This document shows, one piece after another, positions 1 to 64,000 of a DNA stretch of 64,000 nt. Location of the stretch: assembly GCF_023055435.1 (NCBI RefSeq), contig NW_025964334.1, forward strand, positions 11,656,001 through 11,720,000, in the 5' to 3' direction. The notes under the pieces are model-generated. The model worked only from the letters and a program-made list of their open reading frames with translations, had not been told where the DNA came from and made no database searches. How positions within the stretch are numbered: position 1 is the first letter of the stretch; each line of letters starts with the position of its first letter. The translations under genes and the position numbers were made by a program. The stretch comes from Haliotis rufescens (taxonomy: Eukaryota).

Positions 1-401
1 CCGCAGTGTCAATCCTACGGGTGGAGTCATGTACTGTGGACATTTTTTATACCATGAAAAATGTATTGTCCTTTATTGTCATTATTTTGTTTCCTCAGTG
101 TCAAACCTACTGGACGATCCTTGTGCTGTGGACATTTGTTTTACCATGAACTACTGTCTCTCATTGTAATTAGTTTGTTTCCTCAGTGTCAAACCGACTG
201 GACGATCCTTGTGCTGTGGACATTTTTTTATACCATGAAATAAATATTGTCCCTCAGTGTCATTCTTTTGTTTCCTCATTGTCAAACCTCCTGGACGATC
301 CTTGTGCTGTGGACATTTATTTTACCATGAAATATTGTCCCTCATTGTAGTTCGTTTGTTTCCTCAGTGTCAAACCTACTGGACGAGCCATGTGCTGTGG
401 A
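1..401 (+). repeat. ~90-bp tandem repeat (4+ copies) made of intron 3' end plus the first ~34 nt of the following exon
   Basis: Unit TTTCCTCAG-TGTCAAACCTACTGGACGATCCTTGTGCTGTGGA-CATTTT..ACCATGAAA recurs at about 3, 91, 179, 270 and 360; only the last copy continues into coding sequence. Confidence 0.9.
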
Positions 402-505
402 TTCGGATTGTTCCTTAGCCATTTCTGTTTGTAAAAGCTCCACTTCCCGTTGTTCTTGTAACTATGGCAACATTTACAACCAGTCTGTCAACCAGTGCAT
501 TGCAT
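368..505 (+). CDS. Internal exon, EB/EGF-like 6-Cys module of a secreted EB-PAN repeat protein (5' end lies outside the window)
   Basis: ttcctcag| ... |gtaagt; 138 nt, phase 1-1; SNLLDEPCAVDSDCSLAISVCKSSTSRCSCNYGNIYNQSVNQCIA. Confidence 0.8.
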
Positions 506-1245
506 GTAAGTAATTTAAAGTATTTAAAGTATCACTTTATGAAATAGCTTAAATATCTAACCTCTTTGTTCAATTTATCCCAAACCACATTTCCGAAGCA
601 TATGCCAAACCATGAGCCAAAAAGAAGAGGAACCTGTTGAATATATTTCAGAGAGGATTAAGTACATGCATGATGTTGTCATTTGTAGAACAGAGAAACG
701 GAAAAAAGAGGAAACAGAATTGAAATATACCCATTCTGTCCTAGCCAGCTGTCATCCAAAGTATGGCTGCCCTACATGGAAAGTTTATAGTTGTTCAACT
801 GACGAGGCCTCAAATAACATAACAGCTGTGTGTCAGCATCCCAACAAAGATGGGTATTTTGCTGGATCCAGCAAATGTACCACGAACCCCTGTCTCAAAG
901 TTAAATAATAATCCTTAATACAATCAAGCAACGTCTTTCCAAATAGTCATGGAACGTATGGAGACAAGTAGATCGCAAAAACTTGCAATCTCAGAAACGA
1001 ACCATGTTCCAATCTATTCAAGTATTATTGAAAGTGATTCACAAACACATGCTCAGGATGTTATACAATCCGAATTATACAATCGACTCTTATCCATCGA
1101 TTTCTTATGAATATGGAAAATGTTTTGTTGGTTTTATTTATTGTGGGTTTTTTTATAAACGTCCTAAGGTAAGTCAAGTGTATGCTTGCATCTAAAGGAT
1201 GCACTATCTGTTCTCTGTGCAATGTGATTGTAGGTGATTATGTGG

Positions 1246-1512
1246 TTGGTTAGTTGGTTGGTTTGTTGTTTAACGCCGCACTCAGCAATATTCCAGCTAT
1301 ATGACGGCGGTCTGTAAATAAGCGAGTCTGGACCAGACAATCCAGTGATTGATATCATGAGCATCGATCCACGCAATTGGGATCAATGACATGCATCAAC
1401 CAAGTCATCGAGCCTGACCACCCGATCCCGTTAGTCGCCTTTTGCGACAAGCATGGTCGCCTTTTACGACAAGCATAATCGCCTTTTACGGCAAGCATGG
1501 GTTGCTGAAGAC
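1246..1512 (-). mobile_element. Family A short retroposon (no tRNA head), 5'-truncated copy
   Basis: TSD GTGATTATGTGG on both sides; (CAAC)n tail. Other family A copies at about 5500-5758(-), 9225-9405(+), 20200-20360(+), 25070-25310(-), 26918-27154(-), 27568-27830(+), 28357-28618(+), 37690-37912(-), 38985-39233(-), 44249-44478(+), 51790-52012(-), 54845-55080(+), 57750-57912(+). Confidence 0.9.
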
Positions 1513-1610
1513 GTGATTATGTGGACAAACCATGCAGCGTAGGTTGCGGGAAAACGTGTACATCACGTATGTTGTCATGCTCGTTTACCAGTGTGGGGAT
1601 CTGGTTCAGA

Positions 1611-1778
1611 GTGAGTGAGTGAGTATGGTTTTACGCCGCTTTTAGCATATATTCCAGCATAATCACGGCGGGGGACACCAGAAATGGGCTTCACACATTG
1701 TACCCATGTCGGGAGTCGAACCCGGGTCTTCGGCGTGACGAGCCAACGCTTTAACCACTTGGCTACCCGACCGCCCCT
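1611..1778 (-). mobile_element. Family B tRNA-derived SINE (Asp-like head)
   Basis: Family head GGTAGCC(T/A)AGTGG..GTCAC..GGTTCGA(T/C)TCCC (A and B boxes); (CACT)n tail; TSD CTGGTTCAGA. Other copies at about 3664-3830, 4863-5028, 27375-27510, 28052-28213, 32958-33110, 36558-36630, 38360-38525, 51256-51420, 52392-52553, 62472-62638, 63370-63600. Confidence 0.9.
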
Positions 1779-2049
1779 CTGGTTCAGAATACGTCTCAGC
1801 AACTCCATCATTATGTCAAGCGTTGATTTCCAAAATGAAACACAAAGGTTAACCCATAATCGGTACGTTCAGATCTAATTGTAAAATCTGTAAAATTAAG
1901 GGATTTAGTGTACTTTCAAGGCACAAGGGGCCTTTCAATCAGACAACAAACATAGCTCAGATCTCAGTACGTATATAACATGCATAAAATCATTACACTA
2001 CAATGGACACAGTAGTTCAATGAATAATGAATATATTATATTCAAACAC

Positions 2050-3175
2050 CCCTTTTGAGGTTTACATTGAGTCAGGTAAATCTCAGCAGCAATTAGAGGA
2101 CCTAGAGTTCATGTTAATGCGCTCATGAAGGTTCAAAAGTTGTCTCCGTCGTATATCTTGAAATATACCTCTCTCTTTTTTTAAATAGACCTTTATAGAT
2201 CTTTAAATCATAATAGCCTGCTCTGAACTGCGCTGGCGATACTCGAAGTTTTTTTTATTGTAACAGTTATTAGATATTCTTCGAGTATTAATTGTTGTTT
2301 GAAGAGAGAATAGGTATATGTACATTTGCTATTTCTTAATGTTTTTCCACATTTGCTGGAAAAAATCTTTAGCTCTTTATGAAATACAATAATGACATAA
2401 ACATCTTGACATTTCCAACACCCTGATCCATCCATGCGTATCCAAGGCCTAAACTGAAAAGGGTGATTTTAATATTTGTTGCCCAATTATTTTAATTGCG
2501 TGAGTGAGTGGCATTTTGATCGAGATAGAACAGCATGTTATAGGCTTTTACTGGGCATCACGTGGATGGAAGAGTAGTTACACGCATTTTTTTCTATACA
2601 CTCATATTTTCTATAACCCCATATTTCTGATCCATAAAGTAAAATTGGCACTATCTTTGTATCAAAAATTTGAAAGTATAAATTATAAGGCAGATTATCA
2701 TATTTTAACAAACTTTGTAGGATTGACATCAACACTTTCTTAGCTTAAACAGATGTAGCTTCCAGATATTTATTCCAACTCAAAGTCCTAGTTAACAATA
2801 TTCCAAGGTAAGTATAAGGTGAAACTACCTCTATATGTGCATCTTTGTATATCCATTTCTCTAATTTTGATAATTTCCAAGCGCTTTTAAAAACAAGAAC
2901 TTTGGTTTTATTTAGATTGACGGACAGTGACCACTTGTCACAATAATTTTCCAAAATATTGATTTGACGTTGAAGACCAATTACCGAATCAGAAAAAAGG
3001 ACAACATCGTCAGCAAAAAGTAAAAGGAATATTTCTATTAGATCTGGATATAACTGGATGCCATTTTTAGATTTTGAGTTAATTTCAAGAACAAGTTCAT
3101 TTATGAAGAAAGAGAACAAGAATGGGCTTAATACACAACCCTGACGCACTCCCAAACGGGCAATCAGACATACTT
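2050..3175 (-). mobile_element. Decayed RTE/RTE-X-like LINE reverse-transcriptase fragment
   Basis: GVRQGCVLSPFLF, LLFADD, PILLYGSEIWG motifs in broken ORFs 2745-3155 and 2538-2735. Confidence 0.88.
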
Positions 3176-3277
3176 GTAAGTGACCACTTCAAAGGGATAC
3201 ATATAAGGATTTCTTTCTCAGTTGTAGAGTAATTTTCTGATGCCCGTCAATTTAATGAAACATGCGACTGGAACATA

Positions 3278-3433
3278 TCCGTGAGTATAAATTCACTGTT
3301 GGTCACACTATGAGACTTGGTTCAATTTTCATGAAATTGTACATAAATTAATGAAGAAATTAATTATTCCCACACTTCTAGAACATTGAACCAAGTCTCA
3401 TGATGTGACCTCGGGAGAATTCATACTAACGGA
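3278..3433. mobile_element. ~155-bp imperfect palindrome (foldback/MITE-like)
   Basis: Left arm CCGTGAGTATAAATTC..GGTCACACTATGAGACTTGGTTCAAT pairs with right arm ATTGAACCAAGTCTCATGATGTGACC..GAATTCATACTAACGG. Confidence 0.75.
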
Positions 3434-5105
3434 ACTGTGCTTCATAGTGGTGTAAAGTGTTGTATATGTTATTGTTTCATCGTCGCAAATGCATTGCAAA
3501 ACCCATACCTGGGAACAGGGGACAGAGAGTCACGCCCTATTGACGGTGTAGGAACTCAATTAACAATGTCTGTCTGGTGTTCGAGTCTACACCACAACCT
3601 TGCTGATTCAGCATATAATTTCAGTTGTGGGTCCAATCATCTCATATATCCTCTTGTAGCTAAGGGGGCGGTCGGGTAGCCTAGTGGTTAAAGCATTCGA
3701 TCGTCACGCCGAAGACCCGGGTTCGATTCCCGACATGGGTACAATGTGTGAAGCCCATTTCTGGTGTCCACCGGCGTGATATTGCTGGAATAGTGCTAAA
3801 AGCGTCGTGAAACATACTTACTCACTCACTCTTGTAGATATGCTTGGCATGTTCCTGGAGACAAGCAAATTCTTCAATTTCTGCTCTGAATGGTATCACC
3901 TCCGGGTATTTACATCCATACCCCACAAACCCAAGGATACTATGCCAGGTCTAGTTGAACAAAACTTTCATATAGTTGTGGGAACACGTTGTAAGACATG
4001 TCTCCATAAGAGCAAAATTGTGTGTTAAACAGCCAAGAGCAGGTGATGCTAAATTGACAGTCAAGCTCGCATATGCATATCACAGTAAGCAGGAAGTCAG
4101 AATCCGAGAAACCTGTGTCTGTCTGAATACTTGACATTAATGTAACCACGATAACAAATCATGTTACACTGTGAATTTGTTTCTGCCTGAAATACACACA
4201 TTTACGCAGCCTCCATCAACACATCCAACGGTAAAGGATATCCAACATGAGCTGTGGCGAGCGAGTTGGGTTTATCGCCGCTTTTAACTTTATTCCAGTT
4301 ATATCACGGCGTGTCAGCTTAATGTGGGAGGAAAGCCCGAAGTGATGAAGGTCTCAGACGTTTACCACTTCGGTAAAACCAACGACCACGGGTATGGTGC
4401 TGACGAACCAAGAAACATAATCGGGGCGAACCGGGATTCGAAAACACAATCATAGGTTTCTGGCGTGCCCAAAGGACGCAACTCTGCACAGCGAATCGCG
4501 GAGCCTTAGACGACTGGGCCACCCGTGCCCCCCACATGAGCTGTGGACTGTCAGCCTCTAGGGCTAGATGTACCCTGTCGTCACCATAAAGTTATCAATC
4601 TGTGTACCGACGTTGCTTTCCTTGACCTCTTCAGCGAGACCATGAACGTACAACGCGAAGAGGGTAGCGATAACACTAAAAATAAATCAAACACATCGGT
4701 TTCAAACTGATTCACTTACACAGAGCATATAACATTTTCGTACAGAGATCTCGCTTGTAATATGTTATCTGATATACCATGGTCTGGGAGTTTAAAACCA
4801 AAATCATATAAACAAACTAATTTATAAATATACGTAATCTCAAGAAAGCTTATATGAATATAAGGGGTGGTTGGGTAGCCTAGTGGTTAAAGCGTTAGCT
4901 CGTCAAGGCGAAGACCCGGTTTCGATTCCCGACATGGGTACAATGTGTGAAGCCCATTTCTGGTGTCCTCCGCCGTGATATTGCTGGAATATTGCTAAAA
5001 GCGGCGTAAAACCATACTCACTCACTCAGTTATATGTATTTATTTCAATTCCACCATGGGAATGAACCCAAAAGAAAGAAACTGGTCAATGCACCTGTGT
5101 ACACT

Positions 5106-5250
5106 NNNNNNNNNNNNNNNNNNNNNNNNNNNNNNNNNNNNNNNNNNNNNNNNNNNNNNNNNNNNNNNNNNNNNNNNNNNNNNNNNNNNNNNNNNNNNNN
5201 NNNNNNNNNNNNNNNNNNNNNNNNNNNNNNNNNNNNNNNNNNNNNNNNNN
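5106..5250. other. Assembly gap (others at 50880-51014, 55269-55415, 62677-62806)
   Basis: N runs, some adjacent to microsatellites. Confidence 0.99.
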
Positions 5251-5307
5251 TCATCCATACCCACTCACCCACCCACCTAACCACTCACTCATACACTCAC
5301 GTTTCAG

Positions 5308-5439
5308 CGCCGGATCTTCACAGTACTACATGCAGCTCTAACTCCGATTGCTCAGTTGCCAACTCGATATGCCGCAGTGGCAGCTGTGTCTGTGATGTCG
5401 GATACTCTTTTAATAAAGAAGAAAACCAATGTGACCAAT
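5308..5439 (+). CDS. Internal exon, EB/EGF-like 6-Cys module
   Basis: gtttcag| ... |gtgagt; 132 nt, phase 1-1; PDLHSTTCSSNSDCSVANSICRSGSCVCDVGYSFNKEENQCDQ. Confidence 0.9.
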
Positions 5440-5897
5440 GTGAGTGTTTACTTGCTACACGTAAGACATTCAATTCCATACTGTACTAGTTTGGCATGAC
5501 TGGTTGGTTGCTTTGTTGTTTCACGCCGCACTCAGCAATATTCCAGCTATATGATGGCGGTCTGTAAATAATCCAGTCTGGACCAGACAATCCAGTGACT
5601 AATATCATGAGCATCGATCCACGCAATGGGGATCGATGACATGCATGAACCAAGTCAGCGAGCCTGACCACCCGATCCCGTTAGTCGCCTTTTACGACAA
5701 TCATAGTCACCTTTTACGGCAAGCACGGGTTGCTGAAGACCCCGGATCTTCACGGGTCAGTTTGGTATGAACGAATAGACCAACTCTGGTCCGCAGTCTA
5801 GTTGGAACCAGAGATCGATAGTCAGAAAGGTATATTTAATCTCGTTTTCGTCTGTAATAGAATACTATATACAATACGCCCGTGTAAAGCAAACTAA

Positions 5898-6579
5898 TGG
5901 CCCTGTCACACTACAACGTTTTTGAGTAACTTGTACCGAGCGTGTTAAAGAAAGTTAGTACGCTGTCATACGTCGAGCTTTCATCGAAAAACCATGATTT
6001 TGGCGTATCCATAACGTATACATAACCAGTTCACCGTATATGTAACGCATGTCAAACGTATTAGGAGCGTATCACTGACTTATACATAACTTATGACAGC
6101 GTATAAAAGCGTATTGCCAGCGTGTGTCTTGCGTGTTCAACCCATGGCCAGCGTATGCCCAGCGTATGAGTAACGTTTGACTGGCGCCTTCAGCGTAGGG
6201 GAAAAGTGCCCCAAACGGGCCCCGCGGTAGAATAACTAGTAGTGTACACCCATTCATCAAATTATATTTTACTTCATTCAAGCAGTAGTCTTCGCTCTGT
6301 CAACATCATCAAGATGCCTCCCAAGAAGAAACCTGCCTTAAACCTTACCTCTAACGTATGCCTAACGTATAATTCATACGTTCCCATACGCCGAAAGTTT
6401 TGTGCATGCACAAAAATGTTTTAAGCCTCGGCGTACTACAACGTATACCAGCGTGCTTTTAACGTATACAAATTACACCTAACTTATCCATAGCGTGTTT
6501 CAGCGTTGCCGACGTTTTTTGCAAAGATTCTCATACGTCGCCAAACGTTACTGCTATACGTTGTAGTGTGACAGGGCCA
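5898..6579. mobile_element. Non-autonomous PIF/Harbinger-like DNA transposon
   Basis: Perfect TIR TGGCCCTGTCACACTACAACGT / ACGTTGTAGTGTGACAGGGCCA; 3-bp TSD TAA; many internal AACGTA motifs. Confidence 0.88.
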
Positions 6580-6622
6580 TAACATGCGCAAAAGACCCAC
6601 ATATCAAAATCAGTTTTGTGGA

Positions 6623-7133
6623 CTTCTTCCCGAGGCATGAGAGTAAACTGACTATAAAAGTACAGTTTCCACCCTTGCCGAACTAGGCTGGTATTATGCT
6701 ACATTTTGTCTAACGAGTCTATGCATAGTCCATTCAAAATCGCGCGCCTAAATCAAAATCCGATCGATTGCAGGATTTGCAAAGCATGTGCACCGCCAAC
6801 TCGTTGTCAGCAGATATTTTCCAAATATTTTCATGTTTTTAATCAAGGTGCTCACGTGATTTGATGCATTTCGCGATGTAAGACCCGTTTTATCACAATA
6901 TAGATCTTGATTATCGATCCGATCGTCCTGACTTAGCGCCACCATTTTGTGTGAAGCAAACGCAATTGATACGAGAGGTGGAATCTGATTGGTCCATAGG
7001 AGAGGCTTAGAAGGGACATAATTGGTAATAGCCACTGATGGCGCAACGATCAAGCCCAGTAATTCCAGCCTAGTTCGGCAAGGGTGGAAACTGGATTTTT
7101 AAAGTCAGTTAACTCCCTTGCCTCGGGAAGATG
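6623..7133. mobile_element. MITE with ~65-bp TIRs (family consensus CATCTTCCCGAGGCAAGGGAGTTAACTGACT...)
   Basis: Long inverted termini; two more copies at 52238-52911 and 53100-53363; superfamily not determined. Confidence 0.88.
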
Positions 7134-7554
7134 TTTTATGGATAGATATGTAGATTTAAATTAATTAATTATCAATTGAATAACAGGCACACATTAAGAT
7201 TTAGGAATGCAAACAAAGTTAATTATTACTCATCCGTAGTGTGTTTTGTTCTAAGTATGTTCATACACTAATGCCTAGAAGTTCATTCCCCTTAAACTTC
7301 GGGCTTTCCCCCCACATTAAGCTGACACGCCGCGAAACAACTGGGATACTGTTAAAAGCGGCGTTGAACCCAACTCACTCACTCACTCACTCACTCATTC
7401 CCCTTAATTACAGACGTTGACAACGCATGGGGCATGGGCGTTTTGTCGTAATAGGCATCTAAATGGTAAGGCTCGGTGCCTTGATTGTATGTGATCGTAC
7501 CCCAATGGCGTGAATCGATGCTCGAATTAATGTATATTTGGGGGGGGAAATCAG

Positions 7555-7818
7555 TCTGCACAGTTTACGGGGATAGCTACGATGGTTACGTCGACGTTGG
7601 CGTTGGCGGATGCAACCTCATCTCTGTAACGGCGTCAACTGCTGAAGACTGCTGGAAGACATGTACCTCACAGACGGGGATGCTGTGCAAGAACGTTGAG
7701 TACTACGGAGCATCTGGGTCCTGTATTTTGTGTGATAAAGCCTGGTTTGAACTCAGCTCAGGAAGTCGGCTGTATTCAGATCCAGGATGGACGACCTACT
7801 TCAGAAACTGCGGAGACT
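7555..7818 (+). CDS. Internal exon, PAN/apple domain
   Basis: aatcag| ... |gtaagt; 264 nt, phase 1-1; CTVYGDSYDGYVDVGVGGCNLISVTASTAEDCWKTCTSQTGMLCKNVEYYGASGSCILCDKAW...TTYFRNCGD with the PAN CxxxC..C..C core. The acceptor lacks a pyrimidine tract. Confidence 0.85.
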
Positions 7819-8857
7819 GTAAGTTAAAATAACTTTTCGAAACTGAATAAATTAAAATTAAAGCATGGTTCCTTTGACCAATATGTCAGTTAATACCCGG
7901 TGAAGAGCCCGGAGCTACTTTAATAAAAATCAACTCGCAAATATTACAAAGATTTATTATTTATTTTAACACACAGCATCAACTGGCGCGCTATCTGTTA
8001 ACAGAAATATTACGATCGATTTCAATGCGAGATCCGTGGACTACTTGCGGGGAACTCGCGCTTTTTGTTGTTTTGGACGTCTTCCCTGAATGATCCTCCG
8101 CAGTTCATCATGCTGGTCGTCGGTGACCCGTGTGTAATTCCCTCAGTATCATTCACGTTGACCGTGTCATCAGTTGTTCGTCCACCTTATTTTGGAACAG
8201 GTGGGTTGCGCACGTCGCCCACAGAGGAGGATGAGAGTAGAAACCTGAAACAGCGTTGTCACGTAAACAATTGACCTGTCTTTGCATGTATTTGTGACGG
8301 GTACCACCGGTGGGACAATAAACGCTCATTTCTTGGCTATGAGATTTGTTAAAATATAGAAAGGGTTTGGTCGGTTTTATTAAAAGTTTCGAACTGTTTA
8401 AGACTACGTAACGCGTAGGCCAAAATATGGACCATGTCTTTTCTCATCGTCAGTGCTTCACGGTTTACCATCGCCTGTGAATACATACGACGGCTGTGGG
8501 GTGTAACAGTGACGCGTGTCTGTTTGAACCAATGGCATGAGGTTCTGTATACTTTGAAGTCAAATGAACCCTACTCCGTGCAAGACTGCTACCATTGCCT
8601 CATATTGAAGCAATGTAAGAGAAGATGGCTGCACGGGCTCAAGCACACGTCACACGAGGAATATTGCCGTGTGTGCGATGTAAACTGAGCGTTCATTGGT
8701 CAGCGTAACAGCTCCTCTCGTTGGAACCATGCCGTGGCGTGATTCGTGGGTTTAAAATAGCACTGCAAAGCGGACGTGTGTATTCACGTGTGATGAAAGG
8801 CCGTGAATACACAGTGAAATATTGACGATGATGTTATCTGTCTCTCTTTCCTTCCAG

Positions 8858-8989
8858 CAACCAAATTACTCGGGCATCTCTGCGGCAGTAACACAAATTG
8901 CTCAGCATCTAATTTCATCTGTAGAAGTGGAACCTGCGTGTGTGATATTGGCTACTCTTTCAAATCTGACACCAACGAATGTGTGCAAT
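8858..8989 (+). CDS. Internal exon, EB/EGF-like 6-Cys module
   Basis: tttccttccag| ... |gtaagt; 132 nt, phase 1-1; TKLLGHLCGSNTNCSASNFICRSGTCVCDIGYSFKSDTNECVQ, a clear paralogue of 5308-5439. Confidence 0.9.
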
Positions 8990-10164
8990 GTAAGTACATG
9001 TTCATGAAAGGATCATTTCATTTATGAATGCCAAGGCTCAGATAACCGTTCATACAAAGCGACCTTAACAAAACTTTAAAAGACCAATGGTATTTTTTGG
9101 ATATGGATAAATTATATGTATATCATGTTTCATAATATTTGTTTGAGCTGAAATTAACTTCAGTGCGTTTAGACGACAGGCTAAGGTAGCGGACGATACT
9201 ATGTTCATACATTTGGTGCGCCCCCGTAATTTGTCGTAAGAGGCGACTAACGGGATCGGGTGGTCAGGCTCGCTCGCTGAATTGGTTGATGCATGTTATC
9301 GTATCCAAATTGCGTAGATCGATGCTCATGATGTCAATCACTGGATTGTACAGACCGCCGTCATATAGCTGGAATATTGCTGAGTGCGACGTCAAAACCA
9401 AACAAATCATGTATTTTGGATATAGTGAGGCAATAAATAAATGTGTGGACGCTGGCGGTCTTAAACCGAATTTCATGTTATTTCCAACACGTATGTTGGG
9501 CATCAGAAAGAATTTTTGTGAGTTTTCTAATAAACCAAAAGGCCTAAGTAGATTAATCTTCCTGAAGGTGATGGGGAAGTCTCGTGGTTAAAGCGTTTGC
9601 TTATCACGTGGGTACAGGGTACGATGTGCGACGTAAAACAGCACTCTAAACTTACTGAGGATGTTAAGGGTCGGTTTGACAGAGAAAATCCAGGTGCACG
9701 ATATACCCAGATTAACAATATTTACTGGAAACAAATAAAGACAATTGTTCCCGGATACCATCTGAATCCTTTTAATCAACCTTCAAGATTCTTTGGTAAT
9801 TTTCAGAGGTGTTTGGAGAAAATGCAATGTAACGTTTTATTTATTTGCTTAAGATATCTGGCCCACCCTCCATTGTCATTGCTGTAAATAGTATGATGCA
9901 CGATAGATTGCTATTTTAAATGTCCTGGACTAACACACACGCACGCACGCACGCATGCACGCACGCACGCACGCACGCACGCACACACACATACACACAC
10001 GCACCCACGCACGCACGCATGCATGCACAAACACACATACGCACGCGCACACACACACGAACACAAACACACACACACACAAACACGCACACACAGTAGT
10101 TTCGATCATTCCTACTGTTTGTAAAAAGTTAACCTTTCTCTGTCAAAGACAATTTCTATTTCAG

Positions 10165-10424
10165 TATGCTCTACGTACGGTAACACCTACGTCGGTCATA
10201 AAGACGTTGGCGTGGAAAACTGCAACACTGTTTCTACGACCACGACTACGGCTCAGGCATGTTGGGAGAGATGCACGACCGAAGCTGGACTTTGCAAGAG
10301 CGCGGAGTACCACCGTAGTGATGGAACTTGCCATATGTGTGACCAAGCATGGTTTGACCTGAGCCCTGGGAGCAGGCTGTATGTTGACAATGGCAGGACC
10401 ATCTATTTTAGAAACTGTGCCTAA
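10165..10424 (+). CDS. Terminal coding exon, PAN/apple domain
   Basis: ttctatttcag|; phase 1; CSTYGNTYVGHKDVGVENCNTVSTTTTTAQACWERCTTEAGLCKSAEYHRSDGTCHMCDQAW...TIYFRNCA then TAA; paralogue of 7555-7818. Confidence 0.9.
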
Positions 10425-10567
10425 AACCTTTGGTGTTTAGTGATGTATGCCTTGCCTATTTTCCACAAATTTGGCATTTTCTCCTGAAACCCTCAACATA
10501 TACATATACATGTATATTTTTTGCGTTTGTGTGTGCATGGTCCCATGAGATTTGGTTGGCTCATAAT

Positions 10568-13500
10568 AGCATGGCGTGGATAGCATGACTGGGGTTGTCA
10601 TGGTTTGCATGAGTAGGGTTGACGTGGATAGCATGGCTGGAGTTTTCATGGCTAGTATGGCTGGGGTTGACGTGGATAGCATGACTGGGGTTCTCATGGC
10701 TAGTATGGCTGAGGTTGACGTGGATAGCATGACTGGGGTTGTCATGGTTTGCATGATTGGGGTTGACGTGGATAGCATGGCTAGGGTTCTCATGGCTAGT
10801 ATGACTGGGGTTGACGTGGATAGCATGGCTGGGGTTGACGTGGCTAGTATGGCTGGGCTTGTCATGGTATGCATGATTAGGCTTGTCCTGGTATGCATGA
10901 TTGGGCTTGTCATGGTATGTATGATTGGGCTTGTCATGGTATGCATGATTTGGGCTGACGTGGATAGCATTACTGGGGTTGTCATGGTTAGCATGAATGG
11001 GGTTGACGTGGATAGCATGATTGGGTTCTCATGGCTAGCATGGCTGGGGTTCTCATTGCTAGTATGGCTGGGGTTGTCGTGGTATGCATGATTGGGCTTG
11101 TCATGGTATGCATTATTTTGGTTGACGTGGTTAGCATGGCTGGGGTTAGCATGGTAAGCATGACGGGGGTTGACGTGGATAGCATGACTGGGGTTGTCAT
11201 GGTTAGCATGACTGGGGTTGACGTTGATAGCATGACTGGGGTTGTCATGGTTAGCATGACGGGGGTTGACGTGGATAGCATGACTGGGGTTGTCGTGGTT
11301 AGCATGATTGGGGTTGACGTTGATAGCATGACTGGGGTTGTCATGGTTAGCATGACTGGGGTTGTCGTGGATAGCATGACAAGGGTTGTCGTGGATAGCA
11401 TTGGCTGGGGTTGTCATGGTAAGCATGACTGGGGTTGACGTTGATAGCATGACTGGGGTTGTCGTGGTTAGCATGATTGGGCTTGTCCTGGTATGCATGA
11501 TTGGGCTTGTCATGGTATGCATGATTGGGCTTGTCATGGTATGCATGATTGGGCTTGTCATGGTATGCATGATTGGGGCTGACGTGGATAGCACGACTGG
11601 GGTTGTCATGGTTAGCATGAATGGGGTTGACGTGGATAGCATGATTGGGTTCTCATGGCTAGCATGGCTGGGGTTCTCATGGCTAGTATGGCTGGGGTTG
11701 TCATGGTATGCATGATTGGGCTTGTCATGGTATGCATTATTTGGGTTGACGTGGTTAGCATGGCTGGGGTTATCATGGTAAGCATGACGGGGGTTGACGT
11801 GGATAGCATTGCTGGGGTTGTCGTGGTTAGCATGATTGGGGTTGACGTTGATAGCATGACTGGGGTTGTCGTGGATAGCATGGCTGGGGTAATCATGGTA
11901 AGCATGACGGGGGTAGACGTGGATAGTATGACTGGGGTTGTCGTGGTTAGCATGGCTGGGGTTTTCATGGTTAGCAAGACTGGGGTTGGCGTGGTTAGAT
12001 TGTCACGGTTTGCTGGCGTTGTTAGGGTTGACATGGCTAGAGGAGTTTTGGGTTGACATGGCTAGTGGTGTTGAGGTTGACATGGCTAGGATTGTTGGGG
12101 TTGACATGGCTAGCGTTGTTGAGGTTGACATGGCTAGGGTGGTTGGAGTTGACATGTCAAGCATGAGTGGGGTTACATGGTTAGCATAGCTAGAGTTGTT
12201 GGGTTTGACATGGTTCACATGGTTAGCGTTGTTGAGGTTGACGTGGCTAGGGTGGTTAGGGTTGACATGGCTAGCATGAGTGGGGTTACATGGCTAGCAT
12301 AGCTAGGGTTGTTGAGGTTAACATGGCTAGGATTTTTTAGGGTTACATGGCTAGTGTGGCTAGGGTTGTTGGGTTTGACCTGGCTAGCATGAGTGGCGTT
12401 ACATGGCTAGCATGGCCAGGGTTCTTGGGGTTGACATGACTAGCATGAGTGGGGTTACATGACTAGCGTGGCTGGAGTTCTTGGGGTTGACATGACTAGC
12501 ATGATTGGGGTTACGTGGCTAGCATGGCCAGTGTTCTTGGGGTTGACATGACTAGCATGAGTGGGGTTACATGGCCGGCACGGTTAGGGTTGTTGAGGGT
12601 GACATGGCTAGCGTGGCTAGGGTTGTTGGGGTTGACATGGCTAGGATTTGTTGGGGTTATATTGCTAGCGTGGCTAGGGTTGTTGGGGTTACATGGCCAG
12701 CACGGCAAGGGTTGTTGAGGTTGACATGGCTAGGATGTGTTTGGGCTACATGGCTAGCTTGGCGGGGGTTGACGTTGATAGCATGACTGGGGTTGTCATG
12801 GTTAGCATGACGGGGGTTGACGTGGATAGCATGACTGGGGTTGTCGTGGTTAGCATGATTGGGGTTGACGTTGATAGCATGACTGGGGTTGTCATGGTTA
12901 GCATGACTGGGCTTGACGTGGATAGCATGGCTAGGGTTGTCGTGGATAGCATTGGCTGGGGTTGTCATGGTAAGCATGACTGGGGTTGACGTTGATAGCA
13001 TTGGCTGGGGTTGTCGTGGTTAGCATGATTGGGCTTGTTCTGGTAAACATGATTGGGCTTGTCATGGTATGCATGATTGGGCTTGTCATGGCATCCATGA
13101 TTGGGCTTGTCATGGTATGCATGATTGGGGCTGACGTGGATAGCACGACTGGGGTTGTCATGGTAAGCATGAATTGGGTTGACGTGGATAGCATGATTGG
13201 GGTTATCATGGTAAGCATGATTGGGGTTGACGTTGATAGCATGGCTGGGGTTGTCGTGGTTAGCATGATTGGGGTTGACGTTGATAGCATGACTGGAGTT
13301 GTCATGGTTAGCATGACTGGGGTTGACGTGGATAGCATGGCTTGGGTAATCATGGTAAGCATGACGGGGGTTGACGTGGATAGCATGACTGGGGTTGTCG
13401 GCCAGCACGGCAAGGGTTGTTAAGGTTGACATGGCTAGGATGTGTTTGGGCTACATGGCTAGCTTGGCTGGGGTTGTTGGGGTTACATGGCTAGCGTGGC

Positions 13501-13862
13501 TAGGATGTGTTGGGGTTACATGGCTAGCGTGGCTAGGGTTGTTGAGGTTGACATGGCTAGCGTGGCTAGGGTTGTTGAGGTTGACATGGCTAGCGTGGCT
13601 AGGGTTGTTGGGGTTGACATGGCTAGGATGTGTTGGGGCTTGCGTGGCAAGGGTTGTTGGGGTTACATGGCCAGCATGGCTAGGGTTGTTGAGGTTGACA
13701 TGGCTAGGATGTGTTGGGGTTACATGGCTAGCTTGGCTAGGGTTGTTGGGGGCATTGTTGGGTTAGACATGGTTGCAGTTGCTATGGCTAGCGTTTTGGG
13801 AGTTGATATGGCTAGCATGTTGGGGGTTGACACGATTGAGGTTGACAAGGCTAGAATTGCTT
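10568..13862. repeat. Compound 24-bp satellite with two subfamilies and higher-order duplications
   Basis: Type A GATAGCATGACTGGGGTTGACGTG (about 10570-11990 and 12765-13398); type B CATGGCTAGGGTTGTTGGGGTTGA (about 11990-12765 and 13400-13860). Confidence 0.95.
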
Positions 13863-13984
13863 GAGTTGTTACAAAAACAAGGGCGACCCCGGAGCCCTAG
13901 ATGACTACAGTTATATCAATTACCAGTTGTTTGGGCAAAATCTGCACCTCCATTTAGAGTAACCAACTACAAGCCATCCCTAAC

Positions 13985-15790
13985 AAAATAACTAACATTC
14001 TGTTGTGTATTTGTTGATTTTAATAAGGCATTTGATATGGTTTGGCGTTATGAAATGATTCAAAGTAATTGGATTCACCTATAAATTATTTAATGTTATC
14101 AATAACATGTACAACACATGAAAACGTGTTTCTCATAATGGCAATGTAACTGCGTTTGTTTCCATGTAACACTGGAGTAAGGCAAGGTGAGAATATGTTG
14201 CCATTTATCTTGGCCCTTTATCTAAATGACCTTAAGTCATTTTTGCCAGATAAGGATATCATCGGTCAGGAAATTGTTAATGGTTCTGTTTTAAAAGAAA
14301 TTGAAAGGTTTATTAAGCCTTTGGAAATGCTCTATGTCAATTATACTGTCCCTATTTCTGAGACAATTTGAAATATGTTTCAAAGCATTGGAAACTCAAG
14401 GTCAACACTGCAAAAGCGAAAAACACTATCATTAATTGTACATTTTGGGTGTTTTTCTTATTGTATGTCAAGCAAACGATCTTGTAAAGTCATTAAACGG
14501 TTATTTGACAAATCCAATGTTTGATATTTTAAGAAACATCAAACATTTTAGAAACATGCGATTTTTAGAAGTAAATATTGACTGTCAACATAAATTATTT
14601 GACCAACTTCTCCAACCCATTTTGTTGTTATGGATAGGAGGTCTGGGGCCACGAATATACTATTGTACCGGAGCGCGTTCATTTAGGGTATTGTATTGGA
14701 TAATATATTTTCAATGTAAAGGAAATAACTCCTGATTCTATCTTGTACGGCGAGATATCCAGTGAACATTCTTGTTAGCTTAAGAAAGCTATCATATAGG
14801 TGTAAATTGAGTGAGTGAGTGAGTGAGTTGGGTTTAACGCCGCTTTTAACACTATTCCAGTTATATCGCGGCGTGTCAGCTTAATGTGGGAGGAAAGCCC
14901 GAAGTGATGAAGGTCTCAGACGTTTACCACTTCGGTGAAACCCACGAGCACGGGTATGGTGCTGACAAACCTAGAAACATAATCGGGGCGAACCGGGATT
15001 CGAACCCAAGGGACGCAACTCTGCACAGCGAATCGCGGCGCCTTAGACGACTGGGCCACCCGTGCCCCCTAGGTGTAAATTGGTTCTAGCAGAAACTATA
15101 TTATCAGGTATAACGTACAAACATATGCTGAAACTTCAAATTTCCAACCAGAGTCCCAGTTCCTTCTTGTAAAATGAAGGTCAACATAGTTTACAATGTA
15201 CATTTTTGTATTGAATTTGTCTGTCTCAGGAATTTCCAAGTGGTCACTGGTTAAACGCTAAACTCAAAAATGGCCTTATCGATAAAGTTTTACAAAGTTG
15301 GATGCGAAATAAAGTTAATTCATCAAAAAGACATTATTATATTATGTATATAGATACCCAATCGTCTGAGGCGATTCAATTCTGTGTGCAGAGTTGCGTC
15401 CAGTGGGCACGCAAGAAAGCTTTAATCGTGAGTTCAAATCACCCCTGATAATGTTTCTAGGTTTGTCAGCATCAGAACCGCGCTGGTGGGTTCGCTAAAG
15501 TAGTAAACGTCTAAAACCTGCACCACTTCGGGCTTTCATCCCACATCAAGCTAACACGCCGTGATATAACTGGAATAAAGTTCCAAGGGGGGTCAAACAC
15601 AACTCACTCAGTCATTTAAAGGAAGATTTTTTACTGTATTTACCTCTTAATTTACCATGATTAGAACCTCCAACCATCGACACCCATTTAAAACATGTGG
15701 ATGGTAAAATATCAATATGTAGATAGGCTTTGCTCACTTTGTAAAGTTAATGTTGGTGATAAAAAATAATTCATTGTACTAGTATCTTTC
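13985..15790 (+). mobile_element. Heavily decayed RTE-X-like LINE interrupted by family C SINEs
   Basis: FVDF.KAFD-like stretch near 14010, GVRQGENMLPFILALYLNDL, KLFDQLLQPILL. Confidence 0.75.
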
Positions 15791-15829
15791 TTTTTAAAAA
15801 TAGACGGTTGTTATTTGTTTTATGGATTT

Positions 15830-17620
15830 ACTATGTATACTATGGTTTAACTTTATTTCTACTGTTTTTATATACAATCTGTTTTACAATAAGAGTATTC
15901 GTATTTAATGGATTATTGTTTATGCCCTTGAAACAAACAAATAATGTTTTCATTTGTAAATTGAACTTTTCCCTCAGAGATTGTATTTAGCCAGTTCGTC
16001 ATGTTCCCACACACATCCCTCACGTATTTACATCCACACATCATATGCATTACTGTTTCTGGTTCAGCTGTGCAGAAAGTACACATGGGTGTATCCACAT
16101 ATCAAATCTTGTACAGGAAACTTTTGGTGGCCAAATGTTGTGTAAAACTTTAAACTCAAACTTTGCACCGAGAAGCCATAAAATAAATATTTTCCTGTTC
16201 TTCTTTTTCAATATTCCAAGAAAAACTTTTTCCCGAATTTGTTTTGTTTTTAAAACTTGCATCTAATAAAGTTTGATCATACCCTTTCTTTTCAATTCCT
16301 GGTGCCGCCAGATTAAATGAAAGAAGTGGACAGTCCAGAGGCCTTTTTGTTTATCCTTCATTTGTTTCATCAAATATGCTTTGATAGATGTTCTCAGATC
16401 TTGGAATCTTAGATAATCTACAGATATATTGTGGGGTTTGGGGGAATTCTGCAAGATTACACAATGTACCATCTTTATTCATAAAATCGTTTATATTTTT
16501 TTTTCCCTTCACCAGATCATATATTAAAAACTGATTCACTATTTATTGCTGTGTTGGTATTGTACCACACTGATCTCTCCAAAATAAGTAAACAAGTGGT
16601 TTAGCTTGGGAAGAAGTAAGGATTTGAGTATAACGTTTCTTCCCACTGGTGTCAAGTTTTTAGCTGACCATAATTTCATTTCTTTTTTCTATTGAAATTA
16701 TTTTCTCATCATAATTTATCCATATGTTTTTCCAAGTCTATATCGAAATGGACACCCAGTAAGGTAAATTATGTTTGGGTCCAGTCCAAATTTCATTATT
16801 TACATAGCTAAACACCAGGATCTTGTTTTTGACCGTATCCATAACTTTGTTTTTTTCTGTATTCACCTTAAATCCTGAAAATATGGCAAAAAATTGTACC
16901 GTCTTTATTGCTGCATACATTCCTTTCTCTGATCCATCTAACATGAGTGTAGTGTCATCTGCACATTGTGCCAATATAAGTTCTATGCATCCGATCTTTA
17001 TACCCCTATTTTTCTTTTCTTTACCTATCAATAGTGCCAAAATGTTATTCACATAAAACAAATATATATGGTGAGACTGGATCCCTCTGGCGGCAAACTG
17101 TTGTAATTGAAAAAAAACGTGCTGGCCATTCCGTTAACTAAAACACTAGATTCTATTCCATCTAAAAATAGAGACCCGTTTTTTCGCAAACTAGTCCTAA
17201 AAATTAAAAAAATGTTGCAAATCCATCATACATTTTACCAGATTATTCCAAAAGAATTAATAAATTCTGCTTGTCAATCCATCCGGGCCCGAATTTTTTC
17301 ATTTTTCATTTTTTTCATATGAAGCTCCTTCATGAAACATTTTCCTTCAAGGGTTTCTAATATATTTTCAGTTAGTTTTTGTATTTCTATATTTGCAAAT
17401 AGCTTTTCTAAATTTACTTGAGTACAATCTTCAGCGGTGTATAGCTTCTTGTAATATGTTCTAGTTCCATCCAATATCTCTTTTATGGTGATGAATTTAA
17501 TTGTATATAAGAATGTTGTGAATTGGATCATTTAAGAAAAAGACATTGTCCATCATATCATGGTAGATAAGTATTTTCCTTATGGCATGCTCTTGTGAAC
17601 CTCTTCTTAAGCTTAGTATG
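15830..17620 (-). mobile_element. Decayed L1/Tx1-like LINE ORF2 fragment
   Basis: YYKKLY, RQRDP.SPY.F, LAQCADDTTL and C-terminal CTFC..PETVMHMMCGC zinc knuckle across broken frames. Confidence 0.82.
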
Positions 17621-18454
17621 TTAAATGTGGATTGCGTATGCTCCACTAATTATTGTCTCATTATTGTGTATGTTTTCCTGACAACTTCTCAATATCACCA
17701 CCGTGATTCATGAGAATAAACATCTTCTTTTTCTTCTCCTTCTTCGGTTCTCGTGGCAGGTTGACATGGTTAGTCTAACTCCTTCCCGGCGCGTGACACC
17801 TCTGTTGCACTCTCGGTAACATCGCTGCCACTAGTGTGGGAGCGGCCATCTTGAAATTTGCCCTCTAATCCAAAATATAGTAAAGTTTATACTTGGTTTA
17901 TGCCTTTCGGAATGCAATCATAGTTAATTTTGAAGATTTACGACTGATCATATTGCCTACATGAATGTACCTTTTTGTTTGTTTGATCAGATTGGTTCGA
18001 GATTGCAGACGAACGGAAAATCACCCGACTTCCCCCTTACTTTCTTACTATATAATAGTTGTAATGAATCAGAAATTCAAATTGACAAACAAAGAAAATA
18101 TTTAAGCAAGGGGTAAGAGTATTCGGCGTCACGGCAGTCATCATTTGTTTTGTAAACATAACGGTCCGTCGGTTGTCGAGTTCAATTCCAAGCATGGTCG
18201 TAGCCACCTATCACGGTGGGGAGCTTTCACTGATGGCAGCGATAGTATAGAGAGCTCCGTGAACGGGAAATCGCTGTGAGGATCTTGATGGTTAGTGTAG
18301 CCATGACGCCCAATGGGATCTTTTGTCAGATAATCAGGCCTGGTTACTCCCTGGTGTTGTCGTTTTATGTATATGGAGTTACATTTCTAGCATGGTTAGG
18401 GTTGACTTGACGAGGGTATACATGGCGAGAATGACGGGCTGACATGGCTACGTA

Positions 18455-19000
18455 CACGGTCGATACTGTTCCACCCACTCACAGAAACCAACTTAAGAAC
18501 GTTGCATTAGAAGCTTAATATCTGCTCAAAGTTAACTTTGGTATGACAAAATCATCCATGAATGTATCCAGACAGAATCGTTGCACATCATTGACAGAGA
18601 GCACAACGACGTTTACTACTGAGGATTACAACAACTGAATGCACATGTGCCCCCTCGGCGTCAAAGACGTCGTTTGACGGCCGAAGAAATAGGCAGATGT
18701 ATAGGCATGCTTGAAACTAGTCAACACAACGTCACGTTGCAAACGTCTTTGGTGTCGGCAGGGCATAGACTAGATACCAGACGTTTAGATCAGCCACTCG
18801 GTGACATGCAGTGGTCGACAGCGTTCCACCACACAGCGGGAACTCAGGTTTCTCCTGATAGTACCAAGACGTCATCGCCAATGGCGTTGACATTTCTATT
18901 CCGACAGTGCGTGGTCATCTCCGTGAGGTTGGTCTCCGGTCATGGAGGGCGTCAATTCGCATCCCACTGACCCGACATCACAGGCAGGCAAGTTTGGATC
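18455..19000 (+). mobile_element. Decayed Tc1-like transposase 5' fragment
   Basis: PPRRQRRRLTAEEIGRCIGMLE N-terminus and LTRHHRQA remnant resemble the Tc1 at 21887. Confidence 0.65.
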
Positions 19001-19384
19001 GGGCTGAAGATTTGTCAACCGGAGCGAATCAAGGGAAAGCTTCAGTATTTTTAACAAGTTTACTTTCCATTCTATAATTAGACCTGAATAATATCTATCA
19101 CTTTGTCCAACAGTTCTTAAGTTGTCTGACAAAATGACTGACTGTGTATGGCTGTGGGTTTGTAATTGGACAATCATGTGAAGGAAATGATATGTGACGA
19201 CAGGTTAATTGCGACATCATAAATAAAGCAAATTACGGAAGCGGTAGAACATAAGACGATACACGCCAAGGTATTACCCAAATGGAGAATAGAGTGTAAA
19301 TGGATTCGAACGCGTCACGTCCAGTTCTTTTAAACAGCAATCCATATTTTAAGTTCTCTGAGGGTAAACTAGAAACTGTATGTT

Positions 19385-19651
19385 GGTTGGTTGGTTTGTT
19401 GTTTAACGCCGCACTCAGCAATATTCCAGCTATATGACGGCGGTCTGTAAATAATCGACTCTGGACCAGACAATCCAGTGATTAATATCATGCGCATCGA
19501 TCCACGCAATTGGGATTGATGACATGTATCAACCAAGTCAGCGAGTCTGACCACCCGATCCCGTTAGTCGCCTTTTACGACAAGCATAGTCACCTTTTAC
19601 GGCAAGCATGGGTTGCTGAAGACCTATTCTACCCCGGAATCTTCACGGGTC
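19385..19651 (-). mobile_element. Family A short retroposon, full-length copy
   Basis: Begins GACCCGTGAAGATTCCGGGGTAGAATAGGTCTTCAGCAACCC, ends GCTGGAATATTGCTGAGTGCGGCGTTAAACAACAAACCAACC; TSD AGAAACTGTATGTT. Confidence 0.92.
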
Positions 19652-20561
19652 AGAAACTGTATGTTCACGTTGTGGCATACCATTGTCTTTTTAAGGCGGC
19701 AACACTTCATCGATGAGAATTCGAAACATCTCAAGAAGAAAAATTCAAACTGATCAACAATTCTGCATTACAAATGCAAAACAATCGACTTTCCTAAACT
19801 TCACGAAAAAGGTGACATATTACAAACTTCACTATTGAACTTACCGCCAGTAATAACGACCTTATTATACCAACTGTATTGACTACGGGAGCCTACAGTA
19901 TGACGTTCAATGGTCGAAATGTGTTTGAAAATACAGGGAATGTGAATTTGAATTTGTAAAAGGTGAATCAATCTAATACACAATGATCAGTCCAATAATG
20001 CTGAACAGCGTTTTCTATTTTTGGCACCACACTTTTTACAGCAGCTCACCGAATAGTCAACCTCTGGCCCGCCAGATAACACAGCACAGTGTCACCATAT
20101 CAAATAGCTGGTCCCTTACGATAGACAGTGAGAATAAAACAGGTACATCCGAAACACAACAATATACTATTGCGAGTTCTCTATGTACTAGGTCCCCAGA
20201 AAGCTTGCAAGAGGCGACTAACAAGATCGGGTTGTCAGGCTCGGTGAATTTTATCGTATTGGAACAATATTCATGGATTGTCTGGTCCAGACTCGATTAT
20301 TTACAGACCGCCGATGTAGCTGGAATATTTCTGAGTGCGGTGTTAAACAATAAACAAACAAAAACTATATGTAATAAACTGCAGGGTAAAAGAAAGCATA
20401 CACGCGCGTTTGATGGTGGCTAAATATGAAACGAACAAGAAATGGTACAGAAATTGACAGAAACCTACAGAAACCAATGGCGGATGAAGCATTTTTAAAA
20501 TGGAGGGGTCCAAAATATGAAAATCCTCATACCAGGGGGACATACCCTGGAAAACACGCAC

Positions 20562-20742
20562 GATCATTTCTACTGTTTGTAAAATGTAACCTTTCTCTGT
20601 AAAAGGCAATTTATATTTCAGTATGTTCTACGCACAGTAACACCTACGTCGATCATAAAGACGTGGGCGTGAATGGCTGCAACACAGCGTCTGCGACCAC
20701 GACGACGGCTCAGGCATGTTGGGAAATCCACCATCGAGATTA
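20562..20742 (+). pseudogene. Truncated duplicate of the terminal PAN exon with its upstream intron
   Basis: Matches about 10103-10268 including ~60 nt of intron; acceptor at 20621; CSTHSNTYVDHKDVGVNGCNTASATTTTAQACWE, then homology is lost and a stop follows. Confidence 0.85.
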
Positions 20743-21204
20743 GAAACAAACACAAGAAACTTCGACGCGAGAGTACAACAACGTCAAAGTCATTGTTTTG
20801 CATTGTATTTTGAAACATGTGGATGAGGGAGCGTGACGCTGAATGACCGTTTATGTGTTTCCCTTAAAAGCCCCAAGGACCTTTTCACAAACAACTTACT
20901 GTAAAAGGCGCTGTCCAGCGATAGCCCAGAGACAACTGGAACTGGCATTGTGAATGGTTCTGTGTGGTTCGGGCCGCGAATCAGCCATCTGGAACACACC
21001 TGGCGTCTCGTTCGTTTGGTGCATGCATTGAACGATAACAAAACTTGTGGAACTTCTTCTCTTCAAAACAAGTAGGGAGTCATGAAATATAAATGTTAAG
21101 ATCATTGCAGGAGGTGAGGTGAAATGGGGTTTAACGCCGCGTTCAAGATTATGTACAGAATCGTTGAAACGGTTAATTAATTATATATAAACCACGAGGC
21201 GCGT

Positions 21205-21273
<69 letters not shown>

Positions 21274-21580
21274 TAATCCATACAAACGCCGATATAATTG
21301 TGCTAAATGACTGAGGCAAAATGCCGCAGTTTAACATGAATACCCGACTCTGGCACAGAAAACTAACTCCGAGCCGACCAGTCCTTGTTTTATCCCCTCA
21401 ATGCGAGCGCCGTGCAGGGTAACAACAAGTACTATCGTATAACGTCTTTTGGTATGACGCGGCCTTGGATCGAACCCGATCTTTCGCTCTCCAGGCGGAC
21501 GCTCTACCACAAGCCCACGGAGGCGGTCTCTAAGGCAAGAACGTTTATGTCTGTGAAACATAACACCAAAACAAATGCTA

Positions 21581-23079
21581 TACTAGCCACATTAAGAAAC
21601 TGTGCACGGAGAAAATATAGATATAAGGGCACACCGTCCATATATGAAATATAGGTTTGAACACAGCAATTATTGGAGACATTCAAACGCTCATGCACGT
21701 GCCATGCGATATGACGTCATTGTTGGGGGCCTATGGACGTGCAATGTGTTACTGCACGTGCATCCTGTGCAGCTGTACACAGCATGTGCAACTCAAAATT
21801 CGCTGTCACTTTGGAAAGCATGATCTGTGGTCATTCAAAAATTCAAAACTTCTCAGGCGCAGACACAAGCATATTACAAGCAAATCATGCCAAGATTGAC
21901 AGCTGCACAGCGTCATGAAGCCATTGGAATGATCCGAGCGAGAATGAGGCAACAACAGGTGGCAACACATTTCCAATGCCATCGTAACACGATATCGGCA
22001 TTGGTGAGGCGTTATCAGAACACAAATTACGTTGCTGACCACCCACGTTCAGGACGTCCCCGAGTAACGACGCCAAGACAGGACAGATGGATTCGAGTTA
22101 CACATCTCCGACACAGGTTCCAAACGGCAGTAACGACGTCCCAGACAATTCCTGGACTGCGCCGTATCCATTCCAACACTGTCAGGAATCGTTTACGTCA
22201 GTACGGGATTCGACCACGACGCCCTGCCATACGTCCCATCCTGACACACCGTCATCGAGTAAACCGTCTAAGATGGTGTCGAAATCATGTTCGCAAACCT
22301 CGAATATGGTGGGGAAATGTTGTCTTTACAGATGAATCGAGGTTCAACATTTCCCACAGTGACGGGCGCCAACGTGTCTACCGGCGTTTGGGAGAACGTT
22401 ATGCACGCAACTGTATTGTGGAGAGGAATCGTTTTGGAGGTGGCTCTGTGATGATTTGGGGTGGGATCACAGCACGGCACCGAACCCCTTTGGTGGTTGC
22501 TCAGGACAATCTCACCGGTGTTGGCTACAGAGATCAGATTCTGAGGCCTGTGGTCATTCCTTTCCTGCAACGTCATGGCCCGGGATTGACATTTCAACAG
22601 GACAACGCTCGTCCTCACACGGCTAGGGTCGCAATGGATTTCCTTCATCATAACAATGTCATGTTACTGCCATGGCCTGCAGTTTCTCCAGATCTCTCCC
22701 CAATAGAGCATGTGTGGGATGAAATGGAGCGCCGTCTGCGTCGTCTTCCACATCCTCCAGATAACGTCCGTGACTTGGCACAGGATTTGAGGAGGATATG
22801 GCATGCCCATTTGGTGTACTCCATGCGTCGCCGATGCACTGCTGTGATTCACGCAGAGGGTGGTCATACCCGTTATTGACTTTGTGACTTTGTCGTATGA
22901 CCCCCTACTCCATTTTGATCTTCTGACGTCATCGTAACAGATGTTGTTCAGGTCCCGTTGACATTTTCTTATGGTCCGATCATTCAGCTGCTACAGCGTC
23001 TGCATCATTTGTTCTTGCTGTGTTGTATTTCAATCCAGAATATATTTTCTCCGTGCACAGTTTCTTTATGTGGCTAGTA
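21581..23079 (+). mobile_element. Full-length Tc1 (DD34E) DNA transposon
   Basis: TIR TACTAGCCACATTAAGAAACTGTGCACGGAGAAAATATA / TATATTTTCTCCGTGCACAGTTTCTTTATGTGGCTAGTA (one mismatch); TA TSD. Confidence 0.96.
21887..22879 (+). CDS. Tc1 transposase, 330 aa
   Basis: Paired-like HTH with GRPR linker, VVFTDESRF, FQQDNARPH, PDLSPIEHVW (D-34-E), GGHTRY end. Confidence 0.95.
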   Translation: MPRLTAAQRHEAIGMIRARMRQQQVATHFQCHRNTISALVRRYQNTNYVADHPRSGRPRVTTPRQDRWIRVTHLRHRFQTAVTTSQTIPGLRRIHSNTVRNRLRQYGIRPRRPAIRPILTHRHRVNRLRWCRNHVRKPRIWWGNVVFTDESRFNISHSDGRQRVYRRLGERYARNCIVERNRFGGGSVMIWGGITARHRTPLVVAQDNLTGVGYRDQILRPVVIPFLQRHGPGLTFQQDNARPHTARVAMDFLHHNNVMLLPWPAVSPDLSPIEHVWDEMERRLRRLPHPPDNVRDLAQDLRRIWHAHLVYSMRRRCTAVIHAEGGHTRY

Positions 23080-23744
23080 TATATAGTTTGCACGCGCCTC
23101 ACGCAGTAGCGCCACGTTCCTGCGGAGGGTGTCAATTCTGATTTTGACGCTTTCAAAGAAGGTCGATCAATTGCTGTGGCGTCACAAGCCATGCTTATGC
23201 CTTCCTCGTTCTTTCCAATGATATACATTATCCATACAGTGTTCCCTACCACACTTTTCTGTCTCAAAAAATCATCCGACGAATTGTTTACAACCATGCC
23301 ATTCATGCGTACCCGCCAGTTCGACGTCTGACGCCTGACGCCTGGGGTCGCCGCCGTTTTCAGTTCGCGCCATATCGGCGAATATTTTACAAAATTGTTT
23401 CCATCCAATATACCTGATTCCTCTCTCCTGACTTGGGCCATTGAATACCCTGATATAATGTCACTGAAGCGGATGTAAAATGAACGGAACGAGTTCCGAA
23501 TTCTAATGCCTTGCAGCATTGCAGCAGCATGGGTACTTTCCTGGTAGTGTCAGTGTGTCGTGCGTTGCTTCTGATTCAACCAATTTACCACAAGCTCCTT
23601 GAATAGGAAAAACTTAGAAACTCGTTTAGCCAGCGCCTTGACCGCCATCGCACCAAGCTGGCTGGAAATAGACGCAGTAGGGTGCAGCAGGTGGTAAAGG
23701 TGAGGGTGCAGCTGGTGCCGGGTGTGAGGGAGTAGCTTGGTGAG

Positions 23745-25070
23745 AGGGTGAGGGAGCAGCTGAGGGAGAGGAAAAGGGAGCAGCTGGGGGAGAGGGGATG
23801 AGGGAGCACCTGGGGGAGCGGAAAAGGGAGCACCTGGGGGGGAGGGGGGGAGCAGCTGAGGGAGAGGGTGGGAGAGCAGCTGAGGGAGAGGAAAAGGGAG
23901 CAGCTGGGGGAGAGGGGATGAGGGAGCACCTGGGGGAGCGGAAAAGGGAGCACCTGGGGGGGAGGGGGGGAGCAGCTGAGGGAGAGGGTGGGAGAGGGTG
24001 GGAGAGCAGCTCAGGGAGAGGAAAAGGGAGCAGCTGGGGGAGAAGGGATGAGGGAGCACCTGGGGGAGAGGGTGGGAGAGCAGCTGAGGGAGAGGAAAAG
24101 GGAGCAGCTGGGGGAGAGGGGGGAACAGCTGGGGGAGAGGGGATGAGGGAGCACCTGGGGGAGAGGAAAAGGGAGCAGCTGGGGGAGAGGGGGGAGCAGC
24201 TGGGGGATGAGGGAGCACCTGGGGGAGAGGAAAAGGGAGCAGCTGGGGGAGAGGGGGGAGCAGCTGGGGGAGAGAGGGAGGGAGTAGCTGGGGGGGAGGG
24301 GGGGCAGCTTGGGGAGAGGGGATGAGGGAGCACCTGGGGGAGAGGAAAAGGGAGCAGCTGGGGGAGAGGGTGAGGGAGCAACTGGGGGAGAGGGGGGAGC
24401 AGCTGGGGGAGAGGGTGAGGGAGCAGCTGGGGGAGAGGAAAAGGGAGCAGCTGAGGGAGAGGGTGAGGGAGCAACTGGGGGAGAGGGGGGAGCAGCTGGG
24501 GGAGAGGGGGGAGCGGCTGGGGGAGAGGGGGGAGCGGCTGGGGGAGAGGGTGAGGGAGCAACTGGGGGAGAGAGGGAGGGAGCAGCTGAGGGAGAGGGTG
24601 AGGGAGCAACTGGGGGAGAGGGGGGAGCAGCTGGGGGAGAGGGTGAGGGAGCAGCTGGGGGAGAGGGTGAGGGAGCATCTGGGGGAGAGAGGGAGGGAGT
24701 AGCTGGGGGAGAGGGGGGGCAGCTGGGGGAGAGGGGATGAGGGAGCACCTGGGGGAGAGGAAAAGGGAGCAGCTGGGGGAGAGGGGGGAGCAGCTGGGGG
24801 AGAGGGGATGAGGGAGCACCCGGGGGGAGAGGAAAAGGGAGCAGCTGGGGGAGAGGGGGGAGCAGCTGGGGGAGAGGGTGAGGGAGCAACTGGGGGAGAG
24901 GGGGAGGGAGTAGCTGGGGGAGAGGGGGGAGCAGCTGAGGGAGAGGAAAAGGGAGCAGCTGAGGGAGAAGAAAGGGGAGCAGCTGGGGGAGAGGGGATGA
25001 GGGAGCATCTGGGGGGGGGGGGGGGGTGAGAGAGCACCTGGGGGAGAGGGTGAGGGAGCACCTGGGGAGA
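23745..25070. repeat. Purine/G-rich minisatellite (GGGAGCAGCTGGGGGAGAGG variants, ~21-27 bp units)
   Basis: Direct inspection; strong strand asymmetry with dense G-tracts. Confidence 0.95.
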
Positions 25071-26351
25071 TGGGAATATACCAGCTATGACGGCGGTCCT
25101 TAAATTATAGAGTCTGGACCAGACAATCCAGTGATTGATACCATGAGCATCGATATCGATCCACGCAATTGGGATACGATGACATGCATCAACCAAGTCA
25201 GCGAGCCTGACCACCCGATCCCGTTAGTCGCCTCTTACGACAAGCACAGTCGCCTTTGACGGAAAGAATGGGTTTCTGAAGACCTATTCTACCCCGGATC
25301 ATCCCGGGTCTTGTTGGTATGTAATTGCCTGGGGCACCTGCACAGGCAAGAACAGGGAGTTATGTGTGGTTAGATGACGAAAGATTGTTCAAAGTCTCAT
25401 GATCACTCCCTCTCTCAGCTAAAACTGAGATATAGTGAAATTCCAGCCCCTTCTGCATTGTATAGCCTAAAGGGTCCAAGAAGGATTCCGAATCACCTTT
25501 TTTATTTATATTATATTGAAAAGAAGAAAAACCTTTTTCTATTTTTTTCTGGTTTTATTTTCTTTTCTTTGGAAGTACCTTAGTACTTACTTGTAATATT
25601 TATGTGTGTTTTCGTCATAAATATTCACTATTGATTTAATGAATAGTGTGTAAATATTCTTTTGTGAAACTGTTTGTGAATGCATTTTGATGCATTATTA
25701 AATTTACAACAGAAATATATTTAAACCCAGTAAATATGTGTTTATGCTGTCACCGTCACCGACAGGGGATGGATATTGGTTTGTATACTCGTGTATTCTA
25801 TCAAAATAATAACACCAAATATCCATGTAACAATGTTTTGCTAATAATTCATAATTGGGTCGTCTAAAGATTTCTATGAACACATTCCCGTTGCACCTCG
25901 GCCGCCACTGGCAGATTCCATATTGGAACTAAATTTAGTTTCATGCACGACTGTCACGTGACTCAGCAGCCATAATCTGTTCACTAGTTGACTGTCAAAA
26001 CGAATATAATTACATTTTCGCTGTGTTCATTTTAATAACTGCATTCTGATTAGCTGATCACGTGTTTTTGCATTCATTTCTCAATGAATGTAAAAAATTA
26101 AGCCACGCCCACCGAGGCGGACCACTTTTATTACTACGGAATGTCGGGTGTCCCAGTACTACAGTCGAGGGAATTCACATTATCGTCATGTACAGGACAT
26201 TAAGCGAAATGCATGCACATTCATTATCCACTACGCGGATTCATACAGTTTGCACCTCAATGAATCGAAAAAATCCACAGTCAATCCTGAATTACCACAT
26301 TTCGCTGAAGGACAATAAAACGTGAAAAAAATAAAAAGATGAAGATGAGTA

Positions 26352-26874
26352 CTAGGATCTATAAGCCGTATCACCACTGTTGACCCTATTCTTGCCTCGG
26401 TTGTGATGTTCACCACTATTCACAGCACGAGGGTGTGAGTTCGGCTTGGGGCTGTCCCTCGCGTCATCCTTCTCCCTGGAGTCTTCGGGGGAAGCCACCC
26501 TTTTGCCTCTTTGGGTCATCTCCCCGCTCATGATTCGACTCTTGTCCCTCCTAAACATCTGACCACTGTTGGCTCCCCTCGGTCGTGTCCGGGGAGGGTC
26601 AACCGTTCTATTATCTCTTTGTTCACGCTGGTTGTCAGGCTGGTCAAGTTTGACGACTGAGGCCGGTCTTTCATTGGCCGGTCTCTCATTGGCCGGCCTT
26701 TCATTGGCCGACGCTTCTCTGCTGGCTCCGCTCTTTCTGCTCGCTCTGCCCTCTTCTGTGATCTTCGCCCAATAGGCTGTTACCTCCTGCTTCACCTTCT
26801 CGGCATAGGCTCTCTTCAGTTCCTCCAGACGTTCTATCACACTCTCAATATGACGTGGTCGGTCTTTCAGGGCC
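26352..26874 (-). CDS. Probable terminal coding exon of an uncharacterised charged/coiled-coil protein
   Basis: ttttgttttgcag|G, phase 2; ALKDRPRHIESVIERLEELKRAYAEKVKQEVTAYWAKITEE...(ANERP)3...TAYRS then TAG. Confidence 0.75.
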
Positions 26875-28633
26875 CTGCAAAACAAAAGCATATCTTAAGA
26901 CATTACCTTATATTCGTGTGTTTGTTTGTTTCTTGTTTCACGCTGCACACAGCAATATTCAAGTTATATATGTAAATAATCGCGTCTGGACCAGACCATC
27001 CAGTGATTGACATCATGAGCATCGATCCACGCAATTGGGAAATGATGACATGTATAACCAAGTCAACTGAGCATGACCACGATAGCGTTAGTCGCCTCTT
27101 ACGGCAAGCATGGGTTGCTGAAGACCTATTCTCTATCCGGTCCTTCAAGGGTCTAATTCGCAAGAAATGCTGTGAAAATATAATCACTTTCGACAAAGTT
27201 TCGTATCCACAGGTTATGTTTCCTAGATCTGGACAGTGAATGTTATTGGAAATATTTAACCCATTCTGGTGTTCCCACACCATAGTGTTACTGGGATATT
27301 GTAAATACGGCTATAAACCCCACTCACTGAAAACCCCGAAGAAACTGCACTGACAAACAGTTCGATAACTGCGTGAGGGAGTGAGGGAGTTTTACGCCAC
27401 TTTTAGCAATATTCCAGCAGGGGGACACCAGAAATGGGCTTCACACATTGTTCCCATGTCGGGATTCGAACCCGGGTCTTCGGCGTGATGAGAGAACGCT
27501 TAAACCAGTGAGAGAACAGGAATGATGTGTGGATTGGGATTACGCCGGCTTCAGCACCAGTAAAGCCCACCCGTGAAGATCCGGGTCAGAATAAGTCTTC
27601 AGCAACCCATGCTTCCCGTAATAGGCGACTGTGCTTGTCGTGAGAGGTGACTAACGGAATCGGGTGGTCAGGCTCGCTGACTTGGTTCATGCATATCATC
27701 GTATCCCAATTGCGTTGATCGATGATCGTGGTATCAATCACTGGATTGTCTGATCCAAACTCGATTATATACAAACCGCCGTCATATAGCTGAATATTGC
27801 TGAGTGTTGCGTTACACAACAAACAAACAAAGAAAACCAAAAAAAACAATAGAGATATGGACATGCGGCGTGGGACACCAGAAACGAAGGCGTTAACCAC
27901 CAGTCTACCCTACTGACTTTGAAAACAAGAATTGGTAAGAGGCAAGTCAATGGATCGGGTGGTCATACTCGGGGACTCGAACAACAACCTTTGTAAAAGG
28001 ACTCCACATATATGATAGATGTACATGGTATTCAATGTTGTATTTCAAAAGGTGCAGTTAGGTAGCCGAATGGGTAAGGAGGTCGCTCGTCAAGTCAAAA
28101 TCCATGGTTCGATTCCCCACATGGGTACAATATGTAAAGCCTATTACTGATGTCCCCGCTGTGATAATGCAGAAATATTAGCAAACGCGGCGTAAAACCA
28201 TACTCACTCACTCATACATCAAACCGTCCACGTGGTTTACGGAATAAAACAAAATGTGTAAACCAGACTCACGCTTTGTTACGATGAGGCTGTCATAAAA
28301 TTGCCAACTATATTCATCAATCAATGTTTAAGTTATCGTCACGATCTGACTCAAATATCCGGGGTAGAACAGGTCTTCAGCAACCCATGCTTGCCGTAAA
28401 AGGCGATTATGCTTGTCGTAAGAGGCGACTAACGGGATCGGATGGTCAGGCTCGCTGACTTGGTTAATGCATGAAATCGATCCCAATTGCTTGAATCGAT
28501 GCTCGTGATGTCAATCACTGGATTGTCTGGCTCGATTATTTACAGACAGACGCAATATAGCTTGAATATTGCTGAGTGCGGCGTTAAACAACAAACACTC
28601 ACTCAGTCACTCACTCACACAAAACAGACTCAC

Positions 28634-28791
28634 ACTTTGTCCACGATGAGGCTGTCCTCAAACAGCTCCATGACCTTTACCATCCGGTCCTGGCGAGCCC
28701 TCCTCCTGTCCTTCCGCAACTGGTCATCTCCTGCGTCCTTCCATCGTCCTCGACTCCTCTTGCTCTTGTCCTTAGCCCGGTCAGCCTGCCT
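28634..28791 (-). CDS. Internal exon of the same - strand gene
   Basis: gttgtag| ... |gtgagt; 158 nt, phase 0-2; RQADRAKDKSKRSRGRWKDAGDDQLRKDRRRARQDRMVKVMELFEDSLIVDK(V); joins 26874 in frame. Confidence 0.78.
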
Positions 28792-28877
28792 CTACAACGA
28801 CGACTCATGTTAAGGAACGACAGTTTAATGATTTGGTATGAAGGGGGAGATTTGCCAGGATGTTTGTTTGAGACATG

Positions 28878-29305
28878 TGTAGCGGCCATAAGATGTCCAA
28901 GTCCGGTGATGGGATTCGAACCACGGACCGTCTGATCAGAGGTCGGACGCCTTGTCCACATGACCAAAGAGGTTAACCCCGTCAGCAAGCTGACAAGGTT
29001 AGGATGTCATATGTGGGATGACTCCACGCCATGCTACATACTCCCCCGTCAACAGAAGGCACGTCTTGGGCCTCATACTAGGGAACTGAGACTTAATTTG
29101 CTCAAATTTAATATGAACGTGCTCAGCCCCACGTTGGGCGCCAATGTAGCGGCCATAAAATGTCCGAGTCCCGTGATGGGATTCGAACCACGGGCCTTCA
29201 GTTCAGAAGTCGGACGCCTTGTCCATATGACCAAAGAGGTTAACCCCGTCAGCAAGCTGACAAGGTAAGGATGTCATCTGTGGGATGAATCCATGTCCTG
29301 CAACA
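28878..29305 (-). mobile_element. TRIM (miniature LTR retrotransposon) with tRNA-like sequence in both LTRs, Helenus-type
   Basis: Two 161-bp LTRs TGTAGC...ACA (28878-29038, 29145-29305); 4-bp TSD CATG; PBS TGGCGCCCAACGTGGGGC (29143-29126); PPT GACGGGGGAGTA (29050-29039); A and B boxes inside each LTR. Confidence 0.93.
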
Positions 29306-32300
29306 CATGTTTTCAGTCATTGCTTGATAAATGCATTATCATACCGCAATGTCAGAATAATAAGATCTGATTGGTTCACGTGATCTTGATAAAATACGAT
29401 GTATCGCGCCATGGAGAGAAATAAATAACAACTTTCATCCAGGTGCGTTTACTTGAAAACTATTTTCATACCTATCCTACCAGGAATTACGCCGTTTGCA
29501 AACTAAAATAAGCAATACTACATCAGACTACCCCAGAGAACAGGATCCAAAACAAGTTAAAGCGATGCGATCCGATGCAACGCAATCAACATTAGGAATA
29601 TATTCTCGAAATGAAATCATTCCTCTCTTTTGAATTCAATACCAAGCTTGAAGGGCATATATAGTTTGCTTCTCGTGATGACAAACGACCTTCAGGTGAA
29701 AACTTTTGATGATAATATTCTGACATAATCACTATTTTAAGTTGAAAACAAATGAACATTCCTAAGTACTTCGAATGATACAGACCATTTTTAAATAAGT
29801 GTTTGAAATTCTTTACTGGAAGTAGTATTGATACTAACTCGCTGTTATATTATTGAAACAGAAGTTGTTATTGTTATCGGTACTGATCATAATATTGATA
29901 CTGACCTTTTAGTGGGGCTTTTACATGGGACTGACATTGTTTTTAAAATTTAAATAGTTATTGATATTTCACCTGTTATTGACATTTTAAAGTGGAACGT
30001 ATAACCGTACATGCTGATCAATTTAATACCAACAAATACTCTTTAATGACAAAAATATGCTATTGTTGTTACGCTTGTGTTTCATAAATTGATTTTAACT
30101 GAATACAATTCCATGAAAACGTAAACACACAAATTTTAACCGTCGTTATACAAAAGAATCCGCACTTTCTAAAAAATGAATTATAAAACGCATATAAATA
30201 ATTCTAAAATACATACAGAGTACATTCTATCTCGACAGCCACCTGTGTTAGTACTAAATCTTTCTTCCCGTAAATGGAGTACTTCACTGCTCAATATACA
30301 ATGTACTGCTATAATTATCAATCTGTAGTTTCATACTGATATTGATATCTAAGCCAATAATATGTGACCGAATCAGGTTTCAACTAGTTTCGCTGGTTCG
30401 CGTAGAGAATGGACGGAATCAAATGAACTGAATTAAATCATAATCGGTCTTTTCATCTCCGCGTAATTTTATCATCTAATTAATCAAACTTTGCTGAAAA
30501 GGAGCATGCATGTGTTCACACAGGTTGTGTGTACATGTTGTGCATGTTTCTCACGGGTCTCTTACTTTAGGGTCGGTCTAATGAAATGGAAATATTATTG
30601 ACACCCCTATAATAAATTACCGGTCCCCTATGAAGGAACCTTAGCTGAGGTCAAGCTAGTCCAGTGTTAGGAATAGACACCGACCCGTAGGCCCGGGGCC
30701 TATAGACTTGTTCTCGGGTCGATACTTAAATTTCAATTTATTTTAAACTGTAAACATGGTAAATGAATCATAACTCTGAGATCTCTTTGTGAAACGGGGT
30801 CCAGCTTTAAAGTACTCTGGTCTTCCCACTTTCAACACCCTAGCACCGTCAAAATAATATATAGTTTCACGTCATATGTTTCATTTATTAAATCTATCAC
30901 TTTTCACAAAGTCGGAAAATACGTATTTCGTTTCAATTTATCAAATTTTATCAATAGATTTAAAATTATTAACTTTTTACCGCAATGTTGTTGAAGAAAC
31001 ATAATCTGGGATACATGCTACGACAACTGGTCTATAAACACACAATGCCATTTTAGAAAGTGGTCAAATGTAACAAATGTCATATTTGGGATAACTCTTT
31101 CTTAGTAAAGTACAGATTCTCGTACTTGTTTAGGTTGAGTCCCGTTCGATGGCATTTGTTACATTTGACGTTTCAAGCACAACATAAATAAATTAACTAA
31201 AGTAACAAATAAAATCTACAAACATATTTCTAAAATTTGTCAACTTACATCTAAGTTACTGTTTCCATGTTTTCGTGCGATCGTGTGATGTAAGTCAAAA
31301 GACACCTCGGTATTTGTCGCCTCGATTTTCAGGCTCGGACACGATGTTTAATGTCAAAATATATGCATGAGATATATTTGTCACAGGTCATAACCTAGCA
31401 CGATATGTCCACGAAGTTCCATATTTTAAACATAAGTCGCGATTTCCTTCTTAAAACGTTCAAAATAACACGATTTAACCAAAGACTTTCGCCCAAAACT
31501 GCAATACATCATACACGAGGACATTATCCATTGCTGTAATTTGATTGGCTGCCTTAGGTCACGTGCGTGATATGGACCAATCACGATCCCTATATTAGAT
31601 TACGGCAACAGCGTTCTATGCAATAAAAGCGCATGTTACAACTACGAAAACACTCCTGGCGAGGTTACTGTAAAAACTTTTGATATTCAGAGCTGTCTAA
31701 CGATACCAAACATCGAACGAATCTTCGCACGAGTTATTTAAAGAAAGCTTCGAAAACGGAGGTATTTTCTCCTGTCACTGAGCGGAAAGCCACTATTATC
31801 GGGAACTATGTGATGACAAATCGTACTTAAATAAAAAAGAAATTCACAACAACGATATCTTTAAATTGCCGAAAATCGCCATAATCTGTGCTTCCTTGGT
31901 GCTAACTATGGACGTTATGAATGTGTAAGCTTACATTTTTTTAAATAAAAGCAAACTTAATAGAGTTATACATGAATTATTAAAATAATGTGATATCAAA
32001 TCTTTCATGATTATAAACGGAAGGGTTAGACCTAGCAAATGGTGTATGACATGTAGTAGCAAAGATGTTTTAGAAGCTGATAGTTTCCACACAACTGGCT
32101 TCATCTACAATGGGTCTCCGGGGACTCGTTGTAATCGCGGTAAAAGCTTCTGGTTGACTGGTTGTGTTTTGTAATTAATATTGCAAGAGTATGTCTCCCT
32201 GCTTCAGCTAAAATGTTTGATCCCTCAGTTTTTCAACTGGGCCGAGAGTTTTGGAAATATGCTGGTCCTTAAGGCGCTCAATTTAAACTGCCTCAGTCGA

Positions 32301-32524
32301 CCACGGTTTTCATAAATCTGCCATATCTGTATGTTAATCAAGTGTGCCTACCTTAGCTCCAGGTCGCGATCATAAGATTGTATATTAACAGTTAATTTGA
32401 GTATTGGGGAAACACGATCGTCTAGGATTACACTGACAATTTCTGACACGAACTCTATATTCCGGTCAGCAAGATCTCCTGCGATTCTAAGTCCTGCTTT
32501 TCACATGCCATATATGTTATGATG

Positions 32525-32810
32525 AGTGAGTGAGTGAGTGAGTGAGTTGGGTTTAACGCCGCTTTTAACATCAACAGTTATATTACGGCGTGTCAGCTTA
32601 ATGTGGGAGGAAAGCCCGAAGTGATGCAGGTATCAGACGTTTACCACTTCGGTGAAACCCACGAGCACGGGTATGTTGCTGACAAACCTAGAAACATAAT
32701 TGGGGCGAACCGGGATTCGAACCCACAACCAAAGGTTTCTGGCGTGGCCAAGGGACGCAACTCTGCACAGCGAATCGCGGCGCCCTAGACGACTGGGCCA
32801 CCCGTGCCCC
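32525..32810 (-). mobile_element. Family C tRNA-derived SINE (Leu-like head with long A-B box spacer)
   Basis: TGGCCCAGTCGTCTAGGGCGCC...GTGGGTTCGAATCCC; (CACT)n tail; TSD TATATGTTATGATG. Other copies at about 4258-4533 (TSD ACATGAGCTGTGG), 14810-15069 (TSD TAGGTGTAAATTG), 15365-15610, 36650-36885, 37320-37552, 46845-47136 (TSD TCAAGGAACATAGAG), 53458-53710, 54105-54347. Confidence 0.9.
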
Positions 32811-33358
32811 CTATATGTTATGATGTGTTTACGAAATGGATGCAATTTATGCGGCAGACAATTTGACTCCCATTCTGTTAGTAACAAGCAGGTAATCGGG
32901 AGGTGCAGTCAAAGTGTTCGTATGCGATCAAGGTGTCGCCATATAACACAAAACCAGAGCGGTTGGGTAGCCTAGTGGTGAAATCGTTAGCCCTTCGCGC
33001 CGATAGCCGGGATTCCCTACATGGTACAATATGAGAAGGCAATTTCTTGTGTCCCCAACCGTGATATCGCCGAGGAAAAAACAAAAGCGTCGAAAATCCT
33101 CATTCACTTGCTGTTATAAGATTGTTGTATTTGTGGAACGTAGGTTCAAAATAATCTCTCATCAAAGACTCAATGAAAAAAAAACAATCGGAAACCTAAA
33201 AATTTAAAATATTCATATTGCAGGAGTTTATTTAACATGTACCTAAATCGTATATCCATTTTATAAAGCAACCAATAAATAATTTGGCGTGGAAATATAG
33301 CTAATAAACAACGTCAGCATCAACATTATTATCAGGGACGTAATGATCATGATATCTA

Positions 33359-36300
33359 TACTCAACAACAAAAAATCTTGTGACACCAATATTTTAGTGA
33401 ATTTTTCAAACAAGTAAAGTTTGGTTTTCAATATTGTAGTACATGTATGGAATCAAGTCACAAAAACGCAACTGCTACAGAAAAGCATGCATTCCATGCA
33501 AAAGTTTACTTTTATGCAAGCCCCATGCATTTCACTACCGAGGAATGTATAAAAACATGTGCGTTATCGGGATTCCATATGCATTGTTTAGCATCGTGCT
33601 GACAACAACCACTCAGAAAAACAACAAAATTACGCAGTTATTCAACATTACGAAATTGCACGCCTGTCCGAAAATGAGCGCCTGCGAGCCATTGGTATGC
33701 TTGAAGCAGGATCGAGTCAACGTGATGTTGCAAGACAGTTTAACGTCCACAGAAACACCATTTGGTGTATTTGGCAACGTTGGCAACAGACGAATGCAGT
33801 CAGAGACCATCCTCGGAGTGGCAGGCCTCGCATAAACCAATAATCGACAAAACAACTGGATTCGAACAACACACCTACGAAATCGATTCCAGCCAGCAAC
33901 AGTGACTGCAAGAAGCATCTCTGGCCTTCGACGAATATCTTCACAAACTGTACGTCGTCGCCTCAGATGTGCAGGGATTGTCGCCAGAAGACCCGCCAGA
34001 CGTCCCATTTTGACAGGAAACCACAGTCAAGCACGTCTACAGTGGTGCAGACAGCGTCTACGCTGGACGACCATGCAGTGGGGACAAGTTCTATTCACTT
34101 ACGAGTCGCGTCTTCACCTCAGCCACAGCGATGGACGGATTCGAGTGTACCGTCGTCCAGGGGAACGTTACGTCATAATTGTGTCATTGTGGTAGAGGGA
34201 AATCTCAATGGACAGCGCTACCGCGACGAGATCATCGGCCTTGTTGTTCTACCGGTTTTTTGCGTCGTCATGGCCCAGGCATTACCTTTCAACATGACAA
34301 CGCCCGGCTTCATATTGCTCGACTTGCTCCAGTAGATATGGACAGATATCCCACAGGACTTTGTGCGACACCTGGTCCATGCCATGAGACGAAGATGTGT
34401 TGCTTGCATCGCAACCAGAGGTGGTCAGACACGCTACTAATTTGTGGATTGACATTTTGGCATGTTCATGTCTTTTATATGAAATCACGCATTTTCTGAA
34501 GTCAGTATGGCAAATTAAACCATTTGAACACTTACAGGAGTCTTTTATCTGTTGCAAACCGAAATTGTTTCAGATTTGGTAAAAAACAAAACTTTGCTTT
34601 AAATCTTATTCATTGTCACAGGTATAATATATTCATCTTAAATATGCTAAATCAGTATTTCAAAATATTAAAACGAAAACTTTTTTGTGCTTTCATCGAT
34701 TTCACAAAAGCGTTCGACAGTACATCGAAAGTAGGCCTATGGTACAAGATGTTATCATACAACATAGAGGGGAGATTCCTCAAGTTAGTGAAAAACATGT
34801 GCAGTAATATAAAATCTTGCGTTTTGGTTGATAACCAAATTTCTAACTTCTTTTATAGTTATTCCGGGCTTCGACAAGGAGAAAATCTCTCTCCATTATT
34901 ATTTTCGATTTTTCTCAATGATTTAGATGTATATCTTGAGAGCAAAGTTTGTAGGGGCGTTGACATCAATTGTGTTCATGATGATTATGTGTATATGTGT
35001 ATTAAATTCTTTATTTTGTTGTACGCAGATGATGCGATACTTTTAGCTGAATCCAAGAAAGATCTCCAAAATTCTCTTGATGTGTTCAAAAAATACTGCG
35101 ATGTGTGGAAACTCAATGTTAACATTGCCAAAACTAAGATTATAATATTTGGAGGAGGCGTAGGTAAAAAATCTAAATTATCTTTTCAATTTGATTCTAA
35201 ACCAATTGAAATTATAGATAATCATACGTATCTAGGTATCAACGTTCATCGCAATAGGAGATTTAATACCGCAATAAACGATTTACTGTCCAGCTCTAAA
35301 AAGGCCATGTTTGCACTCCTGAAAAAATCAAGAAACCTCAATCTAGCACTTGATACTGTAAACCAATTGTTTGATATGTTAATACTACCTATAGCCTTGT
35401 ATGGATGTGAAATATGGGGTTGTGAAAATGTTATAAACATTGAAAAAGTTCACCTTAAATTTCTAAAGTTTGCTACTGGTTTGCGATCATCAACTCCTAA
35501 CTTTATGGTTTACGGTGAACTTGGACGTTTTCCTGTGAACATTACAATTGCTAAAAGAATGATCTCATTTTGGTATAATTTAGAAACCATATCTTCTTTC
35601 AAGTTCGTCATCAAGCATCCTTAAACCGTTCAAATTAGATCACATCCTCAATATTAGTAATAGTAACGTATGGATATCTCACATAAAAAGTATTTTAAAC
35701 AGTTGTGGCTTGACCTATGTATTTGATAATCCTGGTTGCGTTTGTAAACAGTGGTTTGTCTCTATGGTAGAAACAGTACTTAAAGATCATTTTATATAAC
35801 AATGGAGGGATGATATAGATAAAAGTTCAAAAGGTAATTACTATAAATTGTTCAAAGATCTACCGTCGTTTGAAAAATACCTCCTGCTACCTGATTATTT
35901 CTCTCGACCTATTATGTCATTTCGGACATCGAATCATTATTTACCTGTAGAGACGGGCCGCTGGAAAAATACACCCAGAATCAATAGAAATTGTAACCTA
36001 TGTAGCTCACCGGCGACAGCCGACGAGTTTCATTTTTTATTTAAGTGCTCCTTTTTTGATACCATGAGATCACATTATATTGCAATTTATCTTTGTAAAT
36101 GGCCGTATCTCGCAGTTCAAAGTTCAAAGTTTTATTTACCTCAAATAATTGCTTAATCGTGAAAAATATCTCCAGATTTATAAGAATTATTAATAATGTT
36201 GTCAGACGATGAGTACAACACTATAATCTACAATTTACCAAGTGATCACTACAATTTATTGTTTATGTTATGATTTTATATGTACTGTTCCTGTACCACC

Positions 36301-36363
36301 TATGGTGGTTTGTTGGAATAAAACATTGATTGACTGATTGATTGGAACTTCTGTTGTTCAGTA
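33359..36363 (+). mobile_element. Decayed Tc1 element with a LINE inserted in its right TIR
   Basis: Broken transposase at about 33650-34440 (VRRRL, QVLFTYESR, FQHDNAR); left TIR TACTCAACAACAAAAAATCTTGTGACA; right TIR split as TGTCACAGG|LINE|AACTTCTGTTGTTCAGTA. Confidence 0.88.
34623..36344 (+). mobile_element. 5'-truncated RTE-X-like LINE
   Basis: FIDFTKAFD, GLRQGENLSPLLF, LLYADD, YGCEIWG, YGELGRFP, FRTSNHYLPVETGRW, CNLC..DEFHFLFKC; AATAAA plus (ATTG)n tail. Confidence 0.93.
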
Positions 36364-36941
36364 TACAATCAGTTATGGTACCTGATTATTATGAGATCAA
36401 TATAAGCGACATTAATTCACAGCCAGCAGCCTCGGCTAACAACAGTTTTATTGATTTTTTTATTTGATTTTGAGCATGTCTGAGTGCTATCAGAAACAAT
36501 GCAATATGAAACCAAGCTGAACAGCACACTCAGACATCGTGACATTTCCTTTTCACGCGGGGGCGGTCGAGTAGCCTAGTGGTTAAAGCGTTAGCTCGTC
36601 ACGCCGAAGACCCGGGTTCCATTCCACTCGGGGCAACCTGAGACCAAATTGTCCTAGGCGCCGCAGTCGCCGAGCGGAGTTGTGTACCTTAGTCGTGCCA
36701 GGGTTCTATGATAATGGGTTCGAATCCAAAATTGCCCTGATAATAAATCCTTGGTTTGTCAGCACCATACCCGAGGTCATGGACTTTCACCAAAGTGGTA
36801 AATGGCTACGACCTGCATCACTTCGGTTTTCCTCACACATGAAGGTGACACGCTGTGATATAACTAAAATACTCACCCACCCACCTAATCACGAACGAAC
36901 GAACGAACGAACGAACGAACGAACGAACATCGCTTGTTTAC

Positions 36942-37171
36942 CTCTTTACTCGTTGGTGACGAGTCCCTTTCTGGCGAATCGTCATCTTCGTCATTATCAT
37001 ATTTTTCGGATTGTCTCCCCTGTTTCGTAGGCTCCTTACTCGACCCGTGAGGTGGGGAGTTTGATCCTCTTCGACCTGACTTGTAACGTTCGCCCATTCT
37101 GTTTGAATCACGTTCTTCGTTGTTCATGTTTCCCTTCTCAGCTTTTGAAGGAGGGGCGTTCCGTGCATTAC
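36942..37171 (-). CDS. Internal exon of the same - strand gene
   Basis: tctcgtttag| ... |gtaaac; 230 nt, phase 1-0; NARNAPPSKAEKG...DNDEDDDSPERDSSPTSKE; joins 28791 in frame. Confidence 0.72.
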
Positions 37172-37581
37172 CTAAACGAGATTTATCTTTTGTACATATC
37201 AACCCACAGACATGAAACATTTTCTCACGAACGCAACTTATGCACCAACAAACAATCCAAATTCCCCAAAGTGGCAGAAGAACCCTAACACACCTACTCC
37301 TGAACATCATTAAATGGACTGAGTGAGTGAGTTGGGTTTAACGCCGCTTTTAACAGTCTTCCAGTTATATCACGGCGTGTCAGTTTAATGTGGGAGGAAA
37401 GCCCGAAGTGATGCAGGTCTCAGACGTTTACCACTTCGGTGAAACCCACGAGCACGGGTATGAAACTAAAATATAATCGGGGCGAACCGGATTCGAACCC
37501 ACAGTAATAGCTTTCTCGCGTCGCCTTAGACGACTGGGCCACCCGCGCCCCCTCAAGAAATGGAGTTAGGGGGGGTTGGGG

Positions 37582-37640
<59 letters not shown>

Positions 37641-38889
37641 GGGGGGGAGGGGGGGGGGGGGGCACGAGGACCTGGTGTTTTAGGAGGATGTGTTGTTGTT
37701 TAACGCCGCTCTCAGCAATATTCCAACCTTGACGGCGGTCTGTACATAATGGCATTTGGACCAGACACCACTAGCATCCCTCAATGCAGTTGGGATACGA
37801 TGACATGCATCAACCAGGTCAGCGAGCGAAACAATCCGATCAGGTAAGTCGCATTACGACAAGTATGCCTTGGGTTTCTGAACACCAATTCTAACCGGGA
37901 TCTTCACGGGACCACAGGGATTCGTAACGCAAGCGGTTACTAGTGTCGGTTATGTGGAGGACATTTCCAAATTCCACTCATCAGTGACAAAAATGATGTC
38001 CGATGCAATTCCCTATTTTGACTTGTGCCATATGTTACCGTGTGAACTTGACTTGCCCTTGCATGTGTTTGCGACGGGTGCCACGGGTGATGCAGGATAG
38101 GCTCACCTTTTCGCGAAACACCTGCCATCATCACTATTTGATAGTGATTCCATAATAACACATTGTTAGGATATTGTCGGAGTCGTACTTTCGACTCTGC
38201 GGTATGCAGAATGTAAGTTTTATAGGAGTACAGTGTCCACAGTGAACAATGTTGAATTTGTCATCGAACAAACTTGGTGTGTTGACCTCTCCACCTTTTA
38301 TTATGTTGGCAGTATAATGTACACTGGCAGTGTAGCTGCTAGTTCTGGCCTTACAAAAGGGTGAGTGAGTATGGTTTTACGCCGCGTTAAGCAATATTCC
38401 AGCAATATCACGGCAGGGGGACACCAGGAATGAGCTTCACACATTGTACTCATGAGGGGGGTCGAACCCAGGTCTTCGGCGTGACTAGCGAACGCTTTAA
38501 CTACTAGGCTACCAGACCTCCCCCCAAGCCTTACTAGCGCCTGTGGGACGGAGAGGGATTTGGGCAGCTTTGAACCGTCTTTCAGTCATATTACGGCGCT
38601 ATTATATAAGTTTTAATGTACGAGTGTATAACAAGGAGACGGACACCTTTTGATGGTGGCGGACAAGACTTGCAATCAGGTCGAAATCACAATCAAGGGA
38701 TCATAATTGTGTTCACAGAATTGGAAACTACATTGCCACAATTGTAACAATAGTGGGTTATAACAAATATGTCATTGGGTAACCATTGGTGCGTTTTTTT
38801 GGTAACACATTAGATATGAAGTATTTACTGGCATTTAAAAGTTTAAAGAACATGGAGACATGTTTGAACATAGCAAGCACACTACCCAC

Positions 38890-38937
38890 CTCTATCCGGG
38901 TTACGCGAGGTCTCCCTGTTCTTGCCTCTTCCCTTCG
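38890..38937 (-). CDS. Small internal exon of the same - strand gene
   Basis: tgtgtttccag| ... |gtgggt; 48 nt, phase 1-1; KGRGKNRETSRNPDR. Confidence 0.6.
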
Positions 38938-40317
38938 CTGGAAACACAAGACACGTGGTGAGTTGACATGGCGTTCACTTATATAGTTGGTTTGTTGTTT
39001 AACGCCGCTCTCAGCAATATTCCAGCTATATGACGGCGTCTGTAAATAATCGAGTCTGGACCAGACAATCCAGTGATTGACATCATGAGCATCGATCCAC
39101 GCAATTGGGATCGATGACATGCATCAACCAAGTCAGCGAGCCTGACCACCCGATCCCGTTAGTCGCCTTTTACGACAAGCATTGTCGCCATGGATTGCTG
39201 AAGACCTATTCTACCCCGGAATCTTCACGGGTCCTACGCCGTTGGAGTACCAGGACACAGTGTCAATCAAGTCCCCGACCCCGTCCACCCAATCGGGTTG
39301 GTCGCCTCTAACATTGGTTGCTGGGGACCGCCTCTAACCCGGAATCCCCGAAATAGTGGCTTTGATACTAATGATGATAACATGTTTATACTTTCACGGG
39401 AAAATTTGAAATAGAAGCGACCGCAGTAAGAAGCGATGGAGTAACGACCATCTTCGCTATGTCGTAAATACATTGCGTCTGCCAACACAATACTATCGCA
39501 GCGTAACAATTGTCCCAAATCGATGTTAAGTCATTGACGTGTGTTAAAGTAAGTAAGCCATCGAGCGATACCCGAAGGATGGAAGACATGAAGTAACATT
39601 GGACCTATTACGTCACAGTGGAATTTGCACACGGCACCAGTGGTATAACTACAGTGCCAGTTAAGACTTATAAGTAGAAACACCCATTGAGGCTAAAAAT
39701 AGGACGATGATGTGAGCCTCGTTTCCGGAATGAACGCACGACGGCGACCTTCGTGTGTTTGGGGGTTGTTATATAATAAGCTTAAATACAATGAGACCAA
39801 ATCTAACCTACCTACCTCGAGTAAGAAGTAATCAGAATATGAAACTTAAGGGAAATACCAAATAAATCACTATTATCGGAACTTTTTACCAAGGTATTGA
39901 TTATGAATTTATTTGGAATACGAAATAATCACGTTGTGAAAATAATCCGTATTTCCACTCGGGAAAATTATTCAATGACAGAACAGCGTTTCAATCACGA
40001 ATCAATCAATTCGTGCTGCCATATTAACCAGAATGACTAAGGAGCCATGGTTGGTCGTGACGCTAACCACGACCTCTGTTGATGTTGAACCGTTATATGA
40101 TAGGCCTGGGTGGTGATTAACGAGTGAGTGTGTTGTTTAAGCCGCAGTCAGTACTATTCGAGATACATGTATGTCACCTCTAATCTAGTTGGCTGAAATC
40201 TAAGCAACGATCCAGGCCGTCGGGGTACGATGAACGCAGTCACCCAAGTCACAGATCCTGACCACCAGAATACATCACTCTTTGCTGTTTAAAGCCGCAA
40301 TACCCAGCTTGTAAGTA

Positions 40318-40491
40318 CAGTAAACTACGTTTATAACGAACACGCTTATAACAAACTTACCATATAACGAACTTATTTTTTAGTCCCAACCATTTGTTGT
40401 ACATATTCTGTACATCTGCTTATAACGAACTACGGTTATTACGAACTAAAATTAGTGGTCCCTTTGAGTTCGTTATAACCGCAGTTAACTG
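40318..40491. mobile_element. Tc1/pogo-type MITE (second, inverted copy at 42175-42332)
   Basis: CAGTAAACTACG..TATAACGAAC termini with TA TSD. Confidence 0.88.
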
Positions 40492-40659
40492 TAACCGAAT
40501 CTAGACCAGACAATCCAGTGATTGATATTGTGAGCAACAACTCCACGCCGTCGGTGTACGACGTCACGCAATCAACCAAGTCACAGAGTCTTTGCATATT
40601 GCTCGATGGCTTCTATTAATACCAGGGTGACTGAATGTTGTGTCACGCCGCTGAGGTGG

Positions 40660-41017
40660 TGGGTGAGGTGAAATGGGGTTTTACGTCGCGTCCAAGATTA
40701 TTGCACTTATATAGCGACGTGCATGTACGTGTGTGTGTGTGTGTGTGTGGCTGCTTGTACTAGCCCGGACTGATGCCGATTTATAGTGCTAGCTCACTGA
40801 GATACCATGCCGCAGTTTAACATGAATACCCCACTCAGACACAGTATACTGACTCCGAGCCGACCAGTCCTTGTTTCAGCCCATTAATGCCGAGCGGGAG
40901 ACAGGGTAACAACAAGTACCATCTTTTAACGTCTTTTGGTATGAAGCGGCCGGGGATCGAACCCCGGACCTTCCGGTCTCCGGGCGGACGCTCTACCATT
41001 AGACCACGGAGGCGGTC
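40660..41017 (-). mobile_element. Family D tRNA-derived SINE with internal (CA)n (Meta/MESC-core-like)
   Basis: Head GACCGCCTCCGTGGTCTAATGGTAGAGCG..GGTTCGATCCCC, core CCAAAAGACGTTAAAAGATGGTACTTG; (CACCT)n tail. Second copy at about 21112-21529; fragments at 41120, 52940, 60965. Core name is from memory, not searched. Confidence 0.8.
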
Positions 41018-44000
41018 CACGCCGCTTAGACTCATATTACATAATATCATGGCAGGCTCAATGTTATCGAGTCGGGACCAGCGAAACACGAGTCTTTTCG
41101 TTTGGGTTTGAGGACGTCAGGTGAAGTGAGGAGGCATGGGGTTTACCGTCACGTTCAAGATTATTGCAGTTATACAGCGACTTTCAAACACGTGCGTGAG
41201 GTGGGATTTATGAAACAGGTCACATGCTGCAACATCCAAACCTCAATAGTCGGCTAGCGCTTTTAGCAAGATCCCAGAATTACCACATGATCGCATCATA
41301 TGAACTAACTATTTAAGGGGGGACCAAACAAAGGATAAGGTATGGTAATGACGCGTCATGGCCCACTGGAAATTAATAATAATTATAAGAAATGAGGAAA
41401 GTATTTAAAAATCATTGTGCAAGTTTTTAGAACTGTTTATATGAAATAGAATCATAGACTTTATTCATTTAAAAGTTGGACTTATAACTACAATAAATAA
41501 AAAGGTGAGAAAAAGGCTGTTTTAGAGGTTTTCAGGGAGCCTTTATCTAATATTTGAACATGCGCAAGTCTTTGACGCAAACTGATAAACTTACATGCAA
41601 GTTAAACAGTACAAACATACAATTAATATCGTCTTGAGTCACGGACCTGTTCCCAGTTAGAAATATATAAAAATCGGTCTTCTTTCGCTCAATTTAGCTA
41701 TATTTAAGTATTTCATTCTTTCAGAAGTCAGAAGATGTTTAAAAGAAGAAAGGCTAGCCACCAGCCATTTCAAAATTATTCATATCAATTTTAAAATATC
41801 AAACTTTATGATCTGACATTTCTACTAGGCCAACACAGGGACTTTACCTACCTCAACCTTAGATTCAAGTCCATTGGAAACTTTTTGTCTACCTGCTCAA
41901 AATGTTTGATGCATATCAATTTAAAAGTTATCTTTTACCCTAATTACACAGCCGCAACTGTCTCAGTTTCTCTCAGTTTCTCGGTTTCTTAGTTTCCAAG
42001 TTCCCAACATGGCCTGAAGTCTTGGAACGGGCATAACATGGCCACCTTTTGTCCAATATATATGAATCCGCTTTAACGAAACATTGTAAACATGAAGTCC
42101 TGGGGACCATCGAATACATCGACTCATCTGGAGTTCGAGATAAGCGGAGAGCCGTTAACAACGTTTTGAACATACAGTAAACTACGGTTATAACGAACTC
42201 AAAGGGACCACTAATTTAAGTTCGTAATAACCGTAGTTCGTTATAAGCATATATACAGCATATATACATCAAATGGCCGGGACTAAAAAAGAAGTTCGTT
42301 ATAAGCGTGTTCGTTATAAACGTAGTTTACTGTATAAATATATCAGCACTGAAGACAACAAAATTCACTGGGAAACCAACGAAACACAACACAAACTGAA
42401 ATGTAACTACAGTCAGCTCACACTTAAATGTTTATAACGATAACCTTCACAAAAACGTTTCATAAACTCATTCTATCCCCGTGACGCCCACACAAGCCAC
42501 ATAACAGATCACACACTACACCACAAAGTATCATTACCAATTGCTAAGACACACGAACAGACCTTACCACCAGCTTTGTGTAGTATCTACAAAAGGACAC
42601 ACAATCCAACAGTAAACACAAGACAAGCCAACAATGCTAAAACAACAATGAAGAAGTTTAAAACAAAAGTTTCACGAAAAAACAAAACAAATACAGAAAA
42701 AAAACAGCAATTCTGTTCTTACCTAAAATGACCCTACTTGGAACAGAGAATTTGAAACGACTGCCACACGTACGGTTTTCTATCTACAATATCGTGGGTT
42801 GTCTCTCACGGATGAAATAATCATAAGGTACCAATCTACCCTTGGCACCTGCGTAGTAATCAATTTAGAGTGTTCAATTTCCTTAGCCCATGAATATTGC
42901 AAGCCAACTTCGATTCGGCTTCTTTTCCAATAGGTTGACGGCCTACCTACCATATTTTCGCTCTTAAGCACCAACGGTTTAATGTTTTCTACACCTGCTT
43001 GTTATCGGAACGGCATGGAATAGCTTTCAATGCTGCTCTCGAGCCTAGGACTATGGAATCTGAATAATGGTCAAAGTAATTGTCAATAACTCGCGGATGT
43101 ACGTAAAGCTTAGCTATCATTTTCTATTGAAGTGGTCACGGCGTAACGACGACATGTCGATATACTTTACCTAAAGCACTCAGCCTTACCTGAAGCATTC
43201 GGCTTTGTTAAAAGACCGGGTTTCGTTGGTAATAAGGCTATTGTCGCCAACTCGTATTTTTCATCATGGTTGGGTTATACAGTGAACATTTGAAAAATAA
43301 TTCTTCAAGGGACAGTGTCATTATTTGTTTGATTTTGTGGGGATTTGTTTGTTTAACGCCACACTATTGCTGTACGAAGATGACCTATATATAACTGAAT
43401 CTGAACTAGACAATCCGGGGTTGATAGCATGAACATTAATCCAAACCGTCGGGGTACGGTGACACGCAGTCAACTAAGTCACCGACCCTGAGCATCTGAT
43501 CTTTAAGTCTCCAAAATAGGCTGCTTGGGAACATCCCTAAACCGGACTCCCAATAGGGTATCGGAGAAGGATAGTGGTTAAAGCGTTCTGTCTCCCCGCC
43601 AAAGTCCCTGGTTCGATTCTCCACATTGGCATAAAGCTTGTCCGCTATGCTATGTGTTAAAATTTTCGTTCAAACTCAACTTAGTCTGCTAGAAAATTAC
43701 TCAATTCACTGAGACATATCTCTGATTCACTCATAGAACTAATTACTAGTATACAGTGAACACCAGACTGAACCTAGTCAACAGCACGTGGAGGAATGTC
43801 CCTCTAAGGCTTAAACAGCACCTGGTCATTAACGGTTCGATTGAAGGAATGATTAGGTATTATTGATTGCATACAATCCTACATACCATCTGGGTACAAA
43901 ACAACACATGTTCATGCACTATTAGGATTGTTTTCAATGTAAGTATTTATCCACTCCTCGCTAATCGAGACAAATTGATGGCGCTATTGTAAATAGATGG

Positions 44001-44964
44001 GTTCCTGGCTTCAAGCCATCGGTGTTCCAACACCCAATCTACTTGTACAATAAGGTCGCCTCACAGAGCAAACATTTATATCCAATATCTCTGAGTAGCT
44101 TGCTAAGAAGATCAATAAGCAGTCTACCTGTAGAATGACCCAGTCATGATCTATTTCGTGTTATGACATAGTGTGTCACAAGGCAACAACTGAGAATTAG
44201 GTGCCTTAATAATGACAGGTTCGAATCCCATATTCGTCTTGATTACGACTCCCGTGAAGATCAGTTTGAAAATTGGTCTTCAGCAACCTATGCTTGCCGT
44301 AAGAGGCGACTAACGGGATAGGGTGGTCAGGGTCGCTGACTTCTTTGATGCGTGTCATCGTTTCACAATTGCGTAGATCGATGCTCATGATGTCAGTCAC
44401 TCGATTGCCTGGTCCAGACATGATAATTTACAGACTGGAATAAAAGTGCCACGTTAAGCAACAAACAAACAAACAAACTGGATTATGACCATTAGTTAGC
44501 TCATGGTTTCCACAACTTTACACTGCAAACACGAAAACGTCGGTTTTTTCCGTATATGGTCATATGGAAAAACGATGTTATTTGGTCGTTACAAACCATC
44601 GTTTTTCCGTCCAAATAATAATAATTAGGAAACATCTGATCTCCGCCACATTAAGCTGAGACGCCATGATAGAGCTGAAATGGTATTCAAGGAGGTGTAA
44701 AATAAAACTCACCCACTCACACTCTCTCTAAGGCATATTCTCGTTAATACGTCAGTTAATTGCAGGACCATAAGATCGAACAACCATGGCACTCGTTAAT
44801 TCAGACATGGTGACAATATACCTTGAATGTCGATGGATATGCGACAAACTGGATAAACGAGTGTCAAAACCAAATAGTTACCTTATTTGGCTACGAACAT
44901 TCAAGTACTCCATACACTCCAAGGATCTTCAAAAGACAAATCCAGAGCAACCAACACTTGTTAC

Positions 44965-45014
44965 CATCTATCCCAAACCGTTCTGTGGAATCAGTATCCG
45001 CAGCCTCTGAATCA
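44965..45014 (-). CDS. Tentative upstream exon of the - strand gene
   Basis: gtgtgtatcag| ... |gtaaca; 50 nt, phase 2-1; DSEAADTDSTERFGID; phase-compatible with 38937. Confidence 0.35.
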
Positions 45015-47226
45015 CTGATACACACAAACCGAAATCGATCGACGCACCTTTGATAAACTCCGTATTGAGAAAACTCCAAGAAAACAAAACCGTGAGAAAA
45101 AACAGCCTACCAATGAATACCCCATCACATTATACCTGTCCTTGTGGCCAACGTTATATGTGGAACCGTGGCCGCATGTACAAGAAGGAACTGCCTTTGT
45201 CTGTCCAACAGGCCATTTCACGCAAACAAAGGTATTGATTTTGTGTCTATTAATCAGAATCAATGATAAACGATGTTTGCATTTTTGTCACAGGCCATGG
45301 TAATGTTTCCGTACTGTCGTCAGCATTGATTCTGAATCTGAAGCAATTAAAATGTCATGAATATTTCTGTGTTCAATGGAAGGTGATTATAGAATCCATA
45401 GCGACAGACAAACTCCTCGATTGACTTGGGCCATATAACAGCCAAGCAAACCCATTCTTTCATATATATAAAAACATGTTACGTAAATATAAAACATCAA
45501 AGCCAGACAATAACCAGTCTCGATTATCCGCCGAAACAGATTCGAATGGGCGTAAAAAGCAAAATAACGTGAAAATTCGATGGACGGTTCACTGAAAATC
45601 AGTGATCACACCAGGTCTATGTCGGTAGGGCAAATCAATTATCAATCTATTATAAATATAAATATTAATAAAATATTAATAAATTAATCAATTTTGCTTC
45701 ATTACGAAAACAAAAATCATTTACAGGTCATATGATGTTTATCAGAAACGCTTATTGGACGCCGTCGTTGTCTGTGATAAAGAAAGATGTATCGAGACAA
45801 GTCGACTGTTTGTTTGTACAGACGATCCCTATGACTTAATAACAAAGAATCAATATGATACTAAATACGTACACTCGTTCATGTTTGACGTGATTCTGCA
45901 ACACCTTGGCCCCCTGGGACGTCCTTGATCACCTGGAAAACGTCACAAGATGTTTATAAGATTTTTGTTTGTTGTTTTCTACGCCCTAGTAACCAATACT
46001 TCATCTATACTGCCGGGCAAAAGAAAGTATACATTCATGTTTGATGGTGGGTAAAAAGAAACAAACAAGAAATGGTTTATCGATTATATTGTTTTTTTAA
46101 TTTGACGCTTACCTGATATACGGCTTTTCCGTTGGACGAGAGGCCGGTTACCTGACCGCGAAATTGACGTTCATAAGTGTATGAACGCCACAATTTGACG
46201 TTCATGCGTTTTTCAAGAGATCGTGTTCTTGAAATGACGTTAACACTGACGGACTACTTCCACGTTCCTGGGGAAACCCCATGGAATTCCCTAGCACGAA
46301 TACATACAGAAGCGTTCTTTCTGACCATTTAGACCCTTTAATCTTGAACTCAGCGTGTTAGTATACATTGGGAAACGTCAGAGAATTTGACTCCACGACC
46401 GTTCATGTTAGGGTTAGGGTTAGGGAATATCCTCGCTACGACCCATCCTAGTGAACACAATGAAGATATGCACATCTTTAATCACCTTTCAATGATCGGC
46501 CAATTGATCAATGATGACTAAAACATCTAATCGCCACATTAACAACTTCCGAAATCTCTCCCGTCACGTTTATCGTGTCGGCCATTTTAACGTCTTGTAC
46601 TTGATGTAAATGTATTACGACGCGCTGTCATTGTGTCTGACCTACTGAGGTAGTTCTTAACAGTCGCCAGCTCCGACGTTCATACAGTTTGGCTCTCATT
46701 CTATGAAGGTTCATCTTCCAATGAACTCACACAAAGTGAAAGTCAATTCTTAAGTGACGTATTTGATACGAGTATCATAGGCGATGTTACGTTCATCATA
46801 TCAATGAGTGAGTGACGTGCACATGACGTCTCAAGGAACATAGAGTGAGTGAGTGAGTGAGTGAGTGAGTTGGGTTTAACGGCGCTTTTAACAGTCTTCC
46901 TGTTATATCGCGGCGTGTCAGCTTAATGTGGGAGAAAAAGCCCGAAGTGATGCAGGTCTAAGACGTTTACCACTTCGGTAAACCCACGAGCACGGGTATG
47001 GTGCTGACAATCCTAGAAACATAGTCGGGGCGAACCGGGATTCGAACCCACAATCATAGGTTTCTGGTGTGCCCAAGGGACGCAACTCTGCACAGCGAAT
47101 CGCGGCGCCTTAGACGACTGGGCCACCCGTGCCCCCTCAAGGAACATAGAGGTCGGAAGTTCAAGGGTATACTTTCTTTCGCCCGTAATTTTAAATCATG
47201 GCGGCGTGTTATAATAACAAACGTCC

Positions 47227-48638
47227 AAATGATTGGGACTGAGAGGGGTGGAGGGATATAAAAGAAATGATTGGGACTGAGAGGGGTTTCAGCGGTATAA
47301 AAGAAATGATTGGGACTGAGAGGGACGGAGGGGTATAAAAGAAATTATCTGGACTGAGAGGGCTGCAGGGGTATAAAAGAAATGATTGGGACTGAGAGGG
47401 GTGCAGGGGTATAAAAGAAATGATTGGGACTGAGAGGGGTGGAGGGGTATAAGAGAAATGAATTGGACTGAGAGGGGTGGAGGGGTATAAAAGAAATGAT
47501 TGGGACTGAGAGGGGTGCAGGGGTATAAAAGAAATGATTGGGGCTGAGAGGGACGGAGGGGTATAAAAGAAATGATTGGGGCTGAGAGGGGTGGAGGGGT
47601 ATAAAAGAAATGATTTGGACTGAGAGGGGTGGAGGGGTATAAAAGAAATGATTGGGACTGAGAGGGGTGCAGGGGTATAAAAGAAATGATTGGGGCTGAG
47701 AGGGACGGAGGGGTATAAAAGAAATGATTGGGGCTGAGAGGGGTGGAGGGGTATAAAAGAAATGATTGGGACTGAGAGGGGTGGAGGGGTATAAAAGAAA
47801 TGATTGGGACTGAGAGGGGTGCAGGGGTATAAAAGAAATGATTGGGGCTGAGAGGGACGGAGGGGTATAAAAGAAATGATTGGGGCTGAGAGGGGTGCAG
47901 GGGTATAAAAGAAATGATTGGGACTGAGAGGGGTGCAGGGGTATAAAAGAAATGATTTGGACTGAGAGGGGTGGAGGGGTATAAAAGAAATGATTGGGAC
48001 TGAGAGCGGTGCAGGGGTATAAAAGAAATGATTGGGGCTGAGAGGGACGGAGGGGTATAAAAGAAATGATTGGGGCTGAGAGGGGTGCAGGGGTATAAAA
48101 GAAATGATTGGGACTGAGAGGGGTGCAGGGGTATAAAAGTAATGATTGGGACTGAGAGGGGTGCAGGGGTATAAAAGAAATGATTGGGGCTGAGAGTTGT
48201 GCAGGGGTATAAAAGAAATGATTGGGACTGAGAGGGGTGCAGGGGTATAAAAGAAATGATTGGGACTGAGAGGGGTGCAGGGGTATAAAAGAAATGATTG
48301 GGACTGAGAGGGGTGTAGGGGTATAAAAGAAAGGATTGGGACTGAGAGGGGTGGAGGGGTATAAAAGAAATGATTGGGTCTGAGAGCGGTGCAGGGGTAT
48401 AAAAGAAATGATTGGGACTGAGAGTGGTGCAGGGGTATAAAAGAAATGATTGGGGCTGAGAGTGGTGCAGGGGTATAAAAGAAATGATTGGGACTGAGAG
48501 CGGTGCAGGGGTATAAAAGAAATGATTGGGACTGAGAGGGGTGCAGGGGTATAAAAGAAATGATTGGGACTGAGAGGGGTGCAGGGGTATAAAAGAAAGG
48601 ATTGGGACTGAGAGGGGTGCAGGGGTATAAAAGAAATG
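47227..48638. repeat. 38-bp minisatellite, about 37 copies
   Basis: Unit GGGGTATAAAAGAAATGATTGGGACTGAGAGGGGTGCA; the 38-aa periodicity of the spurious - strand ORFs confirms unit length. Confidence 0.97.
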
Positions 48639-49299
48639 TTGTCTGTACAAATTCTGAATACAAAAACACTGATAACTGCAAAGGCCGGTGGGGTAGCCTA
48701 CTGGTTTAAGCGTTCGCTCGTCAGGCACTTTAAAGGTCAACAATTAGATTTTAAGCGCAACTTTCTTGTATTTTGTTAACTTTGTGAGATTAACTTCATT
48801 CCAAAGAGATTGAAATCACAGGCAATTACACACTATGGACCAAGTACCGAGGAAAATGCTTTAAAACATATTGCTTAATAATGCATTTATTAACATTTCA
48901 TAAATATGTTTCCTATTCGTTTAAAGTAGCCTCAAGCTGCAACGATCCATCAGTGTAATTAATTATATATACCTTAATTGATGTCACAATGACATAATGT
49001 CACAATGCCAAGTGACACAATATTGATCGAGCATTGAGAAAAACTGAGAAAAAACATGTACGTTCATGTACATGTTTAAACTTAATTAACCCACTTATAT
49101 TCTTGAACAACAAAAAAGGAAACGTTGATGCTTTTATATCATCAACTAGCAACGTCCCATTAGGGAAATTGCGTCATTCTGCGAGACTGGGCTTGAATAA
49201 TGTGACACAATGGCACAATATAGAAATGCACCGACTGGAACTGAAAACCATACGATAGTCGAGAAGAGCCTTTATTTTATCGCCTACCGTACAACGAGA

Positions 49300-50215
49300 T
49301 TGTGGCTTCGCGCTATCGCTCTGACGAGTCACAATATCGTTCTATCGAACTATCGCTCTGTCGCATCGCACTAGCTCATCGCACCGCCGCTATCGCTATC
49401 GCTATTTCCTTATGTCGAATCCTACTTTCGCACCATACTATCGCTCCACCAGATCGCACAATCGCTCTATCTCAATGTACTATCGCTCTATCACATCGTA
49501 CTATCGCTTTAGCACACCGTACTATCGCGCTATCACATAGCACTATCACATCGTACTATCACCCTATCACAAAGCACTATCGCATCGTACTATCGCCCTA
49601 TCACAAAGCACTATCGCATCGTACTATCGCCCTATCACAAAGCACTATCGCATCGTACTATCACCCTATCACAAAGCACTATCGCATCGTACTATCGCCC
49701 TATCACATGGCACTATCGCTTTATCACACCGTACTATCGCTTTAGAACACCGTACTATCGCGCTATCACATAGCACTATCACATCGTACTATCACCCTAT
49801 CACAAAGCACTATCGCATCGTACTATCGCCCTATCACATGGCACTATCGCTTTATCACACCGTACTATCGTCCTATCACATCGCAGTATCGCTCTATCAC
49901 ATCGTACTATCACTTTATCACACCGTACTATCGTCCTATCACATCGCAGTATCGCTCTATCACATGGCACTATCGCTTTATCACACCGTACTATCGTTCT
50001 ATCACATTGCAGTATCGCTCTATCACACCGTACTATCGTTCTATCACATCGTACTATCGCTCTATCCCATCGTACTATCGCACTCGTGTCTCACTGCATT
50101 ATCTCCCTATTACGTCGCACTATCGCATCATACTAACGCTCTATCGTATGGCGATACCAACCTATCGCACAGCAATATCGCTCTATCGAATAGCGCCATC
50201 GCCCTATCAGAAGAC
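49300..50215. repeat. Satellite built on a 7-bp subunit (CTATCGC/CTATCAC) with 21-bp and longer higher-order units
   Basis: TATCACATCGTACTATCGCTC-like units with degenerate flanks. Confidence 0.9.
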
Positions 50216-52237
50216 CGCATAGAAAGGTAGGATGATGAACCAATGGCTTATCTCAGCCACCATAACATACATAATGTATGTACAAGCTTCACACAAACAG
50301 CCAAGCATGTCCAGGTGTAATGGGATACACTGATAGTGACGCCGACGAGTAAGCCTCATCGCAATACATAATGGAAACACTGACACAGTATTGCCAGTCT
50401 ATTGACAGGGTCGTATAGCATGTTTGATGGGGCTAACACAGCCGAAGGAAGCCATGCCCTGGTGGGTGTTCTCGTATTATACTTGCTGAGCCAGATCAAA
50501 TAGAAAGTTTAATGATTTCAGAAACACTTGACATACTCTCTGGAGCGTACGTTCATGTACAATATACCAGGCCATAGTCTTGTATTGTGTTGCTAACCAC
50601 TTGTGTCTTAACGAGAAAATCATTCTTGCCCCAATCGGGTCCAATCGGCTTATTCCGATCTCTACCTTATAGCTCGGGCACCAATTTGGTATTGAGGTAA
50701 GGAATTATTTCACTGCTATCCGTTTAACGGCAGATCCCCGTGCATATATAGCTTGTATAATCGACCGACCATTTAATATTCTGGGGGAAGGGGGAGGGGT
50801 CTGGGATTTTGCATCGAGAGTAGATATTTTAGGTATATTTTCTTAATTTAAAACTATGAGCCTGAATGTGTTTGTTTGCNNNNNNNNNNNNNNNNNNNNN
50901 NNNNNNNNNNNNNNNNNNNNNNNNNNNNNNNNNNNNNNNNNNNNNNNNNNNNNNNNNNNNNNNNNNNNNNNNNNNNNNNNNNNNNNNNNNNNNNNNNNNN
51001 NNNNNNNNNNNNNNTTGCAACTTTTGTAATTTTTGTGGCAGGCCATTTCCTTTTTTTTTCAACAGTCTAATGAAATTATTTTTTTCAAGAATTCGAGGAC
51101 AATGTATTTTTTGGATAAAATCTTGAGCAATATTCAACCTTTATGCCTGTAAATTATCGAGACAAAGCCTGAATCCCACGCTCCATCAAATCGCCTCATA
51201 CGACAGGCAGAGAGTGATTGGGGTCAACTGTAACCCAGAATCTTCACAGGGCGAAGGGCGGTCGGGTAGCCTAGTGGTTAAAGCGTTCTCTCGTCACGCT
51301 GTAGACCCGGGTTTGATTCCCGACATGGGTACAATGTGTGAAGCCCATTTCTGGTGTCCCCCGCCGTGATATTGGTGGAATATTGCTAAAAGCGGCGTAA
51401 AACCAAACTCACTCACTCACAGGGCGAAGAACACAGTAGCCAATAAATTGGATCGAGTGTTCAAGACTCGGCGATTTGCTTGATTGCGGTCAACGTTGTT
51501 TTTGTTTACAAAGAGACATACTCATATTAAACTACAGAAACAAAAATCGATTACTAGCTGATATGTTGTTCTAAGGCAATATTTATTTGACTACCCTTTT
51601 TCTAAGTATATGTGTATATACAGTGTTGCTAAGGATCGCAAGTTCCTATGCTGCACAACGTGATTATATTCATACCAATATCGATTTACACTGAAAAAAG
51701 CCAACAAAAAGGCTTATTGTGCAAGTCGTCGTGAGTGCTCAGGCGTTCAAAAATATATTATCGAAATAAAAAAAATGTTAACAGGCTGGATGTTGTTTGT
51801 TTGTTTGGTTTGTTTGCTATTAGCAACGCATTCAGCAATATTCAATTCAGCTATATGACGGCGGTAATAATCGAGTCTGGGACAGGCAACCCAATTTTTT
51901 AGCATCGAACAACGCAATGGGATACGATGTCATGCATCAACCAAGTCAGCGAGTCTGGCCACCCGTTGCCCCTCATGGGTTGCTGGAGTCTTATATTCTA
52001 ACCCGGAATCCACACTTGTTGGCTAAGCTTTGTTTTTGAATTTGTAAACAGCTTGAAGTCAAAACCTATACATAAATATTCGTTTTGTTTATTTTCTTAA
52101 AAAAGCATGTTGAACAAACATTACATCTGGATTACTGACATAATCAATGAATATAACAATAGTGAGTAAGTAATAAGTAATGCTATATAGATTCAGAACA
52201 GAGAGTGAGTTTGGTTAAATTAACGCGACTTTAAACA

Positions 52238-52911
52238 CATCTTCCCGAGGCAAGGGAGTTAACTGACTGTAAAAGTCCAGTTTCCACCCTTGCCGAACAA
52301 GGCTGGAATTTCTGGGCGAATACGAGTTTTGTCCCTTCTATGTCCCAATCCACCACTCACATCACTTGCCTTTGCTTCAAATAAAATAGATAGAGGTCGG
52401 GTAGCCTAGTGGTTAAAGCGTTCGCTCGTCACGCCGAAGACCCAGGTTCGATTCCCGACATGGGTACAATGTGTGAAGTTCATTTCTGGTGTTCCCCGTC
52501 GTGATATTGCTGGAATATAGCTAAAAGCGGCGTAAAAACCCCACTCACTTACTCAAATAAAATGGTGTCGCCCAGTGAAGATGATCTTATCGATAATCAA
52601 GACCTATATTGTAATAAAACGGGCCTTACTTCGCGATGTGCATCAAATCCCGTGACCACCTTGATTAAAAACATAAACAGATTTGGAGAATATCTGTTAA
52701 AGATAAGTTGTCCGAACACATGCTTTATAAATCCTGCAATCGACCGAAATCGGTACGGCAGTTTACGAACCGGATGTCGATTTCGATATTGATTGGACAA
52801 TGCATCGACTAGTTTGTCCAGCCGAAATATTACTCCATAATTTTAGCCTAGTTCGGCAAGGGTGGAAACGATACTTTTATAATCAGTTAACTCCCTTGCC
52901 TCAGTAAGATG
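52238..52911. mobile_element. Same MITE family, carrying a nested family B SINE and itself inserted in an older SINE
   Basis: TIRs as in 6623-7133; SINE at 52392-52553 flanked by CAAATAAAAT. Confidence 0.85.
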
Positions 52912-55812
52912 CTATATTATATCACCACGCGTGTCAGCTTGGTGGAGGCGGAAGGGCCGGGGTTCGATCCCCGGCGGCGTCATACAAAAAGACGTTAAAA
53001 GATGGTACTTGTTGTTACCCTGTCTGGTGCCCCCGTAAGGGGCTAAAACAAGACGGGTGGTAACACGTTCGCTCGTTACACTGAAGGCCCGGGTTTGATC
53101 ATCTTCCTGGGGCAAGGGAGTTAAATGACTATAAAAGGCCAGTCCCTTGCCGAACTAGTTGACGGTACACATGTTTTGCAAATCCTCCAATCGACCGAAA
53201 TCTCCACGGCAGTTTTCGAACCGGGTGACGTTACGCGATTTCCGATTGGACTTTGAATAGACTCCATAGTCCATACAAAACATGACTACGAAATTCCAGC
53301 CCAGTGCGGCAAGGGTTGAAAGGGACTTTTAAAGTCAGTTAATTCCCTTGCCTCGGGAAGATGTACAAAGTGTGAAGCTCATTTCTGATAATCACCGTCG
53401 TGAGGTTGCTGGAACGTTATTAAGAGCGGCGTAAGGCCAAACTTACTTATGCGGACTAGGGGAAACGGGTGGCCCAGGCGTCTAAGGCGTCATGTGTACA
53501 GTTACCTCCCTTGGCGCGACAGAATCCTATGATTGTTAGTTCGATTCCGAGATTCGGCCTGTTTATGTTTCTAGGTTTGTCTGCACCACGTGCTCGAGGG
53601 TTTCACCAAGCTGTTAAACGTCTACAACTTTCACCATGGGTTTCAACGCATTGTCTCGTGAGAATTCATGCACTGGTTCAAAGCAGCGTTTAGCCAAATG
53701 CAATCACTCAATATTAACAATGAACGCATTCATGGACTAACAAAACGTAATAACTACGACACCAGGCTGGTGACTTCTAAAAACGTAACAGGTAGGTGGA
53801 TATATGGATAGGTGTTCAGTGTTAACGTTGTGACAGGAGACATGTTAATGAGTGGTAACGGCGTTGATTCTTTGCATCTAACCCATCGATAACACATTGA
53901 TTCAACCAACGTATCCATATTGATAAAGGAGGAATATGTTTGATGTTTTCTCTGATTAATGATCACTCCGGAAGTGAGTAAAGGAACTAGCGAACTCTTA
54001 ATCGATCTGAAGTGATTGAAAAGAAACAATGACGAGTGGTGTATCTCCACCTGGGGGCTGTGTCCGGTCAACGTTCACACCCACTGCTCTGTTTCAATGA
54101 GAGGCAGGCTGGTCCAATCTGTACAGGTGTGTTCCTTAGGCACTCCAGAAAGCTATGATCTTGGGTTCGAATCCCTGTCCGATCCGATTATGTTTGTCAA
54201 CTTCCTACCCGTGCTCGTGGGTTTCACGAAAGTGGTAAACGTCTCTGACACCTGCATTACTTCGGGCTTTCCTCCAACATCAAGCTGACACGCCGTGATA
54301 TAACTGGAACACCTTTCAAAGCGACTTTAAACCCAACTCACTCACTCTGTGTCGATGAGAATGACTTAGGTTTTACAGATTGATGTGTGAGGAAAGCCCG
54401 TAGTTTTGTGGACCAACTTTGTGAAACCCAGAACCACGGGTATATATTGGAGCGATTCCTATTTCGAACTCACGATCTGCGGATCGCGACACGGCCAAGG
54501 GACGCAACTCTGCAACGCTCTTTATGCCATAGTGTTGCACCCTCACCCAACACCTACAACCACCACCTCTTGTTATCAATAGATGATCCAAACATTAAGA
54601 CTTAATATTGAGGATCTTGAACAAATTCATCCTTATCCGAAGCATTGTTTTAAATGTTTTCACATCGATCAGGAATTTTGTAAAAGTAATCATAATATTA
54701 AAAACAATTGAAAAGAAAATATTGTTTTTATATAGTACCAGCGGCCCTTCTGGTATTTAAATTGGTCAAGTATTGATTACCAAAAAAATGTAAGACATAT
54801 ACCAAAGGATATCATTGTCAACCATCGGTGGAGGGTCAAGCGAGCCATTGGGATTCCCGGTAAGAAAATAGACCCCGAGCAACCCGTGCTTGTCAAAAGG
54901 TGCGACGACATGTATCGGGTGGTCATGCTCGGTAACCTGGTTGATTTGCCTGTCATGGTATCGCAATTGCGTGGATCGAGGCTCCTGACGCCATTCCCGG
55001 ATTTGCCTGTTCTAGATTCGATTATTTACAGACCGCTGTCATATAGTTGAAATTCTGCGGCGAACACACAAACAAACAAATATGCTCAAGCTGAGTAACA
55101 ACGCTTGTGAATGGCCTGTCAGCTGAAAGATTAAATTTTGAAACTGGATCATTTCGCGTCCGGCACCAACGCACACCCAAGGGCTAATGCCACACACGCA
55201 AGCAAAGGCACCTAGCCGTTTTTGTCCGCCAGTGGGTTCATTTACTGCCCGCGCGCGTGCGTGCGTGCNNNNNNNNNNNNNNNNNNNNNNNNNNNNNNNN
55301 NNNNNNNNNNNNNNNNNNNNNNNNNNNNNNNNNNNNNNNNNNNNNNNNNNNNNNNNNNNNNNNNNNNNNNNNNNNNNNNNNNNNNNNNNNNNNNNNNNNN
55401 NNNNNNNNNNNNNNNTGTGTGTGTGCCTCTGTGTGGTGTGTGTGCCTCTGTGTGTGGTGTGCGTGTGTGTGTGTGCGTGCGCGCGTGTGTGTGTACGAAC
55501 ATCTGGCTATGTATGTTAAGGTTGGATCACAACATTCAACCCTTCAGATCTGTCGCGCTTGAAATCATATATATAACTGCGATGTGATAGCTGACTTTGC
55601 GCAGAAAGGTATTGTGTCAGAGACAATGATCTGATTTGAATGAGAAGGCTGGACAAGATGACCGCAATCATCAATGTCTCCCATTACATGTATAACGCCG
55701 ATGTAACCAGTGTTCCTACAGAATCCTTGAGCATATCCTAAGAGCCCGATTCATAATTTACAGTTATACTCCCTTAGGATGAGAAGAACACCTAACGTGA
55801 AACTGTACTCAC

Positions 55813-55832
55813 CTTGTCGGAAACCCTGTCAT
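55813..55832 (-). CDS. Tentative first coding exon of the - strand gene
   Basis: ATG ACA GGG TTT CCG ACA AG|gtgagt (consensus donor), phase 2, compatible with 45014; promoter-like motifs ~250 bp upstream. Confidence 0.3.
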
Positions 55833-56371
55833 CTGTGATGTATGGTGTTTGTTTGTTTTTTCTTCTTCATAAAACCACAGACCACTTTGTTTTCAGTTAC
55901 GGCAGTTGGTGTACACAAATCGATTTACTTTCATTGATGAGCGAATCGTGTTCTACAGCGTATTTTTCAGTTTGTATGAGTGAATCAATACTGCTTTGTG
56001 TCATGGTTGATGCATAGGTTCATTGATTCCTTTCTCCCATCCTTTGTTTACATCCGTGTTGCCATGGAGTTTAAACTTCCGGTATTGTCTCATCGTCTGT
56101 TGCTCATGGTGAAGCGGAAACAAGAGAATTAAGTAAAAAATGTATCACATTATACGTGTGTGTGTATAGTTCGTTCTTTTAACGCTTCTTTTAACAGTAT
56201 TTCAGTCACGACACGATGTGTCAGTTTTATATGGTAGGAACGTCCTAACCGATGCAGGTTTTAAACGTTTACCACATCGTTGAAACCTGTGATAATGGAT
56301 ATGGTTTAGGCAAAACCGAGGATCATAATCGGTATGTAGGATGTAGGCAAACCGAGGATCATAATCGGTAC

Positions 56372-57293
56372 TGTTATATGGCAGTGTATTTTAATGTTAA
56401 ACAATGATTGTAACTGTATTACCTTGTTTCTGTTGAGATTCAGTAGAAGCTCATTGCATTGTATTTGGACAGTGATTAGTTGTCAGGAATGTAGTACTGT
56501 TTAATGTAAGCAGTTTTGAGGAAGTTATATCTAGATTGTGTCATGTGTAAACTTCCGGAATACCGCGGATTGCGATAAAGTGTAATAGAAACATGTGGAA
56601 TATTCCATGTTGTGGAAATTCCTAGTAGCTAGTCAGATTGTATATAATGGGACAAGAGCGTGCCTCCCGTATCCCGTAGACCAGCTTTCGTGTGTGGATC
56701 ACTCATCACCTAGGCCTTTCTCGGAAGCTTCACCACTGTCGCCGCTGGGTGAATTTACTGTTATCACTGACTTTTGCTATCACTACTGCATTTTGGTATT
56801 TGATAGTGACCACTGCCATCATATTATGCATTGCCATTGAATATTGTACTACCACTCTATTGTGTACTGCCATTGTAATTTCTGTGCAGTAATTTGTATT
56901 GATTTGTAAATCTAGTGATTTTTGGTAATACATTTGTTGATTGTATACCATTTGTTGGTTGTTTGTTTCACCTAGGTTTCAGACCCGTGAAGACCCAGGG
57001 TATAATAGGTCTTCAGCAACCCATGCTTGCCGTAAAAGGCGACTGTGCTTGTCGTAAGAGACGACTAACGGGATCGAGAGGTCAGGCTCCAATTGCGTGG
57101 ATCGATGCTCATTATATCAATCACTGAATTGTCTGATCCAGACTCGATTATTTACAGACAGCCGCCATATAGCTGAAAGATTGCTGATTGCGGCGTTAAA
57201 CAACAAACAAAAACTTAGGTTTCACACTAAGTTCTTTTACGTACAGATTTCTGGGTTAACATATTGTTTAAATTTGGGAATCGACACGTAACA
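56372..57293 (+). mobile_element. Solo LTR (Gypsy-like) with a nested family A retroposon
   Basis: TGTTA...TAACA termini, 4-bp TSD GTAC, TATA-like TATATAA at 56641; family A copy at 56982-57211 flanked by TAGGTTTCA; interrupts an old family C SINE. Confidence 0.85.
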
Positions 57294-58578
57294 GTACTGA
57301 ACATGGACTCAAACCCTTGACCAGTGGGCGATACGGGCCTCACACCACATGTACACAGGAAATAAAAGAAATTCTCGTTGCTGCGATTATGTTCTGGTTA
57401 TTAAGATTATTTTCTCGTTGCTTCGAGTTTTTTTCTCGTTACTTCGATTATTTTCTCGTTATTTCAATTATTTTGTCGAAAGTTATAGGTTTTAAAATTA
57501 ACTTGAAAAAACGAGAAAATCATTATTGTAACGACAAAAAACTCGTAATTTAAAGAAATACGTATGCTACCAAAGTGGCACCATAAGGCTTTCGTATGTT
57601 AGTACAGTGAGACATGTCGGATAACCATGACTTAGAATAGGCGAGTTGAATATCAGTATTTATTTCTATTTCTACGTCTTTCAAACCTTACAACAGGCTG
57701 GTGTGGTGTTGATGTCAGCTGGTAGTATTTTAGCTTCTCATCGTTTGTCGCCTCGTGAAGATCTGGGTTAGGCTTGGTATTCAGCAACCCATGTGTGTCG
57801 TAAGAGGCGACTAACGGGATCGGGTGGTCAGGCTCGCTGACTTGGGTGATGCATGTCATCGTATCCCATTTGTGTAGAGTGATGCCCATGGTGTCAATCA
57901 CTGGATAGTCTAGCGATGAGAAACACGAAAACCGTATACGGCGCCCTTATCATTCTTGTTGTTTATTTGTTTCTAATTTATCTTTAATGTTTTTGACGTG
58001 TATGTGGGAATGTGTAGATGTATTATAAGTTCTTAACCGATCTCGAGGAGATATGGTGTGATGAACCCCGTGTGTGTGCCTATGTACATCGAGCCGTCGA
58101 ATTTATCTTACAAATATCTATCATACAAATAGAATTTACGTCCGCAGTTTCACCGAGTTAGTAAACGACGCAAACGGACAGAGTTACTTCCCTTTCGGAT
58201 TCGGATAAACATCGGTTCATTTCAACGATACTTATTGGAGATATGCACGTTACCTACAATGTGTTCCGACTGATTCAGCGAGCTTCGTGCAAATTATAAC
58301 CAATTATATAGAGGCTAATTTGTTTATGTAAGGTGTGATAATGATGCGTTTGTGATTATGTAATAAACGATACAATTAATTAAAATACTTATATTGCTAA
58401 ATAGGATTGCGTTAGTTTGCTATATGTTTGTGCATCTAAGGGTAGAGCAATACTTTTACTTCTATAAACAATCACGATTTATTGAAGCATACATGTCTTT
58501 AAAGGACAATTGTTTTCTTTTTTTCAATAGCAGACTCATTATTATTATTATTATCATCATCATCATCATCATTATTAT

Positions 58579-59142
58579 TTACAGATTAAAATAAAAAATG
58601 CCGCAAAGAGGGTTTGGGTGATCCTGGCATAGTCATGCTGGTTAGGCTCATCATCAGCTCAGTGCCCTTGCCCCCTCTGCACGCAGCCCAGACAGCGAAT
58701 GGGACTTCTCCCAGGAAGCGCTGCCTAGTCGACCCCACCCAGAACTTTTCGGAGAATGTGAAGACTCCCCAACACTGCAGCCTTCTGCATTACCCAGATT
58801 GTCAGAAGGGCTGTATTCCTGGTAGCAAACCCGGGTACTCTCCCAATGTCGGTCAGATTGGGAGGTACCAAACCTAAGGCACTGAGAACAATGGGGAGTC
58901 GGACAACTTGGTACTTGCGATGCAAGCGTGACATTTCGAAAGCGAGGTCCGCATATTTGCCATGTTTTTCCTCAATCCTGTCAATCAAATTACTGTCAAA
59001 GGGGACAGAAAATTCAATGATATAAAAGATTTCATTGGATTTATCAAAAAGGACAAGATCAGGTTTGTTTGCCTGGATACGTCTGAAGCTGTAAATGGGC
59101 CTATTCCAAAGAATTTTGTATTTATAATTTTCCAAGACACCC
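58579..59142 (-). mobile_element. 5'-truncated R4/Dong-like non-LTR retrotransposon (restriction-like endonuclease domain plus 3' UTR)
   Basis: ILWN..ANKPDLVLFDK..IIEFSVPFD..EKHGKYADL..PIVLSALG..MQKAAVLGSLHILRKVL; embedded in (TAA)/(TGA)/(CAA) microsatellite. Confidence 0.88.
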
Positions 59143-59499
59143 TCATCATCACCATCATCGTCATTATTATTAGTATCATTGTTGTTGTTGTTGTTGTTGT
59201 TGTTATTATTATTATCATTATATACCATCATTATTACTATTGTTGTTATTCTTGTTGATATCATTATTTATCTCATTATCAACCAGATATTATTAGCATT
59301 CTCATCATCATCATCATCATCAAGCAGTATTCACTCACAAGGCGTCATAATAATATTCAGTTTAGAGGGTTTTTTTGTTATCATGGATGTTGGTTTTTTT
59401 AAATACTCTCCCATTTGAAAAAGCAAAATGATGCAAATATCAAAAGTGTGCTCATAATTGTATTGCAAAAGTTCAGCAATGGACGAATGCCTAACTTTC

Positions 59500-59667
59500 A
59501 AGATGATCTTAAGAACAGGCGAGTTGTCTCCCTTGAAACTCTCCAGTCAAAGCGATCACATTCCACAAGCGTTACTTCCGCTGTCAATGTAAACAAGCTG
59601 AACACAATACTGTCGCCATCAATTGAGCGGTCGATCACACGTTCTTAGCTGCATATACCCCGACAAA
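59500..59667 (+). promoter_or_regulatory. Probable FAM221A proximal promoter/5' UTR
   Basis: Directly upstream of the ATG; ETS-like ACTTCCG, forkhead GTAAACAA (59589-59596), GAGTTGTCTCCCTT motif (59521). Confidence 0.45.
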
Positions 59668-59744
59668 ATGGCTGACAGACAGTATCACCTCAAATTTGAT
59701 GGCTCCAAGGCTCAAGCTGTCGATGCCTACCTCGAGTACAAAAG
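59668..59744 (+). CDS. FAM221A: Protein FAM221A, coding exon 1
   Basis: MADRQYHLKFDGSKAQAVDAYLEYK(R)|gtaaag; phase 2; matches the recalled AVDEYLEYRR of vertebrate FAM221A. Confidence 0.9.
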
Positions 59745-61374
59745 GTAAAGGCCGCGCTGTTTGTGCATGCTGTTATTCTTCCTTCTCTCACTCTCAGTCA
59801 AAGTGTCGTGTGCAAGGTTGAGCAGTGTAAAGCGTGACCGTGACCTCTGTCACCTGAGTACAAATAGGCCATTTGAAATAGTGTCTACGACATAATCTTA
59901 GTCTTCAATACAGACTTTGTGAACAGACAAGGGAAACATAGTGTAAAATATGTATCGATACTCATATGTTGATGTCGACTATACTCTACGTGTTGCATCC
60001 CCGCGTTATGGATTTCCGGACTCTAAAGAAACAACTGTTTCTTCTCTGATCACATGAACAACTGTAAAGCATCTCATTCACTTTTAAAAGACAACTTTCC
60101 CTTGAAAACAAGCCCTCATCTGAGTATTTACAATTCCCGTGTGCAAAGCAATATCGAAAGTTATTGGTAGCATGAATCTAAGTTGATTAACTGGTTCGGT
60201 TTGACACCTGTATACCCAACATGTTATATCATATTTGTATGATTTTCATATTGTTTTATTAGTTAATGATTATCATTTATATTTTGGAGATTATTAATGT
60301 TACTCGTGCAATATACTATTATACTATTTTTTATCCTTTCATTATAAAAAAAATTATTACAAAGGAAAACAATGAACACGCATGCCTGCTTTGGATCATG
60401 GAAATTGAATTATAACATTGAAACAACGGTTATTGCAAATTTCTAATGTTCGGAGTGATATCTCGTGTTGATCTAAAACAGTACTCGCCGTCAAAAACCT
60501 GTTTGCATTCTTGTAACGCAGAAGTCGGCAACACATAAATTCAGTTTTACAGGAGAGGTCACGTGCCAATGTTTGCCAGAACGGCTTTGTTAAACAAGGC
60601 GCACCCGTCAAGCGTACATGTAACTGCCGGTTAAATAGACTTCAAATAGACGAGGTCTCCGTCCTTGTATAAGTGGTTCAACTGGTCAGACAGGGCGATT
60701 GATATGTAGCGTTTCAGACATTTATGACATTATAAGTTCATGAATATAAATTATTTGTGAATCATTAAATCATTATGAGCTGTTGTAATCTGAACGTGCG
60801 TCATTTGGGGGTTCCTCCAACACAAAGCTGACATGCTGTGATATCTGTTATCATTGTTAAGTTTCGAACAATTGATAGTATGGCATACAAACAGCTTTAT
60901 ATGTTTGTACATGGGGTTTTTTCAAATATTTTTATTTCTCTTTCATGCTTCGTGTAATTGTAATCGCCTTTAGAGGATTGAGCGTCTGCCTGTAGAGGGG
61001 AAGACGCACATGCACGCACGCACGCACGCATGTACGTAACAATATAAGTGCAATAATCTTGAACTCGACGTTAAACCCCATTTCACCTCACCTTACCCCA
61101 CTTTACCTCACCTAACCTCCCCTCACCTTTAGTGAGCGTTTAGTATGGTTGTAATAGAGAGGCGTTCATCATCACTACAGTGAAAAGATTATATGTTTCT
61201 GTCTAGCTCAGGTTCAGGGTATGCAGAATTATAATTATCTATTAACAGTTACAAATAGATGTACTATACTTTGCCTAGTAACTAGAGCGTGCACGTGTTC
61301 CATTTGTACGTAAGCAACAACCACATGCTAAGTGTATGCGACAAAAGCTATATTGTCACACTTGCCACTTCAAG

Positions 61375-61453
61375 GATTGTTGGAGAGGACGATGGCGGCG
61401 TCATGTTCACCCCCGACGAGTACGAGGACTATAAGAAAAGGGTCATCCCCATG
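61375..61453 (+). CDS. FAM221A: Protein FAM221A, coding exon 2
   Basis: cttcaag| IVGEDDGGVMFTPDEYEDYKKRVIPM |gtgagt; phase 2-0. Confidence 0.95.
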
Positions 61454-61754
61454 GTGAGTCCCCATCACCACCATCATCATCATCATCATCATCATCATCA
61501 TTGATAGCAGTTGTTTCTATTTATATATATTTATTTAAATGCCCTACAATGCACATTTACTGTTAGAGTTCTCTCAATTTCAATGTGGGTTTATGTCTTA
61601 CATGTGTTTGATTCTATTTATTTTAACGATCACTGTCATTATCATTATTGTCATTATTAAACTAAAATTGTTTTTATAAAATGTGTTACGGCCACATATA
61701 TATGTGCTTTGATAGTTATGACTGTTTGATCTGGTAGTACATTTCACCCTTCAG

Positions 61755-61849
61755 AGAATGAAAAACCGCCTGTTCACGAGTTGGTCATCCCCGTCTGGAA
61801 TGGACTGTAAGATGATTGGTCCAGAAACTCTTTGCTTCTGTAAACACAG
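61755..61849 (+). CDS. FAM221A: Protein FAM221A, coding exon 3
   Basis: cccttcag| RMKNRLFTSWSSPSGMDCKMIGPETLCFCKH(R) |gtaggt; phase 0-2. Confidence 0.95.
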
Positions 61850-62841
61850 GTAGGTTAACTACAACAACCAGGGCAGCCTCGAGCTGTCTTCAGGGAAGAG
61901 TTATTGATCGAAGCTCCTGTAAAATAAAGAGCTTGAAGCCACAACAACTGGAGATGCTGAAACATGGTCTATGATATCACCATTAATTATTCAGGAAGGT
62001 GTTTTTGGCGTTCTGGTTGATGTTGGTACTACGTAAATATCATCAGTGCAATATATAGTTTAAAAACACTGTGTATTACCCCGACAACTTATAACATGCT
62101 GTGTTGTAGTGATCCATGTGTGGTAAACCATGTTTGGTTATGGAGGCAAATGTATTCCATGAGAGCAAAACTATGTATATCGGACATGGTTGCCAGTGGT
62201 AACACCTTCCTTGACACACAGAGCGTTTTTATTGATATACATTTGTATATGATAAGGACAATTTGGGACTAAGTTTCCCATATACATCGTAATAAGCGAA
62301 ACACTCAGACCGAAAATTTACAAAACAGTCCGCATTTTCGTGTCTTTCTTGCATATTTGTATAAAAAAAACAGCAGTGTAGAAGGCATACTTGTTTAAAA
62401 TTGATCGTAACTATTATCGAAAACTCTTTTCATCGACGTTTGAACTAATCTTTTCACTTCCGCTATATGCAGTGTGAGTGAGTCGGGTTTTACGCCGCTT
62501 TTAGCAATATTCCCGCAATATCACGGCAGGGGACACCAGAAATGGGCTTTGTACTCATTGTACCCATGTGGGGAATCGAACCGGGTTTTCGGCGTGTCGA
62601 GCGAACGCTTTAACCACTAGGCTTCCCAAATGCCCCCACTATATACACAGATGTAACACATGTAACTCGCCGTTAANNNNNNNNNNNNNNNNNNNNNNNN
62701 NNNNNNNNNNNNNNNNNNNNNNNNNNNNNNNNNNNNNNNNNNNNNNNNNNNNNNNNNNNNNNNNNNNNNNNNNNNNNNNNNNNNNNNNNNNNNNNNNNNN
62801 NNNNNNGGGCGTTTATCACTGTGATTGTGTCCTCCGTGCAG

Positions 62842-63032
62842 GTACAAGCAACACCAGACCGATTTTGAGGATATCCCCACAGAACGCCCGATCCCCCTCC
62901 CGTGCAGGGCCAAGGGGTGCAAGTGCATCTCCTACCACTACGTCCCCCTCAACGGCGGGCAGCCGGTCCGCTGCACGTGCAAACACACGGCCGATGAACA
63001 CTCTGAGAAGGGGCCGTTTGTGTGCAAAAAAG
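62842..63032 (+). CDS. FAM221A: Protein FAM221A, coding exon 4 (gene continues beyond the window)
   Basis: ccgtgcag| YKQHQTDFEDIPTERPIPLPCRAKGCKCISYHYVPLNGGQPVRCTCKHTADEHSEKGPFVCKK |gttgcg; phase 2-1. Confidence 0.93.
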
Positions 63033-64000
63033 GTTGCGTATACTCAATTAGAAAATATAGTATTTCTAGTCAAATGAGGTAGTGGTGCATGTGTGTGTGT
63101 GTGTGTGTGTGTGTGGGGGGTGGGGGGTGGGGGGGTGGGGGGGATGTTTAACATTGTGTATTTGTTCATTTGTAAGGCAGCTGTATAATTGAAGACCGAC
63201 TCGTTGGTGTAGTGGATAGTGTGTGCACAGACATCGGAATGTCGGTGGTTCGATCCCCGGCTTTTAAAAGCACTCTCAGCTGAAAGAAATGCTTGCCCTG
63301 ACAATTCTCGAGTACTCTTTGTGCTAATTGCTTTTACGAATATAACTAAAGAAAATGCTTAGAAGTAAGAGTATCCAATGTGGGGAATCAAACCCGGGTC
63401 TTAGGCATGACGAGCAAACGCTTTAATCATTAGGCTACCCCCACCGCCCCCATACACAATACGAAAAATAGTGACTGAAATGGTTTATCGCCGGGGACCA
63501 CCAGAAATAGTTTTCACACATTGTAGCCGTGTGGGGAATCGAACCCGGCCTTCGGCGTGACGAGCGAACGCTTTAAGCTCTAGGCTACCCAACCGCCCCT
63601 ACTAAAAATAAGTTACCCTTGAATGGCATTGTAGCACATGGCATAGAATTTCTCGGGGAAGCTAAACTTTGTTTGTGTACCTGATTCATATTAGTTCTAT
63701 AGGCGACGCGATGTACAGAGTTGCGTCCCTTAGGAGCGCCAGAATCATATGATCCAAGATCTGACCTCTTCTTTATACTCGTTATGTTTCGTGGATCCAG
63801 CTGACACGCCATGTTATAAATGAAATACTGTTCAAAGGTCATAAGCGGCGTTATACCAAACTCACTCACTCACTTTAAATATATACAAAGTAACTGATGA
63901 AGTGAAGGGAAGACGCAGTTGGAAAATGCGGGTTAGACATGAAACCCGAAGACATGAAATTTGTGGAACCCGCTTCGATGGGCGTGGCTTCATCTTTTAC

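Follow-up and report, generated by a model that had tools for sequence, protein, structure and literature searches.

Structure of the Element in the Window

The window analyzed here, the whole stretch of 64,000 nucleotides of abalone DNA, contains on its minus strand a non-coding element of 428 bp. A repeat search of the window returned two direct repeats of 161 nt (28878-29038 and 29145-29305), which are identical at 145 of 161 positions (90%), run from TG to CA and enclose an interior of 106 nt (29039-29144). In the sense of the element, the repeat at 29145-29305 is the 5' LTR and that at 28878-29038 the 3' LTR, and the whole is flanked by the target site duplication (TSD) CATG, at 29306-29309 on the 5' side and at 28874-28877 on the 3' side. 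On the minus strand, a single T separates the 5' LTR from an 18-nt primer-binding site (PBS; 29126-29143), and the interior ends in the PPT GGGGGAGTA (29039-29047), which abuts the 3' LTR. Stop-free stretches across the element matched no Pfam family. A sequence-only reading of this DNA had proposed the same layout, with 161-bp LTRs differing at about 16 positions, and on reanalysis it holds base for base.

Both LTRs carry the same internal features, again on the minus strand. A tRNA-Arg-like unit occupies LTR positions 66-140 (28899-28973 in the 3' LTR and 29166-29240 in the 5' LTR), as delimited by alignment to host tRNA-Arg, and within it lie an A-box-like motif (28956-28966 and 29223-29233) and a B box (28912-28922 and 29179-29189). 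Just upstream of the unit stands a hairpin with a stem of 10 bp (28976-28999 and 29243-29266), which was defined by folding of a young copy (-13.4 kcal/mol, z = -5.3). LTR positions 146-149 read TTTT in the 5' LTR (29157-29160), a putative Pol III terminator and R/U5 border, and TCTT in the 3' LTR (28890-28893). The sequence-only reading had regarded the TTTT of the 5' LTR as a possible defect of this copy, a view that had to be reversed: an A-flanked TTTT is the norm of the family, found in 50 of the 56 distinct LTRs sampled and in the 5' and 3' LTR alike of the young copies aligned, and the TCTT of the 3' LTR is the mutation.

Identity to the young members of the family amounts to 94.4% for the 3' LTR, 93.2% for the 5' LTR and 93.4% for the interior. 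Against 11 young copies the element shows 26-27 differences, and 16 separate its own two LTRs; the window thus holds an old and decayed member of a family otherwise very young in this genome. Because of these 16 LTR-LTR differences and the loss of the 3' TTTT, the copy in the window is most likely inert. The sequence-only reading had placed it in an intron, some 85 bp from a splice acceptor, but neither open reading frames nor Pfam confirmed this or indicated a recognizable exon in its flanks, which consist of SINE copies. An abundant SINE of approximately 270 bp, starting with GGTTGGTTGG, surrounds the element (window positions 19385-19651, 26900-28500 and elsewhere). The plus strand of the window also contains a Tc1/mariner-type transposase ORF (21827-22879; HTH_Tnp_Tc3_2 and DDE_3) and a reverse-transcriptase ORF (34524-35624; RVT_1). 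None of the window's masked runs of N comes near the element.

Copies of the Family in the Abalone Genome

The host was placed by protein comparison. The product of an intronless HSP70 gene of this genome is 98% identical to that of Haliotis fulgens, 97% to that of H. cracherodii and 93-94% to those of H. rubra, H. asinina and H. diversicolor, whereas full-length hits assigned to other genera reach 76-80%; the genome is accordingly that of an abalone, a vetigastropod. A search for mitochondrial COX1 gave no match. A search of the 1.33-Gb host genome yielded 59 full-length matches of 428 bp among 1,696 first-look candidates. With up to three mismatches allowed, a 30-mer from the head of the LTR occurs 2,013 times and a 30-mer from the interior 699 times genome-wide, and the reversed control gave 0 in both cases. 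A 30-mer from the U3 part occurs 4,738 times, a count inflated by minisatellites of 49/50 bp that stem from U3. Among the stand-alone full-length copies, the first 12 examined (the window copy and 11 others) all have distinct, perfect 4-bp TSDs. The 428-bp structure was found at all 15 stand-alone loci examined; each of 14 has its own perfect TSD, and at the fifteenth the TSD matches at three of four positions. Six of 10 solo LTRs have kept a perfect 4-bp TSD, and one TSD encloses each of three tandem LTR-interior arrays (3/3), which have a period of 267 bp and contain 3, 3, and 16 LTRs. The assumption of the sequence-only reading that the window element belongs to a family, and is no chance tandem duplication, is thus well founded, since the copy counts, the distinct TSDs, the solo LTRs and the arrays together refute such a duplication.

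In the 11 copies outside the window, the LTR pairs are identical at 158-161 of 161 positions and the copies differ from one another at 0-10 of 428 positions; identity between most copies is about 99%. Because the copies are nearly identical, the family is judged to have moved very recently. Over 25 TSD-bounded insertions, the three positions before the duplicated four bases are A in 17, T in 20, and G in 17 cases, and the three positions after them C in 16, A in 16, and T in 12 cases. This corresponds to a palindromic target of approximately ATG-N4-CAT, which is the mark of an integrase and not of a LINE.

Pieces of the family have also been amplified in other ways. In sample L085 (G000:C1:43.92-43.99 Mb), some 30 tandem units of about 2,250 bp each hold a solo LTR with the TSD CTTA; this insertion was hence amplified later, along with its host segment. 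Minisatellites of 38-50 bp made from LTR pieces, either the U3 part or the tRNA-like head, occur at G000:C2:43949899-43951199, L063:3648-5500, G000:C556:33730449-33731091 and in L091. A shorter variant with a period of 211 bp and an interior of about 57 nt lies at G000:C101:5889800-5890029 (L047); its LTR is cut directly after the TTTT and joined straight to the PBS.

Primer-Binding Site and tRNA-Like Unit

The pattern of the host tRNA-Lys 3' end has at least 198 matches in the genome, and those listed lie in a tandem cluster with a period of 297 bp. One gene taken from this cluster was identified by ARAGORN as tRNA-Lys(CTT), and the PBS is complementary to the 3' end of this tRNA, CCA included, over all 18 positions, so that the assignment of the primer to tRNA-Lys(CUU), made earlier from the sequence, is upheld with a gene of the host itself. 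Tandem clusters of tRNA-Lys(CTT) and tRNA-Arg(ACG) genes are located at G000:C79:12.77-12.80 Mb and G000:C55:3.8-58 kb, as judged by matches to 3'-end and anticodon-arm patterns with one gene per cluster confirmed by ARAGORN. The tRNA-Arg(ACG) pattern has 198 matches genome-wide, and the 100 listed are all on one contig.

Each LTR in the window has a perfect B box, GGTTCGAATCC (11/11), and the A-box-like motif TGGTCATRTGG, with a tRNA-gene-like spacing of 44 nt from start to start. The A box is off the consensus TRGCNNAGTGG at two specified positions; set against the A-box motif of Helenus elements (TRGCY...YGG), the LTR reads TGGTC...TGG, with one departure from TRGCY. Aligned from D loop through B box, a young LTR and the host tRNA-Arg(ACG) gene are identical at 36 of 46 positions. 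The local alignment score of 52 compares with 15.4 +/- 2.5 for 1,000 shuffles (z = 14.5), while the opposite strand gave z = 0.3 and tRNA-Lys z = 2.6, the latter matching only at the B box. By this alignment the LTR unit is clearly derived from tRNA-Arg, in agreement with the origin suggested from the sequence alone, and it is itself no tRNA: ARAGORN and Rfam (E <= 1) detected no tRNA in the element, and a cloverleaf fold of the unit was not found, the minimum-energy fold being a different one (z = -1.5) and the acceptor stem gone. In place of the T arm, the sequence as read by eye has a stem of 5 bp and a loop of 13 nt. Differences per site are 0.019 in the A box, 0.029 in the B box, and 0.041 over the LTR as a whole, in a set of 56 LTRs that are mostly too young to inform on this point. 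The U3 part measures only about 65 nt, and by eye it contains no TATA-like motif.

A Ty3/Gypsy Partner and Mosaic Insertions

Autonomous elements with the same primer were searched for by the 18-nt PBS followed by a next base other than that of the miniature element. The genome contains 41 such sites (reversed control 0), and one Gypsy element accounts for most of the 30 PBS sites examined. This element is about 9.2 kb long, has LTRs of 871 bp and was found with the 4-bp TSDs TAAC and TGTA; in each of two copies the LTR pair is identical over the first 300 bp, the part compared. It encodes a PNMA-like gag of 522 aa and a pol of 1,386 aa, in which Pfam places RVT_1, RT_RNaseH, Integrase_H2C2, and rve in the Ty3/Gypsy order. 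Among the matches listed, at least 16 copies are 100% identical over 1.2 kb of pol. Its closest public proteins are about 50% identical, and several of these are from bivalves or are bivalve-associated.

The LTRs of the Gypsy element and of the miniature element (a TRIM, see below) share their first 10 bases (TGTAGCAGGG) and their last six (GCTACA), and both elements have the same 18-nt PBS. Beyond the tips and the PBS, the comparison of the two revealed no similarity above shuffled controls. A second Gypsy family, whose pol is 79% identical to that of the first, shares the PBS and has an LTR tip of very similar sequence; because of this, the partner may be a small clade instead of one family, with the second family also acting as helper.

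Three loci join parts of the TRIM and of the Gypsy element at LTR, PBS, and PPT borders, and in two of the three cases one TSD encloses the whole hybrid. The mosaic at L063:1642-3757 (TSD TCAA/TCAA) has TRIM LTRs at both ends and, inside, a Gypsy leader stretch of 1,074 nt, a partial Gypsy LTR and a TRIM interior. That at L064:5946-7353 (TSD CGCG/CGCG) begins with a complete Gypsy 5' LTR, which is followed by TRIM interior, LTR, interior, and LTR. The third, at L010:3-3428 (G000:C583:20393087-20396514), in which LTRs of the two elements alternate and the joints fall on PBS and PPT borders, has the order Gypsy LTR, four times TRIM interior plus TRIM LTR, 12 nt of PBS fused to a Gypsy PPT, Gypsy LTR, TRIM interior, TRIM LTR, and Gypsy interior. 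A hybrid that lies within one TSD was inserted as one DNA; the single-TSD hybrids therefore indicate that TRIM and Gypsy RNAs were reverse-transcribed in the same particle and that their ends were accepted by the same integrase. The Gypsy-type partner that the sequence-only reading had postulated has thus been found, with the same Lys PBS, the same LTR tips, 4-bp TSDs and TSD-bounded mosaics.

A different kind of junction is seen at L044:1259-1684 (G000:C57, near 30788052), where a 426-bp unit flanked by CGAA on both sides forms a head-to-head LTR pair. Here, the 239-bp LTR of a second family runs into AAA, the 18-nt Lys PBS and GCCAA, and a complete TRIM LTR follows in inverted orientation. 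L037 has the same junction and L050 a related one. Together with GCCA, the PBS forms a palindrome at 20 of 22 positions, so that two strong-stop DNAs may have annealed there and then integrated.

Comparison with Helenus and Other Known Systems

Helenus elements are TRIMs with tRNA-derived sequence in their LTRs (Kojima, 2024; PMC10886601). Those of animals have 4-bp TSDs, and their dependence on Gypsy elements has been presumed from similarity of the PBS alone; the mollusc hosts reported are pteriomorph bivalves only, and an Arg-type head is not among the heads described (Kojima, 2024; PMC10886601). The name Helenus and the 4-bp TSD in animals, both given in the sequence-only reading, are correct according to this source. 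The abalone element shows the general features of a TRIM, namely TG...CA LTRs, a short non-coding interior, a PBS, a PPT, dispersed copies, and solo LTRs, as well as those of Helenus, namely tRNA-derived sequence in the LTR, A- and B-box motifs (B box GGTTC) and a 4-bp TSD.

Comparison of LTR words with the published consensus file gave no sequence identity to the named Helenus families. The 12- to 17-mers taken from the LTR (tips, hairpin, and anticodon arm) as well as the tip TGTAGCAGGG are absent from that file, in which the Arg-type head motif GATCAGAAG has 0 occurrences. Of the exact words of 9 to 17 nt tried, the file contains only generic ones, from the B box, the PPT, a stretch of the PBS and the 3' tip (one 10-mer); the PPT 9-mer GGGGGAGTA was counted 12 times in it and, where its context was inspected, closes the interior. 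Because the words tried are absent from Kojima's published consensus sequences, the abalone element is, as far as sequence comparison goes, a new Helenus family and not a named one. Our literature search found no mention of Helenus in Haliotis, and gastropods are probably a new host class for Helenus. The earlier suggestion of an unreported family in this lineage is accordingly plausible, given a gastropod host and a head and tip absent from the published consensus sequences.

The closest counterparts in design are the Lys-primed Helenus elements of pteriomorph bivalves and nemerteans, for example Helenus-3_MiYe, Helenus-2_ArIr, and Helenus-1_LiLo (PMC10886601). Common to them and the abalone family are an LTR of about 160 bp, an interior of about 105 bp, a total length of about 425 bp, 4-bp TSDs, a tRNA-Lys(CUU) PBS one or two bases past the LTR, a PPT ending in GGGGGAGTA, tips of the TGTA...TACA type, an A/B-box unit in each LTR, and a presumed Gypsy partner. 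The abalone family differs from them in its gastropod host, its tRNA-Arg-like head and a PBS matched at all 18 positions, and in that its partner was identified by tips and TSD-bounded mosaics, beyond similarity of the PBS. The zebrafish Helenus LTR-11_DR likewise has a high copy number, tandem LTR-interior arrays, and 4-bp TSDs, but a tRNA-His PBS, an interior of 43 bp and another head (tRNA-Val in Figure 2c of Kojima, 2024), and it has no sequence relation to the abalone element.

Among other TRIMs, Cassandra of plants and Ajax of nemerteans also contain a Pol III promoter derived from a small RNA in each LTR, and Cassandra forms tandem arrays as well. These elements differ from the abalone family in that their LTR units are derived from 5S rRNA, their TSDs measure 5 bp and their lineages are different; Pol III transcripts have been demonstrated for Cassandra only, not for Ajax. 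By analogy, Cassandra and Ajax are probably the model for how the abalone element works. Similar to tRNA-derived SINEs (SINE2), the element is short and non-coding and has a tRNA-derived head with A and B boxes. SINE2 elements, however, are without LTRs, PBS, and PPT, are mobilized by LINEs, and have longer TSDs of variable length and a 3' tail, and the abalone element presents neither the single unit nor the LINE-type tail nor the variable TSDs of a SINE.

Proposed Mechanism and Rival Explanations

The TG...CA ends, the 4-bp TSDs at a palindromic site, the PBS, the PPT, the solo LTRs, and the arrays show that the family is copied and inserted by LTR-retrotransposon machinery, primed by tRNA-Lys(CUU), and that this machinery is common to it and a Gypsy family. 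We therefore regard the element as a non-autonomous terminal-repeat retrotransposon in miniature (TRIM) of the Helenus/TRIMp3 type, mobilized by Gypsy and putatively transcribed by Pol III, and assign this reading a probability of roughly 0.85. The role of the LTR unit as promoter, the start of transcription, the read-through, and the terminator are predicted from sequence features. In this model, the tRNA-Arg-derived A/B-box unit in each LTR would act as an internal Pol III promoter, and transcription would start near LTR position 64-66. Flanked by A, runs of four T are reportedly weak terminators for Pol III. The polymerase would pass the first TTTT, a weak one between A residues in the 5' LTR, and stop at that of the 3' LTR, resulting in an RNA of about 350 nt. 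The tRNA-like unit would then correspond to R, LTR positions 1-65 to U3, and the last 12 nt to U5.

Copies that start at LTR position 61-67 with unrelated DNA upstream were searched for, and two clean cases were obtained, both starting at position 66; the remaining matches were mostly old full LTRs, deletion variants, and head-derived minisatellites. As fossils of the RNA 5' end the two starts were rejected. Both abut SINE copies at TTAA, and they are for this reason better explained by SINE insertion. In the TRIM copies L088 and L092, the SINE of approximately 270 bp is inserted at the TTAA of LTR positions 63-66.

Three other explanations have to be weighed against this reading, and they differ from it in very different respects. 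One leaves the TRIM and its mobilization by Gypsy untouched and replaces Pol III by Pol II or by read-through transcription from the host, the tRNA-like unit being a promoterless relic of an old SINE or tRNA insertion. The imperfect A box and the lost cloverleaf are in line with a relic, and so is the lack of any clear excess of conservation in the boxes over the remaining LTR, although the 56 LTRs compared are mostly too young to be informative. Against this explanation stand the perfect B box at a tRNA-gene-like distance from the A box (44 nt, start to start), the T4 that closely follows the unit in 50 of 56 LTRs, a U3 of just about 65 nt with no TATA-like motif by eye, and the retention of A and B boxes in independent Helenus lineages (PMC10886601). 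We consider transcription by Pol II or read-through unlikely, while it retains more weight than either of the remaining two explanations.

These two concern the nature of the unit itself. That the LTR units are working tRNA-Arg genes spread by the element would agree with their Arg-like anticodon-arm region, but ARAGORN and the Rfam tRNA model recognized nothing even at E <= 1, the acceptor stem is lacking, the T arm is altered and the minimum-energy fold is no cloverleaf; large tandem clusters of genuine tRNA-Arg(ACG) genes are, moreover, already present in the genome. This makes the tRNA-gene explanation very improbable. Still less can be said for an ordinary tRNA-derived SINE that happens to lie here as a tandem duplicate, for which the tRNA-like head is the one argument. 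It is contradicted by the TG...CA ends, the 4-bp TSD, and the lack of an A-rich or LINE-type tail, by the PBS and PPT between the repeats, by the recurrence of the 428-bp structure at 15 stand-alone loci and of solo units with 4-bp TSDs, and by a head that is not commoner than U3 (2,013 vs. 4,738, the latter inflated by minisatellites). The tandem-duplicate explanation is refuted by the copies, their own TSDs, and the solo LTRs, and its probability is practically nil.

The preferred reading, a Helenus-type TRIM mobilized by Gypsy, can tentatively be extended. The abalone family may represent an independently born, tRNA-Arg-headed Helenus lineage, the first of gastropods. Its Pol III transcript of about 350 nt, with the tRNA-like unit as R and a leaky T4 at the end of R, would enter particles together with RNA from a currently active Ty3/Gypsy family; the TSD-bounded mosaics and the head-to-head pair, which also lies within a TSD and is joined at the near-palindromic Lys PBS, would be fossils of strand transfer from one template to the other. 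For this extended scenario as a whole, we put the chances at slightly less than even.

Significance

New here is that a partner Gypsy element is identified through shared tips and integrated hybrids. To our knowledge, the use of Pol III by Helenus-type elements has been demonstrated by no one. Elements of this type were first described in 2024, and their helpers in animals have been inferred by similarity of the PBS alone. The abalone brings together, in one genome, a very young and abundant TRIM and an equally young Gypsy element that have in common only the primer site and the LTR tips, plus hybrids of the two. This narrows what a helper needs to recognize to the LTR ends and the PBS, and makes the partnership testable. 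For genome annotation, about 2,000 tRNA-like B-box units and their arrays will confuse the identification of tRNAs and repeats in abalone genomes, and the LTR units with their B boxes may recruit Pol III factors near genes. If the Arg-headed lineage and its co-packaging with Gypsy are true, no animal TRIMp3 before this family would have had its helper assigned directly, and the family would provide a natural system for the entry of a Pol III RNA into a Gypsy particle.
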